Below are positions 1 to 51,643 of a DNA stretch of 51,643 nt, in pieces. The translations under genes were made by a program, and so were the position numbers. Each line of letters starts with the position of its first letter. The stretch's first letter is position 1. Below the pieces are notes generated by a model. It was not told the origin of the DNA. It saw only the letters and a program-made list of their open reading frames with translations, and made no database searches. Origin of the DNA: Verrucomicrobiales bacterium (lineage in GTDB: Bacteria; Verrucomicrobiota; Verrucomicrobiia; Verrucomicrobiales; SLCJ01); contig JBJTQJ010000110.1 of NCBI GenBank assembly GCA_046075565.1, positions 1 to 51,643 of the forward strand, read 5' to 3'.

Positions 1-341
1 CCCGGTTTGAACAGCTGGGCGAGCACCATGATGCCGAGGGCAAGGCAAGCCGCAATGGCGGCGATGGCCGGCCATTTGTTAGAGTCTTTCTTCTGCCGCC
101 CGGCTTCCTCCGCTTGTTCGGCGCGGATGGCCTCCATGATGCGATTGGACAAGCCCGGCGAAGGTTCGGTCTCCGGCAGGGAGAGCAATTGGCCGCGGAT
201 AGACTCGAGTCCGGCGACTTCAGCCCGGAGCGCGGGGTCGTTGGCAAGTTGATCAGCAAAACGCTTCCGCTCAAGAGCCGGAAGTTCATCCGCGACGTAA
301 GCCATCGCGTCTTCGTGGATGGGTTGGTCATTCGTTTTCAT
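1..341 (-). CDS. Anti-sigma factor-like membrane protein (N-terminal part; runs off the window start)
   Basis: Not in ORF track. Manual translation from ATG 341: MKTNDQPIHEDAMAYVADELPALERKRFADQLANDPALRAEV...PETEPSPGLSNRIMEAI...WPAIAAIAACLALGIMVLAQLF. ASD-like helical domain then a TM helix; start overlaps the end of the upstream ECF sigma gene. Confidence 0.75.
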   Translation of the reverse strand, partial: MKTNDQPIHEDAMAYVADELPALERKRFADQLANDPALRAEVAGLESIRGQLLSLPETEPSPGLSNRIMEAIRAEQAEEAGRQKKDSNKWPAIAAIAACLALGIMVLAQLFKP

Positions 342-918
342 GGAGTGTCTTGCGCAGGGCGCTCATGGCGAGGTTCATGCGGGATTTGACGGTGCCTTCG
401 GGAATACCAAGCACTTCGGCGATTTCGTGGTAGCGGAGGCCTCGATAGATGTGGAGCACGACGACATCGCGGAGTTTCGGGGAAAGAGCGGCCAGTGCGG
501 TGGCGGCATCCATGGCGGCGCCGGAAGGCGCGGAGCTGGAGGGGGACGAACGTTCCCTTTCCTCCTCGCGCAGGGCATTGAAGAGCCGGTGCTTGCGGGC
601 CTGCGCACGCGTCTCTTCGATCCAGACGTTGCGGGCGAGGTGGTAGAGGAACGTGACGAAGCGTGCGACCGGCTGGTAGCGGTCGCGGTAGCGGTAGAGA
701 CGCACGAAAGTTTTCTGGACGAGATCCTCACTCTCATCTGAAGCGCCCGAACGCAGGAAAAAGTTCAGTAGCGGTCGCTGATGGCGTTCGACCAGTTGCG
801 CGAAGGCCTGATCATCGCCCCGCGCGGCCCTGAGCATGAGCAGCGCGTCCTCGTCCGGCCCGGACTGCTCCGGGCGGTCGGCTGGATTCAAGGCTTCGGG
901 CTCGGGCGGATTCTCCAT
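328..918 (-). CDS. ECF (sigma-70 group 4) RNA polymerase sigma factor
   Basis: Region 2 (GDDQAFAQLVERHQ, EDLVQKTFVRLY) and region 4 (LSPKLRDVVVL...YHEIAEVLGIPEGTVKSR) motifs. Confidence 0.93.
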   Translation of the reverse strand: MENPPEPEALNPADRPEQSGPDEDALLMLRAARGDDQAFAQLVERHQRPLLNFFLRSGASDESEDLVQKTFVRLYRYRDRYQPVARFVTFLYHLARNVWIEETRAQARKHRLFNALREEERERSSPSSSAPSGAAMDAATALAALSPKLRDVVVLHIYRGLRYHEIAEVLGIPEGTVKSRMNLAMSALRKTLHENE

Positions 919-966
919 CGGGGCGATTCTATCGCGCCGCGGATGGGCGGTGCGGTTGCGGCACCG

Positions 967-2622
967 TTACGGCAGCGGGAACTTCCGGTTCAGCGCCGCG
1001 ACTTCGGCCTTGATGGCCGTGAGGGCGGCGGCATCATCCTTGGCCGCGAGGGCGGCGTCGATCCAACCGGCGATGGTTTCCATTTCGGCTTCGTTCATGC
1101 CACGGGAGGTGACTGCCGGGGTGCCTAGGCGGATGCCGCTGGGTTTGAGCGGTGAGCCGGTGTCGAATGGGATGGTGTTCTTGTTCACCGTGATACCGGC
1201 TTCATCAAGGATATGCTGAGCGTCGGAACCATTGAGATTCTTCGGGCGCAAATCAACGAGCATGACGTGGTTGTCGGTGCCACCGGAGACAATACGGAAT
1301 CCGCGCGCGGCCATGGCGGCAGCGAGGGCTTTGGCGTTGGCCACGATACGGGATTGGTATTTACGGAATCCGGGTTGCAGGGCCTCGCCGAAGCAGACGG
1401 CTTTCGCCGCGATTACGTGCATGAGCGGTCCGCCTTGCACACCGGGAAAAACTTTTCCGTCGATCGATTTGGCGTATTTCTCCTTGCAGAGGATGATGCC
1501 ACCACGCGGTCCGCGAAGGGACTTGTGGGTGGTGGAGGTGACAAAATCGGCATGGGGCACCGGATTCGGATGCACACCACCGGCGACAAGCCCGGCGATG
1601 TGGGCCATGTCCACGAATAGATACGCTCCGACATCCTTCGCGATGGCGGCCATACGTTCCCAGTCGATGATCCGGGGATAAGCCGAAGCTCCCGCGGTGA
1701 TCATGGCGGGTTTACACTCGGCGGCGAGGCGGGCGAGGTTGTCGTAGTCGATGGTTTCGGTTTCCGGCGAGACACCGTAGTGCGTGACCTCGTAAAGTTG
1801 GCCGGAGAAATTCGCCTTGTGTCCGTGGGTGAGGTGGCCGCCATGGGAGAGATCCATGGTCAGGATGCGGTCGCCGGGTTTGAGCACGGAGAAATAGACC
1901 GCCGTGTTGGCCTGGGAGCCGGAGTGTGGTTGCACGTTGGCGTGGTCGGCCCCGAAGATTTCCTTGAGCCGATCAATGGCGAGTTGTTCGACCTTGTCGA
2001 CGTTCTCGCAGCCACCATACCAGCGGCGGCCGGGATAACCTTCGGCGTATTTGTTAGTCAACACCGAGCCCTGGGCTTCGCGCACGGCAAGAGAGGCGAA
2101 GTTTTCCGAGGCGATCAATTCGATGTTGCTCTGCTGGCGCGTTTCTTCATCAGCGATGAATCCGGCGATGGTGGAATCCGTGTAGCCGAGGATACCGGCG
2201 GCGGATTTGTCCACGCGGTGTTGGTGGCGTCCGCCTTCTTCGGCGGTATTGAGAAAGGCATCAAGGATGGCACCGACGGCTCCTTCGGCGGTGGCTTTGC
2301 CTCCGAGGCAAAGCACATTGGCGTGGTTGTGGGAACGAGTGGCGGCGGCATCTTCCGCAGTGCGCACGACCGCAGCACGGATGCCGTGGATTTTATTGGC
2401 CGCGATGCTCATGCCAATGCCGGTCGTGCAGATAAGGACTCCGAACCCGGCACGACCAAGACGCACATCCTGGCAAACGGGCCCGACAAAATCAGCGTAG
2501 TCACATGAGTCGGTGCTGTTGGTGCCATGGTCGATGACTTCATGGCCGAGTCCGGCCAGATGACGGGCAACAGTTTGTTTCAATTGGTATCCGCCGTGGT
2601 CGGCTCCGAGGGCAATTTTCAT
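967..2622 (-). CDS. glyA: Fusion of ribose-5-phosphate isomerase B (RpiB) and serine hydroxymethyltransferase (GlyA)
   Basis: N-terminal RpiB motifs ([29 protein letters not shown]); C-terminal SHMT motifs ([44 protein letters not shown]). Confidence 0.95.
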
Positions 2623-2731
2623 TTCGTGGGTAGGGAAAGATTGGTTGAAAGCCGAACTGTCGCCAGATCAGGCGTCGGCGCAAGCGGTGGCCAGCAGGAA
2701 GCGGGGAAATTTTCCACTCCGCCCGCGGGTC

Positions 2732-3220
2732 TCAACGCTCCCCGGAGGCCTCCGCCTCCTCGATATCGCTGGAATGGCGCAGGAAGTCCATCAGGCTGGG
2801 AATCGCCGAAACAATAGCGTCGCGGGTTTCGATGTAGGCCGAACGCCCGCCACCAATGGGATCCGGGATTTCTTTCATGGCCGGATCGTTGCTGAATTCG
2901 CCCACCAAGAACACCCTCTCGGCCGCCTCGGGAAAGAGCTCGAGGATGATTTCCTTGTGCAGCGGGGTCATTGCCAGAATCAGCATCGCCTCCCGCACGA
3001 GGTCGCTCGTGATCGGGTGCGAACGATGGCCATCGAGTTCAATGCCGCTCTCGCGCAGAATTCCCAGTGTTTCCTTGCTCGCCGGGGCACCGAAAGTGGC
3101 CGCCACCCCGGCGGACCTGACCCGGAACGCGCTCCCGGTCCCGAGCGCATGTCGCAACAGGCCTTCCGCCATGGGGCTGCGGCAGGTGTTCCCGGTGCAT
3201 ACGAAAAGGACGGTCTTCAC
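2732..3220 (-). CDS. Low-molecular-weight protein phosphatase, YwlE-like (probable arginine phosphatase)
   Basis: P-loop VCTGNTCRSPMAE and IPDP motif; upstream of rpiB-glyA. Confidence 0.88.
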   Translation of the reverse strand: MKTVLFVCTGNTCRSPMAEGLLRHALGTGSAFRVRSAGVAATFGAPASKETLGILRESGIELDGHRSHPITSDLVREAMLILAMTPLHKEIILELFPEAAERVFLVGEFSNDPAMKEIPDPIGGGRSAYIETRDAIVSAIPSLMDFLRHSSDIEEAEASGER

Positions 3221-3370
3221 GGAGCTGGGGGGGGGCAGAGGTGAATTTGTCCTCTAGCAAAGGGGGAAGATGGCGGCTGGTCAAGCCGGGAAACAGCAAA
3301 AGTCGAGAAAATGGCCTATCCAAGGGCGGAAAATTCTCGGCAAGAAAGGAAATTGTCTGGTCAGCCACGC

Positions 3371-6300
3371 ATGGACGTAGTAAATACGAAGAAGGTTTTC
3401 GCCCTCCGCATGGCCTTGAAAAATATAAAGAATCCGACCACACGAGCTCGGGGATTCGCGCTAGTGGCCGTCATGGCTTTGGCAGCGGCGTTGATTTTGC
3501 TCGTGATGGGATTGCTTACCCTCGCGACTTCGGAGCTTCGGCGGAAAAATACCGATCAAGCGCGGGAAGTGGCCCGCACCAATGCGAGGCTGGCCGTCGA
3601 TCTGGCAGTGGCGGACTTGCAGCGATATCTGGGACCGGACCAGGGGATTTCCGCGCCCGCTTCCATTCTCGCCAAAAACGGGGAAACTCCACCCCAACAG
3701 AGCCGATGGACCGGCGCGTGGAGCAGCCGTTGGACCGATGGCTCGGCGACTTGGGAACGCGACGACACGGACGGCGGCCTGCTCGACAAACGATCCGCAG
3801 CCTCCGCCCCCGATCGGGAAAAACGCGTGCGGGCATGGCTGGTCAGCGGTGGCACCGGCGTGAATCCGAGATCCGAACCCGGGCCCACCGCGGTCACGGT
3901 CGTCGGACCGGGAACGGTCGGTCCTTCGGCGGTTGACCAAGTGAAGGTGCCAACCATGAATGTGCGCGGCTCCGGACGAAACGGCGGTCGCTTGGCTTGG
4001 TGGGTCGGTGATGAAGGCGTAAAAGCGAATGTCGGTGTGCCCGATGCCCACGCCGGGAAAACCCCGGTGCCCGCCCAGGCCGCGAACAATGGCTACTCCG
4101 GACTGCTCGCCTCCCAAACCATTGATGAATCCATCTTCACCGGCAAAACCACAAGGCTTCCCGAGAATGAACGACGCAAACTCCTCACCAATCCGAGTTT
4201 CGCGCTCGCATCCTCCGGAGCAAGAGCGGGCTTCCATGATGTCTCGGTAGTCTCGAAAGGTGTCTTGGCCAACCCGCGCGAAGGTAGGCTGAAACGCGAT
4301 CTCACGCGCTGGCTGGAAGCAGGCACCGATATCGCCTCCCTTGGCCCGAATGCCCCCGGTTTGTCGGTGCGCGACCCGATCATCGGCCACCAATCTGCTC
4401 CCCAGCACGGCCAGGCCCGCGCGGCGACCGGTGGCCCGCGCTTCGGGGTGCTCGAATCATGGGCCAATGGCGCCGCTTCTTTTAACGGACGCAACGTGGC
4501 GTCAAGGCCGCCGCCCATAACAAAGGTTGCCGAATCCTCCGTGCCGAAAGAGGCCGCGCTTTCGAATTTCCAACCTGTTGCGATCAAGGCGACCGACAAG
4601 GATGGCTTGCTGCCGATCCTCGTGGAGGGATCGCATTTTTTCACCATGAGCTGGCACAAGACATCCCCGCCACCCGGAATGACGGCATCCCAACCGTTTC
4701 AGGTCCGGCTGCATGTTTACCCGCGTGTCGTGTTATGGAATCCATACAATGTGGAATTGACTCTTGAGCCGACGATGGTCATGATTCAAGGCAACGGACG
4801 CCAGGAAATGTGGACGGATGGCCTTTGGCCAATGGGAAGTTTCATGTGGACGGTGCGATCCCAGTGGATCTGGTTCGAGGGTGGGCGCAGCTCGAATTTC
4901 GCCCCGGCCGGTGGATCGATTCTCAACAGCGAGGGCTACACCGATCCCCACATGGGCGCGTTCATCTTTACGGTGCCCCGCACGACTTTTGCTCCCGGGG
5001 AATGTCTTGTCTTCAGCGCGGACAAAGCAGCGGAGTATGAGCGCCCGCTCGGTGGATCAGATTCCGGATACGGGCTGGAAAACAACACGCTGAGTTCGGA
5101 AAAGGCCCCGGATCCGTCGCTTAACTACTACCTCTCAAATAGCGAGGTCAGCGGCGGCATTCCGTTTATGCCCACGCGCTTCTGGTTCGCCCCAACCACC
5201 TACTGGCAAGCAAACGGCATCGTCAATCAAGGCGACGACTGTCGGGTGGTGTGGAAACTTTTGGGCAATCGCACGGGCATCACCTTCGAGGAGTTCGATC
5301 GTCTGCCACAACTCGGCATTATTTCCGCGAGCCTGCAATACGGAGCGGGCCGGGAGCCCAGGGTGGCGTGGGATCGTTTGAACAAAGTCCCCATCGAGGA
5401 AACCGCCGCCAGAGCTCCGGTGCGCGCCACCATCGCTCCCGACGTGCGCACCCGCGAAGGCGTTCGCCTGCGTTGGCATCGCGAGCACCTTTCCAACGAA
5501 CTGGCTTCCGGTCCTCTCGCCCGAACGGCGCATTTCCAAGAGGCCGCCCTCGCAAACTGGAACCCGCGCGCGTCTTTCGCCTTCCGCTCGCCATGGGACA
5601 ACATCGCGGGCAATTTGCCCCGTGCGGGAACCACCGGCGGCCCGTGGTTCTTTGGTGTTTATACACGCGACTTATATGATCAAGATGTCTCATGGTATGC
5701 GCAGATGCCTATCAGCAAAGGTGGACGCCAGCTTGGCAATCCGTTCGGCCCGCCACAAGAGGGCACGGGCCGCTACATCGTGTTCGATGTGCCGCGCAAG
5801 GAGACGGGACTGCTTTCCATCGGGCAAATGATGCACGCGCGGACCAGTGAGTATGTCTGGCATCCGAGTTTCGCCATCGGGCAATCGCTGGCCGACCCGA
5901 GATTGGGCAACTCCCTCGATCGCACGGCCCCGAAGCCGTTGGATTTCGCGGACGCGCAAAATGGCGGATTCTCCTCCGACGCGATCGGTTGGTCGAGTGA
6001 TGCCCAGCGCGGTGGCTCGCGTCAAAGCTGGGCGGATCAAGCCAAACTCATTTTCCAAGGACTGCCCGACTCGGCGAATCTCGTTCACGATCTCAGCTAC
6101 GAGCTGAACCACAGTCTCTGGGACGACTTCTTCCTCTCCACCGGCAACCGCCGGAGCTTCGCCTCTTGGCTCGGCGACCCCGCGGCTTTCCCATTGCCGA
6201 ATGGCCGCTTCCGCCACAGCCCATGGACACCCGCGGCTTCACCCGAAAAGCTCGCCGACTTCCATCGCGCGGCATATCATCTGATGATCGATGGCGCGTT

Positions 6301-7045
6301 CAACGTCAACTCCACCAGTGTCGAAGCATGGAAGGCTTTGCTCGGCAGCACCCGCCATCTCGGTTTCGGCCCCAAAGGCGCGGCCATCTTCCCGCGGTTC
6401 CTCGCACCCGCCGGATCGGCCTTTGATGGTTCGGAGAATCCCGACGACGACACCATCTGGTCCGGTTATCGCGCGCTCACCGAAGCGGAGGTGGATCGAC
6501 TTGCCCGCGAGATCGTGAAACAGGTCAAACTACGCGGCCCATTCCTCTCGCTCGCCGATTTCGTCAACCGCCGACTTGCCAATGACTCTACCGGGAAATC
6601 CGGTCCACTGCAGGCCGCCATCGATGCCGCCGAACTCAACAAATCCATCGAAACTACTTATCCGCTCGACAACTCGCGCGCCCTTCCCGATTACACACAT
6701 CCTGATAACATCAAGGATGCCACCCGCCTCGAACAAACCCTCAAACCCGCCACCACCGTCTGGGGTGCACCCGTCCATCTCACGCAGGGCGATGTCCTCC
6801 AGACTCTCGGACCGGTTTTGGCGGCTCGCTCGGATACTTTCACCATCCGCGGCTACGGCGACACCACTGACCCGAACGGGCGCATCCTCTCCCGCGCCTG
6901 GTGCGAGGCCGTTGTGCAACGGATCCCGGAACCCATCGAACCCGACTCCACCGGCCTGAACTCCGCCCGCAATGGCAAACCCGGCGACCCCGGCCGACGG
7001 TTCGTCGTCGTCTCGTTCCGTTGGTTGGATGCGGAAGAAGTTTGA
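3371..7045 (+). CDS. Large PilX-like / Verru_Chthon cassette protein A-type pilin-associated protein
   Basis: Prepilin-like N-terminus (RARG-FALVAVMALAAALILLVMGLL) and motifs I recognise from this verrucomicrobial family: AWWVGDEGVKA, GAFNVNSTSVEAWKALL, RGPFLSLADFVNRRL, RSDTFTIRGYG, GRRFVVVSFRWL. Start codon uncertain (ORF opens at 3311; later ATGs are possible). Confidence 0.75.
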   Translation: MDVVNTKKVFALRMALKNIKNPTTRARGFALVAVMALAAALILLVMGLLTLATSELRRKNTDQAREVARTNARLAVDLAVADLQRYLGPDQGISAPASILAKNGETPPQQSRWTGAWSSRWTDGSATWERDDTDGGLLDKRSAASAPDREKRVRAWLVSGGTGVNPRSEPGPTAVTVVGPGTVGPSAVDQVKVPTMNVRGSGRNGGRLAWWVGDEGVKANVGVPDAHAGKTPVPAQAANNGYSGLLASQTIDESIFTGKTTRLPENERRKLLTNPSFALASSGARAGFHDVSVVSKGVLANPREGRLKRDLTRWLEAGTDIASLGPNAPGLSVRDPIIGHQSAPQHGQARAATGGPRFGVLESWANGAASFNGRNVASRPPPITKVAESSVPKEAALSNFQPVAIKATDKDGLLPILVEGSHFFTMSWHKTSPPPGMTASQPFQVRLHVYPRVVLWNPYNVELTLEPTMVMIQGNGRQEMWTDGLWPMGSFMWTVRSQWIWFEGGRSSNFAPAGGSILNSEGYTDPHMGAFIFTVPRTTFAPGECLVFSADKAAEYERPLGGSDSGYGLENNTLSSEKAPDPSLNYYLSNSEVSGGIPFMPTRFWFAPTTYWQANGIVNQGDDCRVVWKLLGNRTGITFEEFDRLPQLGIISASLQYGAGREPRVAWDRLNKVPIEETAARAPVRATIAPDVRTREGVRLRWHREHLSNELASGPLARTAHFQEAALANWNPRASFAFRSPWDNIAGNLPRAGTTGGPWFFGVYTRDLYDQDVSWYAQMPISKGGRQLGNPFGPPQEGTGRYIVFDVPRKETGLLSIGQMMHARTSEYVWHPSFAIGQSLADPRLGNSLDRTAPKPLDFADAQNGGFSSDAIGWSSDAQRGGSRQSWADQAKLIFQGLPDSANLVHDLSYELNHSLWDDFFLSTGNRRSFASWLGDPAAFPLPNGRFRHSPWTPAASPEKLADFHRAAYHLMIDGAFNVNSTSVEAWKALLGSTRHLGFGPKGAAIFPRFLAPAGSAFDGSENPDDDTIWSGYRALTEAEVDRLAREIVKQVKLRGPFLSLADFVNRRLANDSTGKSGPLQAAIDAAELNKSIETTYPLDNSRALPDYTHPDNIKDATRLEQTLKPATTVWGAPVHLTQGDVLQTLGPVLAARSDTFTIRGYGDTTDPNGRILSRAWCEAVVQRIPEPIEPDSTGLNSARNGKPGDPGRRFVVVSFRWLDAEEV

Positions 7046-7100
7046 AAAGTCGTTGCCATCCGGGGAAAAGTGTGGGAAATCCGCGTTGCACCCGCCGACC

Positions 7101-7901
7101 GTGAAACGTTCGCTCCGATTCCTCCAGCTTTTCCTCCTTCTCGCCATCGGCGCGGGGCCATTGCGCGCGCAGGCGGATGCGCCCAAGGAGGAGAAAAAGG
7201 AAAAGCCACCGACACGCTTGCGCCTGCTTCCCATCGGTGATGCCCCTCCACATCGCGAGGAAGTCGTGAATGGGATTCGCGTGCATTTGCCCCCGCCGCC
7301 CGGCAGCATCCCGCCTCGAACTCTCGCCGCTTGGATCAACCCGGAAACCAAGGTCCAGTGGAGCCCGCAACTCGGCCTGCTCGGCCAAGCCGTGGAGTTG
7401 CCGCGCGAGTTGCAAAAAATTCCGCTGCTTGATGGCCAGGCGCCGGCCAATGCGCCACCGTGGCTCACGGTCAATCTCAAGGCGAGTGGTGAATACCTCG
7501 CGGTGCTGACCCGCGGCGGCAAGGAACCGAGCTGGAGTTCTCCCGCTGTCGTCTTATTGCCCGACGATGCGGTCGCTTTCCCGGCCGGGCGTGTTTTCCT
7601 TTTGAATCTGGCACCAGTGGAAATTCCGCTCCAATTGGGGAACGAAAAATTTTCCCTCTCGCCACGAAGCCCGGTTTTCCGGAATCCGGGAGCGGTCAGC
7701 GGCCTGCCATTGAAGGCGACGAGGCCCGGCTCCAACCAGCGACAGGTCTTTTTCCATCAGGGGGAACTGCTGCTGAACCCCGGTGAACGCGCGATGGTGA
7801 TTGTATATGCCGCCGATGGAATCCAGGCGCGCCAACCGTTCAAACTTCTCGTGATGAAAGAGCGGGCGCCGGTGGCCGCTCCACCGGCGGCGGTTCCCTG
7901 A
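7101..7901 (+). CDS. Secreted hypothetical protein, downstream of the PilX-like gene
   Basis: GTG 7101 gives a signal peptide (MKRSLRFLQLFLLLAIGAGPLRA-Q) followed by a beta-strand-rich body; ORF opens at 6972. Confidence 0.65.
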   Translation: MKRSLRFLQLFLLLAIGAGPLRAQADAPKEEKKEKPPTRLRLLPIGDAPPHREEVVNGIRVHLPPPPGSIPPRTLAAWINPETKVQWSPQLGLLGQAVELPRELQKIPLLDGQAPANAPPWLTVNLKASGEYLAVLTRGGKEPSWSSPAVVLLPDDAVAFPAGRVFLLNLAPVEIPLQLGNEKFSLSPRSPVFRNPGAVSGLPLKATRPGSNQRQVFFHQGELLLNPGERAMVIVYAADGIQARQPFKLLVMKERAPVAAPPAAVP

Positions 7902-7912
7902 TCCAATTCTCC

Positions 7913-9451
7913 ATGATCCACCGGAATCGCCGTCCGCTCCGCGCCCGCCGTTTGCGACATTGGGTTTCCACCACCGGGATTGCCCTCGCCGTGGCGCTCA
8001 CCTTCTACGCTTTCCAGCCGGAAGATGAGGAGACCGTCGGAGAGGAAGAAGAAATGACCGAGTCGTATGAAGAATCCGTGGCCATGCTTCATCTCGATCG
8101 TTCCTTCCGTGTCGATGCCGGATTGGAACCGAGCTTGGCAGGCGACACACTCTGGGCGCGCTACCTGCGCTGGTCATGGAGACATGGATTCTCCAACACC
8201 TCGGTGGAGGAAAGCACGGTGCTACTTATCCATGAGTTGGAAGAGCGGGTCGAACTTTCCCCGCGCGGCTTGGCCGGTTGTGCGGTGGCCGCCTCGATGA
8301 TTGGCGAGGAGGTCATGGCACGCGAATTCTCGCTTCAGCTATCCGCTGATGAATCCGAGGATGCAGAGGCCTACGAGGATTGGATCAGTTCATGGCTCGA
8401 TGGGGAAAAAGCCGACGAGAACTCGCGGGCGGCGTTGCATGATTGGGCCCGCTCCTTGCTCGAATACGAAATGAACCCCCATTGGTGGGAATCGCGGGTC
8501 GTGCTGGATCTCGCAGGGCCGGATGATAACTCCGAAGAAATCCGCCAACTCCGCGAAAGGGAATCCTCCCTCATTCACGAATGGGCATGGCGGCACGCTT
8601 GGTCGCAGGCGATTTCCCTTCTCGTTTTGGTCGCGTGTTTGCTCGGGCTGATCCTTTTCGCGCGATACAAACCAACGCTGCGGCGTCTGCCCGGCCTATC
8701 CCCGGTGGTCCGGAGATGGGGTGTATGGCAAATGTTAGGCTGGTTCGGTTGGCTGACCGCCGCAGGTTATGGCTTCAGTGGCCTTCTCGATGGCCTGACG
8801 ATTGGCTGGGGTGCCCATGAAGGTGCACAAATCGTCTGGTGGGAAATCCTCTTCCTGATCCGCGACCCAGACTGGCAACTCGTGTTCTGGCAAGTCTTCC
8901 AGCTCGCGGGTGGCCTGTGGATTTGGAGATTGGCTGGTTCCCCGGGTTTGCGTCTGCTTGGTCTGCTGCCCATGGGTGAGGCGCGGCCATCACGCTGGAT
9001 CGTGCCGGTATTGGCGTTTTACGGACTGACCGCCATCTACTTTCTGTCCATGGGTTATTTGCGGGGTGATCAGGGTATCCTCGACTCCTGTATCGATACC
9101 ACGGAGCCAGCCCAACTCGGAGCCATACGCTGGCCATGGAGGGCCATCTTTTTCAGCACGCTCACCGGAGTGGTGCTCGCTCCCGTGATGGAGGAAATTA
9201 TCCATCGCGGGGTAATCTTCCAAGGCCTGCGCGCCCGAATGGGCCGGTGGCCGGCGATCCTCCTCTCCTCCGCGGTTTTCGCCATCCTCCACTTCTATTC
9301 ATGGTGGGGAATCCTCGATGTCTTCGTGGCGGGTGTCTTTTTCGCCTGGATTTATGACCGCACCCGCTCGCTCTGGCCGGGGATCTTCCTGCATGCCATC
9401 GGCAACGGAATGATCACCATCGACCAGTGGCTGCTCTGGGGGCCACTCTAA
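7913..9451 (+). CDS. CPBP (Abi/CAAX) family intramembrane glutamic protease with long N-terminal extension
   Basis: EEIIHRG, FAILH and HAIGN motifs in a multi-TM C-terminal half. Confidence 0.85.
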   Translation: MIHRNRRPLRARRLRHWVSTTGIALAVALTFYAFQPEDEETVGEEEEMTESYEESVAMLHLDRSFRVDAGLEPSLAGDTLWARYLRWSWRHGFSNTSVEESTVLLIHELEERVELSPRGLAGCAVAASMIGEEVMAREFSLQLSADESEDAEAYEDWISSWLDGEKADENSRAALHDWARSLLEYEMNPHWWESRVVLDLAGPDDNSEEIRQLRERESSLIHEWAWRHAWSQAISLLVLVACLLGLILFARYKPTLRRLPGLSPVVRRWGVWQMLGWFGWLTAAGYGFSGLLDGLTIGWGAHEGAQIVWWEILFLIRDPDWQLVFWQVFQLAGGLWIWRLAGSPGLRLLGLLPMGEARPSRWIVPVLAFYGLTAIYFLSMGYLRGDQGILDSCIDTTEPAQLGAIRWPWRAIFFSTLTGVVLAPVMEEIIHRGVIFQGLRARMGRWPAILLSSAVFAILHFYSWWGILDVFVAGVFFAWIYDRTRSLWPGIFLHAIGNGMITIDQWLLWGPL

Positions 9452-9663
9452 AATCCGAGGTCCCGGAGTCTCTCCGCACTCCCCCGGGCAGCGTGCTAGA
9501 CGCAGGCACCTCCGGATGCAGGGCTAAAACACTCTTGGAAATGGCGGATTCTGGTCCGGTTTCCCCCGCTTTGACGCGGCGAATCGGCCCAATCGCTGGC
9601 CCCGGGACCGATTTCCCCCAAGATTTCTTGAATTTTCCCCATGAAGCCGGACAGTAACGACCC

Positions 9664-12600
9664 ATGCTGAAATGGATCATGCGCAAAATCGTTGGTTCCA
9701 AGAACCAACGCGTCATCCGCTCCTACCAACCGTTGGTGGCGGCCATCAATCGTTTTGAACTGGAGTATCAAAAACTCTCCGAGGATGAACTGCGGGCGAA
9801 AACCGCCGCCTGGCAGGCCATGTTCCGGCCATTCCATCCGATCCACATTCTTCCCGAAGAGAAGCTCCTCCGTCTGGAAGCCGACGCACTCGCCGGTTTC
9901 GCCGACGAATTCCGGGCCCGTCTCGACGGATTGAAAAAGCATTTCCCCTCGCTCGACACGACCCTGGCACCATCGAACGCCCCCCAGGCGGAACTTGCCG
10001 CTTCGATCACGGCAGCGAAGGAGCGTTATGCCAAGCTGGTGGACGATTTCCCATCCGTGCAAGCCAAGCTGTTGGAGCAGATCCTTCCGGAAGCATTCGC
10101 CGCGGTGAAGAATGCCTCGCGCCGCCTCTGCGGACAAAGTTGGAATGTCTGTGATGTTCCGGTGAAATGGGAGATGGTGCATTTCGACGTGCAGCTTGTC
10201 GGCGGTGTCGGCCTGCACAACGGGCGCATCGCTGAAATGCAAACCGGCGAGGGCAAGACCCTCGTCGCGACCTTGCCGGTCTATCTGAATGCCCTCACCG
10301 GACGCGGCGTGCATGTCATCACCGTCAACGACTACCTGGCCCGCCGGGATAGCGAGTGGGTGGGATATCTTTTCAAATACCTCGGCCTGACCGTCGGTTG
10401 TATCCAGTCGATGATGCCGTCCGACTACCGCCGCCAGCAGTATCTCTGCGATATCACCTATGGAACGGCCAGCGAGTTCGGATTCGATTACCTGCGTGAC
10501 AACGGCATGGCCAGCAGTAGGTTCGAACAGGTGCAGCGCGGTCACTACTTCGCCATCATCGACGAAGTTGACTCGATTCTCATCGACGAAGCCCGCACGC
10601 CGCTGATCATTTCCGGTCCGGTCACCGTGACCACCCACCAGTATGAGAGATTCAAGCCGCTGGTCGAACAGTTGGTGAAACGCCAGACCGTGCTCATGAA
10701 CGAGTGTATCGCCGAGGCCAAGGAAGCGGTGGATAAAGGCGACCCGGAAACCGCCGGTCTCGCCCTCTTCAAGGTCAAACTCGGCCAACCCCGCAACCGC
10801 GGCCTGCTCCGTATGATGGAAGAACCGGAACTGCGCCGGGCCATGGACAAAGCCGAGCTTTCATTTTATCAGGACGCGCAGAAGAAAGCCCTCATCGCGA
10901 TCAAGGAGACGCTTTACTTCACCATGGAAGAGCGCAGCAACGAAGCCGACCTCTCGGAAATGGGCCGCGAATTCCTCAGCCCGGGGGATCCGGAAGCCTT
11001 CGTTTTGCCCGACCTCGGCACCGCCTTCGCCGAAATCGATGGCGACCCGTCGCTTTCCGACACCGAACGCGACCAACGCAAGGCCGAGCTCCAGCAGAAG
11101 CTCGACTTCCAGGGCCAGCGCATGCACAACATCGCGCAATTGCTCAAAGCCTATTGCCTCTACGAAAAAGACGTGCACTACGTCGTGAACGCCGAAGGCA
11201 AGGTCGTGATTGTCGATGAGAACACCGGCCGTGAGATGCCGGGTCGCCGTTGGTCCGATGGCCTGCACCAGGCCGTCGAAGCCAAGGAAGGCGTGAAAAT
11301 CGACAAGGAATCGCAGACACTCGCCACCATCACCATCCAGAACTACTTCCGGATGTATGAGAAACTCGCGGGCATGACCGGCACCGCCGAAACGGAAGCC
11401 GCGGAGTTCTACGACATCTATCGCCTCGACGTGCTTGTCGTTCCAACGAACAAACCCAACCAGCGCCGCGATGAGAATGATCGTATTTTCAAAACGCGCC
11501 GCGAGAAGTTCAACGCCGTCGTCGATCGGATCAAGGACGCCCACGGCCGCCAGCAGCCGGTGCTTATCGGCACGGCTTCGGTCGAAGCCTCCGAGACTCT
11601 TTCGCGTATGTTGAAGCGGGAAAAGATCCCACACAGCGTGCTGAACGCGAAATACCACCTCCAGGAAGCCGAGATCGTCGCCCGCGCCGGGCAACCGGGG
11701 TCCGTTACCGTCTCCACGAACATGGCCGGTCGCGGCACCGACATCAAACTCGGAGCCGGCGTGCCCGAAGTCGGCGGACTACTCGTCGTCGGGACTGAAC
11801 GCCATGAGTCGCGCCGAATCGACCGCCAGTTGCGCGGTCGTTGCGCCCGCCAGGGTGACCCGGGCGAGAGTATTTTCTACCTCAGCTTCGAGGACGACCT
11901 CATGCGCAACTTCGGTGCCGCCGACCGCATGACCTCGCTCATGGAACGCTTCGGCATGAAGGAAGGGGAGGAACTCCAGCACCCGCTGCTCAACCGCTCC
12001 GTCGAAACGGCGCAGAAACGCGTCGAGCAACGTAACTACATGATCCGGAAACGCGTCCTCGAATATGACGACGTGATGAACCAACAGCGCCAGGTCGTTT
12101 ACGACTACCGCAACGAGATCATCGATTCCGATCGCCCGCGCGACCTTATCCACGAGATCATCGACGAAGCGATCCCACTGAAGGTTTCGCAGTTCCTTAG
12201 CGAGGACCCAGATGATCCGGGCGACCCTGCCGGTCTGCTCAACTGGGTGAACATGACCTTCCCCCTCGGGATGGGCACCGACGCCGCCGCGTTCTCCACC
12301 CGCGACAGCAGCGGGAATGCCGCCTTCCTCATCGAACGCGTGCGCAAAGCCTACGATCTCAAGATCCAGCACGAGTCGCCCGAGGCCGTCGAGGACCTCG
12401 AGCGTTATATCCTCCTCAATGCCATCGACCGCCTCTGGCAAGAACACCTCTACAGCATGGACGGCCTGCGTGACGGCGTGTATCTCCGCGCCCACGGCCA
12501 GAAGGACCCGCTTGTCGAATATAAGAACGAAGCTTTCGTGCTTTTCGGCGATCTGATGCAGAACATCAAGTTCGAGGTGCTCAACAATCTCTTCCGCAGC

Positions 12601-12879
12601 ACCACGAATCTCCAGCAGTTCGAGCATTTCCTGCAAAGCCTGCCCCAACGTCTCAGCTCCGCCGGTAGCAACGAAGCGCCACCTCCAGGTTCCATGCGCC
12701 CGGCTCTGGATGCAGGGAACCTGACCATGTCCTCCCAACCCTCCGCCGAACCAGCGGAAGACACCGGCCCGAAACTCCGTCTGCCCCTCAAGCGCAATCT
12801 GCCGACCGTTGGTCGTAATGATGCTTGCCCCTGCGGCAGCGGGAAAAAATTCAAGAGTTGCTGCGGGCGCTCCGCCTGA
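9664..12879 (+). CDS. secA: Preprotein translocase subunit SecA
   Basis: EMQTGEGKT, VNDYLARRD, IDEVDSILIDEARTPLIISG, TNMAGRGTDI, RRIDRQLRGR and C-terminal SEC-C motif CPCGSGKKFKSCC. Confidence 0.98.
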   Translation: MLKWIMRKIVGSKNQRVIRSYQPLVAAINRFELEYQKLSEDELRAKTAAWQAMFRPFHPIHILPEEKLLRLEADALAGFADEFRARLDGLKKHFPSLDTTLAPSNAPQAELAASITAAKERYAKLVDDFPSVQAKLLEQILPEAFAAVKNASRRLCGQSWNVCDVPVKWEMVHFDVQLVGGVGLHNGRIAEMQTGEGKTLVATLPVYLNALTGRGVHVITVNDYLARRDSEWVGYLFKYLGLTVGCIQSMMPSDYRRQQYLCDITYGTASEFGFDYLRDNGMASSRFEQVQRGHYFAIIDEVDSILIDEARTPLIISGPVTVTTHQYERFKPLVEQLVKRQTVLMNECIAEAKEAVDKGDPETAGLALFKVKLGQPRNRGLLRMMEEPELRRAMDKAELSFYQDAQKKALIAIKETLYFTMEERSNEADLSEMGREFLSPGDPEAFVLPDLGTAFAEIDGDPSLSDTERDQRKAELQQKLDFQGQRMHNIAQLLKAYCLYEKDVHYVVNAEGKVVIVDENTGREMPGRRWSDGLHQAVEAKEGVKIDKESQTLATITIQNYFRMYEKLAGMTGTAETEAAEFYDIYRLDVLVVPTNKPNQRRDENDRIFKTRREKFNAVVDRIKDAHGRQQPVLIGTASVEASETLSRMLKREKIPHSVLNAKYHLQEAEIVARAGQPGSVTVSTNMAGRGTDIKLGAGVPEVGGLLVVGTERHESRRIDRQLRGRCARQGDPGESIFYLSFEDDLMRNFGAADRMTSLMERFGMKEGEELQHPLLNRSVETAQKRVEQRNYMIRKRVLEYDDVMNQQRQVVYDYRNEIIDSDRPRDLIHEIIDEAIPLKVSQFLSEDPDDPGDPAGLLNWVNMTFPLGMGTDAAAFSTRDSSGNAAFLIERVRKAYDLKIQHESPEAVEDLERYILLNAIDRLWQEHLYSMDGLRDGVYLRAHGQKDPLVEYKNEAFVLFGDLMQNIKFEVLNNLFRSTTNLQQFEHFLQSLPQRLSSAGSNEAPPPGSMRPALDAGNLTMSSQPSAEPAEDTGPKLRLPLKRNLPTVGRNDACPCGSGKKFKSCCGRSA

Positions 12880-12972
12880 GGCGGACGAACCCACGCCGGA
12901 CCATTACCGGTCCCGTTCCTGACCCTGGAAAATATCCAGGAGGGAATGGGTGTCGTATTCTGTTAATTTCAT

Positions 12973-14241
12973 TCACCTCTCGAGCAGCATCCGGTCACCG
13001 AGCAGAACCATTCGCACGGACCCGCCCAGTGTTTGGCCGAGGAACGGATTGTTTCTGCCTTGGGAGCGGAGGAAATCTTTGTCCACTTTGGTCGACGCTT
13101 TCGGATCGAAAACCACCGCGTCCACTTCCTTGCCGACGGCAATTTCCGGCACGGGCAAGCCGAGCAAACGGCGCGGGGCCGAGCAATACGCTTCGACGAG
13201 CCGACTCCAGGTCAGATGACCGGGTGCGATGAAATGATGGTGGAGCGCAAGTAGGGCGGTATCGAGGGCGCTCACGCCAAAGGGAGCCGAGGTAAAATCG
13301 GTGTTCTTTTCGAAATCGCTGTGCGGTGCGTGGTCGCTGGTGATCAGATCGGCCGTGCCGTCGCGCAGGGCATCCAACAAAGCGGCTTTGTCTTCCTCAA
13401 GACGCAGGGGTGGATCCATCTTGAAACGCGTGTCGTAATCACCGACCGCAGTTTCGTCGAAGATGAGATGGTGGGGCGTGACCTCGCAGGTGATGGGCAG
13501 GCCTTCTTCTTTGGCTGCGCGCACGATGGCCATGCCGCGCGCGGTCGAGACATGCTGGAGGTGGAGCCGGCAACCGGTGAGCCTCGCCAAGGCGATATCG
13601 CGGCCGATGGCAATCTCCTCAGCGATGGCAGGGATGCCGGGCAGCCCGAGGGCGTAACTGGTGTAGCCTTCGCTCATGGCCCCTCCCTGCCAGAGCGCTG
13701 GAGTCGTGGCGTGGCTGGCGATGGTGAGGCCGAAATCACGGGCGTATTCCATCGCCCGGCGCAAGACCTGCGGATTTTCCACCGGCTTGGGATCATCAGT
13801 AAGCAGACGTGCGCCCATGGCGGCCATGTCGCCGATGGCGGCCAGTTCCGCTCCGGCACGTCCCTTGGTGATACATCCGGCGGGAAAAACCGGCACCCGC
13901 GACTTGGCGGCTGCCAAATCCAGCACACTCCGCACCATGCCGCCGGTATCAATCGCCGGGTCGGTATTCGGCATGGCGAGCATTCCGGTGATGCCTCCGT
14001 TGATGGCGGCGGCAGATCCGCTGGCCATGTCCTCCTTGTCTTCGCGCCCCGGTTCGCGCAGATGGACATTCATGTCGAACAATCCCGGCAAGAGCAACAG
14101 CCCGCCCGCATCGATCTCCTTCGCGCCCGATGGCAAGGGCACGTTTTCACCAATCGCTTCGAAGCGGCCGGCGCGCACGAGCACGTCGGCGATTTGTCCG
14201 GTGGCGGCGATTTGAATCCTGCGGAGTAGAAGGTCGGGCAT
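12973..14241 (-). CDS. pyrC: Dihydroorotase (type I / multifunctional-complex type); first metal-ligand His replaced by Asn
   Basis: PGLFDMNVHLREPG, AMPNTDP, HLQHVST, EVTPHHL, SDHAPH; downstream of pyrB. Confidence 0.88.
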   Translation of the reverse strand: MPDLLLRRIQIAATGQIADVLVRAGRFEAIGENVPLPSGAKEIDAGGLLLLPGLFDMNVHLREPGREDKEDMASGSAAAINGGITGMLAMPNTDPAIDTGGMVRSVLDLAAAKSRVPVFPAGCITKGRAGAELAAIGDMAAMGARLLTDDPKPVENPQVLRRAMEYARDFGLTIASHATTPALWQGGAMSEGYTSYALGLPGIPAIAEEIAIGRDIALARLTGCRLHLQHVSTARGMAIVRAAKEEGLPITCEVTPHHLIFDETAVGDYDTRFKMDPPLRLEEDKAALLDALRDGTADLITSDHAPHSDFEKNTDFTSAPFGVSALDTALLALHHHFIAPGHLTWSRLVEAYCSAPRRLLGLPVPEIAVGKEVDAVVFDPKASTKVDKDFLRSQGRNNPFLGQTLGGSVRMVLLGDRMLLER

Positions 14242-14261
14242 GGGAGAAGAATGGGAGCTTG

Positions 14262-15206
14262 TTAGGATTCGCGTTCGACGGTGCCGGGGCGCAGCCAGTA
14301 AAGCACGGCCATCCGCGTGGCGATGCCGTTCTCCACCTGCTGGTTGATGAGAGTGCGCTCGTAATCCATGACCGCATCGACCAGCTCGACGCCGCGGTTG
14401 ACCGGCCCCGGGTGCATCACGTGGATGCCCTCGGCGCGCACGCGCTTGAATCGTTCGGCATTCAGTCCGAAGTGCTGGTGGTATTCGTGCACGCTCGGGA
14501 AAAACTGATCCTGCTGCCGTTCCCTTTGCACACGCAGCAGGTAGATGAAATCAGGTTTCCAGGCCATGGCATCGTCGAAGGTTGTGAAGACCTTCAGGTA
14601 GTCGGGCCGGAAACGCGGCACCAGCGTGCCGGGACCGAGTGCGGCCACATGGATGCCGAGCTTATGCAGGATGCGGCTGGTCGAACGCGCGACCCGCGAG
14701 TGCTGGAAATCGCCGACGATGAGCACCCGTCGCCCGGCCGTATCGGGATAAATCTCCCGCATGGTGAAGGCATCGAGCAGGGCCTGGGTTGGATGGGCGT
14801 GCCATCCATCCCCGGCATTGATCACACTGGCCTGGGTGTGCCGCGCGATGAGACCCGGAACGCCCGACATCTGGTGGCGCACGATGATATAATCCACGCG
14901 CATGGCCTGGAGGGTATCGATGGTGTCGATGATGCTCTCCCCTTTCACCACCGAGGAAGTCGAGACGGTAAAGTTGGTCACGTCGGCCGAGAGACGCTTG
15001 GCGGCGATTTCAAAAGAGGAGCGCGTGCGTGTGGACGGCTCGTAGAAAAGATTGAGCACCGATTTTCCCTGCAGGGTCGGGACTTTCTTGACCGAGCGCT
15101 GGAAAAGATCTTTGAAGGGTTTGGCCGATTCGAGAAGGAATTCGATTTCCTCCCGCTGCAGGGATTCGATATCGAGGAGATCTTTGCGTCGGGCCGGAGA
15201 ATTCAT
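14262..15206 (-). CDS. pyrB: Aspartate carbamoyltransferase catalytic subunit
   Basis: FYEPSTRTRSSF, HPTQALLD, MHPGPVNRG motifs. Confidence 0.97.
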   Translation of the reverse strand: MNSPARRKDLLDIESLQREEIEFLLESAKPFKDLFQRSVKKVPTLQGKSVLNLFYEPSTRTRSSFEIAAKRLSADVTNFTVSTSSVVKGESIIDTIDTLQAMRVDYIIVRHQMSGVPGLIARHTQASVINAGDGWHAHPTQALLDAFTMREIYPDTAGRRVLIVGDFQHSRVARSTSRILHKLGIHVAALGPGTLVPRFRPDYLKVFTTFDDAMAWKPDFIYLLRVQRERQQDQFFPSVHEYHQHFGLNAERFKRVRAEGIHVMHPGPVNRGVELVDAVMDYERTLINQQVENGIATRMAVLYWLRPGTVERES

Positions 15207-15751
15207 GCGGAAGAGTGAGCGGGATCAAGGAGGGCCACGGCTTCGGAGCCATCACATTCGCGAAGGCTCACCCGCACGTGCTGGCCGGGACTGGTGGCCA
15301 GGGTAAATCCAATATAGTCGGCTTGGATGGGCAACTCGCGCCCGCCGCGATCGACAAGCACGGCCAATTCGATTTTCGCGGGACGCCCGAGGTCCATGAT
15401 GCCATCGAGGGCGGCGCGGATAGTGCGCCCGGTGAAAAGAACATCATCGCAGAGGATGACCCGCGCTCCATCCACCGGCACGGGCACCTTGGTGGACTTC
15501 AAAACGGGCACGCTGCCCCGGTGTTCGAGGTCGTCGCGGTAGAGGGAAATGTCGAGGGTGCCGAGGGGAGCCTCGCAGCCTTGGGCGGCCAGCGCCTTGT
15601 GCAGTCGCTCCGCAACCGTCACCCCGCGGGTATGGATACCAACCAGAACCGGGCTCACTCCGCCGCAGGATTCGATAATCTCGGCCGCCATCCGGAAGAT
15701 CTTCGCCTCGATTCCGTTCGCATCGAGCACGATATGGGATTCTTCGGCCAT
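15203..15751 (-). CDS. pyrR: PyrR pyrimidine regulator / uracil phosphoribosyltransferase
   Basis: GIHTRG, LDISLYRDDL, DDVLFTGRTIRAA, LVDRGGRELPIQADY; ATGA overlap with pyrB. Start taken at ATG 15751. Confidence 0.95.
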   Translation of the reverse strand: MAEESHIVLDANGIEAKIFRMAAEIIESCGGVSPVLVGIHTRGVTVAERLHKALAAQGCEAPLGTLDISLYRDDLEHRGSVPVLKSTKVPVPVDGARVILCDDVLFTGRTIRAALDGIMDLGRPAKIELAVLVDRGGRELPIQADYIGFTLATSPGQHVRVSLRECDGSEAVALLDPAHSSA

Positions 15752-15861
15752 CGAGAGACACTTTCGGCCATGGTCCGGGGGGGAGTCAATCACTTCCTTG
15801 CATTCAGCGCGCGAAAGCCGCTTTTCCTTGCCACCCCATTGATTTCGGGCAGATTCGCCCG

Positions 15862-16452
15862 ATGCCCGTCCCCCGATTGATTCTTGCTTCCGCCAGTCCG
15901 CGCCGCCATGACCTGCTCGCGGCAGCGGGAGTCAATTTTACCGTGGAGACAGCGCTCACCGAGGAGCTGCACGATGCGCGTATGGCTCCCGAAGAACTGG
16001 TGGTCTGGAATGCGCTCGCCAAAGCCCGCGAGGTGGCCGCTCGTCATCCTGACGCGGCCGCGCTCGGAGCCGACACGCTCGTCTATCTGGGAAGCGAACC
16101 TCTGGGCAAACCGACGGATCTCACCGAAGCGGCTTCCATGCTCCGGCGCCTCTCCGGTCGCGAACACGAGGTCTGGACCGGCCTTGCCCTTGTCGCTGGC
16201 GACCGCGTGATCGGCACCCGCACCGTGAAGACCCGTGTCCGCTTCGCCGCTCTCGATGATGACACCATTGCCGCCTACCATGCTCTGGTCGATCCCCTCG
16301 ACAAAGCAGGGGCCTACGGCATCCAAGAGCATGCCGATTTGTTAGGAGCGGAAGTCGACGGTCCGCTGGACAATGTGATCGGCCTGCCGGTGGAAGTTAC
16401 CATCGGGTTGATAGCTATGATCCCTGCCTCCCTTGCCGCACATATTCGTTGA
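15862..16452 (+). CDS. maf: Maf family nucleoside triphosphate pyrophosphatase
   Basis: ILASASPRR, GADTLV, DKAGAYGIQ, NVIGLP. Confidence 0.93.
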   Translation: MPVPRLILASASPRRHDLLAAAGVNFTVETALTEELHDARMAPEELVVWNALAKAREVAARHPDAAALGADTLVYLGSEPLGKPTDLTEAASMLRRLSGREHEVWTGLALVAGDRVIGTRTVKTRVRFAALDDDTIAAYHALVDPLDKAGAYGIQEHADLLGAEVDGPLDNVIGLPVEVTIGLIAMIPASLAAHIR

Positions 16453-16692
16453 TTCAAGTTCCTGACCCCATCTTTACGGGGCAAGAGCGAGACGCTCTTG
16501 CTACAGTGGGCATTGCAGATCAAGGAGATTTTGCCCGCGAGCATCCACCCGAACCGTAGCAAGACCGTCTCGGTCTTGCCCTTAAACCGATTTCCATTGG
16601 TGAAATCTGGGGCAAAGAGAACGGTATCCGGGCTGCCTCCATTTCCCATTGGCAGATCTGAAAAACCCAACGAAGGTTGGGGCCGACCCCAC

Positions 16693-18573
16693 ATGGCCGA
16701 AAACGCAGAGAACTTCACCCCGAGCACCCGCAACTGGCGGTCTTTTCTCGCTTTGGTCGCGCTGCAGACTCAGAACGCGTTTAATGACAACGCGGTGCGG
16801 TTCATCCTGCTACCACTCGGCACCGCCTTGGCGGCGGAACTGGGCGGCATTTCGGGCTATTTCCAGCACATCCTGGCCGCCTGTCTGGTCGTGCCCTATA
16901 TCCTCTTTTCCCCGCTGACCGGGTGGATGGCGGATCGCTTCTCAAAGAAGTCGATGATCACCTCCGCCTTGGTGCTGCAATCAGCGGTGTTTCTCACCAT
17001 CATGGCGGCGGTGCATCTTCGCCTGATCTGGATTGCCACGGCCGGATTTTTCCTGCTCGCCCTGCAATCCACCCTGCTCAGTCCGGCGAAAAACGGCATC
17101 ATCAAGGAACTGGTGGGCACCGCACGATTGAACTTCGCCAACGGCTGGATGGAAATGACCCTCATCGTCGCCATCCTCACCGGGATGTTTGTCGGTGGAT
17201 GGGCTTTTGACCATGGATACATGGGGCGTCCGCCCACCGCGGACAACGCATGGTCCGCCGCCGCCGCTCCACTCTGGTTGCTCACTGCCGCGACCTTGCT
17301 CGCGCTCTTGTTCGGCGCGGGAGTGGAAAAAGTGTCGCCCTGCAAACCGGATGAACGATTCCATCCCGGATTGTTATGGGGGCATTTCATCGAACTGAAA
17401 CGCCTCTTCTCCACGCGGGCCATGCGGCTGTCCGCCATCGGCGTGACCTACTTCTGGATCCTCGGCGCCATGGCGCAACTGGTCATCGTGCAGGTTGCAA
17501 AAGAAGCAACCGGCGGCCAGGGCGGCATGGGCAGCGCAACCTCGATCATGACCGCCTGCGCCAGTGGCGGTATCGCCATCGGTGCCATGGTCGCGGCTCT
17601 CGTCGGCCGCAAACGCACGGAATTCGGCCTCGTGCCTGCCGGTGGCATCCTCATGTCTCTGGCCTGCGCGGCGCTCGCCTTCACTCCGGTTGGCGGGAAC
17701 GCTTTCAGCATCGGTCTCATCGCCGTCGGCGCGTTCTCCGCGATCTTCTACGTTCCGCTCTTCGCTTTTCTCCAGGAGCTGGCACCAGAAACGGAACGCG
17801 GACGCCTCATCGCCGCTTCGAATTTGCTCAACAACCTCGGCATGGTATTCGCCACCCTTCTTCAGGCACTGATGATGAAATCCGGCCTCGGAGTGGGCGC
17901 CCAATTCGGCATCATGGGCGCGGCCTCGCTGATCGTCGCCTTCATTACGTTGCGGCTGCTGCCGGATCGATTCTTCCGCATGATTCTTCTGCCGCTCGCC
18001 CGCCGCATTTGGAAAGTGAAAGCAAGCGGGATCGAGAACGTGCCCGCGCAAGGCGGTGTGCTGATGGTGTGCAACCACATGAGTTATGTGGACGCCTTCG
18101 TTCTTTCTTCCGCCTGCCCCCGACCGATCCGTTTCCTTATCTTCGAAGGCTACTACAATCTGTGGTGGGCGCGTTGGTTTCTCAACATCTTCGGAGCGGT
18201 GCCCATCGCGCGCGGCAAAGCCCACGGAGCCATCAAAGCCGCCGCAACCGCCCTCGAAGAAGGCCATCTCGTCTGTATCTTTCCGGAAGGCAAACTCACC
18301 ACCGATGGAAAAATGAACCCGTTCCTCGGAGGACTCGAACTCATTCTCCGTCGCAGCCCCGTGCCGGTCGTGCCGGCGGCCATTCGCGGCTTGTGGGGAT
18401 CGTTCTTTTCCCATGCCGGCGGCGCACCCTTCACCTGGCGACGCACTGAACGCGCTAGCCCGGCGTGTATTTCCTTCGGTCCCGCGCTGCCCGCGACCAG
18501 CACCGCAAGTGAAGCCGAAGCGGCCGTGAGGAAGCTCGCGGAGGCACCCGATAAACCCGGTATCGGAAGCTGA
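16693..18573 (+). CDS. MFS lysophospholipid transporter (LplT-like) fused to a PlsC-type acyltransferase
   Basis: QNAFNDN, GWMADRFSK, SPAKNGII MFS motifs; C-terminal NHMSYVD (HX4D) and FPEG acyltransferase motifs. Start taken at ATG 16693. Confidence 0.88.
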   Translation: MAENAENFTPSTRNWRSFLALVALQTQNAFNDNAVRFILLPLGTALAAELGGISGYFQHILAACLVVPYILFSPLTGWMADRFSKKSMITSALVLQSAVFLTIMAAVHLRLIWIATAGFFLLALQSTLLSPAKNGIIKELVGTARLNFANGWMEMTLIVAILTGMFVGGWAFDHGYMGRPPTADNAWSAAAAPLWLLTAATLLALLFGAGVEKVSPCKPDERFHPGLLWGHFIELKRLFSTRAMRLSAIGVTYFWILGAMAQLVIVQVAKEATGGQGGMGSATSIMTACASGGIAIGAMVAALVGRKRTEFGLVPAGGILMSLACAALAFTPVGGNAFSIGLIAVGAFSAIFYVPLFAFLQELAPETERGRLIAASNLLNNLGMVFATLLQALMMKSGLGVGAQFGIMGAASLIVAFITLRLLPDRFFRMILLPLARRIWKVKASGIENVPAQGGVLMVCNHMSYVDAFVLSSACPRPIRFLIFEGYYNLWWARWFLNIFGAVPIARGKAHGAIKAAATALEEGHLVCIFPEGKLTTDGKMNPFLGGLELILRRSPVPVVPAAIRGLWGSFFSHAGGAPFTWRRTERASPACISFGPALPATSTASEAEAAVRKLAEAPDKPGIGS

Positions 18574-18623
18574 TCACCACCGTCCTGCACCATCTCTTGT
18601 GCCGAAGGTCGAATCTAGGGATC

Positions 18624-18717
18624 AATCCCAACGGGATTGTGCCCCATAGCCCGGGGTTGCCCGGCTTGCCGGGCTACCCCGGGTATCGAAGAAAGAATCT
18701 CCCAAACCCTGAAGGGG
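18624..18717. repeat. Palindromic REP-like element (nested hairpins)
   Basis: Hairpins aatccc-aac-gggatt and cccggggttgccc...gggctaccccggg, plus a partial ccc-tgaa-ggg hairpin, in the spacer between convergent genes. Confidence 0.6.
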
Positions 18718-18776
18718 CATGCGCGTCAACTCAAGAATCGGTGCAAAGGAAACTCGCCTTAGAATTTGTTGAAGCT

Positions 18777-18888
18777 TGGAGTGCGGCGGCAAGCCCCGGC
18801 GCGACACCGCTTTGGGATAGGGACGCACCATCCTCCAAAGCGCTGTCGTCGTTCGCCAAAGGCTCCCTCTGCCAGCGCACTCTGACAC
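18777..18888 (+). repeat. REP-like palindromic element, copy 1
   Basis: tggagtgcggcggc...gacaccgctttgg...ccaaagcgctgtc...gccagcgcactc; self-complementary ends; inverted relative at 25952-26063. Confidence 0.8.
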
Positions 18889-18931
18889 GATTGCGATTCG
18901 GATGCTTACTGGCACGAGCGGTTGAACCCCC

Positions 18932-19023
18932 GTAGCGGCAACGCTTCCGGTGCCGGGCGAGGGACGCTTCACTTCCTCCGAGCCGCGATGTCCCATCACC
19001 GGAACGCGAAGGCGTTCCGCTGC
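18932..19023. repeat. Degenerate GTAG-type REP doublet
   Basis: GTAG-cggcaacgcttccggtgccg and, inverted about 45 nt later, cggaacgcgaaggcgttccg-ctgc. Confidence 0.5.
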
Positions 19024-19071
19024 TGATTGAAATGCGCCTTTCGAGATTGATAAGGTAAAACCAAACTCGAC

Positions 19072-22000
19072 TCACGCCTGACGCCGCATCTTGCGCGCAA
19101 AGGCGGCGGTGATGGCCGGGATGGCGAGCAGCAAGATCAACCAGAGGTAGGCTTTCTTGGACGTGCCACGTTCCATGCCGATGCTCAAGGCCAGCGGCTG
19201 GCTGCCATCGACTTGCACGCCGCGCGTGAAGGTGTGGCGCGCGCCCTGTTCTGGCAGAGCGATGTCGAGACTGCGCAGGGTTGGCGTGGCGGCGGCTTGC
19301 TGGCTGACGATCCGGTCGGCGAGTCGATTGAGCGTGCTCGTCTCCTCATAGGTGTTTCCTTCCATGAGTTGTTGGAATTGGCGCGGATCGTATTCACCGC
19401 GGCCTTGCAGGAGCGGGTTCTCCCTGGCGGCCTTCTCGAATTGTTCGTTGGCCACCGCGCCGCTCGTTCCGGCATTATCGAGCAGCAAACGCTGGCGCAT
19501 TGTATTCAATCCCACCACCGCTTGTTGGGTCTGCAGGTTGCGCAATTGAACCCGCGCATCCTCGTTCGACGGTGCATCAAGCGCACCATTGGCGGCGGCT
19601 TGATTGAAGAACGATTTGGCCATCTCGGTTTTCCCTTCGGCAAGCCAGCGGTTGCCTTCGGCGAGATCGCTTGATCCCCGCGCGGACTGGCTTTTCTTTT
19701 TCTCCACAACCGAACCAAGATACGAATCCAGGTTGAAGATTGGTGTTCCTGCTCCCGCTTGTTCGCGGAGGATGAGCCCTCCCTTGTGCTCCGCGAGGCG
19801 GTGACCTTCCGGCAGCACGAGATCCCATTCCACATCTTCGATGGGCACATCGAGCGCCGGACCCGACAGATCGATTTGTTTTCCAGTTTTTCCGCGGCTG
19901 ACATACGAGAAAGCAACCGCGATCGGTTCGTTGGCATCAGGTCCGGGAAGCACGTGGAAAAGTATCGCCTTGCCTTCGCGGGCGAGAGCGGTGTTCTGTT
20001 CGTTCACGGTCAGCGAGAGGAGTTCGCTGCCTTCCGGCAGGGTCAGACGCAGGCTCGATTTTTCACCGGCGCGCACGGCCAAATCCACCCGCGTCAGCGA
20101 GTGCCCGTGGGGCGAAAGCACGGAGGACAACTTCGCTTTTTGCACGCGCAGCTTCAGCACTTCGGCCATTTCCTGGCGGCGCAGGGAGATGCCAAGTGGT
20201 GTTTCCGGCTCAACGGCCCGGAAACAAAGCGCGGGCGCGCCGCTGTCGGTTGGATCGACAAGCTCCGATGGCACGCCGGGCCAATCGGCACGGTGCCAGC
20301 CTTTGCCCGGCGCGGGCGCGTCGAGTTCGATGCGACCGGTGGAGCGAACAGCGAGGAACGAAGACGACTGGCGCGCATCCGGCAAAGTGGCCATGGCGAT
20401 ATCGAGTTTGGAGGTGTCTCCGCCGAGTTTGCGTTGGAAGCGGATTTCCACGGGGATCTCGCCGAGCACGCCGCGTTGAAAGCGCAGTTCCCACAAGTCC
20501 TGCTCACCAGCCACGGGCAGAAGATCCGCCACGGCCTCGCCGGTGGCGCGCGCGCTGCGCGCATCCTCGGCATCGAGATTCGGCAAACGGATGCGAGTCG
20601 AACGGATGGCGGCATTCTCGACCTTCAGGCGCAGGGCGATGCGTCCGCGCATCTGACCGTCGCGCAGCGTCAGATCCTGCAACAAACGCGCGGTCACCCA
20701 CGGTTCGAGTTTCTCGATGGCCAGCGACAATTTCCAATCCCCTTGCAGCAAGCGGAAAACCAGCGCGCCGGGGCGGCCGGGTTTGGCATCTTCTCCGGCT
20801 TCCTGGGTCACATGCTGGCGGGCGAGCGGTCGCACCTGGATGCCGCGATCGGGCACGAGGGTGAGACGACCGCTCTGGCGGGTGGCTTCACGCAAGGCAA
20901 GCCGCGGCACATCCCAGTTGGCACGCGCTCCGGGGAATGGACCGGACAAAGTGATCGCGAATTTCGCCGCGCCGATAGTGCGTCCGTTCAGATGAAGCGT
21001 GACCACGCGGTCCTTGCCCACGCCGGCTTCCGTCCAATGGGAAAGCACATCACCACTGGCAGCTTCCACCTCGAGGCCTTCCGGCACGGCGAAGCTCAAT
21101 TGGAAGATTCCCGCCCGAGTGATCGCGCATTCGATGTCGGCCGCGATGGTCAGCCGCTCCTCGCCGATGGAGACCGTCTGCCTAACAACCGATTTGATCT
21201 CCGGTTGCACCGGCATCAGTTTGACCTCGATGGAGGAATCGACACCGGTGTGGCGGAAAACCTTCTGCGGGAGAATCGTCGCTTTGCCGCGTCCGAGGAG
21301 TTCGCGATCAAAGTCCCCGCCATCCATATCAGCCATCTTCTTCGGCGTTATGGTGTCGGTCTGGGCGTCGCCTCCGGGTGCGATGCCCGTCATGCCGACT
21401 TCTCCCGCCGCGCCTTCGACGTGCAACGGCTCGATATTGGCGGTGTAGGGAAGATCGCCAGTCGGACGTTGGGTGATCACCTCGATAAGGAAGGCGCTGC
21501 TCTGCGCAGGGGCGAAGACCAGCGACAGGGCGCGGGCCGAAGGATCAAATTTCCAATCGGCAAGTCCAGGCGCACGCACGTCACCGACGGTGAATTTTTC
21601 CGGCACCCGCAGGACAAGCTTGCCCACCTGTCCTTGCGTCGGGCGAATGTTGATACGATGGCGTCCGTTGATGATGCCGGCCGATGGAACGTAAAGGTTC
21701 GACACTTCGGCGAAGAAACGGAGCGGCTCGGCGGAAGCGTCGCGCGGGCGCGGGGAGAGCACCACCGATGCAGCGGCGGGCGCGAGCACGAGGGCATCGC
21801 CACTCTGGCCTGCGGGAAGTCCGGCGATGGGCGTGGCCTTGATGGACGACACGCTCGCCGCCATCCAATCGGGACGCTCAAAGACCACCCGGAGAGTATT
21901 CACCGGGGCGTTGGGAGTGGGCAATGCGATCTCGAGAGCTTTTTCCTGGGCGCGGAATTCATAACGGAACGACAGATTCAGTCGCCCGTCGCGTTCGGCC

Positions 22001-25000
22001 ACGGCGAGATAATCGGCATCGGCTTGGGCCGAAGCGCGGGCGATACGCACGCCGTCGCCTTCGAAGGCGGAGAGCGTGTGCCCGCCATTCAGCACCTTTA
22101 CGGTTTCGCCGGTTTTCGCTTCCACGACCATTTTTACGCTGGCCACACCACGTTCACCACGCACGAGCCATTCTTGTTCCACCGAGGAGAGATCGGCGGC
22201 ACGGAGGTTCGTCGCAGAGAAACCGAGGCAGGCCAAGAGAACGAGCGCGGCGGCCGGGGGAACCGGCGGAGCGGAAGGGGAAAACAATTTCTTGAGTATC
22301 GGTAGCATGGAAAAGAAACCGAGGAGAGCGAGGAGCAGGAACCACAATGGGGTGCCGTAGGCCGTGCTCAAAACGGCGGCTCCTAACAAAGCCCAGCCAA
22401 CTGGAGCGAAAAGACCCGACAATCCGCCCCGGCGGTGGCGAGCCAACCACGCGGCGGCCAGCAGTAGCAGGGCGGAAAATCCGAGCGCGATAGATGTCCA
22501 TGGAATGGAAGCTTGCCAAGCAGGCATGTTCCGCACCTCCACGATCATGCCTTCCCCGGCCGGAACAACGGGCGCGGCGAATTGCAGGCGGAAGGAATCG
22601 TTTGCGGACACGCCGCGCGGGCTACTGAGGGCGAGTGCCAGGGCCCACAAGATGGCGAAGGCTCCGATGACTGCCCCCATCCAAGGAAGGCGCCCTCCTA
22701 CAAGGAGCGCGAGGACGATCAGCAGTCCCATAAACGCGCTTCCAAGCAGCAACCGCTTCCAGGGCAAAGAGCTCAGGAAGGATCGTTGATCCGGTCCGAC
22801 GGGCAGAATATTTCCTCCGGCGGGAGCGAGTGCGCGCCCCCGGTCGGCGGAGATTTCCCATTCACCCATGGCGGTCGGCACCTCGGCCACCGGAGCAATG
22901 AGCCGGGCTTTCCCTCCGCTGACGGCGGTTTGTCCGTAACGCAAGGTCACTTCCACCGGCGTGACGGTATCGGTGGTAGGCGGCAAAGGAATCAACGTTG
23001 TCTGGCCATCGAAGCGGGCGTTCACGGGTTGGCCGGCGGCGCGTGCTTCCCAGAGGGTCGCACCTTCGGGCAATTTCAGGCGCAACGAACCTTGGCCGCG
23101 CGATTTCACGAACCAACGGGCTTCGGTGACGATTTGTCCGTCCCAAGCCACCGTGCTGGCAAGGCGGGCGAAATCGATCATGCTGGCGGCGGTTTCGGCC
23201 GACTCGAAACTTTCGATGTTCATCTCGATGGCGAACGGGCGTTCGTTGTATTGGAAAATGGCCAACGAGGGCGAGGAACTGAGGAATTGTTTGTCGGGCG
23301 GCAGCTCGCCCGCTTCGAGACGGAGAAGATTGCCTTCCGCTTTCGTGACGGCATGGCGAACCTGGTATGGGCTAACAATCTGCACGACACCACGTTCGCC
23401 CTGCACACCGAGCGGACGGATGCGGCCCGGTTGCAAGGTCGCACCGCGTGCGGGCAGTGGTTGCTCGAACGTTAAAAGCACCGTCGAAGCGCCGAGCGAT
23501 GGTTTGTGCAGCGAGACGATGATCTCGCCGCCTTTCCGCCGCCATGCGCGCACGCCTTGTCCGTCGATCAATAGATTTCCCGAGCCCTCCGGCACTTCGA
23601 AGCGCCATTCCGATGATGGTGAACCGGCGGTAAAGAAGTTCACCAATACGCTCACCGTTTCCATACCCTCGCGCAGGGTGTGAAGGTGGAACAAATCCGC
23701 CTGCACGTTTTGGCCGAGGGCGGTCACATCAAAGCGGGCTTTCCAAACGCCATCACGGATGCGGTAGGCGTGTTGCAGGCCGGGAGTCTGGCGCGGGAAA
23801 TAGGCGGGTGGAGTTTCGGCAAGTCCTTCGAGTTTGCCCGGCGTTGGTCGGAATCCCGGAGTGGCCGCGACACCGACAAATCCGCGCGTCGTCTTCACAC
23901 CGGGGAACCCGAGCACGGGAAGGTCCCACGCTCCAGCGGAGGCGGCCGTGTTCTTTTCAAAACGCAAGCTGATCAACTGACGGCCAATGACCGCATCGCC
24001 GAAAAGGATACGCAGGCGCCGTTGGCCGGAACCAGTCTCGCCACCCAGAACATGGTCGGCCACCTGCGCGCCCGCGATGGATGCGACCGAATGATTGGCG
24101 GGCACGAGGATTTCCCATTCGCGGATGGGCGCGTCGCGCACCTCCAATTCGAGTTCAGCCGAGAGCACGCGATCGGTCTCGCCCATTTCATGCACGAGCA
24201 CTTGGTTCACGGAAAGCTCCGGCACCATGGCGTCCACGCCTAAGGTCATTGAATAGTCCGGAATCGGAAAACGATAGACGAGCACCTGGCGGGCATTGGT
24301 GGCCGCGGCTTCGCCTGTCCATTGTTCCGGGGATAGCTGCATGAGTCCTTGCGGATCGCGTGCTTCCACCCGGGTGGCTCCGATGGATGTCACGCGCAGG
24401 GCACCCGCATGGCGGGTTTCTCCGGTCACGGGTGTCACGCGCAAAGGCGAGGCCGTCGCCGGCAAGGCTCCCAAGGGCAGTTGGCTTTGCACCCGCAGGG
24501 CGGACGCTTGGCGGATGGCACGCGCGAACTTCACATTGAGCACGCGGGATTTATCAGGTCCATCCGCGACATTCCACGCCGCGACATCTTCGCCAAAGAC
24601 AGAGAGGATTTCGCCCGCGCCATCGAGACGGAAGTCGAGTTCGCGGAATTCCCCTTGCAAGGCGCGGATGGAAAAGGTCGTGTCCTGTTTGGCCACCGCG
24701 GCGGTGACAATCATGTCCACGCTGGCGATGGAGTTGAGATAAAGTTTGCCATCTTTGGCCAGACCGGCCTCGCGCCAGCGAGGGGCGAATCGACCGTCAG
24801 GTGGCAGGAAAGCGGTGAACGCACCCCCTTCGGCCACCGGCAAAACGGTGGATGCCGGATCAAACTCGATGGTCGCTCCAAGGCCGCGCAGCAGCACCGG
24901 CATGACGACGGATCCCGCGAGGGTGAAATCCGGGCCATTCCATGCGCCACTGGCACCGACAGCAGCGGCGATGGGGACACGGAGCGGATAATCGCGTGCT

Positions 25001-25863
25001 TCGGAAAAGACCAGACGGGTTTTGCCATCAACCACACGAACCCGCACGGCCGGGTCGTTTGGCAAACCTAACAACACCACATTTCCCGTGAGCAGGACAA
25101 TTTCCGCATCCGCCCGGCGCACACGTGCGGTTCCGATCCATTCGCCTTCAAAAACTTTGCCGTCGGGAGAGAGGGCGAGATCAACACGAGCGTCGGCCCA
25201 ATCCACGACGGACTCTCCACCGGGAGGTGAAACACGGATGCGCAGGCGCGGTTGGCCGGTGGCGACGAAGGATTTCGTATTGCCATCGTTTTTCGTTTCC
25301 ATGAGCCCGTCGCTTTCGAGCACGCGCGCGTCAACGCCTTCGCCGGGGCGGAGAATGACCCGCCCGGCGAATCCGGCCGCTCCGGCGTCGCCGGCGAGAA
25401 CGGGAGAAACTTCACCCGGCAGCGCGGGGACATTTGTTTTCATCGTGATCGAAATCTCGAAGCCCGCGGGGGCGGGTTGGTTGGGGGCAAGTGGTTGGAA
25501 GCGGACGTCGAGCCAGCGTTTTCCACCAGCGCCCGGTTCCGAACGGGTTGCCCAGCCGGCGATGCCGTTACCATCCACCGAGATTACATAGCCATCCCCG
25601 TGCAGGGCGAGGCTCACGAGATCGGGTTTGCCTTGCAAGACCCTTCCTTTCACGCTCAGTGCTTGGGCGATGTTTTCAGCCTGCGGCACCAAGATTGAAT
25701 CCACTTCCACTGCATACAAAAAGGCCGGTTCCTTCGGCACGCGGCCGGCATCGACCACGAGCAGACCAGCTTCGGGAACTTGCACGTTTTGGGCCGAGAG
25801 CGGAGAGAATGGAGTGGCGAGGGCGAAGAAGATTCCGGCAAGGAGGAATGGATGCGTTTTCAT
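19072..25863 (-). CDS. Giant (~2263 aa) repeat-containing membrane protein of unknown function
   Basis: Signal peptide from ATG 25863 (MKTHPFLLAGIFFALATPFSPLSA-Q); repeated beta-rich modules, central multi-TM bundle, C-terminal TM with basic tail. The ORF-track extension to 26109 runs through a REP element. Confidence 0.85.
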   Translation of the reverse strand: MKTHPFLLAGIFFALATPFSPLSAQNVQVPEAGLLVVDAGRVPKEPAFLYAVEVDSILVPQAENIAQALSVKGRVLQGKPDLVSLALHGDGYVISVDGNGIAGWATRSEPGAGGKRWLDVRFQPLAPNQPAPAGFEISITMKTNVPALPGEVSPVLAGDAGAAGFAGRVILRPGEGVDARVLESDGLMETKNDGNTKSFVATGQPRLRIRVSPPGGESVVDWADARVDLALSPDGKVFEGEWIGTARVRRADAEIVLLTGNVVLLGLPNDPAVRVRVVDGKTRLVFSEARDYPLRVPIAAAVGASGAWNGPDFTLAGSVVMPVLLRGLGATIEFDPASTVLPVAEGGAFTAFLPPDGRFAPRWREAGLAKDGKLYLNSIASVDMIVTAAVAKQDTTFSIRALQGEFRELDFRLDGAGEILSVFGEDVAAWNVADGPDKSRVLNVKFARAIRQASALRVQSQLPLGALPATASPLRVTPVTGETRHAGALRVTSIGATRVEARDPQGLMQLSPEQWTGEAAATNARQVLVYRFPIPDYSMTLGVDAMVPELSVNQVLVHEMGETDRVLSAELELEVRDAPIREWEILVPANHSVASIAGAQVADHVLGGETGSGQRRLRILFGDAVIGRQLISLRFEKNTAASAGAWDLPVLGFPGVKTTRGFVGVAATPGFRPTPGKLEGLAETPPAYFPRQTPGLQHAYRIRDGVWKARFDVTALGQNVQADLFHLHTLREGMETVSVLVNFFTAGSPSSEWRFEVPEGSGNLLIDGQGVRAWRRKGGEIIVSLHKPSLGASTVLLTFEQPLPARGATLQPGRIRPLGVQGERGVVQIVSPYQVRHAVTKAEGNLLRLEAGELPPDKQFLSSSPSLAIFQYNERPFAIEMNIESFESAETAASMIDFARLASTVAWDGQIVTEARWFVKSRGQGSLRLKLPEGATLWEARAAGQPVNARFDGQTTLIPLPPTTDTVTPVEVTLRYGQTAVSGGKARLIAPVAEVPTAMGEWEISADRGRALAPAGGNILPVGPDQRSFLSSLPWKRLLLGSAFMGLLIVLALLVGGRLPWMGAVIGAFAILWALALALSSPRGVSANDSFRLQFAAPVVPAGEGMIVEVRNMPAWQASIPWTSIALGFSALLLLAAAWLARHRRGGLSGLFAPVGWALLGAAVLSTAYGTPLWFLLLALLGFFSMLPILKKLFSPSAPPVPPAAALVLLACLGFSATNLRAADLSSVEQEWLVRGERGVASVKMVVEAKTGETVKVLNGGHTLSAFEGDGVRIARASAQADADYLAVAERDGRLNLSFRYEFRAQEKALEIALPTPNAPVNTLRVVFERPDWMAASVSSIKATPIAGLPAGQSGDALVLAPAAASVVLSPRPRDASAEPLRFFAEVSNLYVPSAGIINGRHRINIRPTQGQVGKLVLRVPEKFTVGDVRAPGLADWKFDPSARALSLVFAPAQSSAFLIEVITQRPTGDLPYTANIEPLHVEGAAGEVGMTGIAPGGDAQTDTITPKKMADMDGGDFDRELLGRGKATILPQKVFRHTGVDSSIEVKLMPVQPEIKSVVRQTVSIGEERLTIAADIECAITRAGIFQLSFAVPEGLEVEAASGDVLSHWTEAGVGKDRVVTLHLNGRTIGAAKFAITLSGPFPGARANWDVPRLALREATRQSGRLTLVPDRGIQVRPLARQHVTQEAGEDAKPGRPGALVFRLLQGDWKLSLAIEKLEPWVTARLLQDLTLRDGQMRGRIALRLKVENAAIRSTRIRLPNLDAEDARSARATGEAVADLLPVAGEQDLWELRFQRGVLGEIPVEIRFQRKLGGDTSKLDIAMATLPDARQSSSFLAVRSTGRIELDAPAPGKGWHRADWPGVPSELVDPTDSGAPALCFRAVEPETPLGISLRRQEMAEVLKLRVQKAKLSSVLSPHGHSLTRVDLAVRAGEKSSLRLTLPEGSELLSLTVNEQNTALAREGKAILFHVLPGPDANEPIAVAFSYVSRGKTGKQIDLSGPALDVPIEDVEWDLVLPEGHRLAEHKGGLILREQAGAGTPIFNLDSYLGSVVEKKKSQSARGSSDLAEGNRWLAEGKTEMAKSFFNQAAANGALDAPSNEDARVQLRNLQTQQAVVGLNTMRQRLLLDNAGTSGAVANEQFEKAARENPLLQGRGEYDPRQFQQLMEGNTYEETSTLNRLADRIVSQQAAATPTLRSLDIALPEQGARHTFTRGVQVDGSQPLALSIGMERGTSKKAYLWLILLLAIPAITAAFARKMRRQA

Positions 25864-25951
25864 GGCGATGGGATGTGGGAGAGAATTCAGAAGCGAAGAA
25901 CTACGCGGTTCATTATTTGAGTGCGGCTGCGAAGCTGAGTGCGTCGCGCAT

Positions 25952-26063
25952 GTGTTGGAGTGCGCTGGCAGAGGGAGCCTGCGAGCGCCGACAGCGCTTT
26001 TCAGGGCGATCGGCTCCACCTGACAAAGCGGTGTCATGCTTCGCGTGCCACCGCAGTCCGACA
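25952..26063 (-). repeat. REP-like palindromic element, copy 2 (inverted relative to copy 1)
   Basis: 25958-25980 gagtgcgctggcagagggagcct is the exact reverse complement of 18860-18882; gacagcgcttt and caaagcggtgtc blocks also shared. Confidence 0.8.
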
Positions 26064-26189
26064 CTTGCGCCGGACATTCGCTCTGCGCCATGCGTGCCGC
26101 CTGGCACAACCGGTCTACAGATCCGGAACATGGGGTGGGCTTGGGGAGTTGGAAAGTTGAAGGAGCGGCGATTCATCTCCGATTGATGT

Positions 26190-29100
26190 TCATCGGCGCT
26201 GGCGGACTTGCTCCCACATGGCGAGCAAGGTGGCGACGCGCGAATCGCCGGGGAAAGCCGAGCGCAGTTTGACTTGCACGTTGACGAGAGAAGCCGGGTC
26301 CACGCTTTGACCGATGGGCGATCCGCGGAGGGATTCGGCGAGCAAACCGGCGGCGGCGGCGAGTTGCATGGAAGGAGCGGCTTGGTCGAGCGCGGGAGTG
26401 GACGGGTCATAGGGAATGGTCCAGTTGCGTTCGACCATACGACCGGTGGTCGTGTCTTGGAAGCGCACCGCCACATCACCAATGTCGCCGTGTCCGTCGG
26501 CGCGCATGCGCACTTGATAGAGGGCGTTTCCTTGTTCGGCGGCGGCGAGTTCGGCGGCATCCACGCTGTCGTCGCGGAAGTCTTCTTCGTTGAGCAGGTG
26601 TTTTTCGAAACCGAAGAGCTGGTAGGCTTCGACCCGTTCGGGATTGAATCGCACCTGGACTTTCACGTTGCGCGCGGCCGGGCGGAAGGCACCGGCGAGT
26701 TGTTTGGCGACCGAATTCTCGCCTTCGGCATCAAGCACGAGATATCGTCCGTCGCCGCGGCGGGTCATGGCTTCGAGCACGTTGTCGGCGAGGTCGGCCG
26801 TCCCGACTCCACAGGCGTCGAAGGCGATGCGCTGACGGCGGAGCGCCTCGACGCGGGCGCCGAGGGCTTCCGGATCGATTTGCCCGAGGTTGGCCGCGCC
26901 ATCGGTGAAGAGAACGACCCGATTCTGCGCACCGGGTTTGGCCTGACGGGTCGCCACTTCGGAGGCGAGATCAAAAGCGGCTTCGAGATTCGTGCCACCT
27001 TGGGGCGGGGAGTTGCGGATGAGTGCCGGAACTTTGGCGGCCTGGTCTCCGCTGATGCGGTCGGCGAGCAAGTGCGGTTCGCGGGCGAAGCCGATGACCG
27101 TGAGGGTGTCGTCTTTTCCTAACAACCCGGCAAGTTCACCGAGGGCGCGTTCCATGGCCTCGACGCGGTCGGGACGTTCCATGGAACCGGATTGATCGAC
27201 GAGCAGAACGAGAGAGAGCGGCTGGCCTTGGGCGCGTCCATCGGCAGCAGTGCGCACCCCGATGCGCACGAGATTGCGTCCCGGCACGAACGGTTGGCCG
27301 GATTGCTGGATGACAGCCGACACGGCCTCGCCGCGGGCGGGCATGGCATCGCCGTAGTCCATGGCATTGACATAGTCCTCGGCGCGCACCGATTCAGGTG
27401 GCACGGGAGCGCCGCCTAACAAAGCGCGCGCACCAAGCTGGAACGAGGCATCGGAGACGTTCAATGAGAAGGTGGAAACCGGCTCGGCGTCCGTGAGCTT
27501 GTTCTCCATGGTCGGAGCGGCTTGCTGCTGCTCAGGCGCGGGTGATTTTTCCTGCGATTTGGGTTTTTCTGGTTCGGCGGCGAAGGGATCGGCAGCGGCC
27601 TCCTCCTGCAGGGACGAGAAGGGATCGCCGGCGGAATCGTCCGGCCCGGAGGCGAAGGGATCCACATCCGCACCGGATTTCTTCTCACCTTTCTCACCTT
27701 CGATTTCAAGTTTCCCGGCAAGTTCCCCTCCACCACCGGCCGGAGCATCCGCGGACGGCGCTGTTTCCTCCAAGCGATCTTGGAAGAGGCGCCCGACGAC
27801 CGGGACCTCGCCCATTTGTGCCGAGGCGGCAAGATCGAACCTCGAGACATTCTCGCGCACCGCACCGCCGACCGAGTTGGGCAACTCCGGTGGATCGTAC
27901 TCGGTGGGGAAAACCATCGTGTTGCCGAAGGAATCGACGCGTTCTTCGAAATCCGTCGGGGTCGGGGGGGTGGCAGGGAAAAATGTTCCGGCGGCGATGC
28001 CGCCTGACTGGTTCATGGACTGCGGCTCGATTTCGGAAACCACACCAACATCGCCGGGTTTCAACTCGCGGACGACCTCGACCTTTGCCACATCTTCGCG
28101 CAGGCTGAGTTCGCCGGGCTTCTCATTTTTGCCTGACAAAATTGAGTCAATTTGGCCACGGCTGACGGGAGCATCTCCGGAGCGACGCCCATTGGTGACG
28201 CCGTTAATTGGTTCTCCCATGTTTGTGAAGCCTTCGAACGAGAGGCTGCCATTCCTCGCCACGGTGCCACCGCCGTTGCTGTTGCCATCGGAGAGCTCAA
28301 CGCTGCCCGAACCAGTCTTTTTGAAGGCGGATTCCGCATCTTTGTCTTTTCCTTCCGCCAGATCGGAGGTGCCAAACCACGTATCCTGACCACTCCGGGC
28401 TTTCCTGTTTTCGTCGGCGACCGTCAAGTCATAGTCGAGTTCCTCGTTGTTCTTCTGGCGGATTTCGAGATGCTTGGTTGCGATGGCGACCTGCTGGGGC
28501 TTCAACTCTCCGGCGACATTGATGCTGCCACTATTGTCGGCCACCAACGGCGCGGGGGGCGGCGCAGGCTCTGGCAATGGTTGGGCGAACGCCACGGCGG
28601 GCGAAGACGGTGCGCCGGGAGGCGAAGCGGCGACTTCACTTCTATCCTCTGTCTGTCCCAAACCAAATCGGATTGTCTCGCCAGAACTGCTACCAGTTTC
28701 AGCCAGTCTACTATAGTGCGCCGCGCTCTGAGGGCCCGCCTCGTTAGCGGCCAGCGCGCCGCTAACGTCTTTCGTCGTGCTGCGAAACAGGTCGGCGGGC
28801 GTTTCTTTGGCGAGGGCGACCATTTGCTCATCGCTTTCGCGCGGAGCTTCGGATTTCGTCACCTTGGCGGAGTAGCCAGGTCGACCGGATGAGGCGGAGA
28901 AGAACAAACTGCTGAAAACAACAAGCCCGAAAACCATGCAGGCGACATAAAGAAGATTACGGGAATCGAATCGCCGTTTCTTCCGGGCGGGCATGGCCAT
29001 GGCCTGCGACGCAGGCATCGGTGCCCCAAGGCCGAGCAGGAGTTTGCCGCGGCGTTCGGGTTCCATTTTCCAGATGTCTTCCGCGCCACCTCGGGTGGCT

Positions 29101-29276
29101 TCACCGAGCAAGCCGTGTACGGCGCGAATGCGGCGGGCGAAAGCGGCGAGTTCCGGCGACTCGGAGAGCAGGCGGTCGATTTCGGCGCGTTCGAAGGCGG
29201 AGGCTTCGCCGAGAACGCAGGCGACCACCCGGGCTTCGAGGGTCGGGTCGTTCCATGGTTCAAGCGGTGGGTTCAT
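26190..29276 (-). CDS. Anti-sigma factor / TM / YfbK-like von Willebrand factor A fusion protein
   Basis: N-terminal ASD-like helices (LEARVVACVLGEASAFERAEIDRLL), TM (LLYVACMVFGLVVFSSLFF), long linker, vWF_A N-domain (VSTFSLNVSDASF, VRAEDYVNAMDYG), MIDAS DQSGS/GGTN/FTDG, DUF3520-like C-domain (ARNVKVQVRFNP...EDFRDDSVDAAEL). Confidence 0.88.
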   Translation of the reverse strand: MNPPLEPWNDPTLEARVVACVLGEASAFERAEIDRLLSESPELAAFARRIRAVHGLLGEATRGGAEDIWKMEPERRGKLLLGLGAPMPASQAMAMPARKKRRFDSRNLLYVACMVFGLVVFSSLFFSASSGRPGYSAKVTKSEAPRESDEQMVALAKETPADLFRSTTKDVSGALAANEAGPQSAAHYSRLAETGSSSGETIRFGLGQTEDRSEVAASPPGAPSSPAVAFAQPLPEPAPPPAPLVADNSGSINVAGELKPQQVAIATKHLEIRQKNNEELDYDLTVADENRKARSGQDTWFGTSDLAEGKDKDAESAFKKTGSGSVELSDGNSNGGGTVARNGSLSFEGFTNMGEPINGVTNGRRSGDAPVSRGQIDSILSGKNEKPGELSLREDVAKVEVVRELKPGDVGVVSEIEPQSMNQSGGIAAGTFFPATPPTPTDFEERVDSFGNTMVFPTEYDPPELPNSVGGAVRENVSRFDLAASAQMGEVPVVGRLFQDRLEETAPSADAPAGGGGELAGKLEIEGEKGEKKSGADVDPFASGPDDSAGDPFSSLQEEAAADPFAAEPEKPKSQEKSPAPEQQQAAPTMENKLTDAEPVSTFSLNVSDASFQLGARALLGGAPVPPESVRAEDYVNAMDYGDAMPARGEAVSAVIQQSGQPFVPGRNLVRIGVRTAADGRAQGQPLSLVLLVDQSGSMERPDRVEAMERALGELAGLLGKDDTLTVIGFAREPHLLADRISGDQAAKVPALIRNSPPQGGTNLEAAFDLASEVATRQAKPGAQNRVVLFTDGAANLGQIDPEALGARVEALRRQRIAFDACGVGTADLADNVLEAMTRRGDGRYLVLDAEGENSVAKQLAGAFRPAARNVKVQVRFNPERVEAYQLFGFEKHLLNEEDFRDDSVDAAELAAAEQGNALYQVRMRADGHGDIGDVAVRFQDTTTGRMVERNWTIPYDPSTPALDQAAPSMQLAAAAGLLAESLRGSPIGQSVDPASLVNVQVKLRSAFPGDSRVATLLAMWEQVRQRR

Positions 29277-29303
29277 TGTGGAAAGGGAGAGAGGGAGTTA
29301 GGC

Positions 29304-29873
29304 TTAGGCGCGGTCGATGCCGACCTGGCGGAGGCTTTGGGCGAGGGACTTGAGTAGGTGGTGGACTTTGTAGCCGACATTCCCGATGCTGAGGCCGGTG
29401 GTAGCGGCGATGGCGGCGTAGCTTTGTTGCTGGCGGTATTTCAAATCGATGAGGCGGGCGTCGTCGGGGTCGAGTTCGGAAAGGAGGAGGCGGAGGGTGC
29501 CGATGGCTTCGTGGCGGCCGAGTTCTTCATCCGGTGCGGCCTGGGGGTGGGGTTCGGATTTTCCGGCGTCCTCCGCTAAAACCTCGCGGGCTTGGTCGCG
29601 GTGTTCGTTATAGGCGAGATTGCGCACGCAACGGTAGAGCCAGGCGCGGGGGTTGCGCACTCCTTCCCATTCCCGGTGCAGGCGGAGAAACGCCTCCTGC
29701 ACGACCTCCTCGGCCACGGCCCGGCGGCCGAGCAGCCCGAAGGCATACCGCAACAATGGTCCCTCCTCCGCCTCAAACAGCGCGGGAAGGTCGGGCGCGG
29801 CGGATTCGGACATGCGGGCGGCGGGCGCGGGTTGGGTCGAGGAAACCGGCATGGAGTGGGCTTCTATAGACAA
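29304..29873 (-). CDS. ECF RNA polymerase sigma factor
   Basis: AEEVVQEAFLRL, PRAWLYRCVRN, SYAAIAATTGLSIGNVGYKVH. True start may be ATG 29852 or 29813. Confidence 0.92.
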   Translation of the reverse strand: MSIEAHSMPVSSTQPAPAARMSESAAPDLPALFEAEEGPLLRYAFGLLGRRAVAEEVVQEAFLRLHREWEGVRNPRAWLYRCVRNLAYNEHRDQAREVLAEDAGKSEPHPQAAPDEELGRHEAIGTLRLLLSELDPDDARLIDLKYRQQQSYAAIAATTGLSIGNVGYKVHHLLKSLAQSLRQVGIDRA

Positions 29874-30042
29874 GACACCGTGGATGGGGATTTCTTGGAA
29901 AAAAATCGTATTTTCTTTTCAGATAAACGAAATCGGCTCCAGAAGCCCCTTGGAGGCCAAAAATCCCCCAAAAAATGCCAAAATCCTCGGGCAGGATGCT
30001 GAAACCGGTTGACATATACCCAAAAATCCGGGAAAAACAAAA

Positions 30043-30072
30043 TTGCAACCCGGGGGTATCCCGGTTTATCAT
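30043..30072 (+). promoter_or_regulatory. Possible sigma-70 promoter for the Pro-rich gene
   Basis: TTGCAA-N18-TATCAT ending 10 nt before ATG 30083, in an A-rich divergent intergenic region. Confidence 0.3.
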
Positions 30073-30082
30073 TCCATCACCT

Positions 30083-30946
30083 ATGAGCGAGCAGGATCCC
30101 ACAACACCAACGCCGGAGAATCCCTCTGGAACGCCCATTCCCCCGCAGACCGCACGGGTCACCACGAAGACCTCGCAGGTGCCGTTGAAGACCTCGCGGG
30201 TCTCGCTCTCGGGCAAGCCGGAAACCAAGACTTCCCAAATTCCTCTGCGCAAGGAAACGGTCCGCATCACGCTCAAAGCCACTCCTGAAGCCAAGGATGG
30301 ACCGACGGCCCCGAAATCGATGGCGGCCCCCACCGCGCCTCCTCCTTCCGGAGTTGCCGCTCCGAAGCCGCCTTCGCTTCCCACGGCCACGGCCCCGCTC
30401 AAACCGACTCCGCCCGTAGCTCCCGGCGTCGCCCCGACGGTTACTTTCAAACCGACTCCGCCCGTAGCTCCCTGCGTCGCCCCGACGGTTACTTTGAAAC
30501 CGACAGCGCCCGCCGCTGCACCGACCATTGCCCTGAAAAAGCCCGGTGCCCCCGGTGGCGCCCCCGCCGCCGCGCCGACCATCCCGCTTCGTCCTGGTGG
30601 CCCTGGACCGGCCGCCACCACCGCGCTCAAGCCCACGCCCGGAGCACCCGGCGCCGCCCCCACCCAGGTTCTTCCGCAAGCCACCACGAAGCTGCGGCAA
30701 ACCCAGCCGCTTGGTCATCTCCCGCCGCCCAGCGCGCCTATCAGCGTGGCACCCAAGTCCGCCAGCGCCGAAGACACCGCCGGGGAAAGCGATACGATGA
30801 ACATCATCCTCGCCGCCCTGGTGCTACTCACCACCATCTTCCTTGGCACCCTCCAGTATGCCAAGAGCCGCGTGGCCGATGTCAAAGACGCCGACATTCA
30901 AGCTGTCAAAGCCGAGTCGTCCTTCATCGACCTGCTCAGCAAATAA
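30083..30946 (+). CDS. Pro/Ala/Thr-rich disordered protein with a C-terminal TM anchor
   Basis: KTSQVPLK/KTSRVSL/KTSQIPLRKETVRITLK, repeated APTxxLKP units, TM IILAALVLLTTIFLGTLQY. Confidence 0.8.
   Translation: MSEQDPTTPTPENPSGTPIPPQTARVTTKTSQVPLKTSRVSLSGKPETKTSQIPLRKETVRITLKATPEAKDGPTAPKSMAAPTAPPPSGVAAPKPPSLPTATAPLKPTPPVAPGVAPTVTFKPTPPVAPCVAPTVTLKPTAPAAAPTIALKKPGAPGGAPAAAPTIPLRPGGPGPAATTALKPTPGAPGAAPTQVLPQATTKLRQTQPLGHLPPPSAPISVAPKSASAEDTAGESDTMNIILAALVLLTTIFLGTLQYAKSRVADVKDADIQAVKAESSFIDLLSK
30401..30504 (+). repeat. 48-bp in-frame tandem duplication (2 copies plus a partial third)
   Basis: aaaccgactccgcccgtagctcc...gacggttactttc at 30401-30448 and 30449-30496 with two mismatches; encodes KPTPPVAP(G/C)VAPTVT(F/L). 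Confidence 0.95.
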
Positions 30947-30979
30947 GCTTCAATCAATTCCAGCCAATCCAACACAATC

Positions 30980-31063
30980 ATGGCCGCTCAAATCATCTTT
31001 ACCATCATTGCCCTGGCAGTTCTCGGCATCGAAGCCTACGTCACTTTCGTCGAGAAACTCTAA
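30980..31063 (+). CDS. Small single-TM peptide (27 aa)
   Basis: MAAQIIFTIIALAVLGIEAYVTFVEKL; host-like codon choice; lies between the Pro-rich gene and a terminator. Confidence 0.6.
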   Translation: MAAQIIFTIIALAVLGIEAYVTFVEKL

Positions 31064-31092
31064 CAGCCCAAAGGCATCATCGCTCGCAAACG

Positions 31093-31126
31093 CGGCTGGC
31101 CGGTTCTCCGGCCAGCCGTTTTTTTT
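31093..31126 (+). terminator. Rho-independent terminator
   Basis: cggctggccgg-ttct-ccggccagccg perfect 11-bp stem followed by T8. Confidence 0.9.
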
Positions 31127-31160
31127 GCGCGTGTCCGTGGTCAGGCACGTCCACTCCCTT

Positions 31161-31268
31161 GTAGGGCAAGACCGGGACGGTCTTGCTACGATTGACATAG
31201 AACCTCACGGGGATATGGCCTAATGAGGATCCATCGGAGTAGTAGCAAGACCGTCCCGGTCTTGCCCT
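31161..31268. repeat. GTAG-type REP doublet (REPIN-like)
   Basis: 27-bp perfect inverted repeat (31163-31189 / 31242-31268); each arm contains the hairpin gcaagacc-N5-ggtcttgc next to a GTAG. Confidence 0.85.
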
Positions 31269-31370
31269 GAGACCTGATCGCTCTTTGGCATTTCTAGTGC
31301 TAAACCGACAGTATTGGGCACGGGTAAAGCCGGACAATGAAGCGGCTGATTCCCATTTCGCGATCTGGGT

Positions 31371-33185
31371 TCACTTCTTCGCGGCCGGGCACATCGCGGA
31401 GTATTTCCCTGGTCCGGCTTCGGCGACGACTCTGCCATTTTCCATCCGCAGGAATTTCGGGGATTGCTTCTGCTCACTGGTGAAGGTGATTTCCTCCATC
31501 GATTTCGCGGGCAAATGCACCTCGGCGGTCGTTCCCGCAGGCACGGAGCATTCGAGCTTCCATGCACCCTGCGGGCGGGTGAAGTTTGCTTCAATCGCTC
31601 CTTTGGGACTGGGGGCGCGGATGGAAGCGTGCTCGAGGTTGCCGGGTTGCGGACGAAGCCGGAAACGCTTGAATCCCGGTTCGAGCGGTTCGATACCCAT
31701 GAGCTTGCGGGGAATGACATTGGCAGGCACTGCGCCCCAGGCGTGGTTCCAGTCGAGGTTCGGCTTGTATTTGATGTCCCATGCTTCGAGCGCGACCGTC
31801 GAGCCGGCTTGAATCATATTGTGCCAGCTCCGATCATGTTTGGCATTCATGAGCGCGAGGGCGGCATCCGCGCGACCGGCTTCATACAATCCATCGAGCA
31901 GGAATTGCGCACCATAGACCGAACACGCCATGCCCCGGCTCTCCACGAAATCCGCGACCGACTTCACATGCTGCGGTGCAACCAATCCGAGGGCCAGCGG
32001 AAGCATGTTCGCGTGTAAGGAAGCATGGGCGGAGGGTTTGCCGGTTTTTTGGTCGAGGCCGTCGATGTAGATACCCCGCGCCGGATCCATGAGTTTCTCG
32101 CGCATGGCGGCGATGGTGACCTGCGCCATCTTTTCAAACCGGGAGGCATCTTCTGTTTTCCCGATGTCCTTGGCCATCCGCGCCATCAATTGCAGCGAGT
32201 GGGCATGGAACGCGCTGGTGACTGTCTTGACCATCACCTTCATGTCGTAGCCATCGCGTTCGCCGACCGGCCAATCGATTATATCGCGCGGCTCGCCTTT
32301 TTCCTGACCAAGGAACAATCCATCCTCGCGCCGGCGATCGAGCATGAGCTTTTGCACGAGCACGTCATAATGAGCGCGGATGGAGGCATCATCGCCGCTG
32401 TAAAGATAGTCCGCCCAAGCCATGAGAACCGCTTGCTGGCGCCACTCCATCGGCCAGGTCGGGTAAACGAGCAGATGTTCATGGGTAAGCCGTCCAGTCA
32501 AGTAATGGGCATCCACGCCGTAGTGACAAAGCTGGTTGATCCATGCGTCGGCCTCATAGGGCTTGCGTTCGCGGTCGCCATCAACGTAGAGGCCGACAAA
32601 AGTGGTGGCCCGGATGGTGTGTTTGCACATGTCCCAGACCGCATCCAACACGGGATCGGAGGAAGAGAAATGGGATGCTTTTTCATCAAAAGCGACTTGC
32701 CGCGTGCGGCGGGTGGCTTTTGGTTTATTGGATGCCAGCCCTTCGATCTCTACATAACGGAATGGCGTGATCTCATCCATGCCCTCCGCATTGGGAATCC
32801 AGTTCGTATGCTTGGGTTCCCATTTGGGAAGGATCTTCACCGACTTGGCTCCCGCCGCCACCTTTGCCTCAACCTGCTGGTAACGAATCGTGCCACCAGG
32901 ATTGCGGTCGATTTTTCCCGCCCCGGCGAGTTTCTCCCCGAAGTGCACGATGATGTCCGCGGGAGCGGCCAACGGAGCGGCAAACTCCAACTCAAGATTG
33001 CCGAAAGTGGCTTTGCCAAAATCAAGGAAAAGACTTCCATTCGGCCCTTCGGCGGAAGCAGTTGGCTGCTCCAAAACCTCGATCAACGGAGCCCTCGCGA
33101 TGACCTTGGCCTTCGGGAGTTCTTTCGGGGCGGCGGTCGCGAGGCTTGCCAGTAGACCGGTGAGCAGAATGAGGGATGTGCGCAT
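31371..33185 (-). CDS. Secreted alpha-L-rhamnosidase-like glycoside hydrolase (GH78)
   Basis: Signal peptide from ATG 33185; LDFGK, FRYVEI, YVDGDRERKPYEAD, IIDWP, EAWD...NHAWG, GIEPLEPGF. The ORF-track extension to 34229 overlaps other genes. Confidence 0.88.
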   Translation of the reverse strand: MRTSLILLTGLLASLATAAPKELPKAKVIARAPLIEVLEQPTASAEGPNGSLFLDFGKATFGNLELEFAAPLAAPADIIVHFGEKLAGAGKIDRNPGGTIRYQQVEAKVAAGAKSVKILPKWEPKHTNWIPNAEGMDEITPFRYVEIEGLASNKPKATRRTRQVAFDEKASHFSSSDPVLDAVWDMCKHTIRATTFVGLYVDGDRERKPYEADAWINQLCHYGVDAHYLTGRLTHEHLLVYPTWPMEWRQQAVLMAWADYLYSGDDASIRAHYDVLVQKLMLDRRREDGLFLGQEKGEPRDIIDWPVGERDGYDMKVMVKTVTSAFHAHSLQLMARMAKDIGKTEDASRFEKMAQVTIAAMREKLMDPARGIYIDGLDQKTGKPSAHASLHANMLPLALGLVAPQHVKSVADFVESRGMACSVYGAQFLLDGLYEAGRADAALALMNAKHDRSWHNMIQAGSTVALEAWDIKYKPNLDWNHAWGAVPANVIPRKLMGIEPLEPGFKRFRLRPQPGNLEHASIRAPSPKGAIEANFTRPQGAWKLECSVPAGTTAEVHLPAKSMEEITFTSEQKQSPKFLRMENGRVVAEAGPGKYSAMCPAAKK

Positions 33186-33220
33186 GGGAAAATCGGGTTC
33201 GGCAAGATACTCGACGCGGC

Positions 33221-33895
33221 TCATTGATTTGTCACCCTTTCGTAACGAAGGAAAAGCTCGTCGCCCACCGGTTCCACGGAAGCGAGTTGAAGCCCGATCG
33301 ATGCTGTCCATGCGACATCCTTCGACAGCAACCGCGGGGCGGTATAGCCTCCGAAGACCACGGGCACGAGGGTCAGGTAAAGGGCATCGACCAGGCCGGC
33401 TTGGACCAGAAGATTGAAGATTCGCGCCCCTCCTTCGCAGTGGAGGTGCCGCCAGCCCTCGGATTCGGCGAGGGTAAGGATCCGGCGGCACAGGTCGGGA
33501 CCGTTGCTTTCGGGGCTGGGATGCCAGACAGCATTTTTCGCATCTCCCCCACCCTGTCCCGAGGGAAGCAAAATATGGAGCGGCCCGGCCGCCGCCGAGA
33601 AAACCGGATGGTCCAGGGCGAGGGGGTGGCGACCACCGACCACCACCCGGGCCGGGAATTCCGCCCGGCCGGCTGCGAGCCGTTGGTCCCGCCATTCCCG
33701 CGTCGAGCCAAGGCCGAGGCTCATGCGGTCGGCTACGAGGGTGGCTTGCCCGACGAGCACGGCATCGGCCTCCGCCCGCAAGGCGAGAAGCCTCCGGTGG
33801 TCTTCCTTTGAACCAAAGCCGGATCCACCCGGCCCGCGTGCGGAAATTTTTCCATCGGCGGAAAGGGCGAAGTTGGCGGTGATCCGGAGTCCCAT
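33221..33895 (-). CDS. RibD C-terminal / dihydrofolate reductase-like protein
   Basis: ALSADGKI, RAEADAVLVGQAT, CEGGARI, GLVDALYLTLVPVVFGG. Confidence 0.85.
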   Translation of the reverse strand: MGLRITANFALSADGKISARGPGGSGFGSKEDHRRLLALRAEADAVLVGQATLVADRMSLGLGSTREWRDQRLAAGRAEFPARVVVGGRHPLALDHPVFSAAAGPLHILLPSGQGGGDAKNAVWHPSPESNGPDLCRRILTLAESEGWRHLHCEGGARIFNLLVQAGLVDALYLTLVPVVFGGYTAPRLLSKDVAWTASIGLQLASVEPVGDELFLRYERVTNQ

Positions 33896-33989
33896 GCCCT
33901 ACTCTAACCCTCCTCGTCGGGACGGAAGCAATCTTTTTGGTCCCGCCCGGTTGCGCGGTTTCCGCGTCTGGTCTAAGGGTAGGGCGCCT

Positions 33990-34904
33990 ATGGAAAAACC
34001 GACTTTGATGGTATTGGCCGCCGGAATGGGAAGCCGCTACGGAGGATTGAAACAGATGGACCCGATGGGGCCGAACGGGGAAACCGTGCTCGACTACTCG
34101 GTCTTCGATGCCCTGCGGGGCGGCTTCGGCCGGGTGGTTTTTGTCATCCGCCGCGACTTCGAACAAGCCTTCCGCGACGGCGTGGGAGCGAAATTCTGCG
34201 ACCGCGTGCCGGTGGAATATGCCTTCCAATCGCTCGATGATCTGCCGTCAGGATTCACGGTTCCGGATGGGCGCGAAAAGCCCTGGGGCACCGCCCACGC
34301 GATCCGCGCAGCGAGGGATTTGGTCAATGGTCCTTTCGCCGTGATCAATGCCGATGACTTCTACGGACGCGACGCCTATGTGCAGCTCGGGCAGTTCCTG
34401 TCCGAGCCGCGCGACGAAACCACCAAAGGCCATTTCGCGATGGTCGGGTTTGAACTGCGCCGCACCCTCTCCGATTTCGGCAGCGTCGCCCGCGGCATTT
34501 GCCGGGCCAACGCCGAGGGTTACCTCGAGTCGGTGGTCGAAATGACAAAAATCTTCAAGACGAATACGGGCGCGGAAAACCGCGAGGATGGAGCGGCACC
34601 GATTCCGCTCACCGGTGGCGAATTGGTATCCATGAACATGTGGGGCTTCACGCCCGCACTTGTTCCGCTGCTCGAATCGAAGTTCATCGAGTTTCTCTCG
34701 GCCAAAGGCCGCGAACTGAAAAGCGAGGCCTACATCCCGATGGTCGTCGATGAATTGATCCGCGAAGGCAAAGCCGACACGCGCATGCTGCCAACCAGCT
34801 CGGAGTGGTTCGGTGTGACCTACCGCGAGGATAAACCCCAGGTCATGGCCTCCATCGCCCGACTCATCGAAGCCGGGGAATATCCGGCCAATCTCTGGGG
34901 CTGA
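33990..34904 (+). CDS. Sugar-phosphate nucleotidyltransferase family protein
   Basis: LAAGMGSRYGGLKQ, KPWGTAHA, VINADDFYG, VSMNMWGF, WFGVTY. Confidence 0.9.
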   Translation: MEKPTLMVLAAGMGSRYGGLKQMDPMGPNGETVLDYSVFDALRGGFGRVVFVIRRDFEQAFRDGVGAKFCDRVPVEYAFQSLDDLPSGFTVPDGREKPWGTAHAIRAARDLVNGPFAVINADDFYGRDAYVQLGQFLSEPRDETTKGHFAMVGFELRRTLSDFGSVARGICRANAEGYLESVVEMTKIFKTNTGAENREDGAAPIPLTGGELVSMNMWGFTPALVPLLESKFIEFLSAKGRELKSEAYIPMVVDELIREGKADTRMLPTSSEWFGVTYREDKPQVMASIARLIEAGEYPANLWG

Positions 34905-34967
34905 GCGGCGAAGCTCCCGGCCTGCAAGATCTCCATTGCGCGAACCCGGGTTTCGGGTTCAAATCCG

Positions 34968-35165
34968 GTGTGGCCATTTCCTTCTCGCTGCTCCCGCGCA
35001 CGCGCTGGCATTACCCTCGGGACTTGGGAAACGCTGGGCTCGCTGAATTGGAAACCCCACGAGAGTTTCATCCGGGAAATGGAGGACGGCGCGCTTCCAC
35101 TGGACCGCCCGATGGTCACACCCGTGAGCCTGACCCGCGACCCGAAAGTGAAAAAAGTGTGGTGA
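34968..35165 (+). pseudogene. Possible C-terminal remnant of a PIN-domain toxin
   Basis: Frame ends ALPLDRPMVTPVSLTRDPKVKKVW, loosely like PIN C-termini; immediately upstream of a decayed TA pair. Weak. Confidence 0.2.
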
Positions 35166-35253
35166 CCTGCACCGCCCAGAAGATCGAAGGCACGGGTGGC
35201 CGCCACAAAATTCACGTCGCCTAAGCACACGATGACAGTGTGATTGCCATACC

Positions 35254-35491
35254 ATGACCACCGTTCTCTCACAAAAAGGCCGGATTGTTTTACCCAGCGC
35301 CGTGCTGGAGCAGATGCATCTGCAGCCGGGGCAGGATTTTGAAGTTTTCATTGATGATGAAGACACCATCACCCTGCGACGGATCAACCGCCCCCCCCAA
35401 CAGCGGCCTAGTGGATCATCTTCTCGCCTGTCCCTGCCCATTCGAGGTTTCCCCGCGTTCCAGAGATACCACCAAGTCGATTGCCCTGTGA
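35254..35491 (+). pseudogene. AbrB/MazE/SpoVT-family antitoxin, frameshifted in a C8 tract
   Basis: MTTVLSQKGRIVLP...LQPGQDFEV AbrB motif; removing one C at 35391-35398 gives ...NRPPNSGLVDHLLACPCPFEV...IAL* with a GTGA overlap onto the toxin start. Confidence 0.75.
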
Positions 35492-35619
35492 GCTACCTCG
35501 TGGATACCAAGGTCCTGAGCGAACTCGCCAAGCACCAACCCGATCCCGGGGTGACCGCCTGGCTGCGCGACCACGAGCCGGAGCTTTGCGTAAGCACGAA
35601 AATGATCCTTGGATCATGA
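35488..35619 (+). pseudogene. Truncated VapC/PIN-domain toxin
   Basis: MSYLVDTKVLSELAKHQPDPGVTAWLRDHEPELCVST matches a PIN N-terminus (xLDTNVLSE) but stops after 43 codons, abutting the convergent oxidase gene. Confidence 0.8.
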
Positions 35620-36984
35620 TCAAGAATTGCCGGTCATCTCTTCGGCCGCCCGCAGGCCAGAGAGATAAGCGCCGTGCGCGGTGGCAAAGCGGGTGCGTTC
35701 GGTGGCTTCTCCTGCAAAAAACAACCGGCCGTCCAGCGGCGCGGCCAATGTGGCTCGCATGGCCGGTTTGAAGCCCACCGCATTGAAGGAATAGGATCCG
35801 CAGGCAAAGGGATCAGCCGCCCAGCGGGTGATTTGCCATGATTCCGGCTCGGGAATGGCATTGCCGTAGATGGTGCGCAGCACGGTCATCGCACTGGCGA
35901 CGATCTGGGCATCGGTTTGCGCTTCTTTGGCCGCGGCCACGTCGGCGGCAAGAAATCCGATCAGAACAGGCTTCTTCATGGCTTTTTGCAAACTGACCCA
36001 CTGCGTCCATTCGCCATGAACCGTCGGGATGTATTCAATCCAATCCACATCCTCCGGCCAGAAAGCGCTGGAAAATCGCAGACAGCATTTGTTCAGTAGT
36101 CCCATCCCCAGTCTCTTGATCGCCTCCTGCTTCGCCGCTGGCAAGGCGGGAGTGAATCTAGGCTGCCCGGTTTTCAGCACACCCAGCGGTAGCGTCACCA
36201 GCACCTTGTCGGCCGTGAACTCGCCGCCATTCGTCGTCACGCGGACTTCCGGCTTGCTCCAGTCGATGGTCGTCACCACTTTGCCCATGCGGATGTCGAG
36301 CCCGGCGGCGAGATGGTCAATGATGACCCGGAATCCGGCGGCGAACAGTTTATCGGGCCCGGAGTAGGCACTGCTTTCGTCATACCAGTGGGCGCTGAGT
36401 TGTCCGGCGCTGCCGGAATACTCGGTCTCCATCTCGCTGCTCAGGATAAAGTTCGCTTCACGCCGCACCGCCTCGGTGGCATCGGGTCCCAAGAGGCTGT
36501 TCAGCGCCTGACGGAGCGTTTGATCCGCATCGGCATCCTGGGCCACCTCCAGGATGCTGTAAATCTTCTCCCGCAAGGCATCGAGCCGCTTCTCATCTGC
36601 CGCCGTCCACTTGCTACCATCCGTGTTATAGCCGGTCGAGTCTGCATAGCGCGTGGTGACCATCGTTGCCTTCGCCTCGGTCGCCAACGGGGTGAGCGGA
36701 TTGCCCTTGGTGTTATGAATCCAAGATGCCCCGAGATCCAACGGTAGATCGCTCCATTGCATGCTCGTATGGATCCGCCCGCCAATACGATCGCGCCCCT
36801 CCAGCACAATCACCTCATGCCCTAATCCCTTCAAGCGCCTCGCCGCTGCCAAACCGGCCATCCCCGCTCCGATGACGATGATCCGTTGCCGGTTCCGCAT
36901 CTCCGCCAAAGCTGTTTGCCCCGGAGTCAGAGCTATTCCGGCAAGAATGGATTTCAGAATGAGCGTAAAGTCACGGCGATTCAT
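35620..36984 (-). CDS. Flavin monoamine/polyamine oxidase family protein with Tat-like signal
   Basis: MNRRDF leader; IGAGMAGL...EGRDRIGGRI FAD-binding motif, DLGASWIH, RWAADPFACGSYS, FFAGEAT, TAHGAYLSG. Confidence 0.92.
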   Translation of the reverse strand: MNRRDFTLILKSILAGIALTPGQTALAEMRNRQRIIVIGAGMAGLAAARRLKGLGHEVIVLEGRDRIGGRIHTSMQWSDLPLDLGASWIHNTKGNPLTPLATEAKATMVTTRYADSTGYNTDGSKWTAADEKRLDALREKIYSILEVAQDADADQTLRQALNSLLGPDATEAVRREANFILSSEMETEYSGSAGQLSAHWYDESSAYSGPDKLFAAGFRVIIDHLAAGLDIRMGKVVTTIDWSKPEVRVTTNGGEFTADKVLVTLPLGVLKTGQPRFTPALPAAKQEAIKRLGMGLLNKCCLRFSSAFWPEDVDWIEYIPTVHGEWTQWVSLQKAMKKPVLIGFLAADVAAAKEAQTDAQIVASAMTVLRTIYGNAIPEPESWQITRWAADPFACGSYSFNAVGFKPAMRATLAAPLDGRLFFAGEATERTRFATAHGAYLSGLRAAEEMTGNS

Positions 36985-37170
36985 CAGACCCGATGATATT
37001 CGATGGGATTTTTGGCGACAAGATCTTTCATCGCCATGCTGGCAAGTTTGAGTTACCTGCCCATGCCGCGTTTCGCATTTTTAGCCACGATCGAGATTCA
37101 CGAGGGGATGCCCGTGCTCCTTCGGGCCTCGGGGTAGCACAGGGGGAGGCAGCGGTGCCGCCCCGGTTTC

Positions 37171-38634
37171 TCAAGGTCCTTCGATCTTGCGGCTGGATGC
37201 CGCGTCGCGGATCGCTTGCAGGAGCTTTTGGCCCTGCGCGATTGTTTCGGGGTGCTTATTCGCGACATCCCGTTGCTCGCTGGGATCGGATTCGATGTCG
37301 TAAAGTTCAATGTCGAGGTCTTTGCTGTCCGGAACTTTCGCGTCGATCATTTTCCACTTTCCGAAGCGCAAGGCCTGGCGGCCTTTTACGTCATTCAGGA
37401 CAGTGTGCGGACGCTTCGACGGAGCTTTGGGATCATGCAAAACGTGGGCAAAGGAGAAGCTGTCGGGCGCTGTGTTTTCCGGCAAGTCTTTGGTGCCGAG
37501 TATCTCAGCAATCGTCGCGAAGAAATCCGCCGTGCTCACATAGGCAGGGGATCTGCCGCCGCCCGAGATCTGTTTTGGATAACTGACGATCAGCGGGACA
37601 CGGAATCCACCTTCGTAGATGGTGTGCTTGTCGCCGCGCCACTTTCCATTGATTTCAAGGCCTGCTTCGAGCGCTTGAAGTTCGGGTGGGTTGTCTTTTG
37701 CTTGCCACAGAGCCGTCTTTTTCTTCGGCGGGATGTCCCCGCCGTTGTCACTAGTGAAGATGAACACCGTATCCGCCAGTTGTCCGCGGCTCTCCAGGGC
37801 ATCCATCAATTGTCCAACGGAGTCATCAATATCGTGGATGAAATCCCCGTAGGCACCGGCGGCGCTGGATCCGGCACTGCGTTTCGAGGGTAGGACGGGG
37901 TGATGCACCGCCACCGCTGCAAAATACAGGAAAAACGGCCTGCCCTCCTTGCGCTTGGAGATCCAATCGACCGCACGCTTGGTGGTCTCTGTCATGACCT
38001 CCGGTTCGTCGCGCTGGGGAGCGTCATATCCGGTGTATGGCGTTCCATAAAAACTCTGCCCATAGGGTTTGATGCGGTCGCTGCGCAAACCGAAAACTCC
38101 TCGGTTCTCCACGTAAACCTTGTGGATGTCGTCCATGTTGTTGGGGATCCCGAAGTGGTAGTCAAAGCCGACATCATTCGGGCCCGGACTGATGTCACCC
38201 AGCAGGTTTTTGAAGCGTTCCCTCTTGTATCCGAGGTGCCATTTGCCAATGTGCGCTGTGTCGTAACCACGCTCCTGCAAAAAGCCGCCGAGTGTAGGAG
38301 TTGATGGGTCAATGAGCAGCGGATCAAATGAATTCACCACTCCCGACTTCAGGCGGGTGCGCCACGCATAACGGCCGGTCAGCATCGCATAGCGTGTCGG
38401 CGAGCAAACGGACGCGGTGGTCGAAGCGTTATCGAATATGACCCCCGCTTGAGCAAGTTTGGAGACGTTGGGCGTGCGGATCAATTTGGGGTTCGCCCCA
38501 TAGGGAGTCGTGCTGCCCCAACCGAGGTCGTCGCACATATAGACGACAATGTCCGGCGAAGTCGCTGGGTGGGGACTTGAGAAAACAAAAGGCACTGCGG
38601 CCAAGACGCTCAGAACTTTACCAAAGGTGTTCAT
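37171..38634 (-). CDS. Formylglycine-dependent (S1) arylsulfatase
   Basis: DDLGWG, CSPTRYAMLTGR (CxPxR), GKWHLG, FTSDNGG, YEGGFRVP; N-terminal signal peptide. Confidence 0.95.
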   Translation of the reverse strand: MNTFGKVLSVLAAVPFVFSSPHPATSPDIVVYMCDDLGWGSTTPYGANPKLIRTPNVSKLAQAGVIFDNASTTASVCSPTRYAMLTGRYAWRTRLKSGVVNSFDPLLIDPSTPTLGGFLQERGYDTAHIGKWHLGYKRERFKNLLGDISPGPNDVGFDYHFGIPNNMDDIHKVYVENRGVFGLRSDRIKPYGQSFYGTPYTGYDAPQRDEPEVMTETTKRAVDWISKRKEGRPFFLYFAAVAVHHPVLPSKRSAGSSAAGAYGDFIHDIDDSVGQLMDALESRGQLADTVFIFTSDNGGDIPPKKKTALWQAKDNPPELQALEAGLEINGKWRGDKHTIYEGGFRVPLIVSYPKQISGGGRSPAYVSTADFFATIAEILGTKDLPENTAPDSFSFAHVLHDPKAPSKRPHTVLNDVKGRQALRFGKWKMIDAKVPDSKDLDIELYDIESDPSEQRDVANKHPETIAQGQKLLQAIRDAASSRKIEGP

Positions 38635-38765
38635 CGTTTATCTGAATTGGCGGATTTCATTCGCGGCGAAGTGTTTGCTTTTAACGGAAGGCCCCTGAAT
38701 GAGCGTCTGGGGCCGTCTCCGCTAACCCGGGCTCGCAGGAGCCGGATAAAAAAATCCTGCTTGGA

Positions 38766-41700
38766 TTAATAGTCAGCCCGTTTCATCACCATGAGCAGAG
38801 TTTTCCAGCCAACCGGATTCTTGGGACCGAAACCACCGGCTTCGACGAACAGATAATCCGCGCCACCGATGGTTTTGGGAATCATCTTCAGCGCGGCGCG
38901 ATTGTTGATGTCGATGAGGGCGTCCCCGGACCAGAGCAGCAGCGGGGAGTCCGAGCTGCCATCGGCTTTGAGATCCAAATCTTGGAACGGAGCGCGGCCA
39001 GCGTTGACCTTTTTCCCATCGGGTTGGAATTCCTCCATGGTGCGGACGACATCGGCGAGCTTCCACTTGCCGGGAATGGCGGGATTGGCGACGAATTTGC
39101 CGTCGAAGAGGAACGGCGGGTTTTCCTGAACTTCGTCGCCGACCGGAGCCGGGTCGTTGCGGCTCTGCCATTCCGTGCTGAGCAGCGGGGTGAAGAGCGC
39201 GGACTTGCGCAGGACTGCAGCGTCGAGGGGCGGAAGCGCGCGTTCCTCCAGCCACAGGCTAAAGATGCCTTGCGGGACGGGCGGCATCTGGACGATGGCG
39301 CGGTCGCCGTAGCGGAGGAAGGTGATTGCGGAGATGGTCACCGGCCCTTTGGCGAAGTCCTCGGTGAATTCCTTGGTGATCCATGCGCCGCGGATGGTGT
39401 CGCCGGCGCGGCGGCCGAGACCCTCCTTGCTCTCCGCGAGGGCTTTGCCGTTGATGTAAAGCTTGAAGCCATCGCCCGCGCCAACGCCTTGGCCGCGATC
39501 AACACGCAGGCGGTAGATGTGGCCGGGCTTGAGAGCGGGGAGCTCGAATTTCTGGGTGACGAGCAGCACTTCGTTTTCCCACAACGTTTTCGGTTTGCTC
39601 GTCCAGAAGTTGTCATCACGCGTGCTCCCGCGGTGGTTGGTATCGAGCTGGCCTTTGAATTGGCCGATGGGCATGGCGCCGAGTTTCCAACCGACCTTCG
39701 CGGGCTCGAAGCCGGGGGCATACCAGTTTTCAATACCCGGGGGCATGGTGACGGGACGGTAGCGCCAGGGCGATTTGTCGTAGGCCTGTTTCTCCGCTGG
39801 ATCAAAAGAGTGGTAGTGCCACTTGGCTTCGGAAAGTTTACCGAATTCGTTCCAATCGTAGTCGTGCACACCAACCTTCTGATAGAGGCTGACCAGACCG
39901 TCGATGGAGTTGGTGACAACACCATTCTGATTGGGTTTTTCCAGTTCGTTGAAAATCCTTTGCCGGTTTTCCGCTATGTATTGGTAGATCAACTTCTCGC
40001 GGATGATCGGCTTGATGGTTTCCTGGAGCTTCGGCCCGAAGCTTTCAGGGTTCGCCGCGAGGAAGACCTTGTCATGCGGAAGCGGATCATCCGGGTGTTG
40101 TTTCTTCGAAAGTTCGAAAAGGACATCGTAACCACCGGGCACGCTGGCAAGGGTTTCCGCGAGGACATCGATGGTCTCCTTGCGGTGGTCGGCCATGTTC
40201 TGGCCACCCTGCCAAGTCGAGGGACCCTCGTAGTCGGAGTAGCTGAAGCCGAGAGCCTTCAGGGCGACATCGCGAACGGCGGGCGTGGCATTGGGGAGAT
40301 TGCCGCGGAGCATGTAGAGCGGCCCCATGGTGGTGCTCTGACGCGGGGTTTTCTGAACGAACTCGCCAAACGCGGGCAGGACCTTCACATAGCAACGCTC
40401 ATCGATGGCGATGGTGGCGAGTGCTTGGAGCGCGCCATTCTGGAGCCACTGCTCCGGGTGTGCCAGGTAGGAAATGAGCAGATCCACATGGGGGACGATC
40501 ATGTCCACGCTTCCTTTGCCAACGATGGCGAGGCAGGCATCCTTCACGAACCATGATTCGGCATCGTCATTCAGCCGCTCGATGGCGTAGGCAAACATAC
40601 GCCTGGAGAAATCGTCATCGGGTTGCATGATCCGCACGGAGGCGCGAAGCCCAGCGTAGCGGACGCGGGGATCGGGGTGACGGGCGAATTCCTCAAGCAG
40701 GTGCAATCGGGGCTGCGGCCCCGGTTTCGGGAACATATAATCGGCAGTGAGGCCGGTGGCCATGTTCGCGATCATGTTGCGAATCAGGAATTGCGGATGG
40801 CGGATGTGCAGCCGGAAGTCGTCGTCGCTGAGTTCTTTCGCGTTGAGCCCGATGATGAACGGCTTGGCGGAGTGTTTGGTCAGGATTTCCCCGGAGAGGT
40901 CGAGGAATTTCCCATCCTTGTCGGGAACGGAGTCAGTGGAGACGAAGATGTCATCGGCTTCATTGCCCCATGGTCTGGCGGGGAGCGTGTAGCTTTTGGA
41001 AAACTTCGACGGCGGCGCGCCGGTAATGCGCAGGGTTTTGCGCGGGAAGGTATAGGCCCATGGGAAGAGCGCACCCCATTCGAGGTCGTCGTAACCCGCG
41101 CCGCCGAGGATGCCGAAGGAACCGTCGAAGCGGCGGGACAGGTCGTAGTGCCACTTGCGGTGATCCATGAACTCACGGTGCTGGAGGCGGTCTTTCTCCG
41201 CGAGCAACTGGATGGAGCCGCTGCGCCAGATCTCGCCGATGCCACCACCGGTGTGACCATGGAGCATGAAGGTGGTGGTGTAGAAGCTGGTCTTGGCGGA
41301 GTTGTCGCGCGCCTTCGCATAGATCGATTTCTCGCCTTCGGGGGTGAGCGAGGCGGCGGCAGCCATGGCGAAGGCGAGGTTGCCGTGTTTACCATTATCG
41401 ACGAAAGAGGTCTCCGGGCGATCGTCGCCATAGGGGTTGATACCGCGCCCGGCATAGCGGAAGAAATGGACGAGGGTGCGGTTGAGAAGGCTCTCATCAA
41501 CCTCCACACCGCATTGTTTGGCGAGCAAGAGGAAGGTGACCACGGCCGTTCCGCCAGCGTTGAGGTGGCCGTTGCCGTAGCCGAGCTTGACCACGCCGCC
41601 CCGGCCTGCCCAAGCATCAAGGTATTCGCCCTTTTTCGCAGCCGCGACCCAGCTTTCGATGACCGGTAGGGCAACGGGATCGCCGGTGCGGAGATAGTAT

Positions 41701-42347
41701 TCGCAGAGCGGAATACCGCCGAAGCCGATGTGCCAGGCATAACCATTGTGTTTCTTGGGATCGATCAAGTGCACCCATGCCTTGACGGGCGCGAGGTCTT
41801 TCTCCTCGCCGGTGGAAAGCAAGAACAGCATACCGGTGTCGGCGAAACCCTTGTTCGAGCCGGGTTTGGAAATGTAGTCGGCGAAGCCGCGAACGATCTT
41901 CTCGGACTTCGGGCAATCAAGCGGCCATGTCTTGCTGTAGGACCCGAGCACGGGGATTTTCACCACGATGGGTTCCGCCACGTCCTTGATGGCAAATTTC
42001 AGAACACCATCGGCAGCTTCGGCGTCGGCGAGGATCTTGCCGAGCTGGATACGGGGATCGATATCCTTGAGGCTCTGGCCGTTGATCGAGGTGATGACCT
42101 GGCCTTTTTTCAGGCCGGCGGCTTCGGCGGGTGAGCCGGGCTCGATCGTGCCCGCGACCATGGTGAAGGCGGGCTGATGAAGCTCCATCGCCATGCCGAC
42201 CGGGCCGAAGCGCTCAATGACGTTTACGGTTTTCTCCGGCGATGGCGCGGTGGAAAAAAGCGGGGTTTCCTTGTAAAAGGATTCGGCCGCCAGAACCGGC
42301 AGGCAGACAAGGCGCAGGCCAAGTAGAATCAGCAGTGTCTTTTTCAT
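38766..42347 (-). CDS. Large secreted protein with PDZ-like, DUF6288-like helical and HEAT-like domains
   Basis: Signal peptide from ATG 42347; PDZ-like PGSPAEAAGLKKGQVITSING; LGSYSKTWPLDCPKSEKI, LCEYYLRTGD, HGHTG, WHYDLSRRFDGSF motifs that I associate with DUF6288 proteins. Confidence 0.7.
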   Translation of the reverse strand: MKKTLLILLGLRLVCLPVLAAESFYKETPLFSTAPSPEKTVNVIERFGPVGMAMELHQPAFTMVAGTIEPGSPAEAAGLKKGQVITSINGQSLKDIDPRIQLGKILADAEAADGVLKFAIKDVAEPIVVKIPVLGSYSKTWPLDCPKSEKIVRGFADYISKPGSNKGFADTGMLFLLSTGEEKDLAPVKAWVHLIDPKKHNGYAWHIGFGGIPLCEYYLRTGDPVALPVIESWVAAAKKGEYLDAWAGRGGVVKLGYGNGHLNAGGTAVVTFLLLAKQCGVEVDESLLNRTLVHFFRYAGRGINPYGDDRPETSFVDNGKHGNLAFAMAAAASLTPEGEKSIYAKARDNSAKTSFYTTTFMLHGHTGGGIGEIWRSGSIQLLAEKDRLQHREFMDHRKWHYDLSRRFDGSFGILGGAGYDDLEWGALFPWAYTFPRKTLRITGAPPSKFSKSYTLPARPWGNEADDIFVSTDSVPDKDGKFLDLSGEILTKHSAKPFIIGLNAKELSDDDFRLHIRHPQFLIRNMIANMATGLTADYMFPKPGPQPRLHLLEEFARHPDPRVRYAGLRASVRIMQPDDDFSRRMFAYAIERLNDDAESWFVKDACLAIVGKGSVDMIVPHVDLLISYLAHPEQWLQNGALQALATIAIDERCYVKVLPAFGEFVQKTPRQSTTMGPLYMLRGNLPNATPAVRDVALKALGFSYSDYEGPSTWQGGQNMADHRKETIDVLAETLASVPGGYDVLFELSKKQHPDDPLPHDKVFLAANPESFGPKLQETIKPIIREKLIYQYIAENRQRIFNELEKPNQNGVVTNSIDGLVSLYQKVGVHDYDWNEFGKLSEAKWHYHSFDPAEKQAYDKSPWRYRPVTMPPGIENWYAPGFEPAKVGWKLGAMPIGQFKGQLDTNHRGSTRDDNFWTSKPKTLWENEVLLVTQKFELPALKPGHIYRLRVDRGQGVGAGDGFKLYINGKALAESKEGLGRRAGDTIRGAWITKEFTEDFAKGPVTISAITFLRYGDRAIVQMPPVPQGIFSLWLEERALPPLDAAVLRKSALFTPLLSTEWQSRNDPAPVGDEVQENPPFLFDGKFVANPAIPGKWKLADVVRTMEEFQPDGKKVNAGRAPFQDLDLKADGSSDSPLLLWSGDALIDINNRAALKMIPKTIGGADYLFVEAGGFGPKNPVGWKTLLMVMKRADY

Positions 42348-42786
42348 AGGATTTGGGAACCCTACATCATTCATCAGGAGTCCGCTGATTGAAAGCTCTA
42401 TAAAATTGCTTTTGACGGGAGGCTCACGAAAGAGCCCATGGGAGGGAGTCTTCGCTGCGCAGCGTCAACCCAAGCAGGACCGCAGCCGGGAATAGCAGTG
42501 GAAACCAGGAATCCCAAGCATTCCGCCAAGTTCAGGAGGCATTTCAAGCGGCAGGACGGAAAATGATGCCCAAAGGAAGAATCAAGGCTCCCGACCTGCT
42601 CTCCCGGCCTCGGTGGGTGTGCCAGATTGCTGTTCCGGCAAACCCACGGTGATCAATCACATCTCGATACGAGCAGTCCGATTCCGTGCGTCGGTAACCA
42701 AGTCGGTGTTCTGTTTGAGAACCCTGATTACGCAAGCCATTCTGCTGGCGATGAAGCTACGGAGGAGCCCTCCACCCATACCCAGT

Positions 42787-45700
42787 CTAAATCCCAGATG
42801 CCTCCGGGCCCGCATCCCAAAGCGCCCGCAGCGGTCGGTCGGGGTGCGCGAGGGCGAGCGCGAGCAGCCGCTGATAGCGGTGGAGAAACGCACGGACCGC
42901 GTCGGGATCGAAGCGGCCCGCGTCGAAGTAGAATCTCACCGCGTCCTCATCCTTCCGACCGAAGCGCAGGGCAAACCCGGGCGGCATGGCATGACCCCCA
43001 ATCGGTAACGGATCGATCTCGAGGTCGCCGAACATGCCTCGATCGGGAGGGTCCGAAATACTACAGAAGATGCGATGCCCGGGCATCGGCAAACCCTCTT
43101 GGCGCAGGGTTTCGTAGATGCGGTGGTGCGGCAGGTGGGTTGTCACATGCAAGCGCTCGAGTTCCCGCCGCACCATACGCGACCATGTGCGCAGTCCGGG
43201 TTCGCCGGAGAACTCCAAGGGCAGCATCGCATCGCCGACCAAAAAGCCGAACAAATCCTGCCACTCGGGACGCAATCGCGCGCTCAGATGGGTACTGAGG
43301 ATCATACGCCGCTCGCCGGTCTCAAGAGCAATTTGAGCCGCGAATACCGCCAGCCTCACCACGAATACCGTGAGGCCGTTGTCTTCACGAAAGGACCGCA
43401 TCGAAGCGCCGACAGAAGCATCACTCGTGCCCTTGATAAACCCCATGCCTGACGGCAGTCCGTCGACGCGTTTCTTTCTCTGCATCGGAAGTCGTGGTTT
43501 GGCCGGTCCCGCCTGAAGAAAGCTTCGCCAGCGGTCAAGTTCCCGCTGGATGAGATCTTGACTTTCGCCCTCCATCTCCCGCTGCCAAACGGCGAAGTCG
43601 GAGAGTTGATAACCGGGTTCGGAGGACAGGGGGATCGTCCGGCCTTCCCGGATCGCGTGGTGGAGCACGCCGAGTTCGCGGAAGAAAAGATGCCACGACT
43701 GGGCATCAGAGATCAGATGGTGGCTGACCCGCAGCAAGTTGAACTCCTGATCGGCAATCTTCACCAACGCCAAGTAGACCAGCGGCCCATTCTCGAGATC
43801 TATCTCGCGCTGTACGAAAGCGTGCTGCACGGTGCCGATGGCCGCGTTCGGATCCGGATCGTCGCTAACATCAAGAATCTCTAGTGTCGGGGTTAACGAG
43901 GGAAGCAGCACTTGAACCGGTTGTCCATCCTTCTCGCGGAACACGGTGCGCAGACTGGAGTGTCGGCGGAATATGAATCCCAAAGCCAGGCGAAAAGCCT
44001 CGGGATCGAGCGGGCCGCAAATGCGATGACGCGACTTCTGTGTGGCCGCCGCATGCATCGCCGGATCCTTTACGAAATGCCATAATTCTTCCTGAGAAAA
44101 AGAGAGCGGAAAGCTGGTGGCTTCTGAGCTGGTTGGCTGGCGTTGGGCACGCTGCCGACCGGCAGGAACGACACCATCAACATGCGCGGACAGATAAGCA
44201 GCCAATGTCCTGACGGTCGGATACTTGACAAAATCTTCCAAGAGCAAGATGCCACCGCTGACCTGCTCGAGTTTGGCGGCAATCACTGCGGCGGCAAGGG
44301 AGTCGCCGCCCAGTGCGAAGAAATCATCTTCCGCCCCAATCGCCTCGATATCGAAAGCTTCTTTCCATGCTTGTGCCACCAAGGCGGTGGTCGGATCGAG
44401 AATTGGAGCTTCGGTTTGGGGGCTGCGTCGGGATTCCGGGGAGGCAGCCGGTGCCCCGCGCCGCGCCAAAGCCTTGCGGTCGGGCTTCCCATGGGCGTTC
44501 AACGGCAATTCGTTGAGAAACACGAATTGCCTCGGGACCGCATGGCGCGCCACACGCGACCGCATCTCGCTGCGCAGCGAATCCTCATCGCAAGCGGCAT
44601 CCTGCCTCTTTACGACCCATGCCACCAGTTCGGTGCTGCCCTTGACTTCCTGGCTGGTCACCACCGCAGTCAGCACACCCTCGTTGGAGAGTAGTGCCGA
44701 TTCCACCTCGCCGAGCGCGACTCGAAAGCCGTGGACTTTGACCACTTCATCCACGCGTCCCCGCACCAGCAGGACGCCTCGATGCAGCCACCATCCCCGG
44801 TCCCGCGTGTGGAGGATAAAAATGCCCGGGCGCTCCGGATCAGGCCGGATCGTGGACTGATCCGGACGATTCCAATACCCGCTGGTCAGATATCGTCCCC
44901 TAACGACAATTTCCCCCTCTTGTCCTGGATCAAGAACCTGCCCGTCATCGCCCAGAATCTCGATTTCCACACCGGGCAGAGCCACACCGACTGGCAGTGG
45001 ATCCATTTCCTCATCACCCGCCTCGTCGACCACCCCCATCGCAATCGCCCCGGATTCTGACTGCGAGTAAGCGGCGACCATTTTGCAGGAATCGCTGAAG
45101 ACTCGGCGGAATTGACGCCAGTCGCCACCCCGACTCGCCTCGGACGCCAGGCGCACTTGCCTAACGCTCGGGAATCCATCGTGTTCGCGCAGACTGGAGC
45201 AGAAACCGCGGAAAACCGAAACGGAGAAGGAAAGAATGGATAATTCGCTGCGTCGGATCCACTCCGCCATACCGGCAAAGCCCCGCTCTGCGACCGGAAA
45301 AGGGTGGAGCGAGCAACCATTGAGCAAAGCCCACCACACGACCCCCACCCCCTGGCCGCTGCTGAGTGCGGAGAGCAGAGCGACCCGGTCACCGACATGC
45401 AGAGGCTCAACCACCCGCTTCCTCCATACATTGTGCAGCACAAGCCCATGACTGTGCATGACTCCTTTGGGCTGGCCGGTGCTCCCCGAGGTGTAAACCA
45501 ACCAAGCCACATCGCTTCCGCTGCAAACTGGCAGGACCGAGGTATCACCCACTCGATCCCTCCACTCTTCCCAGACCAAAAGCCGGGGGCCAAAATCCTC
45601 GGCGATTTGCCCTGCAAGCAGCAGATTATTCCGATCGCAAAGCAAGAATTCCGCTTCGGAGTCCCGCAAGATGGCTCCAATTCTGGTAGGAGGGTCGGTG

Positions 45701-46035
45701 GCGTTGGCAACCACCACCGTCTGCCCGGCCTTGAGCAGGGCCAGGGCGGCGATGACCAACGGGGCATCGTGGCGCATCAATAAAACCGTTCTTCCCCGCT
45801 TACCACTGAATTCCACCCACAGCGCCCCGGCGGTCGCTGCGCTGGCATCCTCGAGCTCACGGTAGGAATACGATCCTTCGCTTCCCACCAACGCGATTTG
45901 CTCCGGGCAACTCTCCGCAACCTTTGAGAAACGCTCCTGCACTGATGACTCGAATGCGTGTTGGTCCCAAGAAATCAGGGACTGTCTTGTCCCGAAACGG
46001 TTCCACCAGGTTCGCAATTTTCCCGCCCACATCAT
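42787..46035 (-). CDS. Monomodular NRPS-like protein, domain order A-T-C
   Basis: A3 YTSGSTGQPKGV, A8 GRVDEVVKVHGFRV, A10 NAHGKPDR; T domain DFFALGGDSL; C domain LSFSQEELW, RHSSLRTVF, HHLISDA. Start uncertain (ORF opens at 46185). Confidence 0.88.
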   Translation of the reverse strand: MMWAGKLRTWWNRFGTRQSLISWDQHAFESSVQERFSKVAESCPEQIALVGSEGSYSYRELEDASAATAGALWVEFSGKRGRTVLLMRHDAPLVIAALALLKAGQTVVVANATDPPTRIGAILRDSEAEFLLCDRNNLLLAGQIAEDFGPRLLVWEEWRDRVGDTSVLPVCSGSDVAWLVYTSGSTGQPKGVMHSHGLVLHNVWRKRVVEPLHVGDRVALLSALSSGQGVGVVWWALLNGCSLHPFPVAERGFAGMAEWIRRSELSILSFSVSVFRGFCSSLREHDGFPSVRQVRLASEASRGGDWRQFRRVFSDSCKMVAAYSQSESGAIAMGVVDEAGDEEMDPLPVGVALPGVEIEILGDDGQVLDPGQEGEIVVRGRYLTSGYWNRPDQSTIRPDPERPGIFILHTRDRGWWLHRGVLLVRGRVDEVVKVHGFRVALGEVESALLSNEGVLTAVVTSQEVKGSTELVAWVVKRQDAACDEDSLRSEMRSRVARHAVPRQFVFLNELPLNAHGKPDRKALARRGAPAASPESRRSPQTEAPILDPTTALVAQAWKEAFDIEAIGAEDDFFALGGDSLAAAVIAAKLEQVSGGILLLEDFVKYPTVRTLAAYLSAHVDGVVPAGRQRAQRQPTSSEATSFPLSFSQEELWHFVKDPAMHAAATQKSRHRICGPLDPEAFRLALGFIFRRHSSLRTVFREKDGQPVQVLLPSLTPTLEILDVSDDPDPNAAIGTVQHAFVQREIDLENGPLVYLALVKIADQEFNLLRVSHHLISDAQSWHLFFRELGVLHHAIREGRTIPLSSEPGYQLSDFAVWQREMEGESQDLIQRELDRWRSFLQAGPAKPRLPMQRKKRVDGLPSGMGFIKGTSDASVGASMRSFREDNGLTVFVVRLAVFAAQIALETGERRMILSTHLSARLRPEWQDLFGFLVGDAMLPLEFSGEPGLRTWSRMVRRELERLHVTTHLPHHRIYETLRQEGLPMPGHRIFCSISDPPDRGMFGDLEIDPLPIGGHAMPPGFALRFGRKDEDAVRFYFDAGRFDPDAVRAFLHRYQRLLALALAHPDRPLRALWDAGPEASGI

Positions 46036-46207
46036 CGGACAGCACCCTCTCTCTGTTGGCTGAGAACAGGAAGCTGCTTTTTGAATGGACAACCTTGAAA
46101 AAGCATGGCGAGCGGAGCATAGCTTTCCCATTCCGCGGTGCCAAGCACTTTTCCGAAAGTGCGAGTCCGCGCTGGCTTCCTCCACGCATTCGACCTAACA
46201 AGGAGGA

Positions 46208-48166
46208 TTACTGGTAAAGGCTCTGCCATCGGGTGTGGAATTCCGCATTGCCCGGACCATGTTCCGGCGGTCCTACGCCGGACTCTTTCCACGCGGGAAA
46301 TGGCAGATCGACTCCCGCCTCCACTGTGGACCGATTCCATTTCAGAATTCCAGCTTGCGCCGCCTCACGGAAGTGCTCCCACCGTCCGTGGTCGGATGAA
46401 AACAGCGCGGCCGCGAGACCTTGGCGCACTCCATTGACCAACCCGAGAGCCTCCTTCCAACTGGTGGCGTCCTGAACCACCAGAACAGGTCCAAAGCTTT
46501 CCTCTTGGACGATTTCCGAATCGTGAGCCGCACCGAGGACCAAAGTCGGGGGATGCCAATGGGGAAAATTCGCATCGCCAAGAGGTTTGATTCCAACCTC
46601 GCAATGGGACATGCGGCAGGTTGCCCCGGCGTCCTTGGCTCGCTGCAACAGGGCCGCCACGCGAACAACGGCCGCGTCATTGATCATGGGGCCGACGACC
46701 ACCTCCGGATCGGATATGTCACCCCAGCGCAGGTTCCGCGTCGCATCGACGAGCAGAGCAAGGAAGCGGTCCCGCACGGTGGCGGCGACCACGACTCGGC
46801 GGTTGGCGGTGCAACGCTGACCAGCGTAGCCGAATGCAGCGGAAGCGATCTGCCGTGCGGCATCCTCCAGATCGGCATCCTCCCAAACCAGCGCCGCATT
46901 GTTACCGCCCAGTTCCAATTGCAAGGCAGCTCCAGTGCGAGCTGCAGCAAGTCTCGCCTCGAAACCAGCCTTCTCCCCCCCTGTCAGGGTAATCCCATCG
47001 ATCCCGCGCGAAGCCATCAGCCGCCGGGCCACCACGCTACTACCACCGAGCATCCCCACCAAACCTGGTGGCACTCCGACGGATTGGAGCAGAGCCGCGA
47101 AGCGTTCGGCGATGATCGGCGCGAGGGGCGACGGTTTCCAAACGACGGCGTTCCCGTATGCCAGCGCCGGGGCGAGTTTGCCGACCGGAATCGCGAGTGG
47201 GTTGTTCCAAGGAGTGATCACCGCCACTACCCCCAGCGGGACCCGTCGGCAAAGACCTTCGGGACCATCCACAATTGATGACTCGGTTGATACCCGGCGA
47301 TGCACCGCACGAAGCAACGCGATGGATCGTGTGACTTCGTTACGGGCCATGGTGATCGGCTTCCCGACCTCGGTGCGGATCGACTCGGCCCATGATTCTG
47401 CATCCTGCTCCATGCGTGTGGCCAGTTCCGCGAGAATCCCGAGCCGCCCGGAGACACCCATCGCGTGCCATGCCGATTGTCTCTGCCGCGCGGACGACAC
47501 CACTTGCTTGATTTCTTCACTGGTCTCTACAACCTGCACTGGTGAAGCGGACGGTAGATCCACCTCGATCCAATCGATGAGTTCCCGATTGGTCGCAAAG
47601 CCGATTCCGCGTTCCTCCAGATAATCCCGCGTGGCAAGCGCATGCACCGGGTCGTAGGATGCCACCGCCTCGCTTGCCACGACTAGATTCCGCCAGCCGC
47701 GTTGGTGGAGATCGAGAACGGTGGACCGAACACAAGCGTGGAGATGAACACCACACACCACCACTGGTTCCTCCGGCTGCCCGAGAAGTTCGACAAATGA
47801 GGGATCCTGCAGCCCGCTGTAGCCGGATTTGTGGCAAACATTTTCCCCCTCGACCTCTCCCAATCCTTCAGGGCAGGCATGCCCGGGCTCGCCACGGACA
47901 CACATCCAGCGCCCCTCGCTTCGCCAGTGGGGCATCCGGTTGTCCGGGTCTTGCAGGATCGTGGTTCGCACATGCACCACCGGAGCCCCGAGAGTGCGCC
48001 ATTTGTTCAATAGCTCCCTCGCCGCTTCTTCCACCTGCTCGCGGCAAGGCACCAAGCCGGGGCAGCGAAGGAAATCCTCTTGTAAATCGACGAGCACCAA
48101 ACGGCAACAAGACGAGGTCCGGCCTTGCCCCGTTCCGACTGCCAATCTCGCGGGTTGATCGTGCAT
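46208..48166 (-). CDS. Fusion of isochorismatase-like cysteine hydrolase and aldehyde dehydrogenase
   Basis: N-terminal VDLQEDF / HKSGYSG / HACV triad; C-terminal ITPWNNP, KPS, LELGGNN, AGQRCTA, EESFGPV. Confidence 0.88.
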   Translation of the reverse strand: MHDQPARLAVGTGQGRTSSCCRLVLVDLQEDFLRCPGLVPCREQVEEAARELLNKWRTLGAPVVHVRTTILQDPDNRMPHWRSEGRWMCVRGEPGHACPEGLGEVEGENVCHKSGYSGLQDPSFVELLGQPEEPVVVCGVHLHACVRSTVLDLHQRGWRNLVVASEAVASYDPVHALATRDYLEERGIGFATNRELIDWIEVDLPSASPVQVVETSEEIKQVVSSARQRQSAWHAMGVSGRLGILAELATRMEQDAESWAESIRTEVGKPITMARNEVTRSIALLRAVHRRVSTESSIVDGPEGLCRRVPLGVVAVITPWNNPLAIPVGKLAPALAYGNAVVWKPSPLAPIIAERFAALLQSVGVPPGLVGMLGGSSVVARRLMASRGIDGITLTGGEKAGFEARLAAARTGAALQLELGGNNAALVWEDADLEDAARQIASAAFGYAGQRCTANRRVVVAATVRDRFLALLVDATRNLRWGDISDPEVVVGPMINDAAVVRVAALLQRAKDAGATCRMSHCEVGIKPLGDANFPHWHPPTLVLGAAHDSEIVQEESFGPVLVVQDATSWKEALGLVNGVRQGLAAALFSSDHGRWEHFREAAQAGILKWNRSTVEAGVDLPFPAWKESGVGPPEHGPGNAEFHTRWQSLYQ

Positions 48167-49318
48167 TCAATGGTCGGATGTTGGGAACTTCAGCCCCGAC
48201 AGTTGCCTTCCCACCTCCGCGAACATTTCCGCGGTGGACAGTGCACGGCAACCGGGCTCAAAAATGTCCGGTGTGCGCCATCCTGCGCGCCACACTTCTC
48301 TCACCGCATCAACCAACGCGCGCCCCTCTGCCTCCATGCCGTAGTGATCAGCCAGCATTAATGCCAGCGAGAAAATCTGCCCCGCCGGATTCGCTTCTCC
48401 TTTGCCAACCAGGTCATGCGCGGCACCGTGGTTGGTTTGATACACCGCGGCCCCATTGTGTGAATGGCTTGAGCCGAAGGTCATGCCGCGCGATCCGCAA
48501 AGCAATCCCCCGAGATCCGCCATGATATCGCCAAAGCAATTCGGAGTTGCCAGCACGTCGAATCTCCGTGGATCCTGCACGATGCGATAAGCGGCGTAAT
48601 CGATGTCCTGCACCTCCAGATCGATTCCTTGAATGGCCGCTTCTTCCTCGGCAACATTCATCCACAGCCGGCTTGCGGCCGGAATGCCCGCACGTTTGAC
48701 GACAATACAGAGTCTCCCTTGCCTGGCCGTGGCCGCCAAACATGCGACACGCAACAACTCGCGCACCTGCGCCTCGCTGGTGAAAAAACTGGTTTTAACC
48801 CGCTTTTCTCCTGCATCCCCCGCGCCAGTCTCTTCTTCGGGGTGGTAGAGTCCTCCGAGGTTTTCCCTCACCACCAACAGATCGATGGGGTCTCCCTCCA
48901 AAGCTCGCACCCGCCCGGTGCCGCTAAGCTCCGGATAACCATGGATCGGGTTCATCTTGCAAAAGAGATCAAAGCGCGCCCGCATCTCGTAAACGAATCT
49001 CCCGCCACCCGCCCCGCAGAACAACGCACCTCCCTCTTTGAAAATCCCGTCCGCGAAGGCAACCGCTTCTTCAGTCAAAGGTTTGCCCCAGCGCTTGGAT
49101 GACTCGTCGCCGATTTCCCCACCGAAGCGGAGATCGAAGCGCCGGCCCCCACGCGTCCCGAGAATTTCGAGAAGGGAGATGCAGCCATCGACCAATTCCG
49201 GGCCAATCCCATCCCCTCGGAACACTCCAAGCACGGCCGCCCTGTCCCCATGTAAGGGTGCCCGGGCGGTCGGCTGACCGCAAAAAGAAAATCTGGAAGA
49301 GGGGTCAAAAAATTTCAT
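48167..49318 (-). CDS. Isocitrate/isopropylmalate-family beta-decarboxylating dehydrogenase (divergent)
   Basis: GDGIGPE, VVRENLGGLY, NCFGDIMADL, HGAAHDLVGKGEANP; stop codon directly abuts the ATG of the next gene. Confidence 0.88.
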   Translation of the reverse strand: MKFFDPSSRFSFCGQPTARAPLHGDRAAVLGVFRGDGIGPELVDGCISLLEILGTRGGRRFDLRFGGEIGDESSKRWGKPLTEEAVAFADGIFKEGGALFCGAGGGRFVYEMRARFDLFCKMNPIHGYPELSGTGRVRALEGDPIDLLVVRENLGGLYHPEEETGAGDAGEKRVKTSFFTSEAQVRELLRVACLAATARQGRLCIVVKRAGIPAASRLWMNVAEEEAAIQGIDLEVQDIDYAAYRIVQDPRRFDVLATPNCFGDIMADLGGLLCGSRGMTFGSSHSHNGAAVYQTNHGAAHDLVGKGEANPAGQIFSLALMLADHYGMEAEGRALVDAVREVWRAGWRTPDIFEPGCRALSTAEMFAEVGRQLSGLKFPTSDH

Positions 49319-49670
49319 CTGTTTGTTTGAGGCAACCCGCCACACAATGAATGCCGGCTAATCTGCCGCAGACCCGGCCTCAATGCAACTCCCGGATACC
49401 CGCGGGCCGACATCCTGCGTTGAGACGCCAACATTGAGGAAAGCCCGGGCTTTTGGAAGTGTTTGCCATGGAAGCAGCGCTTAGCTTCCCTTTCCGCCGT
49501 GCCAAGATTTTTCCGGGAGCGGTTGATCTTAGTTTCTCGGCATTTCGCCGCCGTCCCATTGCCATCCGGGGCCTGCGGCGCCAGAGTTTGACGATGCTGT
49601 TCGGGTCCGGATTGGCTGGATTCCGGGGGCGGCGATGGCCTCGGCCGCGGCGGGCGGGTTTCCGCCGGAA

Positions 49671-51065
49671 TCAGGGGTTGCTATACAGTTGTTCAAGAAA
49701 GCGGGCACGGTCTGATGCTTCCCTTGCTTCCTTGAATTTGAGGCGTGATGCAAGGACCAGATTCAGCGCGTTCCAATACTCGATACGCTCCTGATCCAGA
49801 CTGGTAGTGCGCCGCCAATAGTACTCGGCATCCTCCCATTGCTCCGTTTTGTCGAAAAGAAATGCCAGGCTCATGCATGCCATGTGCTTAGGCCACAGTT
49901 CATCGGATTTCTTGAGATGGACGATTGCTTCGTCCGCGCGATTCGCACGCCCGAGTGCTTCACCGAGGCGACAGTGATAGGCTGCCCTTTCCCACGGAGG
50001 GCTGTCATCCCGAAGCTTAAATTGTTCCGCGAGTTCGACCAATTTTTTGGCGCTGCCCTTGCCGAGATCAACCTCCCGCTGCTCAACGATATATTCCTGA
50101 TTCCGCGCATAGGAGCTGTTGGGAAACTTTGTGACCAGCGCTTTCGCAATTTCCCGGCCTTTCGCGAAGTCCTCCTGCATTATAGCGGCTCCGAAGAGTG
50201 ATGCCTCCTCGCTCAGGGCAGCCGGATCCATTTGCAGGTCCTTGGCGGAGAGCGGAGTTTCCAGACGCTTCCCCTGCTTCACAGCCTCCTGAATCGGTTC
50301 CAGCAACACCGCAAGAGGACTGGCTATTCTCAAAGTCTGGCCAGGCATCGGTTGGGATCCGGAGAATGCCGCCACGACTTCCCCGCGCGCATCAAGCAGG
50401 GGCGCGCCTTCCACGAATACCTTCGCGATATCGGGACTGTGGCTGGCCGCAACGCTGAACTGCTTCAGCGGTGGGCGGGGGGGGACCAATTCGCCTATAT
50501 TTGACATTTCCCGATGGGCCACGATGGGGCCCAAGACGGGATTCGGAGCAAAAGACGGGGAAAGCACGGCCAACCATGTGCCGACAGATGTTGGCTCTTT
50601 GGAAATCTTCAGCCATGTGCCCGGCTTGAAAGCGAATTTCACCAAAGCAAGTCCCTGTTCGGGGAATACCGCGAGCACCACAGGTTGCGGGAGCACGGTT
50701 CCTTCCCCGTCTTCCATCATAAACTGAGGACTAACCTTCCAAGACAACGGCTGAAGAGGGCACAAGGCCAGCCCGTCGGCACCGATGAAGAATCCAATCT
50801 TAGGCACCACCTTTCCGCCCACCTCCCGTTCGGTGAAGAACAGCGACCGGCGTTTCGTCTGTGCGACATCGAGCAACCCCGCCGGAGCGGTCTTGGCAGT
50901 CCCGGCCCAAGCTGGCGCTTCCTCCGCACCAGCGGCCGGGATCAGCAAGCCGGTAAAGGAAACCACTGCTGCCAGAAGTGTGTTTCTGCCCCCCCGGGGG
51001 AAACGTTCAGAACCGGATCGGGTGTCCTGGCTGGCAGGAATGTGCTTTATTGTGGTGGCTGTCAT
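49671..51065 (-). CDS. Secreted protein with degenerate trypsin-like domain and C-terminal TPRs
   Basis: Signal-like LLAAVVSFTGLLIPAAGA; IGFFIGADGLAL and GAPLLDARGEVVA trypsin-like blocks; TPR-like AYHCRLGEALGRANRADEAIVHLKKS. Start uncertain. Confidence 0.7.
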   Translation of the reverse strand: MTATTIKHIPASQDTRSGSERFPRGGRNTLLAAVVSFTGLLIPAAGAEEAPAWAGTAKTAPAGLLDVAQTKRRSLFFTEREVGGKVVPKIGFFIGADGLALCPLQPLSWKVSPQFMMEDGEGTVLPQPVVLAVFPEQGLALVKFAFKPGTWLKISKEPTSVGTWLAVLSPSFAPNPVLGPIVAHREMSNIGELVPPRPPLKQFSVAASHSPDIAKVFVEGAPLLDARGEVVAAFSGSQPMPGQTLRIASPLAVLLEPIQEAVKQGKRLETPLSAKDLQMDPAALSEEASLFGAAIMQEDFAKGREIAKALVTKFPNSSYARNQEYIVEQREVDLGKGSAKKLVELAEQFKLRDDSPPWERAAYHCRLGEALGRANRADEAIVHLKKSDELWPKHMACMSLAFLFDKTEQWEDAEYYWRRTTSLDQERIEYWNALNLVLASRLKFKEAREASDRARFLEQLYSNP

Positions 51066-51322
51066 ACGTGCAGAGCCTACAGATCCCATTCCGCCGTGCC
51101 AAGATTTTTATGAAAGCGGCAGATTTCCTTTTTGGTGTTAGCTCTCGGTCCATATGGTCTTCCGGAAATTTCCAAAGAGGCCGAATCAGTCCAGATTGGG
51201 TTCGTCTTCAGCAATCCATACTTCATCGGACTGGCATGGCCGCTTGGTGAACGGGATGGCTTGATTCGCCCACCCACCGGGCGGGATGCCGGAGCAAGAT
51301 TGCCCCCTCCCCCATGCTTCTT

Positions 51323-51478
51323 TCACTCCGGCTCCTGTTGCGGCAGGCAATGGATGGATCCGCCTTGGAGGATGATTTCCAAGCTGTCGAAGCCGATGGC
51401 GCGGCGGCCGGGGAAGGCATCGGCGATGATACAGAGAGCGCGGGCGTCGGGTCCGGGCTGTTGGTAGGTGCGCACGAG
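51323..51478 (-). pseudogene. C-terminal remnant of an agmatine deiminase (PPAD family)
   Basis: Manual translation LVRTYQQPGPDARALCIIADAFPGRRAIGFDSLEIILQGGSIHCLPQQEPE* carries the GGxxHCxxQQxP motif; in-frame TAG at 51491-51493 just upstream. Confidence 0.75.
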
Positions 51479-51643
51479 CCAGAAGCTTCCCTATTGCGGA
51501 ACAAATCAAGAAAGGGTATGCTCACCTGTGGCCTTCCCCCAATACAGAATTCCAGTGCGCAGGCTCAAGGAAGAGTGGGCGGCGCGAATCGCGAGAAAGG
51601 TGATGCGCGCGCGCAGGCCCCAAACGCGTCCGAGCAGGATTCG

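Follow-up and report, generated by a model that had tools for sequence, protein, structure and literature searches.

A secretin-derived motif array in the stalk of a verrucomicrobial ECF anti-sigma factor suggests a self-mimicking envelope sensor

Pairs of ECF sigma factors and anti-sigma factors are the commonest envelope signalling devices of bacteria, and we know of no signal for most of their groups. In the RseA/sigma-E system of E. coli, the protease DegS is activated by exposed peptides of unassembled outer-membrane proteins. The Psp response senses secretin stress, while misfolded pilus subunits titrate CpxP, so that the Cpx response is triggered by competition for an inhibitor. FecR-type anti-sigma factors bind the N-terminal secretin/TonB (STN) signalling domain of TonB-dependent transducers. 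Integrated decoys in plant NLR receptors are marked by the repeated, lineage-specific capture of fragments of the host's own genes. Akkermansia, which is of medical interest, has a pilus secretin named Amuc_1098.

Full-text searches, judged by title or abstract, gave no link between anti-sigma factors and secretins in Verrucomicrobia, and the papers on Amuc_1098, judged likewise, included none on anti-sigma factors. Among the listed matches of a full-text search, no relevant work joined ECF or anti-sigma factors to von Willebrand (VWA) domains, either in Verrucomicrobia or in general, and the best 10 of 37 matches on anti-sigma mimicry or decoys held nothing relevant.

Here, we describe an anti-sigma factor in a window of 51,643 nucleotides (the whole stretch of DNA that was analysed) from a Verrucomicrobiales bacterium. 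An earlier note had read the linker of this protein as a shuffled mosaic of secretin peptides, presented as bait or decoy for a factor that targets the secretin. The features of the locus are listed in Table 1.

Table 1. Features of the sigma/anti-sigma locus, in window coordinates; residues are those of the anti-sigma protein
Feature	Position	Strand	Description
Third operon gene	19072..25863	-	2263-aa signal-peptide protein, start checked
Anti-sigma factor gene (P0001)	26190..29276	-	1028 aa: N-domain (predicted cytoplasmic), one TM helix, stalk (predicted periplasmic), VWA head
vWF_A, VWA, YfbK_C head	26193..27506	-	Residues 591-1028, MIDAS-type DQSGS motif
Three acidic DPF(A/S) repeats	27576..27665	-	Residues 538-567
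Secretin-derived motif array	27780..28502	-	Residues 259-499, in the stalk
Motifs F1 and F2	27777..27875	-	Residues 468-500, VGGAVRENV .. MGEVPVVGRLFQ
Motif C2	27864..27911	-	Residues 456-471, FPTEYDPPELPNSVGG, 31.1 bits
Motif D1	27939..27983	-	Residues 432-446, FPATPPTPTDFEER, 20.2 bits, p<0.004
Motif D2	28020..28049	-	Residues 410-419, VGVVSEIEPQ, 16.6 bits, p 0.02
Island LSLREDVAKVEVVREL	28062..28106	-	Residues 391-405, read as C1 (AtieiiRe)
Motif B	28134..28199	-	Residues 360-381, VTNGRRSGD..IDSILS
Motif E	28203..28244	-	Residues 345-358, FEGFTNMGEPI, out of order
Motif A	28428..28502	-	Residues 259-283, matches first strand of secretin domain
Single transmembrane helix	28893..28955	-	Residues about 108-128, RKKRRF just before
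ECF sigma factor gene	29304..29852	-	182 aa from ATG at 29852
Predicted ECF-type promoter of operon	29874..29907	-	T-tract, TCCAAG, 15 nt, GTGTC

A conserved operon with a VWA-headed anti-sigma factor

The sigma gene product matches Pfam Sigma70_r2 (5.4e-15) and Sigma70_r4_2 (1.8e-7), both above the cut-offs, and TIGR02937 (sigma70-ECF) with 69.9 bits against a cut-off of 42.9. Its gene adjoins the anti-sigma gene on the upstream side in all nine orthologs fetched, and this co-conserved upstream ECF sigma gene is what marks a pair of ECF sigma factor and membrane anti-sigma factor. The end of the predicted promoter lies 21 nt from the sigma ATG. The pattern T[CT][CT]AA[GTC]-N15-[GC]N[GT]TC was found 5' of the sigma gene by regular expression in nine of ten genomes and by eye in the tenth (L063), and the copy in front of the operon is the best PWM match in the whole genome, with 33.4 bits. 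This segment probably acts as the promoter. None of the 19 PWM matches of at least 17 bits in the genome stands directly 5' of an Amuc_1098-like secretin gene, which gives no sign of feedback onto the secretin. Five ORFs downstream of predicted sigma promoters match no Pfam family, and the predicted regulon contains no recognisable defence genes.

The 2263-aa product of the third gene matches no Pfam or NCBIfam family. Homologues are encoded directly 3' of the anti-sigma gene in four of the five genomes searched, and the gene is split in the fifth. By BLASTP, the giant protein of the window has no homology to a giant protein encoded on contig C115.

The N-terminal 106 residues of the anti-sigma protein are 79% invariant among four orthologs, and RskA_N reaches only E 0.038 with this domain (14.6 bits, below the cut-off of 27). 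The same residues identify 23 proteins, all of which carry a VWA head. The transmembrane helix is the sole hydrophobic segment (the top Kyte-Doolittle window of 19 residues, from residue 108, scores 2.43). Under the positive-inside rule the N terminus is predicted to be cytoplasmic and the stalk and VWA head extracytoplasmic, and with this predicted topology the protein has the single helix and extracytoplasmic C-terminal part of a membrane anti-sigma factor.

The head is of the YfbK-like VWA type. Its domains all score above the cut-offs (PF12450 38.7, PF13519 58.9, PF00092 43.8, and PF12034 81.5 bits), the residues of the MIDAS pattern DxSxS..T..D (D694, S696, S698, T762, D792) are invariant in orthologs, and so are 78% of its columns. 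Paralogues of this VWA module that lack the anti-sigma part are common in the order. Between array and head, two of the DPF(A/S) repeats are invariant in orthologs (columns V538-A542 and D563-A567). Secretins have one DPF in a G-rich linker. The repeats were considered as a further secretin motif and rejected, as their likeness was not significant in an 8-residue scan.

Secretin origin and altered order of the stalk motifs

Residues 240-520 were compared by BLASTP with all 36,727 stop-to-stop ORFs of at least 60 aa in the genome. Besides the protein itself, only the genome's two Amuc_1098-like secretins matched (E 1.2e-11 and 1.3e-7), and the next best match had an E value of 0.35. The stalk and the C90 secretin share a collinear HSP with E 5e-14 and then a second collinear HSP. 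A profile built from 81 Amuc_1098-type secretins recognised four local HMMER domains in the stalk. In an ungapped 10-residue dot-plot against this profile, with family-wise p values from 300 shuffles, 10 of the 12 best windows reached p <= 0.02. The VWA half of the protein, used as a negative control, gave no match. NCBIfam NF042912 (Amuc_1098_fam) matches residues 256-386 with E 3.7e-10.

Low-complexity peptides can resemble each other by chance, and motif D1 is indeed rich in P and T, while ARSGQ is a 5-mer. This explanation is refuted by the genome-wide BLASTP search, in which secretins alone match, by five windows with family-wise p below 0.004 in the shuffles, by clean controls (the VWA half and random long ORFs), and by the match to NF042912, an independent curated model; we regard it as practically impossible. 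Sequence comparison thus shows that the ancestor of the stretch was the C-terminal domain of a type IV pilus secretin of the Amuc_1098 type. The secretin origin asserted in the earlier note is borne out above chance by BLASTP, by the 10 of 12 shuffle-tested windows, and by NF042912, and the secretin counterparts that it cited agree with the consensus of the Amuc_1098-type family.

All nine peptides that it named are present in the translation of 26190..29276 (-), within 1 nt of where it had placed them: QVAIATKHLEIRQKNNEELDYD at residues 262-283, ARSGQ at 293-297, FEGFTNMGEPI at 347-357, VTNGRRSGD..IDSILS at 360-381, LREDVAKVEVVRE at 392-404, VGVVSEIEPQ at 410-419, FPATPPTPTDFEER at 433-446, FPTEYDPPELPNSVGG at 456-471, and MGEVPVVGRLFQ at 488-499. 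ARSGQ had to be given up as a secretin piece, since five residues are too few for a test and three orthologs do not conserve them. What is left is an array of about nine short conserved motifs, some 130 residues in all, set between drifting acidic low-complexity spacers.

Motif A matches profile positions 487-508 (17.1 bits, p 0.013, and 18.1 bits, p <0.004) and corresponds to strand E17-41 in the C90 secretin model. Motif E, at profile position 729 (21.6 bits, p<0.004), shares 8 of 11 residues with C90 secretin positions 737-747; in secretins it is located after C and D. Motif B covers profile positions 566-586, with a first half of 18.6 bits (p<0.004) and a second half at p 0.19. The island LSLREDVAKVEVVREL scores 16.3 bits (p 0.02) as C1 and less, 14.7 bits (p 0.11), as F1. 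It is the best conserved island, with 11 of 14 columns invariant among four orthologs. Alternatively to D2, an alignment with P0085 would make residues 410-419 the decayed original C2. The present C2 is identical to the C90 secretin in 14 of 14 residues, yet 9 of the 14 codons differ (34/45 nt identical). Recent gene conversion of C2 in the window's genome (G000) was considered and rejected, as only 34/45 nt are the same as in C90 and 39/45 as in C52. F1 and F2 score 17.0 bits (p 0.017) and 24.1 bits (p<0.004) and are also recovered as HMMER domain 4.

Read along the stalk, the windows fall at profile positions 487, 499, 729, 566, 577, (787), 642, 701, 685, 654, 783, and 803. Eight of the twelve form a collinear backbone; out of order are E (729), D2 (701), and D1 (685), together with a second reading of LREDV (787) that is not significant. 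The stalk order is therefore A-E-B-C1-D2-D1-C2-F1-F2, as opposed to A-B-C1-C2-D1-D2-E-F in native secretins. D1 precedes C2 in the stalk, and the native order is C2, D1. Likewise, HMMER domain 2 (profile 665-699) stands before domain 3 (profile 651-688). Of the permuted order claimed earlier, E before B and D1/D2 before C2 hold, but a free shuffle does not, with eight of twelve windows in line. The dot-plot against the secretin profile did give the short matches that had been foreseen, some of them non-collinear. With this collinear majority the array comes close to the simple decayed secretin domain that the note had named as its refutation.

The stretch fails every test of secretin membership. 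PF00263 gave no match at E <= 1, either with the whole anti-sigma protein or with the stretch alone, for which Pfam reported a sub-threshold PATR repeat only. The stalk scores 38.5 bits with NF042912 against a cut-off of 750, compared with 528 bits for the own C90 secretin domain, the C-terminal half alone. Profile positions 591-641 and 741-782 have no counterpart in the stalk. Of the 14 strands in the C90 model, a mapping of the motifs finds about 5 in the stalk even in part; strand 167-181 corresponds to C1/C2, strand 222-240 to D1/D2, and the end of strand 246-264 to E. In place of the signal peptide and TPR/N-domains of a secretin there are a putative anti-sigma domain, predicted to be cytoplasmic, and a TM helix, and the G000 stalk has no profile match before position 484. 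Judged by family models, strands, and motif order, the stretch thus cannot be a channel subunit, in keeping with the earlier statement that such pieces could not fold as a secretin barrel.

The array might nevertheless fold. In one alternative, it is a rearranged secretin-derived domain that binds to the secretin ring, or to another oligomeric machine, or assembles along with it; the VWA head would then be tethered at the outer membrane and report assembled rather than unassembled secretin. In the secretin model the motifs fall at hairpin turns and at the ends of strands, their order has been stably inherited over deep divergence, and D1 followed by C2 could make a permuted hairpin (a low-confidence model has one at 443-457). 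Moreover, the source proteins secretin and Wzc in relatives form homo-oligomers, into which a copied piece might be incorporated. We consider this alternative rather unlikely, as the spacers vary in length and sequence and contain gaps, and the stretch is acidic with few hydrophobic residues (a fraction of 0.24 in residues 255-505 vs 0.31 in the secretin domain). No confident fold came from AF2 either: the model of the whole protein, from a 4-sequence alignment, has a mean pLDDT of 35, and even its VWA domain stays below 60, so it is uninformative on disorder versus fold.

Inheritance and renewed capture across the family

Two or more motifs occur in 16 of 33 family members. Among 33 random long ORFs, used as a control, none had two or more, and there were four single matches. 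As the earlier note predicted, the linkers of orthologs differ in motif sets and orders. The orders A-E-B-C1-D1-C2-F2 and E-B-D1-C2-F2-A have in common that E stands before B and D1 before C2. The same rearranged order is found across groups with N-domains only about 50-57% identical. These comparisons show that the rearranged order is ancient and inherited across the family, which does away with a free mosaic. Secretin motifs are absent from 10 of the 33 members, and the stalks of G032 and G029 match nothing else in their genomes; secretin mimicry is thus not essential to the core function of the family.

Motifs of the window's genome that track its own secretins were looked for among 88 secretins and not found. 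The own C90 secretin ranks 70th, 82nd, 2nd, and 5th for four stalk segments, and own secretins rank 5th to 83rd for the nine motifs. The one shared trait is the Asp in PTEYDPPELPNSVG, which 3 of the 88 secretins have, the own C90 secretin included. Across six genomes, the own secretin is closest for only 4 of 14 stalk segments. By these ranks, the G000 motifs are old and consensus-like rather than own-like.

Such a record may be expected of a decayed fusion remnant without a function of its own. An ancestral anti-sigma gene would have captured a secretin fragment, and because the stalk need only span the periplasm, decay, duplication, deletion, and random insertions would be tolerated. Besides the indifference to own secretins, the collinear majority of windows, the members devoid of motifs, and the widely varying stalk length (ORFs of 1076 to 1619 aa) fit this explanation, as does the transfer of secretin DNA into a stalk that is directly seen in G056. 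The conservation pattern, however, argues otherwise. Among four orthologs, 65 of 129 columns (50%) in the motif islands of residues 250-505 are invariant, three times the rate of the spacers (21 of 127, 16.5%), and C2 keeps all its residues despite nine changed codons. Under the remnant explanation, this apparent conservation is ascribed to occasional gene conversion by the secretin gene, and repeated gene conversion, in place of purifying selection, may account for part of the island conservation. Two further observations speak against an idle remnant: the rearranged order persists across the divergent groups, and the captured pieces are no random genome sample, since those identified come from envelope-machine proteins (in G000 from secretins only). 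All in all, we judge a remnant unlikely.

In relatives, the stalk has taken up fresh pieces. The stalks of G031 and G003 contain secretin N-regions that are 76% and 72.8% identical to the respective own secretin, with a next best identity of at most 62.7% and 42.9%. Between them, the two copies share 29.5% identity. A tree of 88 sequences places each copy as sister to its own secretin (support 0.957 and 1.0). For the G031 copy, dN is 0.16 and dS 0.75, and its dN/dS of about 0.2 likewise weighs against the remnant explanation. A 55-nt exact patch of the own secretin gene, with unrelated flanks and the GC content of the donor, lies in the G056 stalk. These cases show, at the level of gene comparison, that the stalk of relatives repeatedly gained new DNA from the genome's own secretin gene. 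Other sources were used as well: the G048 stalk has pieces of its own Omp85, TpsB, and a TPR-secretin, and the stalks of G020, G036, and G024 have pieces of Wzc-like proteins. A mimic or bait under selection would be expected to show just such repeated copying from genes of the own secretin and of other envelope proteins. Repeated independent copies of host proteins, the mark of a decoy, are thus present in relatives, whereas G000 has the old secretin-derived array only.

These captures could mean that a family of verrucomicrobial ECF anti-sigma factors carries an evolving bait array of fragments from their own trans-envelope machines, much like an integrated decoy. Anything that recognises secretin, Omp85, TpsB, or Wzc from the periplasm would be the trigger. 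It could be internal, such as quality-control proteases or chaperones when assembly is under stress, or external, such as a factor from a phage, a predator, or a bacteriocin. We think it distinctly unlikely in this general form. Still narrower is the idea of a decoy against outside attack alone, in which the stalk would lure a foreign protease, a phage protein, or an effector of a predator or bacteriocin that recognises envelope machines from their periplasmic side, and an assault on these machines would set off the ECF response too. The lineage-specific nature of the captures would suit it, and the source proteins are presumably typical surface or trans-envelope targets. Yet no attacker is known, the bait would be periplasmic rather than surface-exposed, the ancient, consensus-like motifs of G000 bear no sign of an arms race, and the predicted regulon, as described above, lacks recognisable defence genes. 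An outside attacker therefore seems very improbable to us.

A possible self-mimic of envelope machines and its relation to known systems

Taken together, the data suggest an undescribed self-mimicking envelope sensor. The reading that we tentatively prefer, which is quite possible though short of probable, is that the secretin-descended stalk senses the handling of envelope machines by self-mimicry. The stalk would present the linear motifs that serve to recognise secretin subunits in the periplasm, and in relatives those of other trans-envelope machines too. The recogniser may be a handling factor, such as a chaperone, a pilotin, or a quality-control protease, or the assembling oligomer itself. 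A change in the occupancy or activity of this factor, for example when unassembled secretin accumulates, would leave the stalk exposed or cut. Regulated proteolysis of the anti-sigma factor would then release the ECF sigma factor, which would transcribe its own operon, with the gene for the conserved envelope protein of 2263 aa, and a few further genes that encode small secreted proteins.

The sensor region is visibly made from the protein family that it possibly monitors, which renders self-mimicry a testable hypothesis. If it is true, PTEYEPPELP, FEGF.NYG.PI, and GD.P..GRLF would mark sites of periplasmic handling in Amuc_1098-type secretins. Apart from mimicry, the locus defines an uncharacterised but conserved three-gene system of sigma factor, VWA anti-sigma factor, and giant envelope protein. 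It also exemplifies a process rare in bacteria, in which patches of own envelope genes (in frame, down to 55 nt) and whole domains are repeatedly copied into one receptor gene.

Compared with the secretins of the Amuc_1098 family, the stalk has the same QV.I.TK..E, TxGxRSGD..ID.IL, A.IEIIRE, PTEYEPPELPNSVG, FPVTPATPT.FE, FEGF.NYG.PI, and GD.P..GRLF motifs. It differs in that it lacks the signal peptide, the TPR N-region, about two thirds of the secretin domain, and the long barrel and gate strands, in its changed motif order, and in its place inside an inner-membrane anti-sigma factor. With YfbK-like VWA proteins the anti-sigma factor shares the C-terminal 440 residues, PF12450/PF00092/PF12034, and the MIDAS residues, but in this protein the module follows a putative anti-sigma N-domain, a TM helix, and the motif stalk in one chain.

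Among signalling systems, plant NLR receptors with integrated decoys offer a parallel in a sensor that repeatedly acquires fragments of its host's own proteins, although they belong to another kingdom and another sensor class. The Psp and Cpx systems answer to envelope stress from secretins or pilus parts that are wrongly assembled, but they use other classes of regulators, and none of these is known to carry copies of its client proteins. FecR sets a precedent for an anti-sigma factor that meets a secretin-like domain in the periplasm. In that case the domain is folded and resides in the partner, whereas here fragments of the secretin C-domain are found inside the anti-sigma factor. As in RseA/sigma-E, an ECF sigma factor would be under the control of a single-pass anti-sigma factor that reaches into the periplasm; the differences are the VWA/YfbK_C head, the giant partner gene, and peptides like those of outer-membrane proteins that are held in cis, within the anti-sigma factor.

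Secretin motifs in the stalk of the anti-sigma factor

The stalk of this ECF anti-sigma factor holds an array of secretin-derived motifs that is partly rearranged and is not a secretin. The domain layout around the array bears out the premise of the earlier note that it sits on the periplasmic side of a membrane-bound anti-sigma factor. The N-terminal domain is conserved (RskA_N matches it below the cut-off, E 0.038); after it come a single hydrophobic helix (residues 108-128, preceded by RKKRRF), an acidic stalk of 460 residues with low hydrophobicity, and a C-terminal head. The head matches vWF_A, VWA, and YfbK_C, each above its cut-off, and its MIDAS-type residues are invariant in the orthologue alignment.

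Features of the window, with strand and sequence matches
Feature	Position	Strand	Remarks
Third gene of the operon	19072-25863	-	2263-aa signal-peptide protein; same direction as the anti-sigma gene; no Pfam or NCBIfam match
Anti-sigma factor gene	26190..29276	-	1028-aa ORF; contains the array
DPF(A/S) repeats	27576-27665	-	three repeats in an acidic tract past the array
Motif array	27780..28502	-	residues 259-499 of the anti-sigma factor
ECF sigma gene	29304..29852	-	directly upstream of the anti-sigma gene; Sigma70_r2 and Sigma70_r4_2 matches; TIGR02937 above cut-off
Predicted ECF-type promoter	29874-29907	-	TTTTCYAAG-N15-GTGTC; upstream of the sigma gene
1202-aa protein gene	38766-42374	-	DUF6288 (369 bits) and N-terminal PDZ domain; unrelated to the array

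All nine peptides named in the earlier note occur in the translation, at most 1 nt from where it had placed them, and the secretin counterparts it listed are consistent with the consensus drawn from an alignment of 80 members of the family. When residues 240-520 were compared by BLASTP with the 36,727 ORFs of at least 60 aa in the source genome (G000), the only matches apart from self were its two Amuc_1098-like secretins, on contigs C90 and C52 (E 1.2e-11 and 1.3e-7; next E 0.35). A wider query (residues 130-600) found the same two and no other source in this genome. With a profile of 81 secretins (79 database matches and the two own sequences), HMMER reported four local domains. An ungapped 10-residue dot-plot against the profile gave 12 windows, ten of them with a family-wise p <= 0.02 (300 shuffles); five outscored every shuffle. 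The same scan of the VWA half yielded no window over the 90th percentile of shuffles. The curated NCBIfam model of the Amuc_1098 family matches residues 256-386 (E 3.7e-10).

In native secretins, the motifs follow the order A (QV.I.TK..E), B (T.G.RSGD..ID.IL), C1 (A.IEIIRE), C2 (PTEYEPPELPNSVG), D1 (FPVTPATPT.FE), D2 (GVTLE.EP), E (FEGF.NYG.PI), F1 (GGL.REDV), and F2 (GD.P..GRLF). Along the anti-sigma protein, the matching profile positions run 487, 499, 729, 566, 577, (787), 642, 701, 685, 654, 783, and 803. The secretin peptides, described before as shuffled, are truly rearranged, but more mildly than claimed: eight of the 12 windows are collinear. In BLASTP, this chain appears as one long HSP (E 5e-14), together with a second collinear HSP. 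Motif E is displaced to a place before B (21.6 bits), and the block D2-D1-C2 reverses the native C2-D1-D2; HMMER sees the D1/C2 swap independently, with profile 665-699 preceding 651-688. The close relative P0085 suggests a possible alternative, in which VGVVSEIEPQ..GG would be what decay has left of the first C2, and the well-kept C2 a later second copy. LREDVAKVEVVRE reads best as C1 (p 0.02); as F1 it is not significant (p 0.11). ARSGQ is unsupported as a secretin piece: it is a 5-mer, too short for such scoring, and is not conserved in orthologues.

The proposal that such pieces cannot form a secretin barrel subunit is well supported, because PF00263 matches neither the protein nor the stretch at E <= 1, NF042912 scores 38.5 bits where its cut-off is 750, nothing in the protein corresponds to profile positions 591-641 and 741-782, and, by our own mapping, only about five of 14 strands have even a partial equivalent. 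For this mapping, the C90 secretin domain was modelled with AF2 from an alignment of 80 sequences (mean pLDDT 65, strands mostly >80); A falls on the first strand, B on a low-confidence helix, and C, D, E, and F on strand ends and hairpin turns. An AF2 model of the whole anti-sigma protein, built from a four-sequence alignment, reached a mean pLDDT of only 35 and therefore decides neither for disorder nor for another small fold. A folded docking domain is one reading of the array, and we consider it rather unlikely.

Conservation and inheritance of motif order

The motif islands are conserved and their rearranged order is inherited. A search of 5.8 billion proteins found three orthologues that are 48-59% identical over the stretch; all remaining matches were secretins of the Amuc_1098 family. 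In the four-sequence alignment, 79% of columns are invariant in the N-domain and 78% in the VWA head. Within residues 250-505, the value is 50% for islands (65/129), which were delimited by secretin likeness in G000 and not by orthologue conservation, versus 16.5% for the gap-containing spacers (21/127). Motif C2 is identical to that of the C90 secretin in 14 of 14 residues, while nine of 14 codons differ (34/45 nt identical). This points to constraint on the protein and speaks against recent copying of the DNA. The array could also be a functionless remnant kept similar by conversion, although this appears improbable to us. Two of the DPF(A/S) repeats are invariant in orthologues. DPF motifs also occur in the stalks of G003 and G002, and secretins have one DPF in a glycine-rich linker; this likeness is not statistically significant.

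The sigma/anti-sigma/VWA arrangement is also present in other genera of the same order, and the names borne by related secretins (Haloferula, Luteolibacter, Rubritalea, Akkermansiaceae) place the family in Verrucomicrobiota. Ten genome-resolved orthologues (ORFs of 1076-1619 aa, one partial) and 23 database members found via the N-domain were taken in; the sigma gene lies directly upstream in 9/9 fetched orthologues. All 33 stalks were screened for ten secretin motifs, the best of 100 shuffles setting the threshold; at least two motifs turned up in 16, one in seven, and none in ten. Among 33 random long ORFs of G000, there were four single matches and none with two or more.

As had been predicted, orthologues carry different peptide sets. 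The G000 protein shares the order A-E-B-C1-(D2)-D1-C2-(F1)-F2 with the five members closest to it; five others have E-B-D1-(C2)-F2-A, and two have B-E-N-F2, where N is a motif from the TPR region at the secretin N-terminus. Single genomes have D1-C2-F2-N (G003), B-F2-N (G031), and F2-A (G024). Judging from these groups, the placing of E ahead of B and of D1 ahead of C2 is old and inherited; A changes place, and N is present in only some members.

Envelope gene copies in related stalks

DNA of the cell's own envelope genes has been transferred recurrently into the same stalk in relatives. The stalks of G031 and G003 hold 228 and 344 residues of secretin N-region (284 and 267 bits to the profile). 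The G031 piece is 76% identical to the secretin of its own genome versus at most 62.7% to 87 others, and the G003 piece 72.8% versus at most 42.9%. In a tree of 88 sequences, each copy is sister to its own secretin (support 0.957 and 1.0); between the two copies, identity is just 29.5%. The G031 copy has a dN of 0.16 and a dS of 0.75; for G003, dS is saturated. The G056 stalk gene has, at motif E and around it, 55 nt that are copied exactly from the own secretin gene, with sharp borders and unrelated flanks. The GC content of this patch (0.43) resembles the donor gene (0.42), unlike the host gene (0.50).

Across six genomes, four of 14 segments had the own secretin in first place of 88, in one case by a narrow margin. 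Own-gene copying was observed in relatives and not in G000, where the own secretin ranks 70th, 82nd, 2nd, and 5th of 88 for four segments and 5th to 83rd for nine motifs. By these ranks, the G000 array was acquired long ago and is close to the consensus of the family.

Searches of the stalks against their own genomes revealed further sources. The G048 stalk matches its own TPR-secretin (73% identity over 49 residues), the barrel of its own Omp85 protein (43% over 61 residues), and its own ShlB/FhaC-type transporter (35% over 72 residues), and gives several matches to giant ORFs. The Omp85-like piece includes GGANNLRGFDYRD, which we take to be the loop-6 motif region. Stalks of G020, G036, and G024 match the periplasmic portions of Wzc-like co-polymerase kinases (at best 55% identity over ~215 residues), and that of G056 a piece of its own 530-aa protein of no known kind; those of G032 and G029 had no match in their own genomes. 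Not all of these need be separate captures: some, the Wzc region among them, have the size of a domain and may go back to the ancestor of a sub-family. On G048:C39, a YfbK-like VWA paralogue of 1084 aa, which lacks the anti-sigma N-domain, also carries the secretin N-region motif (..YFEVARN.TR..F..KI.EGW.MPVP..) and a TPR; the secretin N-region thus seems to have joined VWA heads more than once.

Predicted regulon and possible role

The putative promoter motif TTTTC[CT]AAG-N15-[GC]NGTC precedes the sigma gene in nine of ten genomes by regular expression; in the tenth, it was recognised by eye. On both strands of G000, position-weight scoring produced 19 matches of at least 17 bits; one strand of 1 Mb shuffled sequence gave one, and none at 20 bits or more. 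Seven matches exceed 21 bits and belong to the sigma gene itself, a 2241-aa protein on contig C115 (unrelated to the 2263-aa protein), three small secreted proteins, and two others. The scan predicts a small regulon of the family-less C115 protein and several small signal-peptide proteins, with sites on C115, C43, C109, C25, and C41; none of the five downstream ORFs scanned has a Pfam match. The giant gene keeps its place directly behind the anti-sigma gene in four of five genomes searched (G003, G031, G036, G056) and is split in the fifth. The C-terminal 900 residues of its product also match a second region of homologues (21-25% identity), which suggests an internal duplication. The G003 homologue (C62:17167-19872) has one in-frame TGA within the match; it could be a pseudogene or two genes, or the TGA could come from a sequencing error.

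Our preferred but tentative reading, to which we give somewhat less than even odds, is that the array is a self-mimic. It would display the motifs by which secretins are recognised, either to a handling factor in the periplasm or to the assembling machine, and the sigma factor would in this way be released in step with the biogenesis of envelope machines. Counted against the self-mimic are that it has no known partner, that the G000 motifs do not track the own secretins, that the G000 scan found no promoter match of at least 17 bits ahead of the Amuc_1098-like secretin genes, and that ten family members have no secretin motifs. A decoy for outside attackers, as first proposed, we regard as very unlikely. 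In full-text literature searches, judged by title and abstract, no account of secretin fragments within an anti-sigma factor came up. The sensor region is of a kind that we have not found described, set within a pair of known kind, an ECF sigma factor and its anti-sigma factor.
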